NCBI GenBank assembly: GCA_026770705.1
Contig: JANJGN010000017.1
Location: forward strand, 110,050,001-110,114,000
Length of the DNA: 64,000 nucleotides
Direction: 5' to 3'
Source: Isurus oxyrinchus
Taxonomy: Eukaryota
Made by a program: the position numbers and the translations under genes. Every line of letters starts with the position of its first letter. Positions within the stretch are counted from its first letter, which is position 1. Below are positions 1 to 64,000 of the stretch, piece by piece. The notes under the pieces were generated by a model, which was not told where the DNA came from, did not search any database, and worked only from the letters and a program-made list of their open reading frames with translations.

Positions 1-760
1 GTGTATGGAAAGAAACTTGCAAGGGATGTCAAGGTTGAAATTTTTTCCCAATTACCATAGGAAAGAGGTGACTAGATGCAATGTGGCCCCTTTGAAAGCT
101 ATTAATGATATCATAAATGAAAATTAGAAAATAGTGGACATGTTGAATAATCACTTTGTGGCAGCATTTTAAGCATCAATGACGACTTGCATTTGTATAG
201 TACCTTTAACAAAATAAAACCTCCTGAGGTGTTTCACAGGAGCATTATCAAACAACATTTGGCACTGAGCCCCATAAGGATATATTAGGGCATATGACCA
301 AAAGCTTGGTTAAATAAGTATATTAACAAGGATCTTAAAAGAGGAAAGAGTAATGCAGAGGTTTATGGAGGGAATTTCACAGCTTAGGGCCTTAGCAGCT
401 AAAGGCATATCCAACAATGTTTCATTTGAAATCAGGGATGCTCAAGTGGCCAGAATTAGAGTAGCACAGATAAGCTAACAGATTGCTGGAGGACTAGAAT
501 ATTTTGGTGGTGGGGGGCAAGGTTATGCTACAGACATACAAACAAAGGACAGTAGAAGCTTAGGAATCTCTTCAAATAAAACATCAATTAATGCTAAATT
601 AACTGTTAAGTTTAACTCTGAGATTGATATATTTTTGTTAACTCAGAATATTAGGGGATATGGGGCAAAGGTGGGTATATGAAGTTAGGTCACAGTTCAG
701 GTGATCTCATTGAAGGGTGCAACTGGCTAAAAGGGATACATGGCCTCCTGTTCCTGTTTT
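1..760. mobile_element. Mosaic of old LINE fragments (CR1 ORF2 piece, L2-type 3' end, CR1 3' end)
   Basis: YGKKLARDVK/NVAPLK-like CR1 sequence at 1-170; acttgcatttgtatagtacctttaac L2-type tail at ~185; ggcctcctgttcctg CR1 tail at ~745. Confidence 0.5.
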
Positions 761-1064
761 TCCTTTTATATTTTACTAAGGGGGCTACTCAATGGGTGTA
801 GTTTTTTTTTGTGGAATCACTTTTGTTAATTTCTTCTTGAGGAAGATGCTCCTTTCTTCATTTTTGGACACAAATTAAAGGACAAGTCTTTATATGAAAA
901 GAATGTTGGAAAATCAGTAGTCCAAATAATTCTTGGAAGATGGTCATGGCTTCTCCTGGTACTGGCGTTTTAATACTGATAAATTTCATTTTAAAATGTA
1001 AAGTGTTTGTGAAATGCTGAAATATTTATAATTTGTTTATTTTATATAATCAGAACAAAGCACT

Positions 1065-1170
1065 GGACAGAATTTTACAGCCCCTCCCACCGGCAGGATT
1101 TTCTGCTCCCACCAAAGTCAATGGACTTTTGAACAGTTCGCCGCATTTTATGGGCTGTAAAATTCCTCCT
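1065..1170. mobile_element. Small MITE
   Basis: 14-bp perfect inverted core gaattttacagccc / gggctgtaaaattc at the two ends. Confidence 0.55.
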
Positions 1171-1918
1171 GCTAACTTTTGTGCTTTGAGTTGGCATCAT
1201 TTTTATCAGAAACCATCACTACATTAATTGAGATATGAGGTGGAGGGTTAATTGTGGTTACCTCCTCGTAATATACATGGAAGTTGGATGATATGGGTTG
1301 TGGTTAATTTTGACTGAATAAAATTAAGCAGAGGATTAGTAGCGGTTAGCCAGCTGCTGCCTTTTGTCTGTATAGAATGAACCATCACTTTGCAGTTATG
1401 TATCTTTGAAGTGTTGCTTGCAGACTTTGCCCAAAGCTCTGAAAGTGCGGAGGCACTGGACAGTAGTCTGCTTTTACTACCTGTCTGAATGTTGATTGTT
1501 TGGTGGCACCAGCATTCCCAGCTGTACTCTTTGTCTGCCTGCATACCTGCTGGAAAGGTCTGACTCAAGTTTTTCCAGGAATCCTTTTATGGACAGTTGC
1601 TTTGGAGACAATAATGAGGAAGTTGACGGTATTATTAAGCTTTGAACAACAGAGCCTTTGTAGGATTTCGTTTGCTCAGGCCAAGCCCCTTTACTGGAAT
1701 CCTAAGACATATTTTGTCAAATTAATTTCCTGATTAACTCACCAGTTCTGAATTGCTATCGTAATCACCACAGTAATGGCCACAAAATGCATAATTAATA
1801 TATTTTGATAGTTTCAATGCTGGAAATTCTTCCAAGTGGGAAACTTGCAGCCCAAATCATTTTTAAAAATGAGAGCACCTTTTTAGTTGTCAGCCTTTTA
1901 TGAAGAGTTCAATAAGTT

Positions 1919-2770
1919 TACAGTAAGCCTTCACTTAAAGTTGTAGTTGCATTCCTGAAAATTGCAACTTTAAGTGGAACAACTTTAAGCGAATCACATT
2001 TTTCCATTAAAACCAATGTAAAGGCTGTAATTAGGCTTTGTAGGACCATCATCATCAGAGAAAAAATATTAAAACATTACACCCTGCAAGTTGAAATATT
2101 TTACATTGCTAAATTCCTACACAGTATTCATAAAAGAAATAGCTTCAAAATAAATTAATGTAAACATGAAAGAAGAATGGCAACTTTCTACTTGCAGCAT
2201 CTCCTGCTTGCAGACCGAATCAGTTATTCAGCAAAGCAGTTACCCAATCTATGCTTGGTCTTCCTGCACATTGTGAGCAGTGAATGCTGTCCGCAAAACT
2301 GAAACAAGTACAAGTAAATCGTGGCTGGAGGAAACTTGGAGTGAGTGCATATAGGGCCCTGCATGGCAGATGTTCTGTGTCCTGCTCTTTTCATGGGAAG
2401 AGAAAGGGATGCAGGAGGTGATTGAAGAGTGGACTGAGCTTGCTGGAGCTTTGTGGGCAGCTTTGTTCAAGGGCAGCAGTGAATGCCATCACTGCTGTTG
2501 ATTGCAAAGTCCAGACCTGTGTCTAATAACACATGTTATGTGGGCTTCTTCTACAGTCTAAATATTTAAAGGTGAACTGTTCTTCTACATTGTCATATAA
2601 TAGGGAGTGATTTGTCCACTATTCATTTCTCTCAGTCCTTGTATGTTGGCAGATCTTTCAACATCAGGAAATCCCCGATAAGAGAGGTTCAGTCCTAAGC
2701 TGTACATCATAGTCTCACGTTTGGGAATCCTTACCAAAACCCTGTCTTCCAGGCTGTGTCTAACTAGCAT
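1919..2770 (-). mobile_element. Tigger/pogo-like DNA transposon relic
   Basis: ta|cagtaagccttcacttaaag...gcaactttaagtggaacaactttaagcgaa resembles MER82/Tigger-type termini, with an internal 12-bp inverted repeat cacttaaagttg/caactttaagtg. Minus frame FPDVERS resembles a Tigger transposase C-terminus. Extent uncertain. Confidence 0.45.
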
Positions 2771-4877
2771 TCTTAAACTGGAGTATCTTTAGTAGGAGTA
2801 TCGAGGCCAAGACTGGCAATCTTCTTGCTTTCTGTCATTGTAGAGATAAAATATTGATAGGAGGCTTTCAGATTCACGCTACATGTTGGGATAGATGATG
2901 AGAGAAAGAGCAAGAGTACAGTTGAAAAGCTTACATGTGGACTAAGAAATAAGACAAGAAAAAGAGAAAGAAAAGGAACAAAAGGTGTGGCGGAGGCAAG
3001 TTCAATAAAAGCATTCAAAAGAGAATTAAACTGTTACCTGAAAAGGAAAAATGTGCAGGTTTACAGGGAGAAGGCAGGGGAATGGCACGAGGTGAATTGT
3101 CATTCGGAGAGCCAGTGCGGACACAATGGGCCATAAGGCCGCTTTCTGCACTGTAATGATTCTGTGAAGAGAAAACTGGACAATAGCTGAAAGGATGAGT
3201 ACAAAATGCCACCTGGCTGTTCCCTCTTCCCTCTTCCCCATGTGATAATGGAGCTTTTCATTTTTAACCACATTTAGGTTTTTGGCATGAGATGACTCAG
3301 GTGTCCAGGTCAACACCAAACAGCTCAGATCCAGGACAATGTCTCTAGACATTGAAGTGTGCTGTACATTCCTAAAGCAAAGTTTAAATCAATTTGATGA
3401 AGTAGTTTTTGGATCATAAAAGTGGACAATTAAAAGAAGAAATATGTGGTAATATTCCAAGGCATTGTATTTTCTAAATGATTTTATCTGTCTACTTGTC
3501 CTTATTCTTTGAATATATGTCATGGAATTTTTTAGGTACACCTAATCAGACAGGTGGGATTTAGTTTAACATCTCATCCAAAGGATGGCACTCTCTCAGC
3601 ACTGAGGTGGGAGCCCTGATTGTGTGATTGAGTACTGGAGTGGGACTTGGCACAATCTTCTCACTCAGATGATGTTACTACCACTGAGCCAAGTTTTCAT
3701 ACAAGTATGACTGAAAACTATGAGCTGACTACTGCAATAAATTTAGGTATACCCACCAATGCCTCTGGTGATCCGCATGCTTTGGTAGCATGCCACATGA
3801 CTCATTTTAGCCATTTATTATCTCTTGTGCATATTTTGACCAATTTATCAGACATTGTCTTCTGATCACTGCAAAAAGCAAATGCGGAAAAAGAATGGGG
3901 CATTGTGCATCCTGAAGAGAAAGTGGATACACTGATTGTATTATGATCTAACACACAGGTTATAAAAGACATATAACAAAAAGTGTAAGCCTCATGTATT
4001 GTTGGGCATTGTTCATATTTCTTGCATCATATTTTGAATCTATATAAGCTGTGTGCAGTTTATGGCTTAACCCAATAAGTATTATTACTAGTCAAGGATG
4101 GGAGTGACTCTGCATCTGCTGGGTATTGTAGTTTTTTTTTGATTCTTTGATCGGTCATGCATGGTGCTTATAATTATGCATGGTCAAGTCAATAAAACAG
4201 TTGACATTTTATTGTAATTGCCATATGTGATTTTTGAGCTCATCTGCTCATGAGATTTCTTCGTTACATCTTGCTCTTTAGTTATTGTTAGTCAGCCTTT
4301 TCATTCCATCAATTATTTCTTTCCACTTTTTATTTGGTTTCAATCCTTATTTCCTAATGTCTTGTGTTGTTAATCTGCTTAGTCGGAGGTATGTGGTTTA
4401 CTTTCATTGTGGAGGCAATTTCCTGCCAATCCAATTATGCCTGTCTATTTTGCATTTTTAAACAAAATCCCATTTTTAACCATTCATCATAACTCTCTCA
4501 ATATTCCAAATCATATTTCAGAAGCTTGCTGTTTTTTGCATTATTGACATCTGTGAGCAATTACCTTTTTTAATGTACAGTTTTGTTTAGTTATTATTTT
4601 GTTCAGAGTTTAAATGCAATATCTGTACAGTTGTTTGTCAGTTAGTGAGTTTCAATTTAAAGGGTATATTTATTGTTGGCATAATTAATTTTTTTTTGAT
4701 TGAGCGTATTGTTGGAGTACTGAGTCTAGAGGTTTGAGCACCTTTATTGTAAAAAAAATTCCAAGATGTTTCCCAAAAGCGTGAGGTAAGGTCCATTAAA
4801 TGATATGAATGCAAGTCGGTAATATTCATTATATAGGCAGTCTGTACCATAATGAATGCATAAGCACACTGACATGG

Positions 4878-5966
4878 AATAGTCCTGTAGGGAAGGAAAT
4901 CTGCCGTCATTATCCACTTTGGCCTATTTGTGACTCCAGATCCACAGCAATGTGTTTGAATCTTAACTGCCCTCTGAAATAGCCATGCAAGCCACTTAGT
5001 TATATAGGGATGGGCAATAAATGTTGGCCTTGCCAATGTAACTAACATATTTTTATTTTTTCTTGGACTGTGGCTTTAAAAACTACCATGGCTGCAATTT
5101 AAAAAAGATGTTCAATGGAGCAGGAAGAAGAAAACCTACAATGTTGCTATCCTAGAACAGTGTGCCAGGTTGGACAGAATGGTGCTGGAAAGGAGACCTG
5201 GTTTAAGAGGGAACTGTCTAGCGATGGCATTTTTATTGGCCACTGACCAAGTGGCCAGGTTTTGTGTGAGGGTAGTGCAGTAGATCAGCTCCTAGCCTGA
5301 AAAGAGGAAAGACCTGAAATCTCTCTCTTGTGTTTTGTAAGACTCCAGTAATCCTGCCATAGTAGCTATCCAGCTATTCCTCACATCTCTGTATCCTCCT
5401 ATCTTTGAGAAACCCCTGTAAGGAGGAAAAGAGGAAAAATCACCAATAAAGACATTAAAAACAAGTTTTAACCCGAGAACTACAGACTGGAAGTGCTGGG
5501 AGACCACCTTGCATCAGCCACAACAAGGGATTTGGAAGAAATCAATTAAAGTCAACCCATCTAATCCTGACCTCCAGATTGGTGCTATTGAACTGTTTTA
5601 TCTCACCCTTAAAATCCTTGTTTTGTATGCATTATGTGAGTGTGTGTGTGTGTTTGTGCATAGGGGTTAAGAAGGGGTAGTGTTTAAGTTATAGAGTCAA
5701 AAGTTAGCAGTTCATATTTCTTTTGCCACTGGTTAAAGTCAATTTGTTAATAAACAGTTGTTACTAGTTAAGTTTACAAACCTGGTGCTTGTATTCTGTT
5801 AACCTAAATTAAACAATTAGGTAGAATTGGGGCAATTTGGTGGTCTGATTAAACTTCTCACATTTGTCTCGGCTAGAGGAGCAGTGGGGCTTGATACCAC
5901 AGTGCACTATCCCCAGTGAGTCATAACACCAGCGACACCCGCATCCCACAAATGAATGAAAAAAAC
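4878..5966 (+). mobile_element. SINE 3' half (interrupted by the LTR) sharing its tail with the 34589-38089 LINE
   Basis: gggaaggaaatctgccgtc...cttaactgccctctgaaat...gggatgggcaataaatgttggcc...catcccacaaatgaatgaaaaaaa. Confidence 0.7.
5037..5928 (+). mobile_element. Solo LTR (892 bp) inserted in a SINE tail
   Basis: TGTAAC...ATAACA ends, internal AATAAA near 5749, 4-bp ccaa/ccag duplication. The SINE tail ggccttgcca|gcgacacccgcatccc is split exactly here. Confidence 0.7.
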
Positions 5967-7187
5967 AGTGATGAATGGAACCTTCATCTCAACTTAAAAG
6001 TTATTCGCAACCTCTTGAGCCTATATTCTTTTCAAACACCTGTACTGGTGTGAGAAATATAATGACACTTTTAAACAGTTAAAGGTGAAATAAATGTTAT
6101 TAATAGTATATTTGGGCAGCACCAAAAACAGCACTTTGATCTTTAAAGCATTAGATGTGCATAATATGGAAGTTTGAAGTTCACATATTGTTGAGGGGCA
6201 TTCACACTTGAAGGTTCCCCAAAAATGAGATGCTAGGCTCCATCTGGCTATAAAGAAAAAGGAGCTGAGAGATGAGGCCCTTCTCAGCTCATCTCTTTCA
6301 ATTGCCTCCTAAAGGATGGGTAAAGTGCAACACTAACTACTCCTGTAAAAATGTTATAGACTGGACAAACCACTCTGACAACCGAGAACGGTTGCATGGC
6401 TCAGGGTAGTAATTATACAAGATTTGACTTCATTTGTCACTTTTTTCCAGCAATGAATAGTTTTTTCAAAGTAAGCAGCTCAAATTGTGACAGAGCTAAA
6501 TGTCAGCATAGGTATTTCAACATTTTAAGAAATATAGATGCTTCTAGTGATTTAGCCAAGTAATTTACACCATAATTAAATAGAACAGATCACCTTAGCT
6601 GTGCAAGGTATGGAACTTGGCACAGCAGATTGAGAAGATATATTAAAGCCAAAGAAAAGTAAATGGTTTCAGATTATAACAATTGAATGTACCTATTTTC
6701 AAAGTTTTGGTGTCAAACTATTTTTACAGAAACAGAATTGCAGATAAATTTAGAATCTTTGGATTTCTCAGCACTCTTGATAAATTTTTCACATGATCTC
6801 TGAATTATTAATGCATAGAAGGAAGCTATTCAGCCCATCATGTCTGCGCCAGGTCTCCAAATGAGTAACCCACCTCATGCCATTCCCCCACTTTCTCCCT
6901 TCACCCTGCACACTCTCCTTTTTCAAAAAGCTACTTTTCTTTCATCACTTCTATTTGTCAGAAACTGTACCAAGCTTGGCTTGGTTTATGGTGCTTGGCT
7001 AGTGCCATTATGTATGTTCTCCCTCACCGATCTTTCAGGAATTAACCATGGCATTTGTTCTCATGTTTACCCAGGTTTGTCCTGCAATCATTTTATCTCT
7101 CTTTTTCTTTAACATTTGTAGAACAAACATAACCATTCGTGAAATCGAAAGTTCCACTAATTTAGTTTGTCTGTTTCCAAAATGGCA

Positions 7188-7520
7188 ATGACTTGCATTT
7201 ATATTGTGCTTTTAACTAGTATAATATCCCAAGGCACTTCAAAGGAGCATTATCGAAAATGAATTAATACGCTACATGAGGCTTTTGGACAGGTGACCAA
7301 ACACGTCAAAGAGTAAGTTTTAACAGTCGTCTTAAAGGAGGAGAGTAGAGATGTGGAGAGGTTTAGGGAGGCAACCCCTGAATTTAGGACCTAGGCAGAG
7401 AAAGCATGAAAGCCATTGGTGGAGCGATTAAAATTGGGGAAGCGCAAGAGACCAGAATTCGAGTAGTACAAAAATCTTAAAGTGCTGTAAGGCTGGAGGA
7501 GGTTCAGACATAGAGGAGTG
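7188..7520 (-). mobile_element. L2-type LINE 3' fragment
   Basis: acttgcatttatattgtgcttttaac...cccaaggcacttcaaaggagc; homologous to 180-480. Confidence 0.55.
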
Positions 7521-9012
7521 CCTTCTACAGAGGAGTGACATGAAACAACTTCCCTAGCACATGTCTTTTAAAATAGTTTTAGTGGTTATGCGGAGTATCA
7601 GCTTAGTTATGTAACTGGGATGGGTGATGAATACAGCAATACTTATTCCACATAATAGAAATTGTGTGCATGTGGCATTTCAAAATTCAGATTTTGCATT
7701 TCATGGATCTTTTTATAGCTTTCCTAACTTTCTGTTTTCATGTCTGAAGAAAGCTTCACACCTGCATTGGCAACGTACCTTTTCTCATTAGAAGTGCTTG
7801 TCAGGTCTATTGTGGTTTTTCTTTTAGATTTCCAGAATCTGCAGTTTATTTCATTTTATAAAATCATTTTCTTTTCTTTCTTTGCTATTGTTACTTCAAG
7901 TGAAATGTGTGTTTGTGTAGTATTAGTGAGAAGATCATATGTGCACAAAGCCTACAGGTGCAGGGTTTGTACTAGATTTTTCACTTTATCCACATCACTG
8001 TGATAAGGGATGCAAAGTATCCACCTCACTTGTGATCTATTCCCTATTTGCTGTAGATTTCATTATATTCGTATTTCACATTCAGGAGGGACGCTACAGC
8101 TTTTAAATTGTTATTGGAATGAGTTACATGCAGTAGTGGCAGTTAGTCTGATAGCTCTGTAATGTGAATGCAAACTCCAGGGAACATCTGATTGAACATA
8201 TTTATTGTTCAGATTAACCTTTTATTTAAAGCAGCTGCAATTGCTATTTGATGTTTTAAATGCCTGATAATTCAGTAGCATCAGAATCCCGAAATGTTAT
8301 ACATAGGGATCAGCATTGGAATTTTGTTGAGATAATCACCTCTTTAAATGTTGTCCTTTCAAGTGCATGTTGTCCGAGCATTCATTTTACACATGACTTG
8401 AAAGAATAACTTATCTTGCAATTGCGGACAAGCTAAAAGGTCAATTAGCATTAATGGTTGTTTTGGTTTTGAGTGCTCCTAGACCTAACTGTAGAATTTG
8501 ATTATGATTTAAGTATAGATCTTGCATGTGTGTATTAATCTGGAATATGCCACGTGTTTGCCGTCCATCCGTAATTGGGAATGTATTTTCATTTTGCCAG
8601 GTTCCAGTTCTAAAATGATAGGGTAGGAATTGCTGGCAGGAATGGTGCATGCAGAAGATCTGTCTGACTTTAAAGTACTGCAGCAACCACTTGTATAAGC
8701 CACCTTGATAAGTGTCACTGCAAAGTGATTCTATATAGTTACCTTCAGTAATTACTTCTGAGCTTTTAAAATGGTTTGTCATCAGATACTGGCATCTTTT
8801 CAGGGGCACTGCTGTGGATGGCTATTGATGAAAGCTCCCATACTCCAGTAATTTGATATTATTGAAGACTCATAATACTTTGTTCACAGACAGTTTCAGA
8901 AACGAACACACACAATAACAGCTGCTAACTGTGAAAGAAGCTCAGTCTGCAAATTGTTACAAACCCATCAGAAGTTTCAATAGAAGTTTATAGGATCTTA
9001 ATCCATATTACT

Positions 9013-9197
9013 TTTTTTTCTCATTCTTTTATGGGATTTGGCTTTCGCTAGCATGGTCAACATTTATTGCCCATCCCTGTTTGCCTTTGACCTGAGTGGC
9101 TTGCTGGACCATTGCAGAGGGCAGTCAAGAGGCAACCACATTGCTGTGGAGCTGAGCCACATGGTAGGCCAGACCTGGTAAGGATGGCAGATTTACC
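9013..9197 (-). mobile_element. SINE 3' fragment (same family as 4878)
   Basis: catttattgcccatccc...gcagtcaagaggcaaccacattgctgtgg...gatggcagattt. Confidence 0.65.
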
Positions 9198-12100
9198 TCA
9201 TGTTCCTGGGTGGGCAGTGAAAACAAGACAGGATAGCCCAGTTTGTGTGTCAACTAGCACATCTGGCAGTTTGCAAAAGGAATCCTTATGAAGTTGCTGT
9301 TGTTTCATACAGTTCTCCTTTGCAGATACTATCCTTTGGCGTTTGTTGTATAACATTGCTGCTGGTTTATAAAAAAATCCATTTACTTCCCTCTGAGGAT
9401 TCAATATGTCAAAACATGTCACCACAAGAATAATGTTAGCCAGAGGGTGAAAAGGGTGAAAATAACTTAATGTGCTTGCCTAGTGATTATTGTGCTAAAC
9501 TAGTAATGCAGAAGTAATGGATTCTGACCCTACCAAAGCAAACTTTGATTTAATTTGAAAAAAAAAACTGGCTATTTGTGGGCTGGCACCAGAAAATGGC
9601 ATTTTGTGATTAAAATAAAAGCAATAATATCGTTCAGAAAAAGTAACTTTAAAAAGCAAATTGGAAATTTAATTGAAAAGAAGAAATTTGCAGGGCTATG
9701 GAAAAAGAGCAGTGGAGTAGAATTCATTGGATAATTCTTTCCACGAGCCAGTACAGACACAGTAGACGAAATGGCCTCCCCCTTTTCTGTGAGATTCTAT
9801 GAGGGTCTGCTCTACATTTGACTCCAGTCCCACACTATCTGACTGACTCTTAATGCCATCAGTGCAATTAAGGATAGGCATTAAGTATTGTCTTGCCAGT
9901 ATATCCTTGATTCCAAGAACAAATATATAATTGTCATCTGGTCACGGAGAGGATGAAAAGCTCATAGGCTGCTATGCCATCTCAGACCTGATGTTACTTC
10001 CATTAAGTTGCTGATCAAATCTGATACAACAGTTTTGTTTTATAGCCATTGCTGTATCCACTTTTCCCAAGATGGTGCAGTGAAAGCAAAATCCAACTGT
10101 AAGCTTCCCAGTGGCCCAGTTTGTTCAGGCTCTCTGTAACTGCAATGCAAATGAGATTATCCCAATTTAATATCCTTGGACCATTTATCATACAGAAGGC
10201 GCTATTAATGTTAAAGGCTGAAATAAAATTTATGACATCCATGATCAATGAGAGAAGGCTTCTTGTCCAACTGAGTTCAGTTCAGAAGCAGAATGTTTAC
10301 AGTTCAGACTCCTCATGCTATCAGCCATAGATTCTTGCTCTGGTAGCAGGGCAAGACTGTTAAATGATTTAAGTACAGGAAGCAGAGAGGGAGAGACACA
10401 CACACAAGATCGAAGGTTCGAATATGTTGTCATGCTCCTCTTGAGCAAAGCCCCAGAATGAAACTTGTATTGGTACTTTTCACAATGTCTGTGCTTTCTC
10501 TTACAGCTGCTCCCTTTTGTTTGCTAAAATATGAATTGGTGAATCTGTAATGAAAAAAATGATAGGTTTGTAACCATTTCAATTGGCCTAGTTTATTGGT
10601 ACTGAAATATGTTTTATGAGCTATCTGCAGAATTACAGGCATGTCTTAATTGTTTTAGATTAGTTGATTGGTTTATTGTAGATTTTGGTGTACAGTATTG
10701 GATATGTACCAATAGTAATGGAACAGTTTACTATTTTTACCTTTTCAAAATGATTGTAACTATTTCTGTCTATTGCTGTTCCTTTGTAAAGGGCCATTTA
10801 TTTTAAAGCTGTTCCAGGAAATTGAATGGGCATTTCGGGGAAAGAAACTTGCAGGGCTAGAGGAATGCAGTGGGGTAATAGGATTCACTGAATTGCTCTA
10901 CAGAGAGCCAGCATGGACATAATGGACCAAATGGCTTCCTCCTGTGCTGTAAATGACTCTCTCAATCAGAGATGAGAAATGATTTGGTTGTAGTCTGAAG
11001 CTGAAGATAGACTGTATGAGTGAAGGGAACATTATTCCAATTTTAAACTAACATCTAAAAAAGCATTGATTTTCATCAAATAAAGCATTACATTTAACCA
11101 TCAACTGTAAGTAACATAAAGGGGAAATCCAGTGTTAGAGCTAATAAATTTCATAAGTACTTCCTTGTTTTACATATTTTCTCCATTTATCCTGAATGAA
11201 AATTTTATTAATATCACTATTGTTGTTTTTCATCTTCCAGCATTGAAGGAAATAACTTACATCTTTAATATTATTGGAGAATTTGTGTCTTTTGAAAAGT
11301 TCCCTCATGATAGTCTTCACACTGCATGTTATGGAAGCATTAGGTGAAAAAACTTCCACTTATGGCATAGCGTTGAAATCCCATGGGACACAGGTCAAAA
11401 ATGAAGTTAGGAGTAAGAAGGTATACTTTGTTTTTTAATGTTACCAGAGAAGATTATTGAAGCAGCGTGTAAATGGGGCAAAGAGAGAATTAAGTGCTTA
11501 TGGAGAGAGAAAAGCTGAGGAGGACAGTAATAGGTGAGTAAGAATAACCTAGGGGAAAGTACTGGCATGTTTGAGTTTAATGGCTTTCTCTCCTATCCCT
11601 AAAATGCTAATGTTCTTCAGTAAAAGGTTGCATTGCTTACTTGATCAACAGGAAATATTTAGGAGAATTTGAATTCTGAGTGAGCTTTTAGTAGGAAACT
11701 GCTCCAGCGAATTGATTTCCCACACAGCAGGAGGAGGCTGCGGCGATTTTAACTGATGGGCCTTGTTTAAGTACCGTCAGTCCAATTTGCAGCCAGAATG
11801 AGCAAGAGGAGGACGCTGAACGGCTGCCGTCTGATGAAGATCTGGCAGCTAAGGACAGTCATGAGACTTCCATTCAAGTGATTAGTTGGTTGATGGTTTT
11901 GGGCAGTGAGGAGCAAGCAGTGGTGGGGAATTTGGGGCAGGGGAGTCCACAACTTTCACTGTGGTTGCTCGGATGAGCATTCTTGATCCTGGAGGTTGGT
12001 GTATTCTCACTCCTTTGGAAAGGAGTACTGACATATTAGTTCTAAAAAGCCTGGGAAAAGCAAATCATATGAACATTGTCATAATAGTACTGAAATTAAG

Positions 12101-13720
12101 TGTTTGAAAGGGAGTGCATCTGTCCTGGTTACCTCACCACTGGTAACTTTGAGTGGGCCCTATTCAAAAAAAAACATCCTTTGAAGATTGTAATCATACT
12201 CCTATATCTTAATTTCTGTCCATGCTTTTGATACTGTGTTTCTCACTTTGTGAGAGACACTATTACAAATTCAATGGGAAATTGATCCAGGAAAAGGTAG
12301 AACAAAATACTTTTAAGTAAAAAAAAACCTTTTAAAAAAAAATCTGCCCAGTGGAATTTTGAATATTTTACAGACTCTTCTTTTAAGTTTAAAAAATGCT
12401 CAGTGAGAATGAATTTAAATGACAATTACAGAATTATATTTTGAGTGAACTGTATTGTAAAATCCGTGTTGTTCACTTCATGTTGTAAAAGAGGAATTCC
12501 ATTGGCCCAATCAAGTTGGGTTAAATGGCAGCATTTCTCAAATGAGCACAGCGGCTTCAGCTCACTGTTAAATCGCAAGTTCAGGTCATATGCATGATTG
12601 CTGTGAACATTCCAATGTGCTTGTGGGGTAGATTGGGAAATGTGAGGTGGATTGAAGCACATTGGTATACTTTGTATTTTTAGCTGGTCTGTATTTATCA
12701 TTAAACACACTGGAATGCTATTTTAACACATGGGCTTGTAAAATCCACAGTCTGATTTGCATATCAGCAGTCATTACTTCACATTTAAAACTAAGATTGT
12801 TAACCGTCAACATAAAAGAACATAAAAGCAATATTACAGGAGCAAACTGGAAACTGTCAAAGGGAAAATATACAGTGAAGCGTTTGTCTGATATGGACAA
12901 TTTATTTATGCTGCAGTAAGTGACCTGCATCTGCCACCTTTTAACAAGTTTGGAAGAAATGTGCAAGTGAATACCGGAATATTCAAACCTGACCATTTTT
13001 TACATTTTACTTCAGTGGGATTGTTCATTGTCATCTCAGCAACTTCCACCTGTTCTGTACTAGTACAAATCCACCTCACTTCTTCTGTTCAAGAAGCACT
13101 TGTACATCAGGTTCCGGAGTCATTTTCCACTTACTTGCTGTGTGCAAGTACTGCTAATTGATTTCAGTATTCATTCTGCATTTCATTGGACTGAATCATA
13201 TGGAGAAACTTCAACCACAAGAGTGCAGCATTGCTATGCATTGAAATGTTGTATACTATAGTTGTTATATTGAGCAAATATTGATTATTGACTAGGTTAG
13301 CAGTCTCTGCACTTGATTTGACTTAAAGATGGCATCCCTTGTGATGGGAGATTGGAATTGTACTAATCCATGCAATTTAGTTCATCAGGCTTATTCCTTT
13401 CAAGATCATTACACTAACTTAGCCAACTTTCTGAGGCTATATCCTATGGAATTGCTCCCTGGTCACCAAACTAGCAAAGAGAATTTTAGGAACATCAGTC
13501 TCTCCTTACAATTGACTTTGTGAGTGAAAGAATGCTGGCTTTAAACTTACTTACATAACTGCAGCAATCATGATGTGCTTGCAATATAAAGATTGCTGTT
13601 CTGTCCTCTAGCACAGCCATATGAACTGAACTGGCTTCCTCCTGCGCTGTATGATTTTATTATAGTCACTAGAGCCATGGTGTTTTTCTGACTCTTTCTT
13701 TGCCTCCTTTTCTTCAACAG

Positions 13721-13785
13721 GGTGTCTGCCAATTGCCAGATGATAGTGATGGTAGTGATTATCCATTCAGGAGAATTGACATTAG
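13721..13785 (+). CDS. POLB: DNA polymerase beta, internal exon (equivalent to human exon 12)
   Basis: Pyrimidine tract ttcttcaacag| then GVCQLPDDSDGSDYPFRRIDI(R) then AG|gtgag. 65 nt. Matches human [22 protein letters not shown], including the catalytic Asp of RIDIR. Confidence 0.96.
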
Positions 13786-14587
13786 GTGAGTTAATTACAT
13801 AATACTTAAAAGATCTCAGAAGTCACCTCTCCCAACTCACACTTATCTAACTGGTCTGGTCAGAGCCCCAAGGCAGTAATCAAGTTTGATATGAAGACAC
13901 TATTTGTCAGAAAATATTTTGGAAACAGCTGTTTGACGAAGTTAATCCATGATGTATAAGGTCTTTCTTTTTTTTGGTTTGCTTTTCTTCAGTGACTTGC
14001 CAATATAAATGTTAATTATTCCACTCTTCCCTCTGCAATCTCACAAAGAAACAGTTAAGAACCATGTAAAATCTAAATTGACTGTCAGTACAGATTTTGT
14101 ATCGCTGCTGGAAAATGGTGCACAGAACAAGTTAATATATAGGCCATAGAATTTATCAAATGATAATAGAGAATACTAACATTTTTTTCCTTAGTTTGGT
14201 GCAGTGGCTTGGAGTGAATGTTTTATGTTAAAATTATTCTCTCTATATAAGTTGCTGAATAAGCTGGTGGACATCAACTTTCTTGGCAAATAATATGATC
14301 TAGTTATAGCTACTTTTCTGTCTCTGTCCACCATGACACTTTTGATGGTTAAATGCTCTCAAGTAATAATTAACCTTGACTGCTAATATTCTGTTTCCTG
14401 CTGATTTTTGTTTATAACTCATCATCTTGGTTGTTTCCCCTCTCTCTTGGTTTGGATCAATCTTTGACCTGTTGCCCTTACTCTTAGCATTCTAAATCCA
14501 TAGAATTAAATACTTTATAGCATAGGACAAGGACATTGAGCTCATCCTGTCTATGCCAACCCATTATAAGGGAAGTAAATTGAAGCC

Positions 14588-15080
14588 ATGGCAGGACTTG
14601 TAATATGTGGGAAGCCGTGGATGCTACCAGTGTCCTAGACGATCACGTATGCAAGAAGTGTCACCAGCTGCAGAACCTTGAGCTCTGGGTTTCGGAGCTT
14701 GAGTGGCGGCTGGAGTTACTGTAGCACATCCACGAGGCTGAGAGCCACGTAGATTGCACATTCAGAGAGGTGGTCATACGACAGCTTAGGAGCCTGGAGG
14801 CAGAAAAGGAATAGGTGACCGCGAGGCAGTCTAAGAAAACCAGACAGGTATTGCAGGAGTCTCCTGGTTCACCAATTGACACTCCATATTGGATACCAGT
14901 GAGGGTGTTAGTTCCTCAGAGGAGTGCAGTTAGAGCCAGGTTTGTGGCACCACAGGCAGCTCTGCTGTACAGGAGGGGAGAAAGAAGAGGGAAGAGCAGT
15001 TGTAATAGGGGACGGTAGTTAGGGGAACAGACAGTCGTTTCTGTGCCCATAGACATGACTTCAGAATGGTATGTTACCTA
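14588..15080 (+). mobile_element. CR1 ORF1 fragment
   Basis: CNMWEAVDATSVLDDHVCKKCHQLQNLELWVSELE (zinc finger/leucine zipper) and a degenerate VIGD..RGTDSRFC esterase motif. Confidence 0.75.
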
Positions 15081-15089
15081 TTGTTAGAG

Positions 15090-15560
15090 CAATCCAAAAC
15101 AAATCCCATCGCTTATGTGCTCTGTCCATAGCCGTATATTTTTCGCTGCTTCAAGTATTTATTCGATATTCCCTTAAAAGATATAGTATGTTCGAGCACA
15201 CCTTGTAGCAAACATCCCATGCTCCAGCAACCCTCCAAATGAGAAAATTTCTCTTTGCCTCTCTCTTCAGTCTATTTGTGACATTTCATTTGGTGATCTT
15301 TTGTCATTAGATCCAGAATCATGGGAGTTAGCCTGTCCTTAGACACCCTATCAAAATCCTGAATAATTTTTAAAATACTATTAAATCTTTTCTTATCCTT
15401 TACAACTCCATTGGATATAGTTCCACTGTCTCAAATCTCTTCCCATAACTATAGAATCCCATTCTTGGAATCATCCTGGTGAATTGACATTGTGCTCTCG
15501 ATGGCTTTCATTTCTCTTCCAACTGAGGTTATTGAAACTTATATACGGTACTTTAACCAT
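15090..15560 (-). mobile_element. Old CR1 3' fragment
   Basis: Degenerate reverse-strand CR1 ORF2 C-terminus/3'UTR (cccattcttggaatcatcctggtgaat). Confidence 0.5.
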
Positions 15561-18163
15561 TCCTCATACAAATGTCACTTCTTTATTCTATGCCACTTGT
15601 TTGTTAAACTAAAAATGCTATTTATGCTGTTTATGGCATTTAGTCTGTCAGGGAATTACATATTTGAACCCCTAAGTAGTTGCACCCATCTGCATATTTT
15701 TGCTGAGTGAGTACTCTCATTCCTTGCTTTTCCTCCCAGAATGTAGCACCTCACACTTCTCAATGTTAAATTGTACCAGCCATCTGTCTATCCAGTGCAC
15801 AAAGCCATTGGTTTTCACATCTTTTACAGTCCTGTTTGTTATTTACCAAACTCCTAGCTTGTGTTGTTTGTTCCTATTTTCCCTTGTTTTCTTTCCATGC
15901 CCTCTTTAGCAGCTAACATTGCTGATGAATGTGAGTATAAGACATTGACTTAAGCATTAATTTATCTTTAATTCTGAACAGTTTTATCTTGCTTTAGTTA
16001 CTAGGCTGAGACTACCAACAGTCTATTTTGCAAGAAATCAGCCTGAACTGGATTTAAAGGCTCATCTGAAAAGTTATTTTGGACAAAAAGCATTAAAATG
16101 CTGCACTTAAAGAGAAAGCTAAGCTCAAAGGGAGTGCAATCCAGAGATAGGCATACAATCCCACAGCCTTTGTTTTTTTTGTAATCTGCACTCCCTTCAA
16201 GTAATGGTTTCCATGAAATTAATATTATAATTCCAATCTAAACACCCAAGTTCTACCTAACGTAGATTCTTGACATAGGCTCCAAGAAATGGATGAATGC
16301 AGTCATATTGTGATTCGGAGTTTTCCAATTCAAGAAGATCCAGCTTTAATTTCCTAATCTATGTTCAGGCAGTACAATTGGTCTCAGTATTTCTGAGAGC
16401 TGCCTATTCCTGCTGAAGGAAAAAGACAGGATCTGGCTGAGTCTTGATGTCCTCCCACCTGGCTAAATTAGTCCTGCCAGTACTAATTATCAAGATTACG
16501 GGAACAATGGTTATTTAGATGTGGTGCAAGATGGTTGCTGGGGTCCATTGAATCGTAATCCAGCATTAGTACTGCTTTCAGGAGAAAAAGAGAGGTGGGG
16601 GGATGCAGAGAGGATGCTAAAAAGGAAGTGCATAAAACTGCATTAAACCAGCTTGGAACTGAACTTACATAAAGCTAGAGTTTGGGGACTAAGCAAACAA
16701 TGTTCAAGGTCGTTCACTTAATGCCAGAATAATTGACTATGGCTTTGTCTCCATGCAATTAATAATTACTAATTAGTGATTGTCAGGGTTGACTTGTAAT
16801 TAATACATGGAAAATATAGCTGGAACACATTGCTCAATTGTTCCTAATTTGGCATCTGATTCTGCTTACTTTGTGTCTTCAAGTAGCCATTGAAACAACA
16901 GATTGATGGTGGTCTTGTAATTGTGGCCTGGCCCTCCTTACTGGAGATGCTTTGTGTGTGTGGCCTCAAAGAGGAAAAGTAAAATTTGAAAAAATAGCAT
17001 ATTATTCCCAGCTACATTTCAGTTTATGTCAGGTGTGTTGCTGAGGATGCCAGGGCCGCTGGTCACAACACTTAAGTTTTAAGCAATAATACACAAGGGA
17101 TTTTGTATTTATTAGATTATTTTGTTATTTCATAAATACAAGATAAGTTACTCCAAACAGAGAATTTACTGGAATTTAAGTTGTAGAGTGCCACAGGACA
17201 GGGAGATCTAAGATTGAAGGGTTATCAATTACCTCCAAAGTTGCCTCTGCAAGAGTTGTGGGGTTAAAGTCCTGGAAGCCCGAGAAACATTGAGAGATGC
17301 AATCTACATGTTTTGGAGTGAATCAAAAAGGTGGCTCATCACCAGTTTCTCAAGGGCATCCAGGGATGAGTAATAAATATCCACCTTGCCAGCAACATCT
17401 GAAAAAAGATTCCTGGCATCCCCACCATGCTGAATACACTTCTTAGCTTTATAAAATCGAAGTCCCTCAACGATGTTTATGTTGTTCAATTTTTGGAGAC
17501 CCTTCAAGTAGCCATCGAATAACATACAAGGAAAAGCTGCTGTCTGTTTGCCAACCCCTCCCTCACCACCAGCCTTGCTGACTCCACCATGGTAATTTTT
17601 TTCTTTTTCTATTGATACTTTGGTCATTACTCTACAAACTTGCCAAACATGCTGACTTACACACTGTTCCCTCTTCTCCATCCAGCTATCTTTGCGATCA
17701 TTTGTCATTGCACAGTCTCTATTCTTAATTTTATTTTTCCTCAGTGTCTTGTAACTCTGAACTCCTTACCTTCCTCGGCTTTAAAACCCAAACGTAGCAT
17801 TACCTAATCAGCAGTCTTTGTTTTGGCTTGGCCCGCCTAATTTTATTAAGTGTTGGTAACATCCTTCACCATGTCTTGGCTCATCAGCTACATTCCTGCC
17901 AAAAAAAGAACTCTCTGTTCACTTTTTCCTTCCTTCGCTCAGTGGAGCTTATTTGGAAGCATTCTCTTTAAGTTTCTAATTTGCCTACCTTTTCTCAATT
18001 TAACTTTCAGGAAACATGAACATAATTATCTGTTCAGTGCTGGAGTGTGTTCCATCATTTTATAAAAGAATATTTGGTAATTCAGTGCTTTGATTAATAT
18101 CTCCAAGCTAGTTATTTTTTTATTACTCAAGTCCATCTACTCAGTAAATCTTCCTCTGTAAGC

Positions 18164-18612
18164 TTAACCATCATCCAGGGCAAAGCTTTGCACTTGATTG
18201 GCACCCTATCCACAAATATTCACTCCCTCCACCACTGACGCACAGTGGCAGTGGTGTGTGCCACTTACAAGATGCATTGCAGGAACTCACCAAGCCTCCT
18301 TAGTTAGCACTCCCCAAACCCACGACCACTACCATCTAGAAGGACAAGGACAGCAGACACATGGGAATACCATCGTCTGGAGGTTCCTCTCCAAGCCACT
18401 CACCATCCTGACTTGGAAATGTATTGCCGTTCCTTCACTGTTGCTGGGTCAAAACCCTGGAAATTGCTCCCTAATAGCACTGTGGTTGTACCTACATCAC
18501 ATGGTTCAAGAATGCAGCTCACCACCACCTTCTCAAGGGCTGTTAGGGATGGGAAATAAATGCTGGCTTAGCCAGCGATGTCCACATCCCGTGAATGAAT
18601 AATAAGAAAAAA
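18164..18612 (+). mobile_element. LINE 3' fragment (family of 34589-38089)
   Basis: cacttgattggcaccc...ccatctagaaggacaagg...gggatgggaaataaatgctggcttagccagcgatgtccacatcccgtgaatgaat. Confidence 0.8.
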
Positions 18613-19293
18613 TAATCCTTGGTGGATCTCTCCCTAAGTTTTGTTGAACTTGCTTCAATGGTCTTCACCTCCTTGCTAATTTTAAGGCATTGGTTCATGC
18701 AAAGTTGAGGTTGGGATAACAGTATGTCAGTGTGTATGGTTTTTCAAAAGTCTCAAACTCACAAATTTTACTTTATGGTTTTGAATTGTCTCAGTGTTAT
18801 TTCTGTTGTTGACAGGGAATAATTCATACAGCTTAACAGTAGTTAGTTTCATCTAATCCTCCAAGGATTGAACTCGCAAATTAAACTATTCTGCAATTTC
18901 AGGATGTAGAAGCTCACCAAAGATAGAAGAGAGATCTCCACAGTTTGGGTGTTTCTTCAATTGTTTGCACTAGTTCAAAGTCTTGGCTGTTGCATGTGGG
19001 CAGCATAATATGGCCTTGAAATTTAGTCACAAAGCTCTCACTTTTCAGGCACTAAACATCCTCCTAAGTTGCCAATATGATGGTCAGGAAGTGATATTGG
19101 GGCTGCTTATTGTGGCCCCAACATTCGGTACATCTTTTAGACTCATTATTTCCATGTGTCCAAATTCCTAAGCAACAATATTGTTCATTTAATCATTATC
19201 TTCATTTGATTATTTTCATAAACTTCTTTTATCTTATTGATTTACTCCCAGTTCTTTTGTAATGCTTCTCCTGAAACAGGACAGGTCAGTTTG

Positions 19294-19388
19294 AAATAAA
19301 AATAGAAAATGCTGGAAAAACTCAGCAGGTTTGACAGCATCTGTGGAGAGAGAAACAGAATTAACATTTCGAGTCCATATGACTCTTT
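19294..19388 (-). mobile_element. Degenerate PLE-derived arm
   Basis: aaatgctggaaaaactcagcaggtttgacagcatctgtggagagagaaacag...tttcgagtccatatgactc, similar to the other copies. Confidence 0.6.
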
Positions 19389-20988
19389 TGACTACTCCTG
19401 ACATTATTCCAGTTCCAAAATAAAACCAATCTTTTCAACAAAGTAATAATCTAACAGAGGGATTGAGTGGTACATCTTGCATGAGGTAAGAATAAAATAT
19501 GATCAGGAGGATGGCAGAAAAGGACAAGATGGTTTGAAAGATATAGCAGGACATTTTTAGTGTTCAGATATTGAGAATAGCTGATGTTTATTCAAACATG
19601 TTTTGTTGGCTGCTTCTGATTCAAATGATTCAATCTGTGGGTACAATCTAATGTACTTCCAACAAGCCTGACTGCCAGATATACCATCAACTTTACCATG
19701 CTAATGTAATTGTAAGATATGTTTTGCTTTTAGACGTAGGTGTTACCTAACTGTGCATTCTCATGCTTGATTTCCCAGTATAGGTTATCCACTTAGATCA
19801 GCTTAGTGTTCATCATTGTGGTTTATGTTTTGTCTTTGTTTAGCCTAAGCACAGTGGACCTCCCATGCTCACTATTCTTCATTGTTTAAATTCACACCAG
19901 ATTGGAATCTCCATTGTGGAGGCTGACCACTTTCCTCAAGCCCGGTGCAACTAGCAATTTTCAATTTGAAGTCAATTAAAACCAGCTTGAAATGCATTCA
20001 ATTTTTTGTTTTTTGTTTAAGAAATTAAGTTTTGTTTAAATGAAGCTTACAAAAGTGTGACCAGTATGATTATAAGCATAGCCAATAGTTAAGAGACATC
20101 ATGCTATTTTATTGAAGATTATATTGAATTGTCAATATGAATAATGGGACTGATTGATTGATTCAGTTTTAGAATGATTTTGGTACTTGATCCTGTAACT
20201 ACGAATATAAAACGTCCCCTAGTTGCTTTTTTCCCTCCATTTTGTTTTTAAATAATGTCATACCCATTCCTTGGATCTAATCCACAACACCAATACTTAC
20301 TTGACCAGCCTAGAGTTGTTAAAATGACTATTTAGACTGCAAGAAGTTAAAACTAATTGCCACAGTTTCTGGCAGAAGTTTCTAAGGAGACCATGAATAA
20401 AATAGTCACAGGATGATTAATATTCAATTGTATGTAATTTTGCAAAGCTCATGTGTCTGTCATGTGCATATGTAGCAGTAATAGCACTGTTTTGCCGAGT
20501 ATGAGTGCTGCTTAGTTGAAAACGCTGTCATGCACTCGACCATGGGGGTGGAACTTATTCCACCTCAGGACCAAGACACTTCTCTTCATTTAGATTTAGT
20601 ATTAGATATAACCATTTCGACTTGAGCAGCCACAGCCTAATCTTTTGTGGAGCACCCAGCCTAGCTTTGTGTAGATTGCCCTCAGATGTTACAATACTCT
20701 TGATATATCACTGAAATCAAGAACTATGGATCAGCAGTTCAGAAACAATGCTAAAGAGGATACAGCTGTGCCTCTGAAGGAAGTTCTGGTTGTTTCTGGT
20801 TTCTATTCTTAAAAACTGTTTCCAGTCGCCAGTATTTCAGAAATCAGACAAAGTATGCCTGTATGCAGCTATAGCATGTTACCCAGTTTAAATGGGCTTG
20901 GGATTCAAACATCTCTACTGTCTTATTGTCTTATGATGTGCCTATTACTTTCGTTTCTGATTGCTCACCATGCACTTCTCCTTTGCAG

Positions 20989-21128
20989 GCTTATTCCAAA
21001 AGATCAGTATTTCTGTGGCGTGCTTTATTTCACTGGCAGTGATCTTTTTAACAAGAATATGAGGACCCAAGCACTAGAAAAAGGCTTCACTTTGAATGAG
21101 TACACAATTCGCCCATTGGGAAGCACAG
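20989..21128 (+). CDS. POLB: DNA polymerase beta, penultimate exon (equivalent to human exon 13)
   Basis: ctttgcag|[48 protein letters not shown]|gtaag. 140 nt. PolX YFTGS and NEY motifs; phases fit both flanking exons. Confidence 0.98.
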
Positions 21129-21719
21129 GTAAGAGCTGAATGGTATTGGAAACCTTGGTGTTATCACAGGCTTTGAATGCCCCTTTACTAAACTGACTAA
21201 ATTGATGAAGGTTCCTTTTTCTTAAACAAAGGTAGGTCAAATGCAAAGCGTACATCTCATTTTTAATTAATTCCATAAAATTTTGAGTAGCAGATGGTCA
21301 TGTTTCAAAAAGACTTTTAGACGGAAGGACTTTATTAAATGTATAAGTTTGACATTATTGTCACCCTGGTGGGGTATTTACAACCTGAACTAATTTTAGC
21401 CCTTCATAGGAGTGAGTCATGGTATCTGCTTTGTGCTTAGGGTTAAATCAAATCAGCTTGTACTTTTATTGTACATTATTGGTTAGAAGAGGCAAAAGAA
21501 TTCAATTTTAAGATATTTCACAAGTGCTATTTTTATACATTAAATGACCACGATTAATTTGAAGAATGTGCAAAGCTAGTGGCTAGATTCCGATATGGTA
21601 ATTTTGGCTAACATTTTATCAGTGATCCTCATGCTATACCCAAAACCACTCTGAGTTAGGAGAAAACTACCAGTTGCATTAGCTGTTTAATTATTTTGCT
21701 GTATTATCTTAGTGAATTT

Positions 21720-21833
21720 CTTTTTTAAATCATTCATGGTTTGGGAGCCATGCTGGCAAGGCCAGCATTTGTTACCCATTCCTAATTGCCCTTGAGAAAG
21801 TGGTGGTGAGCCACCTTCCTGAACCACTGCAGT
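21720..21833 (-). mobile_element. LINE 3' tail fragment
   Basis: Reverse complement of the same tail (gccagcatttgttacccattcctaattgcccttgagaaag). Confidence 0.7.
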
Positions 21834-22163
21834 ATATGTAGAAAGGAAAGATAGAGTTAAAATAATTAGACAAACTAAATAAATAGTTAACAAAATTACC
21901 AGTGTTGGCAATGCTGGACCTTGATATAAATCCAGATACATGTACTGTACTTGCAATTGCAAAAAAAAGTTAGATCTCAATTTATTTTTCTTCTCCTGTC
22001 AAAGGGCTTGGAGGTTTAGAAATTAAAATTCAATCAAAGATTTCTTCACGAAACCTCTTTCTGTGAGGTTAATGAAGCACCAATTATAGTAAAACCACAT
22101 AGCCCTGCCTATACCAAAATGTTTCACCTCTTGGGATTAAGAAAGGACTATCCTCAGTCAATG

Positions 22164-22247
22164 AAAATAAATAAAAATAGAAAATGCTGGAAATACGCAG
22201 AAGATCTGGCAGCATCTGTGGAGAGAGAAACAGAGTTAACATTTCAG
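22164..22247 (-). mobile_element. Degenerate PLE-derived arm
   Basis: aaatgctggaaatacgcagaagatctggcagcatctgtggagagagaaacagagttaacatttc. Confidence 0.55.
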
Positions 22248-22938
22248 CTACTCATTCACAGTCAAGATGTTCTTTATTATGGTGAAATGGTACCAATGAT
22301 AATTCAATTCGTTTAAAGTAAGGCCTCATTCAAAAACTGGGAAGTCTTCAAAAAATTTTCTTCAAGAAAAGGCATTGACACAGAGATATCAAAGTTACAG
22401 CAGGGCCAGTATTATGCAACTCAAGCTCTTCACCTAGAACTATATATCCTAGTCCCATTTTCCCTGTTCTTTCCCCATATCAGAAGCAATAGAAAGTGAA
22501 GCAAATGGCTAACACTGAGATTGAAGTACAGTGCCCATAAACAGCTGTTGGGACTAGGAAAGAGAATAAGGACAAAGTACAATCAAGGGTAAAACCTTTT
22601 TATTGGAGAAGGGTTAACTTTGGAGTGTTTGCACACGAATTTTGAAGGCGGCAGGACAGGTTAACAAAGCAGTTAATAAAGCACATGGGGTCCTGGGCTT
22701 CATAAATAGAGGCATAAAGTGCAAAACCAGGAAGTTATGCTAAGCCTTTGTAAAACATTAGTTCGGCTCCAACTGGACTATTGTGTCCAATTTTGGGTAT
22801 CACAGTTTTGGAAGGATATGAAGGCTTTGGAGAGAGTTCTTTAGACTGGGAGAAAATACAAGGCAAGCTAAGATGAGTTTTGAGTGCATATGCGTAATTG
22901 CATGCTGTGTAGCAAATAAAGTTTGTGAGCTGCTAGAA

Positions 22939-23325
22939 CAAAGAAAGACTTGAATTTATATAGCGCCTTTCACAACCACATGACATCCTAAAGTGCTTAA
23001 CAGCCTATTAAGTTTTGAAGTGTAGTCACTGCAGTAGGAAATGCAGCAGCAAATATGCACACAGGAAGCTCCCACATACAGCAATGAGATAATGATCAGA
23101 TAATCCATCTTTGTTATGTTGATTGACTAAGATAGGACATCAAGGTTTACTCCCCGGCTCTTCTTCAGCATAGTGCCTTGAGATCCTTTACATCCACCTG
23201 AGAGGATAGACAGCACCACTGACAATGCAGCACTCCCTGTGTCAGCCTTGATGTTCTTACTCAAATCTTGGAACCCACAACCTTTTAAGAGATGAGAGTG
23301 CTACCTATTGAGCCATGGCTGACAC
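22939..23325 (-). mobile_element. Deu-domain-like SINE
   Basis: Reverse homologue of 50586-50997 (aaagacttgaatttatatagcgccttt...gagccatggctgacac). Confidence 0.65.
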
Positions 23326-23375
23326 TAAAGCACGTCTGCACATGATATAGTGGCACTAACAGCCGTCTCAACTTA

Positions 23376-23506
23376 AATAAAAACAAAAAACTGGATGCTG
23401 GAAATCCAAAACAAAAACAAAATTACCTGGAAAAACTCAGCAGGTCTGGCAGCATCGGCGGAGAAGAAAAGAGTTGATGTTTCAAGTCCACATGACCCTT
23501 CCACAG
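23376..23506 (-). mobile_element. Single-arm PLE-derived insertion
   Basis: Same family sequence. 18-bp TSD aacagc(c/t)gtctcaactta (23358-23375, 23507-23524). Confidence 0.75.
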
Positions 23507-24850
23507 AACAGCTGTCTCAACTTATCCACTACTTTCAAAAATTTGTGTACATACATCCCAAGACTTCTCTTTTCCTGCATAACCTTTAAAATTGAACCAT
23601 TTAATTTATATCACCTCTCCTCATTTTTCCTACCAAATAAATCAGCTTCTCTGCATTAAATTGATCCTGATGCATTCCTGTCCATTTTAGTAGTCTGTAA
23701 ATGTCCTCCTGAAGTCTGTTAATATCCTCCTCATTGTTTGCTGTCATCTGCGAACTTTGAAATTGTGTCCTGCATACCCAAGTCCAGGTCCTTGATCTGT
23801 ATCAAAAAAAGTGCAGTGACCTGAACATTGATCCCTGGGAAATGCCTTTCCTGAGTCTGAAAAATAACCGTTCACCCCTGTACTCTGCTTTCTGTCCCTT
23901 AGTCAATTAGTGTCTGTCCCTTTTCCCAAGAAGAGAGGAGGCTGAAGGGTGAACTTGGTCTTTTAGATGGGATGTGGGAATGTCACAAATATGAGATAGT
24001 CACTAATAAATCCAATGCTGAATTTAGGAGAAAGGAATAGAAGGATATACTGATAGGGTCAAAATAAAAAGGGAAGGGAAGAGGCTCACGTGTATCATAA
24101 ACACCGGCATTACCAATTGGGCCAAATGGCCTGTTTGTGTGCTGTAGACTCAATGTAACTTTTCTGTTATACCACAGAAGTTGGGTTCAAGTGATTAATA
24201 AAATACTGAATGGTCAACATTTCTGTATTCAAGTAAATCTTGGAGTGAACTCGATAAACTTGTCTTGCCGTCGTATATTATGTTTTTAATTATGAGGTAA
24301 AAATAGGTTTGTAATCTTGAAAGTTTATGGCTGCATGACTTTGATAAACTAATGTAATTTGAAAATTTTGCACTGGGTGGTAAGAAATTAACAGCTGTGT
24401 GGTGGGCCAGCACTTCGAGAGTCAATGTTGGTGCAAGTTGTAATCTAATTGCAACCAGTCAAGGCCATGCTGGTGTTTCAAAAATGTATCTTCATACATG
24501 TGGGGAGATAAATTTGGCTCCCAGCCGACCATTTTTCCAGTGTCAAATCAGAGCTGAACCTTCAAATGCTGCGTTGAATACAGATTATCAAGTCGGTCTT
24601 CAACCTTCTAATGAGGTTTTCAGATCTTTTCTATAACACCAAATTTCTCTTTGAAGAGAAAATTAAGGAAATGCCTGGAGCTTGTGATTCCCGGCTATTA
24701 GGAAACCATCACCGATAGATTCTTTCCACTACTTTAGAGCTTGGTATTAAACACCTCCTGGGGATAGCCCCTATCCCATTTTAGAACAAGACAGCCGCTA
24801 TTGCAGCAGTATATAAAATAAGACTGATGGTAGCAATGTATAATTTTATT

Positions 24851-25220
24851 GGGCAGAATCTTCCAGTCGGCATGCGGGGGTGGGCCCGATACGCTGATGC
24901 GTAAAATGACATGCAGTGATGTCGGACGTGTTTAAATAAATTTTAAAATCATATTCTTTAATTATTTTAATATCCATTCAATCTCCCTGAGGCAGCTCCA
25001 TGCTTCAGCGTGCACGCGCAAATGAGCTCTGGCCCCGACTCTCCCTCCTCACCCCCGCCCGCACAGGTGGCGCTGAGCGCTACCGGCCATGTATTATACT
25101 GGGCAAGCCTTAATTGGCCCACCACGTAAAATGGTGACGCCGAGCCTATTGCGGACGGCGATCAGCTCTGTGCCTGCTCCCGGTCCCGTCCAACTGCCCG
25201 CCATAGGAAAAATCCTGGCC
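24851..25220. mobile_element. MITE, shorter member of the same family
   Basis: Imperfect TIRs gggcagaatcttcc / ggaaaaatcctggcc flanked by att...att. Shares caatctccctgaggcagc and ccttaattggcc with 29556-30208. Confidence 0.65.
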
Positions 25221-26428
25221 ATTATGTATGTATGTACATAGTAGTTTTCACTTGGTATTGCTTCCATGAGTTTAGTGGTTATGCTGTGTTTTATTTATCA
25301 AATTCAGAGATAAAATGAGATGGAAAAGCCATACAGGCAATGAGGGTGATGCTTCTCGAAAGTGCATTCTTTTCTCAAGACATGAGTTCAATATATGGAT
25401 TTGTATGGATCTCTGTTCTTGTTGATAAAAACTATTGGAGTGAAAATTTCCAGCATCCATAATACTTTGCTCTCACTCCTACACACTTGATAATGAAAAA
25501 AACTCCCATTCAAAAAAGCTATTCAAAGCTTTTAAATCTCATCAAATGGTTAATCTCTTATAAAAACAAACATCCATTCAGACCCCACATCAAAGACACC
25601 TAATCCTTTAATAACCTCTTTAAGCTGTGAATCAAACTTTGAACTCAGACCATCCCCGGTTGAGATACAAGGTTTTGAAACACAGCCAAGCATTCATAAT
25701 GAAATAATGATAGTCCTTGGGGAAATACCAACAAAGAGCTCTACTGAAACTGTATGACTAGTTGCTGCTTTTTTTCTAACCTGTCAATCAAAGCAGTCCA
25801 GGCTGTTTTATAAGCCCCTCTGACAGCTACAGCCTGTTATTTTAAAATTTTTAGAGTGGGGCATTTAAAAAAACTTCAGATCATGACAGTTATACTGACC
25901 CTATCCGCCCTTCAGAGTATTTATGTCTACAACATCAATTTGTGACTCCCACACTGCAGGTTAAGGCCCTTGGACCAGCCAAAATGGGGTCTGTTTGACC
26001 TCAGCACTGAATTAAAATGGCCCTGCTAAGATTGAGAAGGAGATATCTAGGATCAAAAATAATCACGTAGACAGTGCTGAGATTCCTCTCTCAAGCAGCA
26101 TATCTCAGAACTATTTTATGTGAGACTCCAGTTCAGCTATGACCCACTCCTTGTTTCTTTATTCGTTCATAGGATGTGGGTGTCACTGGCTAATCCAGCA
26201 TTTATTGCCCTTGAGAAGGTGGTGGTATTGTCACTGGACTAGTAATCCGGAGAATCTGGGCTTCTTTGATCTCAGCTCTATAGCTGCCTCCCTCTCAGAC
26301 TCTGGATCTTGGAGATCATCTTTCTTTCACTTCTTTGCTTTAATTGTTTCATCATCATGTTCATCTTCTAGCTTCAGTCTCCTCTTTCATGGGTTTCTTC
26401 TCATTCTCATTTTTTTGTGAGGAGGCTC

Positions 26429-26641
26429 CTGGATAATTTTGTGTATGTCCACTCTTCCAACCAGCTCATCAGGCCAATCCAATGTTGACAAATGGGTTGT
26501 CAGGTGAATCGCATCCTGCCCCCTTCCCCTTACCATTAAAAACTAGATTTGTCCAAAATTTAGGTGGGACTTCCTCATCCAGCCCCCCCTACCATTTTTA
26601 ATGGTCCAAAGAGATTTCCTGACTCCACAAAAATCCAGCCC
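26429..26641. mobile_element. Decayed MITE
   Basis: ctggataattttgtg ... cacaaaaatccagccc imperfect terminal inverted repeat. Confidence 0.4.
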
Positions 26642-29555
26642 TGTCCACTGCCTGCATAACCACCCTGGTTATTGCTTGCAGGTCTGACTATCTTGCACCT
26701 TCTTTCCAGTAAAACAGTCTGGCCCCCATTTACTGTTTAACAACAAAGCCACCCAAGCTTGTTCTCAGGCAGAATTCAGAATTGGTCACATGACCACTTC
26801 ATTCTCCCATTTTATCTTAAGTTAAAGACACAGTCCCAAAACATTACTATCTTACAAACCTAATATTTATAAAGGGCACATAGTCCAAAAATCAGAGCTA
26901 GACATAAGAACATAAGAAATAGGAGCAGAAGAAGGCCATTTGGCCCCTCAAGCCTGCCCCGCCATTCAATAAAATCATGGCTTATCTGCCCCAGGCCTCA
27001 ACTCCTGTTTCATGCCAGCTCCTCATAACCCTCAACTCCCCGATATTTCAAAAATCTGTCTACCTCCCCTTTAAATCCTTTCAGTGATGTAGCTTTCACA
27101 ACTCTCTGGGGAAGAGAATTCCAGACATTCGCTGCCCTCTGAGAGAAGAAATTCTTTCGTATTTCAGTTTTAAATGAGTGTCCCCTTATTCTGTAACTAT
27201 GTCCCCTAGTTTGAGATACCCCACTAGTGGAAACATCTTCTCAACATCTAACTTGTCAAGCCCCCTCAGAACTCGTGTACGTTTCAATAAGATCACCTCT
27301 CAATCTTCTAATCTCTAATGAATAAGGGCCCAACCTGTTTAGCTGTTCTTGAAATGTCAACTCCTTCATTCCAGGAATCAGCCTAGTGAATCTCTTTTGA
27401 ACTGTCTGCAATGCCAGTATATCCTTTCTTAAATACGGGGACCAAAACTGTACACAGTATTCCAGTGCGGCCTCACCAACATCCTATACAGTTGTAACAA
27501 GACTTCCTTATTTTTAAACTCCAACCCCTAGCAATACAGGCCAAAATTCTATTTGCCTTCTTAATTACTTGCTGCACCTGCATGTTAACATTTTGTGTTT
27601 CATGCATAAGAGCACCTAGACCCCTATGTGCTGCACTTTTTTGGAGTCTCTCTCCTTTTAAATAATAGCCTGCCTTTTGATTTTCCCTATCAAAGTGCAT
27701 GACCTCACACTTTCCTACATTAAACTTCATCTGCCAAGTTTTTGCCCACTCACTCAGCCTATCTATATCCCCTTGCAAATTCCTTATGTCCTCATCACAA
27801 CATGCACCCCCCCCCAACCTATTTTTGTATCATCAGCAAATTTGGATACATTACACTCTGCCCCCTCCTCCAAGTCATTAATATAGATACTAAATAATTG
27901 AGGCCCTAGAACTGATCCTTGTGGCACTCCACTAGTTATATCTTTCCAACCTGAAAAAGACCTATAAGTCTGTTTTCTGTGTGTTAACCAATCCTCAATC
28001 CATACTAACACATTACCCCTGATACCGTAAGGTCCTATCTTGTGCAATAACCTTTTATGTAGCATCTTATCGAATGCCTTCTGGAAATCCAAATAGACTA
28101 CATCTACCAGTTCCCCTTTATCAACTCTCCTCGTTATATCCTCGAAGAACTCGACCAAATAAGCTGACTGGCTTATAGTTTCCTGCTTTTTGTCTCCCTC
28201 CCTTCTTGAACAGGGGCGTCACATTAGCGGTTTTCCAATCCGCTGGGACCCTCCTGGAATCCAGTGAGTTCTGGGGTATTTTGACCAATGCCTCCGCTAT
28301 CTCTGCAGCCACTTCCTTTAAAATCCTTGGATACAGGCCATCAGGCCCTGGTAACTTGTCTGCCTTTAGTCCCATTGGCTTTTCAAATACTTTGCCCCTC
28401 GTGATAGAGACTGTTACAAGATCTTTCCTCCCATTAGCTCCTTGCTTACCTCATATCTTTGGAATGTTTATAGTGTCCTTCACCTTAAACACCAATGCAA
28501 AATATTGGTTTAAGTTATTTGCCATTTCCCTGTTCCCTGTTATCAATTCTTCAGTCGCATCCTCCAAGGGTCCCATGGTCACTTTAGCCACACTCTTTCT
28601 TTTTATATACCTGTAGAAGCTCTTGCTGTTTGTTTTTGTATTTCTTGCCAATATACTTTCATAATCAATTTTCTCCCTCTTTACTAGCTTTTTAGTCATC
28701 CACTGCTGGTTCCTAAAAAAAAAATTCCCAATCCTCTGGCCTACCACCAGTTTTCGCCACTTCTTATGCCTTTGTTTTTGATTGGATACTCTCCCTGACC
28801 ACCTTTGTTAACCACGGGCAGTTCATCCTTCTCATCCAGCCCTTCTTTTTGACTGGGATAAATTTATGCTGAGCATTTTGAAATATCTGCTTAAATGGTT
28901 GCCACTGTTCATCCACTGACCTTCCCCTTAGTCTGTTTTCCCAGCCCGCATTAGACTACTCTTTCTTCATACCTCTGTAATTACCCTTATTTAAGTTGAG
29001 GTCACTGGTTTGAGGTCCAAGTTGCTTGCCCTCAAACTGAATTTGAAATTCTACCATGTTGTGATCGCTACCCCCTAGACGATCCTTAACTACGATATCT
29101 CTTATTAATCCCACCTCATTACACATTACTAGATCTAAAATAACCTGTTCCCGGGTACTTTCTGCAACGTAATGCTCTAAGAAACAATCTCTGATGCATT
29201 CTACAAATTCGTCTTCCATGTTACCACTGCAAATCTGATTTGTCTATCGATATGCAGATTAAAATCACCCATTACAAATGTAGTACCCTTCTTACACGCC
29301 TCCTTTATTTCCCGATTTATACTTTGTGAGGCAACACTTCGGGGACCTATAAACGACTCCCATCCATGACTTCTTCCCCTTGCCATTCCTTATTTCCATC
29401 CAAACTGATTCCAAATCACGATCTATTGCACCTTTATCACTACTCACCACTGCACTGACACCTTCCTTTATTAACAAAGCTACCCCACCTCCCTTTCCTT
29501 TTTGTCTATTTTTCCAGAACATCGAATACCCATGAATATTGAGTTCCCAGTCTTG

Positions 29556-30208
29556 GGGCAGGATCTTGTGGTCAGCGAGCGGGGATGGGGCCCACTCGCC
29601 AACACATAAAAGGACGCGGGATGACGTTGGGTGGAACACCCGACGTCACCCCGCGTCATTTCTATTTTCAGGCCGGCGGGGGCACAGCTGAGTCAGCTGC
29701 GCACCCACCGACCTATCAATGGCTTATTGAGGCCATTGAAAAACTAATTAGGGTCATCAATGGACCTGCCCATCCAACCTTAAGGTTCATGGGCAGGCCG
29801 GAAGCCCTGGAGGGCTTTGGAAAAAGCATGAAACCTCATTGGGCAGGATGAGGTTTCATGAGGGTATTTAAATTTTAATGACATCTTTCAATAAAAGTTA
29901 TGGACATGTCCCAATCCATGTATTAATTGGGTTTAATATTTATTTAAAATTTTAAATTGGAGACAATCTCCCTGAGGCAGCATGCGCACGAAAGAGCGCA
30001 CTCCCAGCTGAGGGAATCCCCCCCACCCGTGCAGGGAGCGCATAGCGCTTCTGAGCGGATGTCACGCTGGGCGGGCCTTAATTGGCCTGCCCACATAAAA
30101 TGCCGTCACCCCCCCCCCCCCCACCCCCAATCAGGGGCACTGATTGAAGGCGCAACCGCTCCGACACTTTCTCCCCCGCCTGTTGGGAGGGGGTGGGGAA
30201 TTTTTTCT
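29556..30208. mobile_element. GC-rich MITE (Harbinger-like ends) inserted in the CR1 endonuclease
   Basis: Starts gggcaggatctt. Splits the CR1 sequence agttcccagtcttg|gtcaccctg with a 3-bp ttg duplication. Shares blocks with 24851-25220. Confidence 0.65.
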
Positions 30209-31638
30209 TTGGTCACCCTGGAACGACGTCTCTGTAATAGCTATCGAGTCATATTCATTTATTTCTGTTTGTGCCGTCAACTCATCTATCTTGTTACAAA
30301 TGCTGCGTGCATTCAGATGAAGAGCCTTAAGCTTTGACTTTTTACCATTATTGCTCATTCTGGCTCTGATTTCTGCTGCACTCTCATTTACATTTTCTGC
30401 CCCTTCCTGTTATACTTTGATTATCGTTTGCCTCTTCGCTACCCTGCACCTCTGCCCTCTTGTTTTTTTGATTTTTTCAATTTTCCTTCAGTTGAACTCT
30501 CCCTTCCGCTAATTAGTTTAAAGTCCTATCTACAGCCCCTAGTCATACAATTCATAGGACACTGGGCCCAGCATGGTTCAAATGAAGTCTGTTCCAGCTC
30601 TCTCCTTCCCCAGTACTGGTGCCAGTGCCCCATGATTTGGAACCCATTTCTCCCACGCTAGTCTTTGAGCCATGCATTTACCTCTCTAATCTTATTTACC
30701 TACGCCAATTTGCATGTGGATCAGGTAGTATTCCGGAGATTATTACCTTTGCAGTTCTGCTTTATAATTTAGCCTCGAGCTTCTCGTAATCTCTCAGCAG
30801 AACCTTTTTCCTAATCTTACCATGTTGTTGGTACCTACGTGGACCATGGCAACTGGATCCTTCCCCTCCCACTCCAAGTTCCTCTCCAGCCCAGAAGAGA
30901 TGTCCTTAACCTTGGCACCAGGTAGGCAACACAACCTTTGGGACTCTCTGTCTTTGCTGCAGAGAATAATATCTATTCCACTAACTATGCTATCCCCTAT
31001 TGAGACTACATTTCTCTTTTCTACCCCCACTTGAATGGCGCTCTGTACCACAGTGCTGTGGTCAGTTCACTCATCCTCCCTGCAGTTTGTGCCCTTATCC
31101 ACATCAGGAGCAAGAACCTCATGCCTATTGGACAAGGGCACTGGCTGAGGCTCCTCCAAAGCTAAATTTTGGATCCCCATACCTGTCTCATTCGCAGTCA
31201 AATCCTCCTCTCCCTGATCACGGTCCACATTTGATGTAATTAATCTAAGGAGTGTGACTGTCTTCTGAAACAGTGTCCAGGTAACTCGTCCCCTCCCTGA
31301 TGTGTTGCAGCTCGGACTCCAGCTCGTCAAGTCTGAGCCAAATTTCCTCGAGCAGCCAGCACTTGCTGCAGATGTGGTCACTGTGGATTGCACCGGCGTC
31401 CACCAGCTCCCATATGCTACAGCTGCAACACATCGCCTGCCCAGCCATCTCTATTCTATTTAATTAATTAATTTGGATGTTAAATATTTTAAAAGTGAAT
31501 TTCTTAGCTGTACTCTTCAGCTGTAATAACGTCTCCTAATTTAAACCACTTGGCCAATCAAAGGAGACACGGAAAAGATACCCACCAACCTGTTTTCCTT
31601 TGACTTCACACTTCGGCTCTGACAGGTAGAAACAGGCC

Positions 31639-31760
31639 CTCCTCTCTCACTCCCCTCTTGGTGCTGCTGACTGCCTGTCCCAGGGTCCTCCTCTTGCACT
31701 CTCCTCTAGGTGCTGCTGACCACCTGGCTCAGGGTTCTCCTCTCTCACTCTCCTCTCAGG
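31639..31760. repeat. 49-bp tandem repeat, about 2.5 copies, at the CR1 5' end
   Basis: Units start at 31639, 31688 and 31737 (ctcctctctcactcccctcttggtgctgctgactgcctgtcccagggtc). Confidence 0.8.
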
Positions 31761-32890
31761 ACCTTTCAGGAGTGAAATTTGGAATCATTTCCTCACACAA
31801 AGGATGGTCGAAGTTTGGAACTCACTGAGATTGATTGATTTTTGTTTATCAAAGGTATTCAAGGATATGGGGCAAAGAAGGACTGAGGTAATCCGTAGGA
31901 TTATGTTAAGCCTTTCAGAATTACACCTCTATAATTTAGCAATTATTTTATTTAACATATTTGAAAAATAAGTGTTTCACTCCAGCAACTTGTGAATATA
32001 ATAAGAAACAAGCAGGCAAAGTTTAAAAAATTGTTTCAGGTATAGACTTCAAAATTAGCGGAAACATGTAAAGGGATAAAATTATATGACCATCCATTCA
32101 TTGCAAAAGTAAAATAGTCTGACTTCAGGTGATAATACAGAAGACTGTGATTGGGAATAGGGAGTCTGTCTTCAGCCCTACTGGCAAGTCTTTCAGATCC
32201 TTTGTACAACACCAAACTTCTCTTTGAACAGCAAATTAAGAAAACGCCTGGAGTTCATGATTCTCAGCCATCGTAAAGCCATCATATATGGAGCCTTTTG
32301 ACAACTTTCTTGCTTTCTTGCTCATTAGTTGCGCAGACAAGGATTTGTTGAGCAACTGCCTTGACAATAGATCTCTGTCTGGTCCAGTTGGCTAGACAGC
32401 TAACGGTGGTTCAGAATAGCACCAACAGCACAGAGTTTGCTCCCCATTCTGGCTGAGATAGACTTAGTGTCTGCCTCCTTATCCTGCCTCGTAGTAAAAT
32501 CAGGCCATAAGCTATGGTTCGGTGATCCTTGAATAATCGAGTGCGCTACGTGGAGAAGAAGAGAGTACAAGAAACAAGCAGGCATAATTTGGAGATTGTT
32601 TCTGGTATTTACTTTTAAACTAGCAGAAAGAAATAACAGTAAAAAATTATTTGACTACCCATTCATTACAAAACTAAAATCGTCTGACATCAGATGATAA
32701 CCCAGAAGATTGTGATTGGAAAAGAGCAAACTTCTAGGTAGATTTTGAGCTGTCCATAAATTTGGTGAGCCAGAGAAGCTCGGAAAATATAAAACAGTTG
32801 TGAATGCCCCTTTGTCCTGACTGGTGCTTACACTGGCTTCACAGCCATGTGAAGTGTTTTCGCCTATCTACAGCAGATGTACAATATCAT

Positions 32891-33021
32891 CTGAAGAAGG
32901 GTCACACGGACTTTAGACGTTAACTCTACTTCTCTCTCCACAGCTGCTGCTAGACCTGCTGAGCTTTTCCAGCATTTTCTGTTTTTGTTTTCCAGCATCC
33001 ATAGTATTTTGCTTTTATCTT
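32891..33021 (+). mobile_element. Older PLE-derived single arm
   Basis: ctgaagaagggtc...gttaactct...gacctgctgagcttttccagcattttctgtttttg. 14-bp TSD atgtacaa(t/c)atcat (32877-32890, 33022-33035). Confidence 0.7.
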
Positions 33022-35160
33022 ATGTACAACATCATAACTTGGGAGACCCAACAATGCTACCAGCAAGGGTCTATAAGTACTGTAAGAACAAATAGGCTGC
33101 TGGGTTATGCTGATTAATTTGAGTAAATGTTCAAAATCAACATATATACGTATCTTTGCTTTTATCATTGATTACCTATAATTTCTTATGCTAAACAGGA
33201 AAAAGGGGAATTTGGGGATGTACGTGCCTTATTTCAAAATATTCTTGGGGAAATTCCCCAGATTATTTTCTTCGTGTTTCATTTGGTTGCAGAAATGTTC
33301 CAGCAGCTGCTAAAGAGTTAAAAGACTTCATAATTAAACCGTGAATAATTAGATTTAAAATCAGATGTGCTATTTGTGCCAAACACTCAAGGCAGAATCA
33401 CAGAGGTATGGAGCTGCAGATGGTGCTGGGCTGACATACTTTGACATAAGGTTTGTTGATCCATAATTAGCGTATCATATATTCCATAGCCCTGTAATCT
33501 GAGGCACACCGAGAATAAGATACAATTTAGAAAGCATTGGGTTCACAACTGCTCACTAATCTATAATTGCATTCAATAAAAGTGCTTTCCTAATGAAATA
33601 AAGAAGACAGTTACTAAGGGGTATTTCAGCATCTTCTACCCAGACTCAATTTAAAATGTACTAAAATGTTGTTCAAACACTGCATCTTTTAACTTTCTAT
33701 GGGCTGGTAGTGAATAACTATCTTTGATAAATTGTTTTCTTCTTAATTTCAGAAGTATATTCTTCTCACCCTGCAACAATTAAAAAGTTTTATAATTGAC
33801 TGAGCACCTCGCAGACATGTTGTTAATCAACAGCATGGGCTATGGCATTCTTGAACTTGCATCAAGAAGGAATGCAAAGCTTTTTAATGTCTATGTACTA
33901 GATCATTACCTTTCCCTTTGGAAGGAGCTAATATTGGGCTGTTGCATGAGAATTTATCAGTTGTACCTTTCATAATAAACTTCATGGAGCCATATGCTAA
34001 TGAGTTGGAGGCTTCAGTAGAACAGAAAAATTTGAGATTTTACAGATGAAACCTGTTTGCTGATTAAGTTTTGAACTCTGAAATATCCTCAGTCCCCAGT
34101 GGAATTGATTCCCCTATATAAATGTGTAGCAGGGTTCTATCGAAGAATAATGTACTTGTTTCTCTGCAGGAAAGATATGATGGAGACCTGGGACAAATTC
34201 ATTTAGGAATTGCTGAATGAACTTTCTGAGCATTGTTGCAAAAGTAGTTAAAATGGTAGTTTGCCAGTAATTTGCTTACGGTTTGAAAGATGGTCTTTTC
34301 CCCTGAAGGTATTTAAAAGTGTTGCAGGTGTTAAATAATGTCAAAGCATCAAAAACGTTTTAAACTAATTTCTGCCATGTTTCAACAAAATATCATATAT
34401 TCTTGTACAAAGCTTCAGAAATTTAAACCAACTTTGCAGGCATCTCATTAAAAATATCAGACCCTTTGAATGGAACTTTTATTTGCGTTGGTTTATTACA
34501 CTTCGTAAACTGAATTTCCTTAATTTTACTGCATCCTGTACCAGCATATGATGCAAGATGCTAAGTATTGGTTCATAATCATAACTTGTTTTTTTAAAAT
34601 TCATTCATTGGATATGGGCGTCGCTGACTAGGCCAGCATTTATTGCCCTTAAGAAGGTGGTGTTGTGCTGCCTTCTTGAACCACTGCAGTCCATGGGTGT
34701 AGGTACACCCACGGTGCTATTGGGAAGGGAGTTCCAGGTTTTTGACCCAGCGACAGTGAAGAAACAGTGATATATTTCCAAGTCAGGATGGTGAGTGGCT
34801 TGGAGAGGAACTTCCAGTTTGTGGTATTCCCATGTGCCTGCTGCTCTTGTCCTTCTAAATGATAGCTGCCGTGGGTTTGGAAGGTGCTGTCTAAGGAGCT
34901 ATGGTGAGTTCCTGCAGTGCATCTTGTAGAGGGTACACACTGCTGCCACTTTGTTTCATTGGCAGACAGAATGAATGTCTGTGGATGTGGCGCCAACCAA
35001 GTGGGCTGCTTTGTCTTGGATGGTGTTGAGTTTCTTGAGTGTTGTTGGAGCTGCGCTCATCCAGGCAAGTGGAGAGTATTCCATCACACTCCTGACTTGT
35101 GCGTCATAGATGGTGGACAGGCTTTGGGGAGTCAGGAGCTGAGTTACTCTCCACAATATT

Positions 35161-35437
35161 ATAGACTCATAGACGTTACTGCAAAGAAGAAGGCCATTTG
35201 GCCCATCATGTCCACACCAGTCAACAAAGACCTGACTACACTAATCCCATTTTCCAGCGCTCGGCCCATAACCCTGGAGGCTATGGAAATGCAAGTGAAT
35301 ACCTAAACACTTCTTAAATGTTGCGAGAGTTTCTGACTCAACCACCCTTTCAGGCAGTGAGTTCCAGACTCCCACCACCCTCTGCGTGAAAAAATTCCTC
35401 AATTTCCCTCTTATCCTTCTACCTCTTAACTTAAATT
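35161..35437 (-). mobile_element. CR1 3' fragment nested in the LINE
   Basis: catagacgttactgcaaagaagaaggccatttggcccatc... is a CR1-type 3' end; the host LINE resumes at tcccaacctctgacctgctc. Confidence 0.7.
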
Positions 35438-36471
35438 TATTCCCAACCTCTGACCTGCTCTTGTTGCCACAGTGTTTATATGGCTAGTCCAGTTGAGTTT
35501 CTAGTTAAAGGTAACCCCCAGGCTATATAGTGGGGGATTGAATGTCAAGGGGAGATGGTGGATTCTGTTGGAGATAGTTATTGCCTGACGCTTGCGTGGC
35601 GTGAATATTACTTGTCACGTATCAGTCCAAGCCTGAATGTTGTCCAGGTCCTGCTGCATATGGGCACAGATTGCTTAAGTATCTGATAAGTCACTATTGG
35701 TGCTGAACATTGTGCAATCATCAGCTAACATCCCCACTTCTGACCTTATGAAGGGTCACAGATTAAGCAGCTGAAGTTGTTTGGGCCTAGGTAACTACCC
35801 TGAGGAACTCCTGCAGTGATGTCCAGGACTGAGATGATGGACCCCCAACAATCACAACCATCCTCCTTTGTGCTAGTTAAGACTCCAACCAGTGGAGAGT
35901 TTTCCACTATTGATTCTAGGTTTGCTAGGGCTCCTCGACGCCACACTTAACAAATACTGCCTTGATGTTAAGGGCAGTCATTCTCACCTCACTTCTTAAG
36001 TTCAGCTCTCTTGTCCATGCTTGGATCAAGGTTGTATTGAGGTCAGAAGCTGAGTGTCCCTGACGGAACCCAAACTGTCAGTGAGCAGGTTATTGCTGAT
36101 TAATGCTTAATGCACTGTTGACGACAATATCCAGCACTTTTCTGATGATCAAGAGTAGACTGATGGGGCGGTAATTAGCTGAGTTGGGATTTGTTTTGCT
36201 TTTTGTGGACAGGACATGCCTGAGCAGTTTTCCACATTGTCGGTTAGATGCCAATTTGCAGATGTACTGGAACAGCTTGGCTAAGGGTGCAGCTAGTTCT
36301 GGAGCACAAGTCTGCAGTACTATTGCTGGAGGGAGTGTTGTCAGGGCCCATAGCCTTTGCAGCGTACAGTGCCTTCAGCAGTTTCTTGATATCATGTGGA
36401 GTGAATCGAATTGGCTGAAGACTGGCATCTGAGATATTGGGAACCTCAGGAGGAGGCCACTTCTGGCCGAA

Positions 36472-36701
36472 ACAAAAGCAAGATATTGCGGATGCTGGAA
36501 ACCTGAAACAAAAACAGCAAATGCTGGAAAAGCTCAGTAGGCCTAACAGCATCTGTGGAGAAAAAAAACGGTCTTTATGCCTATGACTCCTTATGACTAT
36601 GATTAAGAGTCATAAGGACTCAAAACGTTAACTCTGTTTTTTTCTCTCCACAGATGCTGTTAGACCTGCTGAGTTTTTCCAGCATTTTCTGTTTTTGTTT
36701 T
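36472..36701. mobile_element. Older PLE-derived inverted pair nested in LINE ORF
   Basis: Diverged inverted arms. 13-bp TSD acttctggc(c/t)gaa (36459-36471, 36702-36714) interrupts the LINE reading frame at IFSQK. Confidence 0.72.
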
Positions 36702-38720
36702 ACTTCTGGCTGAAGATTGCTACAAATGCTTCAGCCTTGTCTTTTGCGCTGCCATGCTGGACATCTCCATCATTGAAGATGGGGATATTTGTGGAGCCTC
36801 CTCCTCCTGTTTGTTGTTTAATTGTGCACTTGCATTCATTTCTGGATGTGACAGGACTGCAGAGCTTAGATCTCATACGTTGATTGTGGGATTGCTTAGC
36901 TCTCTCTTTGCCATGCTTTCGCTGTTTGGCATGCAAGTGACCCTGTGTTGTATTTTCACCAGGTTGGCACGTCATTTTTATGTATGCCTGGTGCTGCTCC
37001 TGACATGCCCTCCTGGACTCTTCATGGAACCAAGGTTGATCTCCCAGCTTGTTGCTAATGGTAGAGTGGGGGATATGCTGGGCCATGAGAATACAGATGG
37101 TGGTTGTACAGAATTCTGCTGCTGCTGATGGTCCACAGCGCCTAATGGATGCCCAGTTTTGAGTTGCTAGATCTGTTTGAAAGTTATCCCATTTAGGATG
37201 GTGGTACTGCCATGCAACGCGATAGAGGGTATCCTCAATGTGAAGGCTGGACTTCGTCTCCACAATGACTATGCTGTGGTCGCTCCTACCGATAATATCA
37301 TAAACAGATGCATCTGTGACAGGTAGATTGGTGAGATGAGGTCAAGTATGTTTTTCCCTCTTGTTGGTTCTCACACCACCCGCCGTAGACCCCGTCTAGG
37401 AGCTATGTCCTTTAGGACTTAGCCAGTTTGGTCAGTAGTGGTCCCACTGAGCCATTCTTGGTGATGAACATAGAAGACCCGTACCCACCACATTCTGTGC
37501 CCTTGCCACCCTCGGTGCTTTCTCCAAGTGGTGTTCAACATAGAGGGGGTGGGGGTGGGGGTGGGGGGGGGGAGGGGGGGGGGTCCATGTTGCTTGACTA
37601 GTCTGTGTGACGGCTCTCCTAATTTTGACACAAGTCCTAGATGTTTGTAAGGAGGACTTTGCAGAGTCGACAGGGCTGGGTTTGCCGTTGTTGTTTCTGG
37701 TTCCTTGAACGATGCCGGGTGATCTGTCCAGTTTCATTCCTTTTTATAGACTTTGTAGCAGTTTTGATACAACAGAGTGGCTTGCTTGGCCATTTCAGAG
37801 GGCATTTAAGAGTCAACTACATTGCTGTGGGTGTAGAGTCACCTGTAGGCCAGACCAGGTAACGACAGCAGATTTCCTTCCCTAAAGGACATTAGTAAAC
37901 TAGATGGGTTTTTACCACAACTGACAATGGATTCATGATCACTATTACCAATTTTTAATTCCTGGTTTATCAGTTAAATTTAAATTCCACCAGCTGTCGT
38001 GGTGGGATTTGAACTCGTGTCCCCAGAGCATTAACCAGGGCCAATGGATTACTCATCCAGCGACGTTACCACTCCACCGCTGCCTCCCCTAAATCATGCT
38101 GAAATTACACACTTATTTTAAAAACATGATTTTATGGGATAAGATCAGTACATTAGTGTTTTTAGATGTATCATTAAAAAATTGTGGTCCTTTGATGGAT
38201 TGGAAGATAAATCCCTACATCATACTGAATCTTGCACATCATGAAGTTCCTAGGTTTATTATCCAGTCCATGTTGTCTTAGCTGATTACTCAGGGTTTCT
38301 TTCCTCAATGTTGTCTAGTGATTCTTGCTGAGAAAGGCAGATGAAATGTCAGGGCTCAGCTATAATGCTCCCCCGCACCCCCCAACCTCACCTCCCCATT
38401 AAATAGCCTGTTGTGGTTCAGTCATGAAGAATGCCCACTTGAGCAGGGTACCACAAGTCTACTAACCATGCACCCTTGGTGCTGTGCCCAGTGTCTAACA
38501 GCACCTCTTGGGAGAAAAGAACTATTGTCCTAATTAATCTCATTTATGCTACGAATTGCTGAGAATTGAAGTTGAAATCTTTGCCACCTAAAGTAGCTTT
38601 TATTTTTAGTCTGCAGTTTAGCTTTAATATTATAAACGAATGCCCACCTTCACTCTAAGTTGATTGTGTTCAGTAGAATGGTGTCTGTATCATTAACATC
38701 CTGCTGTGTGTTAACTGCAG

Positions 38721-38815
38721 GAGTGCCAGGTGAACCACTGCCTGTGGAAAGTGAAAAGGACATCTTTGATTACATCGAGTGGCAATATCGAGAGCCGCGA
38801 GAGCGAAGTGAGTGA
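38721..38815 (+). CDS. POLB: DNA polymerase beta, last coding exon
   Basis: aactgcag|GA then [30 protein letters not shown] and TGA. Matches the human C-terminus [31 protein letters not shown]. Confidence 0.97.
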
Positions 38816-39048
38816 GTGTCACCTGAGGGTTACCCTCAGAACCTCTTTACACAAGACGTACTCTGAAGTTCTGTGGGAATGAAAATGTGATGAGTCCTGA
38901 TAAGTGTAGAACTAGCTGAAACTTTCATAAGGATTCCTCAATTACTTGCTAAAGAACTTTGTATACACATAGATGGCTAGTATATTATGCATGAAGATTG
39001 CCTTTGTGGAGATGATCAGCTTTTCTATAAAATTCTGTGTGGCATACC

Positions 39049-39054
39049 AATAAA
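39049..39054 (+). terminator. Candidate POLB polyadenylation signal AATAAA
   Basis: First AATAAA about 235 nt after the POLB stop, followed by T/GT-rich sequence. Confidence 0.55.
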
Positions 39055-40786
39055 CCACTTTGTAGACTCATTGGTGTTACATTTAATAATGAATACAAAA
39101 TAGAATATTAAATACAAAATATTACACATGATTAATCAATACTGTTTGTAAAATTAGCAAGACCAAAGGGATGCAGATGTATAGGTCAACTGACCTTAAA
39201 CAACACAAACTACAACTCTCACTATTAGACCTTTTCCACAGTTAAGCTAATTTAACTGTTAATTTCCATTCAATGCCCTTTAGCTTGTTTGATAAATGTG
39301 TAAGTACAGTATATGAATTATACATTTATGAACTCATTACAAAGCCTACAAGAGACAACACAAATCTTAGTGGCTTACACTTCGTCAGCCTTATGTAGTG
39401 TGCAGTATATACTGATAAAAGCTTCACAAGCATTTTACTATTCTATGGCTTTGAATGATATTCATCACTCTTGTATACATGGCATGCACTTAAGAGAGTA
39501 ACAATACACTCCCACCTGGTTATCTATGGCAATGTCTGCTGCACAAGTTGTGAATGCTGCAAGTTGTCTGCAACAGTACTTGGAACACAACTTCCATATT
39601 ATTGGTGCAAACACCATGCAATTCATTTGTAATAGTGTGGCGTCGCTTTGAGTGCAGTGTGCTATTTCTAGGATAACTAGATTATTTATCTTGCTGCTTA
39701 AAATATAGCAGACATTGTATTGCAATGAGTTAAAAGTTGGGCAGTTGAAAATTAAAGAAATTGATGTATTGTATTGGTGTAGAATTGCAGGCTCATTTTC
39801 AGTATACACAAGGAAGTTTTGATGCTGCATGTATTCTGGTGCAATGCAATGAATAGAACTGATAATTGAGTAAATAAAGGTTTAAGGGTGTTATTGTTCT
39901 CTTATTAAAATGAAAAATAATCCTAACACACAAGATTTTAGATTTGTAATATTGTAGCAAGAAATTAATAAGAACAAGCAAACCACTTTTAACTGCAATA
40001 CTTTTTGCATTGGATCATCATCAGGTATGTCACTGGGATTTAAAGGTGAACTACATTTTGATCGTGAAATTAGCTGAGCTGGGGCTGCCAAGACTCTCAA
40101 CCAACCGCCAATTTTAATTGTCCACCATAAACTAACAATAGTGATGGTAAACAGCAAAATGAGCTTTGTGTTGGGAGAGGGGCCAGGAATTTGACTAGAA
40201 TAGTTGGCAGTTTTGGAGTTTGGGTGGCTCTAGTAAACTTCTAGATTGTTGGTTAACTGTTAGTTTTCTGGTTTGATTAGTATTTGTGAACACTTCTATA
40301 AAATTTGCCCAACTGGTTAGCTGGTAATCCAATAATTTACTAGTATCTTTCCAGGCTTTCACACATTTTATGTCATTTATAATATATATAGAAGATTGTG
40401 CATATGAATCCAAACTTTCTCAAACGTTTTAGAAATTAATGTAAAATAACGTGAAGAAGAGCTAGCAGGGGAGGACTGTCCTTCACTATAGGAGATTGCT
40501 GCAAGACTTCCTTAGAATTGGGGTTAAATTGTCTCTGTGCTACTTTGAAGTGCAAAATTCTTGGCGTAGGTTAAATGCCATACAACATTGGAACTGATCT
40601 GATGTACAATAATAGATAGGTCCTGCCCAGCATGGCGGTGGATATGTTATTTGAAATGGGAAAAGCTGTTCCTCAAGTATTTGTTGAGATGTTTACTCTC
40701 TGTAATTTCTGAACAGAACCTAGCATTGCTGCTGATTTACTCAGAGTCCAGGACTTCCACTGAATTCTGTTTGCTTTGGTGGAACA

Positions 40787-40990
40787 TTTTTTTAAAATTT
40801 ATTCTTTATGGGATGTGTGTGTTGTTGGCAAGACCAGTATTTGTTGTCCACCTCTAATTGTCCTTGAACTGAATGGCTTGTTCGGCCATTTCAGAGGGCA
40901 GTTAAGAGTCAACCACACTGTTGTAGGCCTAGAGCCACATGTAGTCCAGACCAGGCAAGGAAGGCAGATTTCCACCCCTAAAGGGCATTA
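40787..40990 (-). mobile_element. SINE 3' fragment
   Basis: ggccatttcagagggcagttaagagtcaaccacactgttg...ggcagatttcc. Confidence 0.65.
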
Positions 40991-41129
40991 GAAGATAAAG
41001 CACCAACACAGTCTGGTGGTGCTGAATAGCTTTTTCCCATGGTGTAACATCTATGTACTTCTATTTAAAGTCCTTTTATCTGTGGTAATGTACATCTTAT
41101 CATGTAATGTGTATTGCAACCATTTTCAA

Positions 41130-41373
41130 CATTTTCTCTCAAAGGGTTCTGTGACTTTGGAATCCTCTGTCTCAGAAGGTGATGGAGGCAGGGTCATTGG
41201 ATATTTTTAAGGCAGAGATAGATAGATGGATTCTTGTTAGGCAAGGGCATCAAAGATTATCAGGGTTGGATGGGAAGGTGGAAATCATGAAAATCTGCCA
41301 TGATCTTATTGATAGCGGAGCAGGCTCGAGGGGCCGAATGGTCTACTGTTCTTATTTCTTATGTTCTTATGTT
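41130..41373 (+). mobile_element. CR1 3' end
   Basis: ...gcaggctcgaggggccgaatggtctactgttcttatttcttatgttcttatg tail. Confidence 0.7.
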
Positions 41374-42837
41374 ACATTTAATAATATCCATCATTGTACA
41401 ATTACCAGGATATTGGATTATGTTGATGGTGGTGTTCAAGTATTCTTACAAAAGGCTGCAACTTTTCTATTTTTAGTTTTTAAGTGGTGTGTAACCAAAC
41501 AGGGTCCACTCCTCCCATCATGAGCCTTCATAATGCTGCTCAAACAACAACTGGTGTGGTCATATTGAAAGATGCATTTAACACTGAGCTTTGCATGAAA
41601 TGTTATTTTGAATAGTGGATTATTCTGAATCTACACAATGTGTGATGGAGCTGTTGGATGCAGAACTGCATCTCCATTTGCCATGTGGTGATGTTGGGGG
41701 TGGGGAGGGGGTAGACTGCCAAGCACAGATCATGGAGAGACAAAAAGTTGGCAGGCAAAACTTCTCAAGCAGCTCTATTGCATTCACTTGGACTGGCTGC
41801 CTGGTGGAGAATATACATGGTACAACTGAGGAGCACGAAAAGGAAAGAAGTACATGGATTTGAAGACCTTTTAGACGTTACAACTTCACAGAGGCTTGGG
41901 AGAAGATCACCATGTTGGTTCAGGGATGAAGAATGCAGCAGTAAAAGTTGACAAGGATTTAAAGTTTGGAGTATGGGCGAGAGACAAGATATGAAGAAAA
42001 GAATTGGTGAATTCTTTGTGGATTCATCCTAATTGTTTTTGCTGTGATGTCAGTCCAATATTGTTGATGGTGTTTCAACAAATTAATAAAACAATGCAAA
42101 CCTCAGTGTTAGTGAATTTACACAATTAGTTTTCTTTAAAATTTTGTAGCATATTTTACCTTGATATAGGGTGAAGTAAATGTTAAACACATAGAAGAAG
42201 TAGTGGAACACTTCAACAGGCAATAGTCCAAAACACACACTTAAGATCAGACCTTGGTGTGATCCACAATCTCATGACTTTCTCAATTGTAGAACATTTT
42301 CCAAAATAACCCTAAATTGAATTTAATTTCTTATTCACAGGAGAATTTGCTCCGCTAAGTTTTCGAGATTTGGGTATGCACAGGCTCCCTGCCGGTAACT
42401 ATAAGCTGGCAGGTCGAAAAACATTACAGCTTTATAGTAGAGAGAAAATAAAGAGCTGCCAGTGTTACAGATTGAAATGCAGGCCAGTAAACAACTGAAA
42501 GAGACATGGTAATGCTTCACGTGCAGACCCTTCAATACTGTCAGAGTTTCACCTGAAACATGCATTTGGCTTTTCCCAGTTCAAATGTTAACTGACCTGC
42601 TGAATATTTCTAACATTTCATGCTATTATTTTAACACTTTTAGTGTGCCCCAGTAATTAAAAGCAGTTTTCTGCTCCCGCCCTCCCAAGTTAGGTGTCCA
42701 TTCATGCTTTTGCCTTATGTTTATGATTCATATTGCTTTCCACAGACACAGCTCAAGTGTGGAAGGGCACAATGTTGAGTTGTACTGCTGGACATTTTTC
42801 TCAGTTCAAGTGAGCATTGTATGAAATTTTCACTTAC

Positions 42838-42843
42838 TTTATT
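42838..42843 (-). terminator. Candidate DKK4 polyadenylation signal
   Basis: tttatt on + (AATAAA on -) about 340 nt downstream of the DKK4 stop. Confidence 0.45.
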
Positions 42844-43180
42844 GAAATACTACATTGGGTTGTTCTGCCCTAAACCTGTGTTCTGTTACTTATCCTTGAG
42901 ACTGGGACACCACCTTTGTCCATCAAATACTTTTTCATCTATTGATAAAATTTGACCTAATCAGCTAACGTTTCTTCCACCATACAAGCCATGCTGCACT
43001 TCAAGTGCTTCACCTCACAGAGATCATTTTAATACTTTTTGTGTCCATTTTGATGCATGGGTTCCATATTTTCTGCTTTTTAAAAATATTTAAATTTACT
43101 TTAACTGGTGCAAGAGCCAATCCTGGTAATTTGTCATGTCATTGCACGAAGAGTTCGGGCTGGGGTCTCTCTCTCTCTCA

Positions 43181-43434
43181 CTAGACATGTTGGCAGACCC
43201 GTAGTCTGGAGTTGCGTTGTGATGTGCCTTGGTTTTGATTATGGCAGGCTAATCCTGGGCCACAGTCGCACCGTTGGAAGATCTCTGGCCCCTGTGGGCC
43301 CTCCTTGCGACCTCGTTTCGAGCAAACCTGCCCCTCTTTCAGTACAGGCCGACAAATCTTCGACCAGAAGTGACGAGCACAGCACAATCCAGCAGAACAG
43401 TCTGATGTTCGCAGGCACGTCTCTCCTTCCAACC
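43181..43434 (-). CDS. DKK4: Dickkopf (DKK4-like) last exon, cysteine-rich domain 2 (colipase fold)
   Basis: ttgcag|[39 protein letters not shown]...[15 protein letters not shown]...RLRVCQHV and stop. 10 Cys. The [13 protein letters not shown] and RLRVCQ motifs are DKK4-type. Confidence 0.95.
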
Positions 43435-46099
43435 CTGCAACATATAGAGAGTATTTCTTATCAGTATATGCCAACTAAAAGAAAACACTTCTTTGTCAGC
43501 TGGTATAGTACATACTGAGCAGGACAAAAGAAAGAAAGAATCTCCCCTTCCACCTACCCCTATATTATATAGTTCAAGTCTCAATCAATGTCAGCTATAT
43601 GGGTACAGTACACCAACAGAATAAAGGAATAATTCATTTGGAAATGGTATTTTATAGTTTGTGTGTGTCAACTCCTGTATATGTAAAGTACACACCAAGT
43701 GAAAGAGAGCAATTCACTGCTGACCCATTTGTACAAGTTATATGTCTTCCAGTGTTAGCTACTCTATGTTTATAGTACTCCCCCTGAAGAGGAATCTTCT
43801 TGTGTTTGCTCAATGAGCTTTTTCTCTGAACCTGCATCCAGCCACCCAAAGTTGTCTCTCATACTGAAGTTTATTTTGTTATTTTATTTAGAATCATGCA
43901 CATGTCAAAATATCTTCAAATCTTCCCAAATGATACTCCAATAGTTTGTGGTTCCTGTTAACTTATTCGAAGTTAATTTCACTTACATTTCATCCGACAG
44001 ACATGTATTTTTCTGTAGCTTTAGACCGTGAATTTCTAGTATTCAGAAAGAACTTGCATTTATGTAGCTCTGTTTTTATAAAAGAGCTTTTAAGTCCTGC
44101 TTTATATATACATATTTGTCAAACTTGAGTGTGTATATGCTTCATGATTTTGATGTAAAGCAGTCACTTGGAAGTGAAACTCATTTTAGTTTGTTAATGT
44201 ATCTCATAAGCAAACCTTCATTAATTTAATTGGTTTACAATTGTTCTCATTGTCGTATAGATTTCCCATGTTAACACCTGTAATTGGCATTTTCAGCCTG
44301 TCCTACTGTTTATTCTAGTGAGATTGGAAATAAATACTTCAAGAATGTGCTAGCAATGTCCAGGAGAGGAAACCTTCACAAATGCATTGACAACACTGCG
44401 GACGAAATCATATCATATATGATTAGGTCATCCTAAAACTGTCCAAGAATTGGTTTATGAGATGTCCTTGCAACACATTACAGCAAGGTAAATAGTCTGA
44501 GAGTGATTCTATAGTAAAAATGAAGACTCCATGATTAAATATTCATTGCAGGATGCAAAGGTAAGAACTTTGTAATCATATCTCTCTGATGATTTTTGTA
44601 TTTTGTACTGCTTACATAGCAGCAATGTGTTTAACCTTAAATGTGGGCATAGTGCTAGATAGCACTCATGCAACATTGATTTATGTCAGTAGATTCAGAG
44701 GAGTAGATACGAGGGTAAAGTTCCAGTAACATGAGGTCAATTCTATTTTAGCAGAGTTGCATGAATATTTAATTAAGGACACAACTGGTGGTCATATGGA
44801 TGAGCAAAGTTAGTGGACTTAAAACGCTCTGGACACACCAGTTTGGATGGCGTTGGAGCTACACAAAAATATCAGCTGTTGGATAGAAATAGAAATTGGA
44901 ACATTAGTCCTGGAGATTCCAAGATTACCTCAAGGGCTTGGGAGAAATCTTGGAATGTTTTTATTCCAACCTTTCAAGAGATGAAATAAGTTGGTTGTTT
45001 TCATATCTACACAGTCACCTCTTGAATGGATGGATTCATTGGCTGATTAGCAATCTGACAGATCTCAACCATTGTAACCATCCTTTATGACAAGAGGGTT
45101 TTTAATGGACTCCCATCACCCACACAGGGGTACTCACACCCATCAGGCACAAGTATTCCATAGGTTATTGACCTAGAACTCAGAGCCATAGCTCCAACCC
45201 CCAATAAGCGGGACTGTCTGATATGGAGTGTGAACCTTACACCTTCTGACGCACAAATGTGAATGCCCCCACAAAGACAAAGTCCTAACGAGTTGGTAGA
45301 AGTCAGCAACAGTGACACTTTACAGAGACGGTAATGAGGATTTGTTTCAATAACATGAAAGTCTTTGTTTCTTGTTCCATATTTACTTGTGTTATTCTTT
45401 ATAGAGTTGTACTGTTGTAAGAGATCGTATAGAAAATGTAAGATTTCTTGTTTTTTTAGAAAATATTGTTGGTGACCAAGTGTGTCTTTTTCCCATCTTA
45501 TTGTTTGATTTTGAACAATTTCTATTTGTTAACAAAGGGAAAGGTGGTTTGGACTAGTTTGATTGCCCATGGAGGTGGGAGAGAATTTTTCCAGATTCTT
45601 TTACCATGTATTTGGGCTCGATACTACTCCATTCCTTCAGAATTCTCCATTAACCCTATTGCTTTGACCAAGCTTTGGTCATCTGTCCTAATATCTCCTC
45701 CTCTGACTCAAATTTTGTCTGATAATATCATGCTTAGTACCTTGGGATGTCTTACATTGTTAAGGGTGCTATATAAATACAAATTATTGTTGGCAGGTGT
45801 GTACAAAGTAACTGTATCCAGCAGGCAATATATTGTGAACCATTACTTATCCTATTTTGGTTGATGTTATTATTTAGTAGTCTCTGTGCAACATTTCAGC
45901 AAAACCCAACAGTCCACAGAAAATATCTCAACAATATCTCAATCATTTGTGACCATGCTTGATCTACAAATTAGAGTATTACATTTTCAAGAGTCTTACA
46001 TATCATCACTCTATTGAGAGTATTTCAGAGATATGAAACTTAATAGCTTCATGGTCATTGAAATTGGCTTTCACACCCTTTAAAAAATTGTTTTAATGG

Positions 46100-46570
46100 G
46101 AATCATAGAACAGTTATGACACAGAAGGAGGAAATTCAGCCCATTGTTTTCATGCTGGTCACAAAGAGCGCCCCAGCTTAATCCCACCTTCCTGCACTGG
46201 GTCTTTCGCTCTCCAGGACATGGCTCTTCAAGTAGACATCCAAATACTTTTTAAATGTGGTGAGAGCTTCTGCCTCCACCACACTTTCGAGCAGTGAGCT
46301 TCAGGGCCCTACAGCCCTCTAGGTGAAAAAATATTCTTCATCTCCCCTCTAACTCCTTCCACCACGTATTTTTAATCTATGCCCCCTGGTTATTGACCTC
46401 TCTGCTAAGTGAAATAGGCCCTTCCTTTCTACTCTGTCTTGGCCCTTTATAACTTTATATACCTCATTTCAATCTCCCCTCAGCTCCCTCTGTTTCAAAG
46501 TAAACAACCCCAGTCTATCCAATCCTTTCCCAGGCTGTGGTCTAACTAGTGTTCTATACAGTTAAAATCT
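46100..46570 (-). mobile_element. CR1 3' fragment
   Basis: gaatcatagaacagttatgacacagaaggagg...aatctcccctcagctccctctgtttcaaag. Confidence 0.65.
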
Positions 46571-48496
46571 CCCTGCTCTTGTATTCTGTGATTTGTTCCA
46601 GCCAAGAATAAATACATTGCCAAATACTAACCATTGGAGTAATTATATTTTATAATTAGTCAGCCAACCATACCAGATTGAACCCCAATAAACTTTGTCA
46701 CAGAGCAATGATACAACTGGGGCTTTTTATAAAAAAGCTTTTCCAACCTCTCTGATTGTGGAAATTAACCAACTTTTGTTCACCTTATAGTTATAAACAA
46801 TTTGGGTCTAAACCATTCAGAACTCTGGAAAAAATCACAGATTCTGCTGTGTTGAGTTAGTTGATTTCCACTTAGATGGAAACAGAGGCACTACAATTAG
46901 TCCAAATGCTTGTGCACAGGCGAGTGGCAAAATTAAGGTTCTCAATGGTGATCACGATCCAGTATTCAGCATGGAGTGAGAACAGGATCAGACTCAGCTG
47001 TGGAGTCTCCTGCAGGGCAACACTCTGCTGACATTCCAATATAACAAATGAGCACATGGATGAATACCAGACGGCAACTGTTGCTCATGAAACAGTACCT
47101 CAGCAAAAGACAGTGGAGTAGAGTTTCCACAGGCTCTTCTGAACTCCTGCTGTAACTTGAGCAGAAGATCAGAAGAAATCCCAGAGAAATGGCATATGAC
47201 AGGAGATTAGGAATCTCCCTCCTCCAGAAATTCTGCCGTGTCTTCAGGAGACAAAAGAAGAAAATTGGTCATGGCAGAGAGAGGACAGTAAAGTTTTCTT
47301 TTAGAGAAAAAACATACCTCATTCAGCCAAACAGAAACATTCCTATTTCTGGTTAAATGAAGAAGGTGTTGGTCAGGTGTAGTATTGATTGCATACCTGA
47401 GGCATGATTTTTTCGACCCAATATCTATACAATCAATAATGAGACCTGGGGCTTAAGCTTGACACTGTACTGCGGTTTACTGAAAAGTATCATGTGACAC
47501 CACCTGATTGCCCTCTTAACTAGATGTGAGTCTTGGGCCATAAACCAGGCGACAGATAAATGGACACTGCTCAATTCAACATTGTGCATTCACAGTAATT
47601 TACCCTTCTTGATTTGTGAAGTCCAAAGGTGCATCCCAAGCTATCTTTCAATGTAACTAATTCCCTGAAAATGGTTGCTAACTCCTTGAATGCCCAAAGG
47701 TTACCATGGAATTGGATTATTCTGGACCACTTGCTACCTGACAACTGGTTCAAGCACCTAGAGCTAAACTCCAAGTCAGAGGCTACTGACCACCAAGATG
47801 TGAGGCAATCCTTGACTTTGTCCCTGCTCACAGACCTCAGAAGTTGCTGTCAATCAGCTTCACCGCCCCCGGCTGGCTTGCTTCTTTAATATATTTTAAG
47901 TTCCTTTGAAAACGTGTTGGAACAAAAGTCATGAACAAACTGCAGGACTTTTAATTACATGGATCAGCAGCCATTTCATCGTATCAAAGACTAACAATGT
48001 TTATTGAATCCCTGTGGCCCAGAGGCTTCAAAATAAAAAGCTTGGCTATTTAAATAGCTAACATTAACCAAAAGGGGTCAAAACTCCAGTACGCATTCAC
48101 TGAATTTCAAGTTCCTTAACTGAACTTCTGTACTTTGGAGAAACAATCAACAGAATTCAACATTTACCTCATCTGTACTATGCTCAACTGTTTAAAAATG
48201 CTGATAAAGTAATTTACAAAAATCCTTTATTTTTGACAAAACTTTTGTGTGTATGATCAAAAACTAAGCAAAAACTTGTACCATCTGCTGTTAGATTGTG
48301 AAATGACCGTCAACCTATTTATTCTCTTCCAATTTGGTAAGGGAAAGGAAATAAAACAGTAATGTAAATAAGTGAGAGGGTAATCTGCACCTCACACTGA
48401 CTGACCTTTGTCGTAAAACAAACCAAATTTATGATGACTGTTGGAATTGAAAGAAAATGCACCAGGTTGTTGACTGTCCATAAATGTATGAGGAGG

Positions 48497-48801
48497 AACA
48501 AAAACAGAATTACCTGGAAAAACTCAGCAGGTCTGGCAGCATCGGCGGAGAAGAAAAGAGTTGACGTTTCGAGTCCTCATGACCCTTCGACAGAACTTGA
48601 TTTCGAGTCCAAGAAAGAGTTGAAATATAAGCTATTTCAACTCTTTCTTGGACTCGAAATCAAGTTCTGTCGAAGGGTCATGAGGACTCGAAACGTCAAC
48701 TCTTTTCTTCTCCGCCGATGCTGCCAGACCTGCTGAGTTTTTCCAGGTAATTCTGTTTTTGTTTTGGATTTCCAGCATCCGCAGTTTTCTTTGTTTTTAT
48801 C
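48497..48801. mobile_element. Penelope-like (PLE) pLTR-derived fold-back insertion, young
   Basis: Perfect 131-bp inverted arms (48497-48627 / 48633-48763, loop taagc) plus a 38-nt unpaired tail. Perfect 14-bp TSD aatgtatgaggagg (48483-48496, 48802-48815). Confidence 0.8.
48663..48701 (+). ncRNA. Minimal type I hammerhead-ribozyme-like motif with variant core (mirror copy on - at 48559-48597)
   Basis: AGTT-CTGTCGA-A-GGGTC(ATGAG)GACTC-GAAA-C-GTC-AACT. Stem I AGUU/AACU, 5-bp stem II, palindromic ACGU stem III, GUC cleavage triplet; core has U at A6. Confidence 0.6.
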
Positions 48802-50585
48802 AATGTATGAGGAGGTCCTGCCACTAAGCTTTGCAGGCTTGTTCGCACAGTGTTTGGTCTGATTGCCTTGTGGAGGGCAATGACTCCGCAGTGCATTGAT
48901 GGTTACATTCCAAGCCCTACAGTTTAACATGTGGTGAAACATTCAGAAGATTCACCTCATCCCAAAAGCAAACTCTCCACATACTTAATTATAAACTTCT
49001 GGAATTAATTCACAAGATGTATTTATAAAGTTGTGGTTTGTAGAGCTGTATTCTCTCCACAAGATGCTGGAGAAGTGCTTTGTTTCTGCATTAAAACTAT
49101 TTATGAGGTGAAGAGGGGTAGGAGAATAGCTATGCTGTTACGTTTATCTCATGTAATTGTTAAGCTAATTTCTAGTTTTTAAATTTGGTTATTTTTGAAA
49201 GTTTCATGAGATCCCCTCCTGAAGGTGGTGCCTGTTGTTAGTGTACAGTCACACTGCTTCAACAGCCCACCAGTTTCTCATTCAAGTGGTCGGTTACTCT
49301 TCATATGTAAGCCCAGAGAGTAAGTGTGGATAGGCTGTTGAATTACATCAAAGTAAAGACAATCCTGTCCACTGCTGACATTCCTCCCGCCACAACTTGT
49401 CACTTTGAGCAGGATTTTCTGGCTGCAATATCTCATTAAACTGTTCAAAAAAGTAATGCAAAGAATAAACACTTCTGTTCAGCTCATCATGTAGACAACT
49501 TTGCAAAAAATATAAATAAAAGGCAAGAATTAGTCTCCACCATTCCCTGCTTTTTGATGACGCTTCTACCAGTTTCCATCCACCTTGCTCAACATCTTTG
49601 TCATAGATACCCATCTCAGACATGGACAGTGACTATTGCTCTAAGGAGATGGCCTGCCCCACCTTCAGCTTGTCTAGCAAGAACTTAACCATCATTAACT
49701 TCCTTGCCTCAAAGGAGAAAGGCCATGCTGACAGGTTTTTATTGATGCTTTTCTGGCACTGACCACTGAAGAATGGAAGAGGAGCCTGTATGAACTATTG
49801 TTGATTGCTGCCTTGTCACCGGAGATGCATCTCAGATCCATTTGCAAGGATAGGTAAATACTGTGTCACTGGGCCTCCCAGCTTGCGTTGTTCTCCAGAA
49901 CTAGATCATCTATTCCCAACACAGCCTGTACTACTTCCAGGTACATACTCTTCCTCCTCTGCTTCATTCAGTCTAGCGAAATCATAAACGAACACTTTGC
50001 AATTTTGTTACATCTAAAGAATATATGAAATTTCCTTCCCATCCTCAACCCCCACTTTTCCATTTTTGCTCTCAAGCATCTACTTTTCCATTCCTTAAAC
50101 AGCCTTTCCTGGTTCCAGATATCTGCCTTGTCCTCTGCCCTTACCCAAAGTACTGGCTGACCCTTCCCAACATGTTTTGAGATACCCACTCCCGTGCTAA
50201 CAAAACAGTTTTATCCGGTTTTAACTATCTTCTCTGGTGAGGTCCACAGATACTTTGCAATGTTTTTCACTGCAGGTAGTGATGCTGACTGTAAGGCATC
50301 AAACATAGTACTGCCTGGCCAGTGAGCTATTAAACTGTGACATGTAAAACACAATAAGTCAATTACGTTTTCTTGGCACCAATAATTGCTACAGGATTGA
50401 AACCAAATTATGCCTTTAGCAATGAAGGAGAAAATGAATATTGGATTTCCATAGCTATAAAAATAAATTGTTTGAACTTCATCCAAGTCAGATGGTAAGT
50501 AATAAAAAGCTCATTGCCATTAAATACTGTAATTACAGACTACCATAGGGAGAGCAGTTAGTGTGATTGTTGAGATACAATTCAG

Positions 50586-50997
50586 GTGTCAGCCTCAGCT
50601 TTGCCTCTGTGTCAGAAGGTTGTGAGTTTAAAGTCCACTCTAAAGACTTGAGTACATAATCTAGGCTGACACTTTAGTGATGTACTGAGGGCATGCTGAA
50701 TTGTTGGAGGTACTGTCTTTTGGAAGAGGAATTAAACCGAAACCTAGTCTGTCCTCACAGATAGATATGCAAGATCCTGTAGCACTATTTAAAGAAGAGT
50801 AGGGGATAGCTCTCTCAGTGCCTCGGCAACATTTAGCTACTACCAACTTGACTAAATCAAATTTTCTGATCATTTAGTTCATTGTTGTTTGTGGGGACCT
50901 TGCTGTACACGACTTTTTTGCCACTTTTCCCTACATTGCAACAGTGACTACACCTCAAAAATACTTAATTGGCTGTAAAGCACTTTGAAGTGTCTTT
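50586..50997 (+). mobile_element. tRNA-derived Deu-domain-like SINE
   Basis: Head gtgtcagcc..gagtttaaagtcc; body gtactgaggg..ttggaggtactgtctttt..aagatcctgtagcactattt..aagagtagggg resembles the DeuSINE central domain. Confidence 0.65.
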
Positions 50998-51518
50998 CTT
51001 GGTAATATCCCTGGAGGGTTTGGAACAGTGCTTTGCAGCAGCATTTTACAAATTACTTCAATAACTTCTGCTGTTGTAAATTTCAAAACAGAAGCCATTT
51101 AGTCAAGATGAAGTGGACGGAGGGGGTACAGAGGGCAGGGGACAAGTATTCTGTTAGTCTCCGAAATTAGATTTAACATTGGTTGTTGGAGTCCTAGTTA
51201 AAGACCATTCATAAAAGTGATTTTAAGGATACAAACTGGGAATGGCAAAGGCCGATTGGCCAGCCAGTGCAGTTCCTTCCATGTTCCACGTGGAATCTGC
51301 TCTGATATATACCAACCAACCAACCATGTAATCCCTTGAGGAAAAATGCTACACAGATAAATTCCCTGATATCAAGTTCCAACTTTTAAAAGTTTGAAAA
51401 GGTTTTGTTTTTATGTCCAGTATTTGTTCATCAGTATATCGGTAGCAAAGTGACATTAACAGTTCATCAGCCAATAATGGTAATTCTGTCATGTCAAGAA
51501 GCCTCAACATAAAATGAT

Positions 51519-51739
51519 GATGAACCCAACCAAATGCTATTTTTTTTTTTTGCTTGAAGCTCCAAGAAGTAGAAATAAAATAGAAATAAAGTCAAGCAAG
51601 CCAAGAGAAATATTTCCATGCGCTTATCAAAAAACATTTTTGTTGGTAATGTAAGCAGGGGTTTGACGGAAATCAGGGCACGCTTCTCCTATTCATTGAT
51701 CTCGCCTCAGCTTTTTGGGAAGCTTTTTGCCTGCACACA
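51519..51739. repeat. Left arm of ~220-bp inverted repeat flanking DKK4 exon 3
   Basis: Reverse complement of 53175-53391; about 20 substitutions plus a poly-T length difference by manual alignment. Confidence 0.92.
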
Positions 51740-52366
51740 AATCCTACGTGACTGAAATAAATCCTTGCTGCAAAGGTCGAAAAGTGAAATGGAGAAAAAG
51801 ACTTGCAATGGACCAGCTTCTACAATTCTACCAGCACATAGAGCAATTGTGAATATAGTACAGTGTATAGCTTTCAGTAATAACTTGCAGTCCTATATGG
51901 AATTAGGTCTCAGATCAACCATGATCTCAATGAATGGCAGATCAGGCTGGAGGGGCTTAAATGCCTACTCCTATTCCAATGTTACAGTCAATTGCACAGC
52001 TGGGCTCTGAAAATGGAAGAGTGTGTGATTTAAAGTATTCCGTTAAAGGGCACCATCAATAATTTCTGGCACTGAACTCACATTTCTGTTTAACTCCCAT
52101 ATTTTATCACAATTTCACTCCAAGCAGTGAATGTTTATATCAAATTACTCATATTTTAATGGAGATAATCTGCTGATTTTGAGCAGGATTAAAGGACTCC
52201 CCAGTGTGGCCACTGATGTGTCCAGGTCTTTACTTTCCAGGAACTCCAATGTAACATAATCATTTAGCCTCAGGGTATTTCTCATGTTGAAGTGGAGTAA
52301 AAACCCAGGTAAAGCAGAAGTGGCATAAATCAAAAGTGGGCAGCTAGAGATGGTCGCATCTATTAC

Positions 52367-52525
52367 CTTTGCTCATTTGTGCTTTGTCGAGTTTTTCGTT
52401 TTGATTCTTCCGCCGAGTTTCCTTTATTTTTTGAGTCTTGGCCCTCTTGCTACCCTTTGTTTTCTGTGATTGTGTAGCCTCAGATGGCTTCTCCGCAGTC
52501 TGCTCTTCTGATCGTGTGCATACAT
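52367..52525 (-). CDS. DKK4: DKK4-like exon 3 (end of CRD1 plus basic linker)
   Basis: cttttag|AT GTA TGC (D-V-C, as in human DKK4 CVNDVC) ... ATG AGC AAA G|gtaata. 159 nt, phase 1-1; joins exons 2 and 4 in frame. Confidence 0.9.
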
Positions 52526-53174
52526 CTAAAAGGAAGAGAACAAAACACACATCTGTCAGAAATTGCCAACGCCCCTTCCTCCCAGCCCCCACCTTCCCGA
52601 GGGATATATCTTCTCAAACAATTTCTGTACTTTACCACGAATTGTGTTCACAAGATGGGAAGGCTTTTAAAATGAACTTTATTGTGTGACACTTAACCGT
52701 GGTAGGTGTAGATTTACGCAAGATGCAGCTGTATATTAAAAATATTGCCCTAGGCTAGTCGAGGATGAGGGCAAAGGAGTTAAGATTAAAGATACTTTTC
52801 AAAGGTGTATTTCCAAGCAACTTTCTGATGAAATGTGAGTGGAGTTAAAGATTCTCAACTTTATACAGGACTCAACTTCACAAGAGGAGACAGTCAATTT
52901 CCCTGTTGAATGAATAACCAGGTTGGCCACAACAATTGCATTCGGTCATTACAAGTGTTCACTCGCAATAATTTGCTACATATCCTGTGTATGTTCAATC
53001 ATCAAGGAGTATTTTTCATGTGATAATGTTCTTTTCTCTTGCTGTCGATCCCTTTTTGAACACACATTTTCCCAGTCAGAGAGCAGCTAACCTCTTCCCA
53101 AACCTCTGCTAATGTAGTAGATGGTCGCTATGCTCATTGTTTCTCTGAATTTTCCTATTGCATTCCTGTCGAGC

Positions 53175-53391
53175 TGTGTGCAGGCAAAAAGCTTCCCAAA
53201 AAGCTTAGACAAGATCAATGAATAGGAGAAGCATGCACTGACTTCTGTCAAACCCTTGTTTATATCACCAACAAAAATGTTTTTTCATGAGCGCATGGAA
53301 ATATTTCTCATGGCTTGCTTGGCTTCATTTGTACTTTATTTCTACTTCTTGGAGCTTCAAGCAAAAAAAATAACATTTGGTTGGGTTTATC
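53175..53391. repeat. Right arm of ~220-bp inverted repeat flanking DKK4 exon 3
   Basis: tgtgtgcaggcaaaaagcttcccaaaaagct...cttcttggagcttcaagcaaaaaaaa is complementary to 51519-51739. Confidence 0.92.
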
Positions 53392-54477
53392 CTACACACT
53401 CTGCCTCCCCCTCTGTCCTACCTCAAAATCACTGCTTCTCAAGCGTTCAAACTCCTTAATTTTCTCAGATCTTCCTTCCTCCAATAGTCTTTTGGCGCTT
53501 CCAAACTTAATAAAGACCCTTGATTTTTTCTCCCTCCTTATGATGAAGCTATGCTTTCTACCTTCCCGAAAGGCAGATGTGACAATTAAATCCATGGTCA
53601 CCAGTTTTGCTATGCATTCTCCCTTCTTTACTCTCAAGTTGTTGCATCTTGTAGAAACATAAGAAAAGGAGATGGCCATTCGGGTCCTCAAGCCTGTTCT
53701 GGCATTCAATTAGATTACAGTATAGGATTCTCCCTCCAATCGACAATATTAACTTCCTTTCTGTAGTGACTTTAACATAAAAACAATACCAAAATATTTC
53801 ATGAAGAACACAAAAGGAGAGATTGGGGATTGAATACCTGATTTAAAATGAGGAGAGAGAAGTGGAGGGGGTTTAGCAAATTGGGTCTAGGCAACTGAAA
53901 GCTCTACATGCAATGGAGAGGTAAAAGGGAGGAGACAACACTCAAAAGGTCAGAGTTAGAGAACCAAAGGATGTCCTGATATGTGTAGTTGGAGGTGGTT
54001 ACAGTTCGAGGTCAGATAGGAAAGATCATGGAAGGATATGAAGACATGAATGAGGTTACATTGATATTCTGGAAGTGGAAGAGTCAGTGGAGTGGGGGTG
54101 TTGGGGGGTGGGGGGCGGGGGGTTGGGGGGGGTGGTGTGGCAAGGGGCAGATTATTTGGGAATGGAAGCATTTCAACCATATGAAAACAGCTACTTGTGG
54201 CCTGAACTTACTTTCTACACAGGACGTTGTGCCTGTCACTAAATCCAATCCAGCCTTGTGTCACTAGATACCATGATGAGACACAGATTTGCTAGTAACT
54301 CAAAACCAAATGGTACATTTGAAAAAAACCCTCTGCTGCACTGAGGCACACTGCAGTCTTTTAAGTAAAAAAATTAAATAAATAACAGTTCACATTTAAT
54401 ACCTTCTGTATGTGATATGCAATATATAGTAAGTGTAAAGCAATCACCTGATAGTGTAAACATCTTGTTGTCCTAGT

Positions 54478-54691
54478 AAACAGAATTACCTGGAAAAACT
54501 CAACAGGTCTGGCAGCATCGGCGGAGAAGAAAAGAGTTGACGTTTCGAGTCCTCATGACCCTTCCACAGAAGTCATGAGGACTCGAAACGTCAATTCTTT
54601 TCTTCTCCGCCGATGCTGCCAGACCTGCTGAGTTTTTCCAGGTAATTCTGTTTTTGTTTTGGATTTCCAGCATCCACAGTTTTTTGTTTTT
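54478..54691. mobile_element. PLE-derived fold-back insertion in DKK4 intron 2
   Basis: Same family with inverted arms. TSD tgttgtcctag (54466-54476, 54697-54707). Confidence 0.78.
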
Positions 54692-56302
54692 ATCTCTGTT
54701 GTCCTAGAGCTTGGTAAATGTGCACTGATGGGAGTTTCTAACTCCCAGTTACATGACATCTGCTTGAGATTTTTTAGCGCTACATAATTTTCCATCCTGG
54801 TATGTCTGTATGCATGTAGTTTGAAGAGGGATCCCCAGTTGTAGTTGCAAATGAGGGCACTTGTTACCTCATATCTGGAACACATTTCAGGGTACAATGG
54901 TATTGCACCGGGGGAGTTGATTGGTCAAACAACATACAGCACCTTAAGCTTTCTGTGGTGTAAGAGGTAATAAAACTGCAAAATTAAGTAACTTTAATTT
55001 TAAGACAGGGGTAGGATCATAGGTGAGAGTGAAACCACATCAGCATGTTTCAACTATAATTGTTTCTAAAGCTAAATTTGATGATTGACATAATCCCAGG
55101 CAGATTGCATCAGTGGAGAGACCAGCAATGCTCAATGGTAAAGCAGCAGAGGCAGTGGGACCAGCCGCACTTGTAGGCAAATCAGTGTATTGTAATTATC
55201 TCTCACCTGCACCTCCCACCCTATTAGAGGTGGTCTCCATTGGCAGGAAAGTGTAAGTGCAATGTGAAAAGTTTGCATATTCACTATAAGGTGGCATTTA
55301 TAATGGAGACAATGTCAGGAATATGTACAGATGTATGATTTTAAATATCTTACATCATTCTCATCCCTCAATATATATTTTATATGCTTGGAAATTTCAA
55401 AAATACACGCAGTTAATAAATTTTGCATGATATCTGTGCAAAACCCAAGTTTCTCTACCAATTGCTGAAGTATCCATTGCTTCATTTGCCAATTGCACTT
55501 AGAAGTGAAAAACAGTTTCAACACTGTCTCCTGGAAAAATCTAGGTACAGTGCTAACAAAATTCATCCTAGCAAGCAGTTTTTCCTGTGAATGGAAAGTG
55601 AAAGAAGACAGCTGTCTGAATTTAGCAAGTTAAGATTGAGCTGGTTTCAAAGACAAATCAGACCCTTGCTGCATATTTTTCTTTATAGCTTTAAAGTTTT
55701 CATAGGCCCTATCACTCTGCCTGTAGTGCAGTTCGTACTTCAGCTGCATCCTCAAGGTTGGTATGGCCGTCCATTACATTCATCAGTGTAACAGTACTGT
55801 TTTACCTCATTAAGTTTCTCTCCTATTGAAAGATTTGGGCTCCTTGCTGGAATACAATACAGTGGGAGGCAGGGAGGCTTTAGTGCTCTGTCCAAATAGC
55901 TATATCACAGAGCTAATTGCTCCAGTCCCTTATTTCAAGAACCTGTGCCAGGTAACCAGGTAACATTATCATTCCTCCCTGGCTGAGATGAACTAGCTCA
56001 CTAGGAATCTTTCCGGGATGTATATTTATCTCTGTTTGCAGCCTCAAGTCTATCCAAAAGACACACTGATTACATGATAGTGGAATGTGTTGCTTTCCAG
56101 CACTGCATTGGAAAAGTTATTTGCCGCATGCTGAGGGTTAAGCTTGTTTTTTAATGACCCATGTTAATTATGCTTTTGGCTTGACAAAACCCATTTCTGG
56201 GTCTTTAAGTGTAACAACTGAATGTACCTAAAAGGAATAGGGTATATCTTGGTTGAAGATGAATTGATTAGAGAAGAGTGGCCATGAACAAGAAACATCC
56301 TA

Positions 56303-57180
56303 AGGGTTACTATTGATCAGAAGCTTAACAGGACCAGCCAGATATGTACTGTGGCTACAAGAGCAGGTTAAAGGCCTGGAATTCTGTGAGTAACTCACCT
56401 CATGACCCCCCTAAGCCTGTCCACCATCTATAAGGCACAAATAATGAATGGAATGGAATACTCTCCACTTGCCTGGATGAGTGCAGCTCCAACAACACTC
56501 AAGAAGCTCAACACCGTCCAACACAAAGCACCCCACTTGATTGGCACCCCATCCACCAGCTTAAGCATTCACCCCCTCCACTGGTGCAGCAGTGTATGCC
56601 ATCTTCAAGAAGCAACTCGCCAAGCCTCCTTCAACAGCACCTTCAAAACCCATGACCTCTACCATCCATGAGAACAAGGGCAGAATACACGTGGGAAAAC
56701 CACCACCTTCAAATTCTCCTTCAAACCACACAACACCCTGACTTGGGACTTCTTTTTAATTTATTCATCCAGGGGATGTGGGTGTCGCTGGCTAGGCCAG
56801 CATTATTTGCCCACCTCTAATTGCCCTTGAGAAGGTAATAGTCAGCAGCTGCAGTCCTCGTGGTGTAGGTACATCCACAGTGCTGTTAGGAAGGAAGTTC
56901 CAGGTATTGACCCAGTGACAGTGAAGGAATGGTGATATATTTTCAAGTCAGGATGGTGTGTGGCTTGGAGGGAAACTTGCAGATAGCGATGTTCCCATGC
57001 ATGGCCGTTCCTTCACTGTTGCTGGGTCAGAAACCTGGAACTCCCTCCCTCACAGCACTGTGGCCGTACCTACACCACATGGACTGCAGTGGTTCAAGCA
57101 GGCTCAGCACTACCTTCTCGAGGGCAATTTGCGATAGATAAGAAATGCTGGCCTTGTCCATGAGTGAATAAAAAAAAACA
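56303..57180. mobile_element. LINE 3' fragment (+) with an antisense copy of its own tail inserted (about 56752-57002)
   Basis: LSTIYKAQIMNGMEYSPLAWMSAAPTTLKKL. The + copy breaks after ctgacttggga and resumes at gccgttccttcactg. Confidence 0.75.
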
Positions 57181-57330
57181 AAAGAAAGGAGAGCAGGGAC
57201 TGAAATGCCAAGGGATCAGAGATAGAATTATTGATTGCTTTGTTTTTTGAATCAGCAAAGCTGGGGACATAAATCCCAAAACAAGAAAAAGCTACTCAGT
57301 ACTACTTATTTTCCTACTTACTGAGCAAGC

Positions 57331-57546
57331 ACTGCATGATTGGAGAGACAGTACTGAGTGGTTCACTGTAGGTGGGGCAATACTGAAGGATCACTACAAT
57401 ATCAGAGGGGAGGGAGTGCCACACTGTCGTGGCTGGGGGCAAACTGAATAAGTGTTGTCAGTGAGGCAGTAGTAAGGACGCACTGCACTGTTGGATGAGC
57501 AATACAAAGAGAGCATTGCACTTTTGCAGGAGCAATACCAAGGGAT
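57331..57546. repeat. Degenerate ~30-33-bp tandem repeat
   Basis: Recurring cagtactgag/caatactgaag...gggagtgccacactgtc-like units. Confidence 0.5.
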
Positions 57547-57547
57547 C

Positions 57548-57919
57548 ATATAAAATTCTGACAGGGCTGGATAGTCTGGATGCAGGGATGATATTTCCTC
57601 TGACTAGAGTGTCTAGAACAAGGGCTCACAGTCTCAGCATACAGGGTAGACCAGTAGGACTGAGATGAGGAGAAACTTCTTCACTCAGAGGGTGGTGAAC
57701 CTATGGAACTCTTTACCACAGAGGGCTGTGGAGGCCAAGTTATTGAATATATTTAAGAAGAAAATAGATAGATTTGTGGATTCTAAAGCCATCAAGGGGT
57801 ATGAAGAGAGCACGGAAGTATGACATTGAGATAAAGGATCAGCCATGATCATATTGAATGGTGGAGCAGGCCCGAAGGGCCGCATGACCTACTCCTGCTC
57901 CTATTTTTATGTTTCTATG
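57548..57919 (+). mobile_element. CR1 3' end
   Basis: tataaaattctgacagggctggatag...ggcccgaagggccgcatgacctactcctgctcctatttttatgtttctatg. Confidence 0.8.
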
Positions 57920-59364
57920 TTGGAAAGGCTGTACTCACCTCAAGTAAGCTGAAGACACTGATGGAGTATACAGAACAGACTTTAATCAAATACAGCATTG
58001 ACTTGATTTTGGCTTCTGCCTCTCGTTTTGAGTCCTCTGAAGAATACTTGAAAATCAAACCTCCTGTACACCTGAGTTTGTCCACTTCAAAGGTACGTAT
58101 CACCTTGTGATGTATCTACTCCTGAATCCTCTGAAAACAGTCTATTCATATAAACGATTGCAGTTGTTTCAAAGATACTTCTGTCAACCAAGACTACTTG
58201 ACTCAACTGTTCTTGAATCCTTTGAGAAGTAGGTTTATTAATCACCTTTCTATACTATAATTAATAGATCCCTCTGCCTATACACCAAAAAAACCACTCA
58301 TGGCTGATGTTGCCTTTTTATTTCCACTTCCTTACACAATTTCTTGTTGATAATACTCAGAAATTTGAAGCAGAAGATAAGCCATACTTTCTTCTGTTGA
58401 ATCTTACTGCTAACCTGTTTACCTTGGACAACCGGTGCTCCAAGATACAAAGAAGTCCAGTTATTAACCCATAACTTGGCAGGATGCTCAACAGTGGCCA
58501 CTTGGACCTTGGTAGCCTGAAAGGCAGGTTTTACTGAGGGGGTCGCTTCATTGTCTAGGAGGCAGCACTCAGAGAATGAAAGAGCTTGGTTTACTGCTGA
58601 TGTATTGACCCCTGAGCTATGTCACATTTGCAGTCCAACCCTCTTCACCCATGTAAGTAGCAGATTTGCTGCACTATGTACCGCAAACTTCTATTCTCCT
58701 CCTGCCAGCCACTGATTGTTGGCTGAGCTGCCACTTCTTTATATTTTCCTTGCTCCTAAAGATTTCCGTTAAAAGGCAGGACTTATAGAGCAAATTAAAA
58801 ATAGTTGCATGATGTACCAATTCTGTGCTTAACAGAAGATGGAGTATGGGATCAGCTAATTTATTTTAACCGTTTCTCTCCAGGTGACTTTGGTTTCCAA
58901 TCAGTTTGATGGTTTGACACTGACTCCATTCCCTCAGTCTCTGATGAACCATTTCAAAAGTGGATCTTGAGCAAGACAGTGGTTGGATTTGTGGCCCTCA
59001 GCGAACAGTGAGAAGGCAACACCAGACAACATGGAATTGACTTTCTGACCTGCAGTATTTTGAACACTGATGTTCAGATGCCAAACAGAAATGGATTATT
59101 CTAGCTTTAAAATAATGACAGTCAGAAAATCCAGCCATTCAATTACCCAGCAGTGACCTAAGGAGTCAAGTTCATACTTGACACCAATATTATTTGGAAT
59201 CATCCAGCTTCACCACAGGAGGACTGACACACAGCAAACAGCTGGAGCCAGTTTGGTCTGGAGTCCTTTCAGGCTGTAATGCAAAGTGAGCCTACTTCAC
59301 TATAACATGGCACAATAACAGTGATGTTTGGTGAAACAGCATGCTGCTGTTGTTGAATTATTAC

Positions 59365-59515
59365 CATTTAAACAGTGGCTCCCTGAGCAGCACATTTCAT
59401 TCCGTCGGCAACGTCTCCTTAGTCCCCTGCAAGCAGAGCAGATGGGTTGCTCATGATGGGAAGTGAGGCAGAATCTCCCAGGGCCACAGTCAGGATCTGT
59501 CAAGCACTGAATCTC
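59365..59515 (-). CDS. DKK4: DKK4-like exon 2, cysteine-rich domain 1
   Basis: ttttcttcag|EIQCLTDPDCGPGRFCLTSHHEQPICSACRGLRRRCRRNEMCCSGSHCLN G|gtaata. 151 nt. CRGLRRRC is as in human DKK4. Confidence 0.95.
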
Positions 59516-59847
59516 CTGAAGAAAAAATCAAAAACATCATTTCAGTGAAAATTAGATTGGAGCTTCAAATACAGCAGAGGTTAACATTTGTGTGGGGAAT
59601 AATGGAACGCAAGAAAGGGAGTGGGGGATCCTGCAGTGTAATGTTAATGAGGGAATAGTAACCTACACACTTCAAACCTTCTCCAAATATACCCATTCGA
59701 TCCCCAGGAAACTTGTAATTATCTGGACTGGCCCCTAACTCCCCATTGTTGCAACCCAACCTGACCTATTGGTTTGCAGGTTGTCATTGACTTTAAGCCA
59801 AATGATTAAGCTGCCCTTACTCTAGTGCAGTTCCTTAGGTTTGAATA

Positions 59848-60108
59848 GTGTTTGATGGAATATTGTAAGGAGAGTTTTAATCTGTACCTAACCTGTACTG
59901 TACGTGCCCTGGGAGTGTTTGATGGGGACAGTATAGAGGGAGCTTTACTCTGTATCTAACCCTGTGCTGTACCTGTCCTGGGAGTGTTTGATGGGGACAG
60001 TGTAGAGGGAGATTTACTCTGTATCTAACCCCGTGCTGTACGTGTCCTGGGATTGTTTGATGGGGATAGTGTAGAGGGAGCTTTACTTTTTATCTAACCC
60101 ATGTTGTG
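59848..60108. repeat. 69-bp minisatellite, about 3.8 copies
   Basis: Units at 59848, 59915, 59984 and 60053: gtgtttgatggggacagtgtagagggagctttactctgtatctaaccccgtgctgtacctgtcctggga. Confidence 0.9.
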
Positions 60109-60429
60109 TCATTGCTGGCTCCAGGGAAGATGAAATTATCAGTCTGAAAGAAAACTAGCAGGCCACATGAGACCCCCTGCTATTAGAGCCGATTGTTAAA
60201 GACCGTCATTCAGGCAAGTTGAAGAAATAGGGCCCCTTACACTTCCTGCTCAATTGGAAGAAAGTTGTGGCCTTTAGTGGTTGGTATCAGCAAAATAAAC
60301 CTAGGAGATCTGAGAATTTCAAAAAAAAACATGAGCACTGCAGAGGCAAGCACAACAGTTTTGAAATCAGACTTTAACTAGAAATAGTGGAAAGTACCAG
60401 TCATCCCCAAAGCTCTTCTGTCAAAGGTA

Positions 60430-62330
60430 ATTCGGGAAACACATTTCCTAATGCGCCTACGCGAAAACTCTTGATACTTGTCGGCAACCTGGGGCCCATT
60501 GAAATGATAGTCCACCGAGGGAGTCCGGGTCTTTGGGGTAAGATTCCATAGCAACAAATTGCAGGGCGAAGGTTTATCTGTGCGGCCGCTGGGTGGTGCT
60601 GTTTATGCGAGTTCAAGGTTGGCCCCAGCGCAATGCTGGAAAAGCCAGCTCTCCCATCCACAGTAAGCACATCCAGTCGAGCGCTTTTAGTCCTGTGCAG
60701 TGAAAGTTCCCGGAATTACACCGATCGGTCAACTGCTGCCCGGATTGTGCTATTCTCACCGCTTAAACAGTTGACAGTCTGGGTGCGATTATTATTATTT
60801 TTTTTTTATTTTATTTTACGAAGTGACGACAAAGGCTACATTTTTCGGCTAGCACATTTGAGGGGCAGGATCTCACCTGCTGGGGACACAGATCCCGCCA
60901 CTGTACGGCCAGAAATGGACGGGAAATGAGCGCATTTTATTCCCGGCTGCGCCTATCACCACCACCGCGCTGACCAGAAGAGACTGAGTTAGACTGGTAG
61001 AGCAGAAATTATGCTTGAAATCCGGGTGTATGTGCTCAAGTTAACCCCATCCCCCAGCTCGCCGTGTCGAATCGATTTGACGCTAAAGAGTTGTGCAGAG
61101 ATTTTTTTTTTTGTTTCCCCATTTGGTAATGGGGTTACAGAGCTCAGACACCAGCATGGACCAGCTGGGCCGAGTGGCCTGTTCCTGCCTGGTGGGCAAA
61201 ACGTGGACGAATGCGGAACACGGTAAACCAGCCTCTGGAAGAGAATTCGGGGTAAAAATAAATCTGGAGGTGACACTGTGGGGGTGGGGGGGGGGGGGCT
61301 GCAGGAGAGAGAGTGAGAGAGAGAGGGAGGCCAGAGGTTAATTCAGGATTTGTAACGCCCAGTTTAGCTTATTTCCGAGGGGGAAGGGACCCAGAAGGGA
61401 GACTGAGTGGCTGGTGGCACAGCTCCGACCTGCTCACATCCCCCCAGCGCTTCCCAAATAATGTGTTTCTGTCATTTCACGCGTAATAATGATCCAGGAG
61501 GTGCTGTAGCTAGCCTCGCGATGCACAGGTTAGAGAGAATCTTAACCCCACGTGTTTGTGGAGGGAAATAGGATTGAATAAGCAGGGATAAAGACAAAAA
61601 AAAAACTGCAGATGCTGGAAATCCAAAACAAAAACAGAATTACCTGGAAAAACTCAGCAGGTCTGGCAGCATCGCCGATGCTGCCAGACCTGCTGAGTTT
61701 TTCCAGGTAATTCTGTTTTTGTTTTGAATAAGCAGGGGTTGGACCGACAGGATTCGTGTTTTGTGCTCTTTTCCATTGCTGTAGAGGATCCAGTCCAGGT
61801 GCTGGTATGCTATATACAGATATTAAAAAAAGGATCGACTAACTAGAATCTGGCCAAATTGTATTATCTTCATTAAATCTTCTGCCTGCCACTTTTTTTT
61901 TCCAGACTATTGTATTCTCTGTTGTGCTGTTTGTTCTTCGTGTTATCTCGCATTTGCTCTCACCCGTACTCGGCACCTTCTTGCCGTGTCTCTCTCTTTC
62001 TTGGTCCCTCTCTTTCCTCTCGTTCTTTATTTTGCTCTCTCATGTTGCTCCCCGATTCCGTCTGTATCTCACTGACTCCGGCTGCCTCTGGCTCTCTCTC
62101 TCTCTCTCTGTGTGCCTGTCTCTCGTTCAGGTTCTGCTGCGACCAGATCGGCGCTTAGTTTCGACAAACAAATGCCGGTTGCAGTTCCATACTGCGTCCT
62201 TTTAAACTGACCACATCACCCACCCCCCACCCCGTTCCTCCTGACTTTCAGAATGTTGGAGCTCTCTTGCTGTACTCTTCCAGATTCATTTATTTGGGAC
62301 CGCGCTGCCTGGCGGAATCCGATTACAAAG
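60430..62330. promoter_or_regulatory. CpG-rich region 5' of DKK4 exon 2; probable promoter / first-exon region
   Basis: Visibly higher CG dinucleotide density than the CpG-depleted flanks; largely non-repetitive; TCF/LEF-type TACAAAG near 62324; two GTGAG donor-like sites on - (60876, 61963). Confidence 0.5.
61588..61723. mobile_element. Short PLE-derived fold-back insertion
   Basis: 51-bp perfect arms centred on 61675 plus ~36-nt tail. 14-bp TSD ttgaataagcaggg (61574-61587, 61724-61737). Hammerhead segment absent. Confidence 0.78.
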
Positions 62331-62639
62331 GAGCTTTTTAACAGTGTAGATGGGAAAATTAACAGGATGCCGGCAGGGTAGGACATAGGCTCTGGTGTGA
62401 TCATCCAGTGGATTGCAATTTGGACATCCCAGTTACAGACCCCTCTTTGGGAGAGTTACAGCAGTAACTGTTGGAGTCACAACTCCTTCATTTTTACTGA
62501 TCGTGACTATCACTGCAATGTTCTGCAGGTCTGGATGTTCGAGGGTGTTTATATAATAGGGGCCAATTCACTAGAGAAAGAATCTTTCAAAAATGACGGG
62601 ATGCCCTCGGAGACAAAATGAACTTTCATTTGGAAAGAC

Positions 62640-64000
62640 ATTAATCAAAGAGAGCCAGCATAAATTTGTTAAAGGCAAATCGTGCCTTACTAACTTGATC
62701 GAATTCCTTTATAAGGTTGGTCCGGGTAATGCAGTAGATGTATAGTAGATGGACTTTCAGAAGGCATTTGACAAAGTGACACACAGGAGGCTTATTGAGA
62801 TGGGAAAATGGCAGTATGGATGCAAGATTGATTAGTGACAGGAAGGTAAAGGTGGTGTTTGCATTTTTTTCAGACTGGTTGGTCGTTTGTAGAGGTGTTC
62901 CCTTAAGGTCAGTTTTGGATCCATTACTCCTTTCAATTTCTATAAGTAACCTGGACTTGGGTGTACCAAGCAATATTATGAAGTTTGCAGATGATACAAC
63001 ACTTGGCAAAGTAGTAGATAGTAATGACAATAGTTATAGGCTTCAGGGTAACAATCAGGACGAGGCAATGGGCAGAAACACGGCAGATGGAGTTCGGTGC
63101 AGAAAAGCGCGAAGTTGATACATTTTTGGAAGGTTAATATTGTAACTCAGTATTCTATAAATGGTACCATCTGAACATGTTAAGTCCCACAGAAGCCATT
63201 GTTGCAACCAGTCCCTGATGCCAGTGCAGTGCAGTTCCATTATGAGCTGAGAGACCTTGGTACCGATATAGAGATGACAGGCAAGTTGGTAAAGTGGTTA
63301 AACAAATATCTGAATTAAAAACAAAAACAGAATTGCCTGGAAAAACTCAGCAGGTCTGGCAGCATCGGCGGAGAAGAAAAGAGTTGACGTTTCGAGTCCT
63401 CATGACCCTTCGACAGAACTTCTGTCGAAGTTCTGTCGAAGGGTCATGAGGACTCGAAACGTCAACTCTTTTCTTCTCCGCCGATGCTGCCAGACCTGCT
63501 GAGTTTTTCCAGGTAATTCTGTTTTTGTTTTGGATTTCCAGCATCCGTAGTTTTCTTTGTTTTTAAATATCTGAATTACTCGGGTTTATAAACAGAGGAA
63601 TAAAGTAGATCATGTCAGAACTTTATAAATCACTGGTATGACCTCAGCTGAAGTGTTGTGGACAATCCTGGGCCACACACTTCAGGAAAGATGTAACAGC
63701 CTCAGAAGGATACAGAAGAGGTTTATTGGGATGTTCCCAGGAATGAGGGACTTCAGTTCTGAGGAGAGGTTGGGAAAGTTAGGACTCTTCTCCTTGGAAC
63801 AGAGAAGATTAAGAGGTGACTGAATAGAGGTTTTCGAGATATTGAGAGGTTTTGATAGAATTGATAAAGAGAAAAAAATGTTTCCTCTGGTGAATGGGTC
63901 AGTCACCAGAGGCCATAGATTTAAAATCATTGGGAAAATATCCAGAGGGGAGATGAGGAGAAATGTTTTCAGTCAAAGAGTTGTTGAGATCTGAAATGTT
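62640..64000 (+). mobile_element. Decayed CR1 ORF2 (RT) fragment
   Basis: [39 protein letters not shown] and EERLGKLGLFSLEQRRLRGD, with frameshifts; interrupted by a PLE insertion. Confidence 0.88.
63318..63564. mobile_element. PLE-derived fold-back insertion nested in a CR1 relic
   Basis: 105-bp arms (63318-63422 / 63427-63531, 1 mismatch) plus 33-nt tail. Perfect 14-bp TSD aaatatctgaatta. Same hammerhead-like motif at 63429-63467 (+) and 63382-63420 (-). Confidence 0.8.

What the first reader, a model, noticed from the sequence alone, without database searches (positions are those of the whole stretch)
51519..53391. DKK4 exon 3 sits at the centre of a ~220-bp inverted repeat
Seen: 51519-51739 and 53175-53391 are reverse complements at about 90% identity. 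They lie 627 and 649 nt from the two ends of the 159-nt exon. The arms match no other repeat I can see in the window and show no TE termini. The exon is phase 1-1, so skipping is in frame and removes the linker and the last Cys of CRD1, fusing CRD1 to CRD2. Known: flanking complementary intronic sequences promote back-splicing, exon skipping and ADAR editing, and inverted repeats can mediate inversions. Inference: a possible RNA-structure switch (circDKK4 or a linker-less isoform), or a DNA inversion that could flip exon 3. Mismatches show no G-U strand bias (about 8 vs 7), so selection on pairing is not demonstrated.
Basis: partly seen in the sequence, partly recalled or inferred. Interest (0 to 1): 0.7.

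Follow-up and report, generated by a model that had tools for sequence, protein, structure and literature searches.

The report
Old inverted DNA copy around DKK4
In a shark's DKK4 gene, a 220-base piece of intron also sits backwards on the other side of exon 3, most likely as an old scar of DNA repair; the two pieces are predicted to pair in the unspliced RNA, but they are decaying like ordinary intron and no effect on splicing has been shown.

Summary
The arms 51519-51739 and 53175-53391 are 89% reverse-complementary and lie 627 and 649 nt from the in-frame 159-nt exon 3 of DKK4. The arm matches only these two places in the 5-Gb genome. A relative about 2% diverged has both arms at single-copy depth and shares 18 of 20 arm-to-arm mismatches, so the duplication is about five times older than that split and is not being homogenised. 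There is no G-U bias (7 vs 7) and no significant extra conservation (p=0.31). Six other local inverted duplications lie in 1.4 Mb of the same genome. The two that could be polarised are inverted copies pasted in nearby, the known repair-mediated or template-switch class, and the size and spacing here fit that class. A hairpin is predicted, and an accidental 220-bp inverted copy in mouse Tbxt does cause exon skipping, so some skipping is plausible. The RNA test was void (no DKK4 exon cover in 3 runs). Exon 3 remains constrained and has a strong acceptor. The scan noted this class before on other DNA. Verdict: a real but ordinary scar, and a cheap natural test case.

The parts
51519..51739 (.). 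Left arm, in DKK4 intron 3 (the 3' arm in the pre-mRNA); single-copy sequence
53175..53391 (.). Right arm, in DKK4 intron 2 (the 5' arm in the pre-mRNA); reverse complement of the left arm, 197 of 221 columns identical
51544..51579 (.). Longest perfect core (36 bp, partner 53335-53370). Its length is as expected from random placement of 20 mismatches (p=0.42). Contigs of organisms A and B break here
52367..52525 (-). DKK4 exon 3, 159 nt, phase 1-1; encodes the last Cys of CRD1 and the basic linker; pyrimidine-rich acceptor (18 of the 21 nt before AG); 0 differences in organism B
59365..59515 (-). DKK4 exon 2 (CRD1, 9 Cys)
43181..43434 (-). DKK4 exon 4 coding part (CRD2) with stop codon
51895..51984 (.). 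High-copy repeat fragment inside the spacer (1350 candidates); a related fragment lies in the opposite orientation at about 53651-53715

Best explanation
The two arms are a single-copy, 89%-identical inverted duplication of intron DNA around DKK4 exon 3, shared with a related shark and likely made by one DNA-break repair or replication template switch that copied about 220 bp from one intron backwards into the other. Shown: the repeat, its low copy number, its presence in the relative, and decay with no sign of homogenisation or selected pairing. Inferred: the origin as a proximal repair-mediated duplication, with the spacer left in place, about five times older than the split from organism B. 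Which arm is the donor is unknown. Predicted: the arms pair in nascent pre-mRNA. Any skipping, back-splicing or A-to-I editing would be a minor, unselected by-product, with exon 3 usually included.
For: Copy number: 2 candidates and 2 matches in G000. The same search finds 1350 candidates for a neighbouring 80-90% repeat. Arm depth in run X9 is 26-40x, like the flanks, against hundreds to over 100,000 at repeats. Age and neutrality: arm-arm K2P is 0.099, against 33 of 1685 non-arm intron sites (1.96%) differing between A and B. The arms differ at 5 of 438 sites (Fisher p=0.31), and 18 of 20 arm-arm mismatches are present in both species. Mismatch classes are 7 G-U, 7 A-C and 6 other. The sense duplex is -320.3 and the antisense -316.5 kcal/mol. 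Background: of 23 spaced inverted repeats in 1.464 Mb, 7 are local duplications including this one, so 6 others in 1.4 Mb, 4.3 per Mb (95% CI 1.6-9.3). In the 2 cases examined against collinear copies of a host repeat, the extra arm is an inverted copy inserted 470-710 bp from its source, with the spacer not inverted and about 10-20 bp lost. Size and distance fit repair-mediated duplications (mean 162 bp, max 619 bp, mean distance 1.2 kb; PMC2671141, passages). No target-site duplication. Exon 3 is constrained: 0 of 159 changes in B (3.1 expected; Poisson 0.044, Fisher 0.11), 50 of 51 residues shared with the basking-shark protein, and no acceleration in 8 relative-rate counts. All 15 chondrichthyan DKK4 cluster representatives keep a linker.
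Against: No empty ancestral site was seen, so the insertion mechanism here rests on analogy. Neither flank is a repeat that could polarise it. The arms change slightly less than other intron between A and B (1.1% vs 2.0%); this is not significant, but the test is weak. This spacer (1435 nt) is the longest of the 7 local cases (others 226-876 nt), and the exon is centred to within 22 nt (p about 0.018 after the fact). In mouse, a perfect 220-bp inverted copy made the skipped Tbxt isoform exceed the full-length one (PMC10901737, section 9), so 'minor' is an assumption. The background sample was hand-picked, not random, and the other six arms were not searched genome-wide.
Confidence: 0.62

Rival explanations
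1. Same accidental origin, but the hairpin really loops exon 3 out in a large share of transcripts (Tbxt-like). That would lower full-length DKK4 or yield a linker-less form or circDKK4, tolerated or selected.
For: Predicted duplex of about -320 kcal/mol with 205 pairs. Mouse Tbxt insRCS2, a 220-bp inverted intron copy, gives majority skipping and about 10% shorter tails; an Alu pair of 228/297 identity gives low to moderate skipping (PMC10901737, passages and section 9). Skipping is in frame. Exon-3-less DKK4 models exist for 3 of the 106 proteins with both domains found (Mus caroli, dromedary, a lizard 'isoform X3'), so the form may be makeable.
Against: The acceptor is pyrimidine-rich, and in the human Alu survey a stability-skipping correlation held only for weak-acceptor exons (PMC13019027, part 1 of Results read). 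Skipping removes the Cys equivalent to human C90, which pairs with C79 (PMC6078440, passages), leaving an unpaired Cys. No G-U bias, no homogenisation, and exon 3 is still constrained. None of the 15 chondrichthyan representatives lacks the linker, though these are mostly species not known to carry the arms. The amniote exon-3-less models may be annotation gaps.
Confidence: 0.2
2. Two separate insertions, in opposite orientation, of an old low-copy or nearly extinct mobile element, or the ends of one.
For: 16 of the 23 spaced inverted repeats in the sample are made of repeat-family copies. Copies under about 75% identity could escape the genome search, which warns that no match does not prove rarity.
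Against: No third copy in G000, in 864 kb at word size 7 or in 1.46 Mb. Single-copy contig depth at 85% likeness. No target-site duplication or terminal poly-A. No Rfam match over the arms. One element cannot enclose an ancestral exon.
Confidence: 0.1
3. An invertible DNA cassette: recombination between the arms flips exon 3 in a programmed or frequent way.
For: Inverted repeats can mediate inversions (PMC5829575, passages). Contigs break at the 36-bp perfect core, so a crossover inside it would be invisible.
Against: No strand-change joint in 4 DNA runs, and no hybrid arm in X9. Repeated flipping should homogenise the arms, yet 18 of 20 mismatches persist in both species. The longest perfect tract is only 36 bp.
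Confidence: 0.03
4. Assembly artefact.
For: Spurious inverted segments occur in long-read data (PMC5829575, passages on orphan rearrangements).
Against: The arms differ by 10%, and contigs of a second species tile both arms with their own flanks.
Confidence: 0.01

Closest known systems
Repair-mediated proximal duplications (Pace et al. 2009, PMC2671141; abstract and passages read)
   Same: A copy of nearby unique DNA, 221 bp long and 1.4 kb away (their mean 162 bp, max 619 bp, mean distance 1.2 kb); no poly-A or target-site duplication.
   Different: They are defined by an empty ancestral site with microhomology, filler or deletion; I could not see that site here. Their orientation statistics were not in the passages I read.
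Localized non-tandem opposite-strand duplications (Frith and Khan 2018, PMC5829575; passages read) and four-point template switches (Walker et al. 2021, PMC7954356; passages read)
   Same: An inverted copy of a nearby segment creates an inverted repeat with an uninverted spacer; 21 plus 6 such cases among 166 rearrangements in their human data.
   Different: The short-range template switches of Walker et al. are much smaller (median 12, max 128 nt). This copy is old and 10% diverged.
TBXT exon-6 loop-out by AluY-AluSx1, and the mouse Tbxt insRCS2 allele (Xia et al. 2024, PMC10901737; passages and section 9 read)
   Same: A 220-bp non-transposon intron piece copied backwards across an in-frame exon of a developmental gene; insRCS2 itself arose by accident at a CRISPR cut site.
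   Different: insRCS2 is a fresh copy and its skipping was shown by RT-PCR with a phenotype. Here identity is 89%, the acceptor looks strong and no RNA evidence exists.
[quoted passage not shown] 2026, PMC13019027; abstract and first third of Results read)
   Same: Complementary intronic arms within 1 kb of both exon ends.
   Different: The arms here are unique sequence, not repeats. That study found only a small stability difference between skippable and constitutive exons, and no role for symmetry.

Membership tests
Repair-mediated / template-switch proximal duplication | [quoted passage not shown] | tested here: met
   2 of 2 candidates in G000; no third copy; single-copy depth. Copies under about 75% identity are not excluded.
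Repair-mediated / template-switch proximal duplication | Donor within 5 kb, copy about 50-620 bp | tested here: met
   221 bp, 1435 nt apart, against PMC2671141
Repair-mediated / template-switch proximal duplication | Empty ancestral site showing microhomology, filler or a small deletion | not testable with these tools
   The only relative reached has both arms; the flanks are not repeats
Repair-mediated / template-switch proximal duplication | No retrotransposition marks (poly-A tail, target-site duplication) | tested here: met
   No direct repeat of 7 nt or more joins the two ends of either arm; old marks could have eroded
Transposable element pair or TIR element | Dispersed copies elsewhere in the genome | tested here: not met
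Transposable element pair or TIR element | Target-site duplication or element termini | tested here: not met
Loop-out exon-skipping / circRNA element | Complementary arms in both flanking introns able to form a stable duplex | tested here: met
   Predicted only: -320 kcal/mol, 205 arm-arm pairs in the minimum-energy fold
Loop-out exon-skipping / circRNA element | Skipped or back-spliced RNA observed | tested here: inconclusive
   3 runs guessed to be RNA gave no listed piece or joint on exons 2-4
Loop-out exon-skipping / circRNA element | Effect lost when one arm is removed | not testable with these tools
   Needs a minigene or genome edit
Selected RNA structure | G-U bias, compensatory change, slower evolution or concerted evolution of the arms | tested here: not met
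   7 G-U vs 7 A-C; 5/438 vs 33/1685, p=0.31; 18 of 20 mismatches shared. Only two species, so power is low.
Invertible DNA cassette | Both orientations present | tested here: inconclusive
   No strand-change joint in 4 contig sets, but contigs drop rare variants and break at the 36-bp core

The most novel reading that the evidence does not exclude
An accidental inverted duplication became a lineage-specific splicing dial for DKK4, a natural version of the Tbxt insRCS2 mouse: it loops out exon 3, cuts the dose of full-length Wnt inhibitor or makes a linker-less form, and so tunes skin-denticle or tooth patterning in this group of sharks.
Probability: 0.07. Interest if true: 0.7.

Novelty: new member of a known kind. 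Interest (0 to 1): 0.24.

Why it matters
Most likely it matters little: it is one of an estimated 8,000-46,000 similar scars in this genome (extrapolated). It is still a clean natural test of whether a non-transposon inverted copy that has aged to 89% identity keeps changing the splicing of a dosage-sensitive patterning gene, as a fresh copy of the same length does in mouse Tbxt. One minigene pair would answer that. DKK4's role as a Wnt inhibitor is from PMC6078440 (abstract and passages); its role in skin patterning is recalled, and its expression in shark skin was not checked.

Tried and rejected
RNA: no RNA holder was listed for 51300-53600. Three runs guessed to be RNA (X20, X23, X24) laid on 42300-61000 gave only intron and repeat pieces, and none of the 15 listed joints (8 more hidden) joined exons. 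This is void, not evidence. A similarity between 53115-53173 and the 3' end of exon 3 (score 40.5, p=0.03 in one of 8 tests) suggested a chimeric insertion, but 10% of 600 control comparisons from the window score as high, so I rejected it. A 7-nt direct match next to the inner left and outer right ends was seen by eye and judged chance by a rough estimate, not by a call. Capture by a Penelope-like insertion (lead e1-9525990): no target-site duplication, and the nearest such palindrome is 1.1 kb away. Gene conversion in B: at 51668 and 51681 B matches the partner arm, but 51672 and 51677 between them do not; both sites are CpG in A, so mutation in A or parallel CpG decay in B suffices. Polarising donor and copy by flanking repeats failed. 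Paralog control: in the stretches fetched around 3 other DKK genes (30, 30 and 20 kb) the only local inverted duplication lies beyond exon 2 of the C8 gene, not across exon 3. Rfam gave 2 hits at E about 0.5, far below cut-off and not on the arms. The POLB-family search found only a distant locus, and the PDB search gave no VDAC3 entry, so synteny support is 'a VDAC', not specifically VDAC3. Literature: 'DKK4'+'shark' gave 15 papers, 'DKK4'+'isoform'+'exon 3'+'splice variant' 2, and the shark/circRNA/inverted-repeat search 23, 10 listed. No listing described this element; I saw titles and abstract starts only. No supplements were read. In one search, 19 difference rows were hidden; 22 of 23 differences on the long X9 contig and 1 of 9 on the rightmost one were visible, so a change in 53365-53391 or one more in the right arm cannot be fully excluded.

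Full report
Observation. Self-comparison of the window gives an inverted match between 51519-51739 and 53175-53391: 221 columns, 89.1%, E 2e-78. There are 217 paired sites, 20 substitutions (14 transitions, 6 transversions) and a 4-nt gap at a poly-T run. The exon 52367-52525 (minus strand, 159 nt, AG/GT) lies 627 and 649 nt from the inner ends. It is exon 3 of an intact four-exon DKK4 gene: exon 1 is about 2 kb beyond the window, exon 2 is 59365-59515, and exon 4 ends at the stop near 43181. The closest named proteins are chondrichthyan DKK4, exon 2 matches the solved human DKK4 CRD1, and three other DKK paralogs lie elsewhere in G000. Exon 3 is phase 1-1 and carries the tenth Cys of CRD1 and the linker. 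In human DKK4 that Cys (C90) pairs with C79 and the linker is unstructured (PMC6078440, abstract and passages).

Copy number. The arm yields 2 candidates and 2 matches in the 4.98-Gb genome; larger queries over each arm and its flanks give the same two places. The same tool gives 1350 candidates for a 90-bp repeat inside the spacer, so it does see families at 80-90% identity. A word-size-7 search of an 864-kb sample finds nothing else. Contig depth over the arms in run X9 is like the flanks. No target-site duplication was found at either arm. The arm is unique DNA present twice.

Relatives. Of 24 runs listed, all came from two organisms, A (this one) and B (about half of the 31-mers shared). 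I laid 4 DNA runs, one of A and three of B. X9 tiles 50960-54000 in four contigs that break at the same 36-bp perfect core as in A. The left arm of B differs at 4 sites plus one base of the poly-T run, the right arm at 1 visible site, exon 3 at 0 of 159, and other intron at 33 of 1685 sites. So orthologous arms are 98% or more alike between species while the two arms are 89% alike within one; 18 of 20 mismatches are shared. The ratio of arm-arm distance (0.099) to A-B distance (0.020) puts the duplication at about five times the age of the split, if rates are equal. The orientation of the spacer in B is not strictly shown, because the contigs break at the core.

Selection on pairing. On the transcribed strand 7 mismatches give G-U and 7 give A-C; the sense and antisense duplexes have nearly the same energy, -320.3 and -316.5 kcal/mol. 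Of the 5 A-B differences in the arms, 3 break a Watson-Crick pair in B and 2 make B match the partner. Those 2 are CpG sites in A and are not a continuous conversion tract. The arms change at 1.1% against 2.0% for other intron (Fisher p=0.31). The 36-bp core is no longer than chance (p=0.42). With two species these tests are weak, but none points to selection.

Background. I fetched 1.4 Mb of G000: 180 kb of neighbours, 100 kb around paralogs and 1.12 Mb of arbitrary blocks. With the window, 1.464 Mb hold 23 spaced inverted repeats with arms of 100 bp or more, 80% or more identity and a span up to 10 kb. In 7, including this one, no other copy in the sample covers 80% of the arm within 10 points of the arm-arm identity. 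The other 6 give 4.3 per Mb (95% CI 1.6-9.3); 4 of the 6 lie in the arbitrary blocks, and 2 of the 6 have no other match at all. Their spacers would enclose a 159-nt exon at 0.16% of positions. With some 200,000 exons (a recalled vertebrate figure) that means a few hundred enclosed exons if selection does not remove them. I examined 3 of the 6 against other repeat copies; 2 could be polarised, and in both an inverted copy of sequence 470-710 bp away interrupts the host repeat, with the spacer collinear and about 10-20 bp lost. The third could not be polarised.

Mechanism. Shown: a single-copy inverted duplication, old, shared with B, not homogenised. Inferred: one copying event during break repair or a replication template switch pasted about 220 bp of one intron backwards into the other. 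Size and distance match repair-mediated duplications (PMC2671141, abstract and passages) and the opposite-strand non-tandem duplications common in human DNA (PMC5829575, passages); they exceed the short-range switches of PMC7954356 (max 128 nt; passages). Donor and copy could not be told apart. Predicted: in pre-mRNA the arms form a long duplex, 205 pairs in the minimum-energy fold of 1913 nt.

Could it affect splicing? Exon-3-less DKK4 models exist for 3 of 106 proteins in which both domains were found (15 of 121 could not be scored), all amniotes; they may be isoforms or annotation gaps. Against a large effect: the acceptor has 18 pyrimidines in the 21 nt before AG (no splice-strength model was available); loop-out skipping tracked weak acceptors and not symmetry in the human survey (PMC13019027, abstract and first third of Results); skipping would leave an unpaired Cys; exon 3 shows no relaxed evolution; and all 15 chondrichthyan representatives keep a linker. 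The direct test failed for lack of data: three runs guessed to be RNA had no listed piece on the exons.

Comparison and novelty. The element meets the testable features of a proximal repair-mediated or template-switch duplication; the empty site was not testable. It fails the tests for a transposon pair and for a selected RNA structure. It has the shape of a loop-out element, but the defining RNA product is unobserved. Three paper searches listed nothing on this element. Earlier notes of this scan describe the same class in other genomes; they are unchecked and are not counted as evidence. Verdict: a new member of a known kind, interest 0.24. I give 0.20 to a substantial splicing effect and 0.07 to a selected one with a phenotype.

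Noticed in passing
L053:4117-5406, L056:8588-9055, L063:7720-8664, L120:2165-3056, L090:2367-2935, L032:6001-7998: Six other local inverted duplications (121-582 bp, 84-98% identical, spacers 226-876 nt) in 1.4 Mb. Three lie in repeats. That density looks well above the 0.08-0.19 per Mb of repeat that PMC2671141 reports for non-mammalian vertebrates, though the criteria differ; slow sequence decay in sharks could explain it.
   Followed up: partly
L032:6001-7998: A 582-bp, 89% inverted duplication with an 876-nt spacer begins about 2 kb past the stop codon of the neighbouring VDAC gene; it could lie in or near the 3' UTR.
   Followed up: no
The first two give further 94-nt, 98% complementary pairs across exon 3.
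   Followed up: no
G000:C8:39604194-39614910 (L014, L016): A fourth DKK1/2/4-type gene (49% to this CRD2) lies about 60 kb from another VDAC on C8; possibly a paralog lost in mammals.
   Followed up: partly
window:44297-48200: Run X23 (organism B, guessed RNA) has contigs over much of this part of intron 3, up to depth 17, but none on DKK4 exons; could be a separate transcript or DNA carry-over.
   Followed up: no
window:52367-52525: Exon 3 shares a 3-residue deletion with the basking-shark protein relative to most other sharks and rays, and the basic linker is well conserved (76-84% to four other galeomorph and one hexanchiform shark) for a region described as unstructured.
   Followed up: partly
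P0041, P0051, P0125, P0063: Database DKK4 models from Mus caroli, dromedary and a lizard (isoform X3) lack exactly exon 3; a 170-aa deer protein clusters with the dromedary one.
   Followed up: partly
window:59847-60100: 69-bp tandem repeat of about 3.5 copies in intron 1, with very high depth in X20.
   Followed up: no
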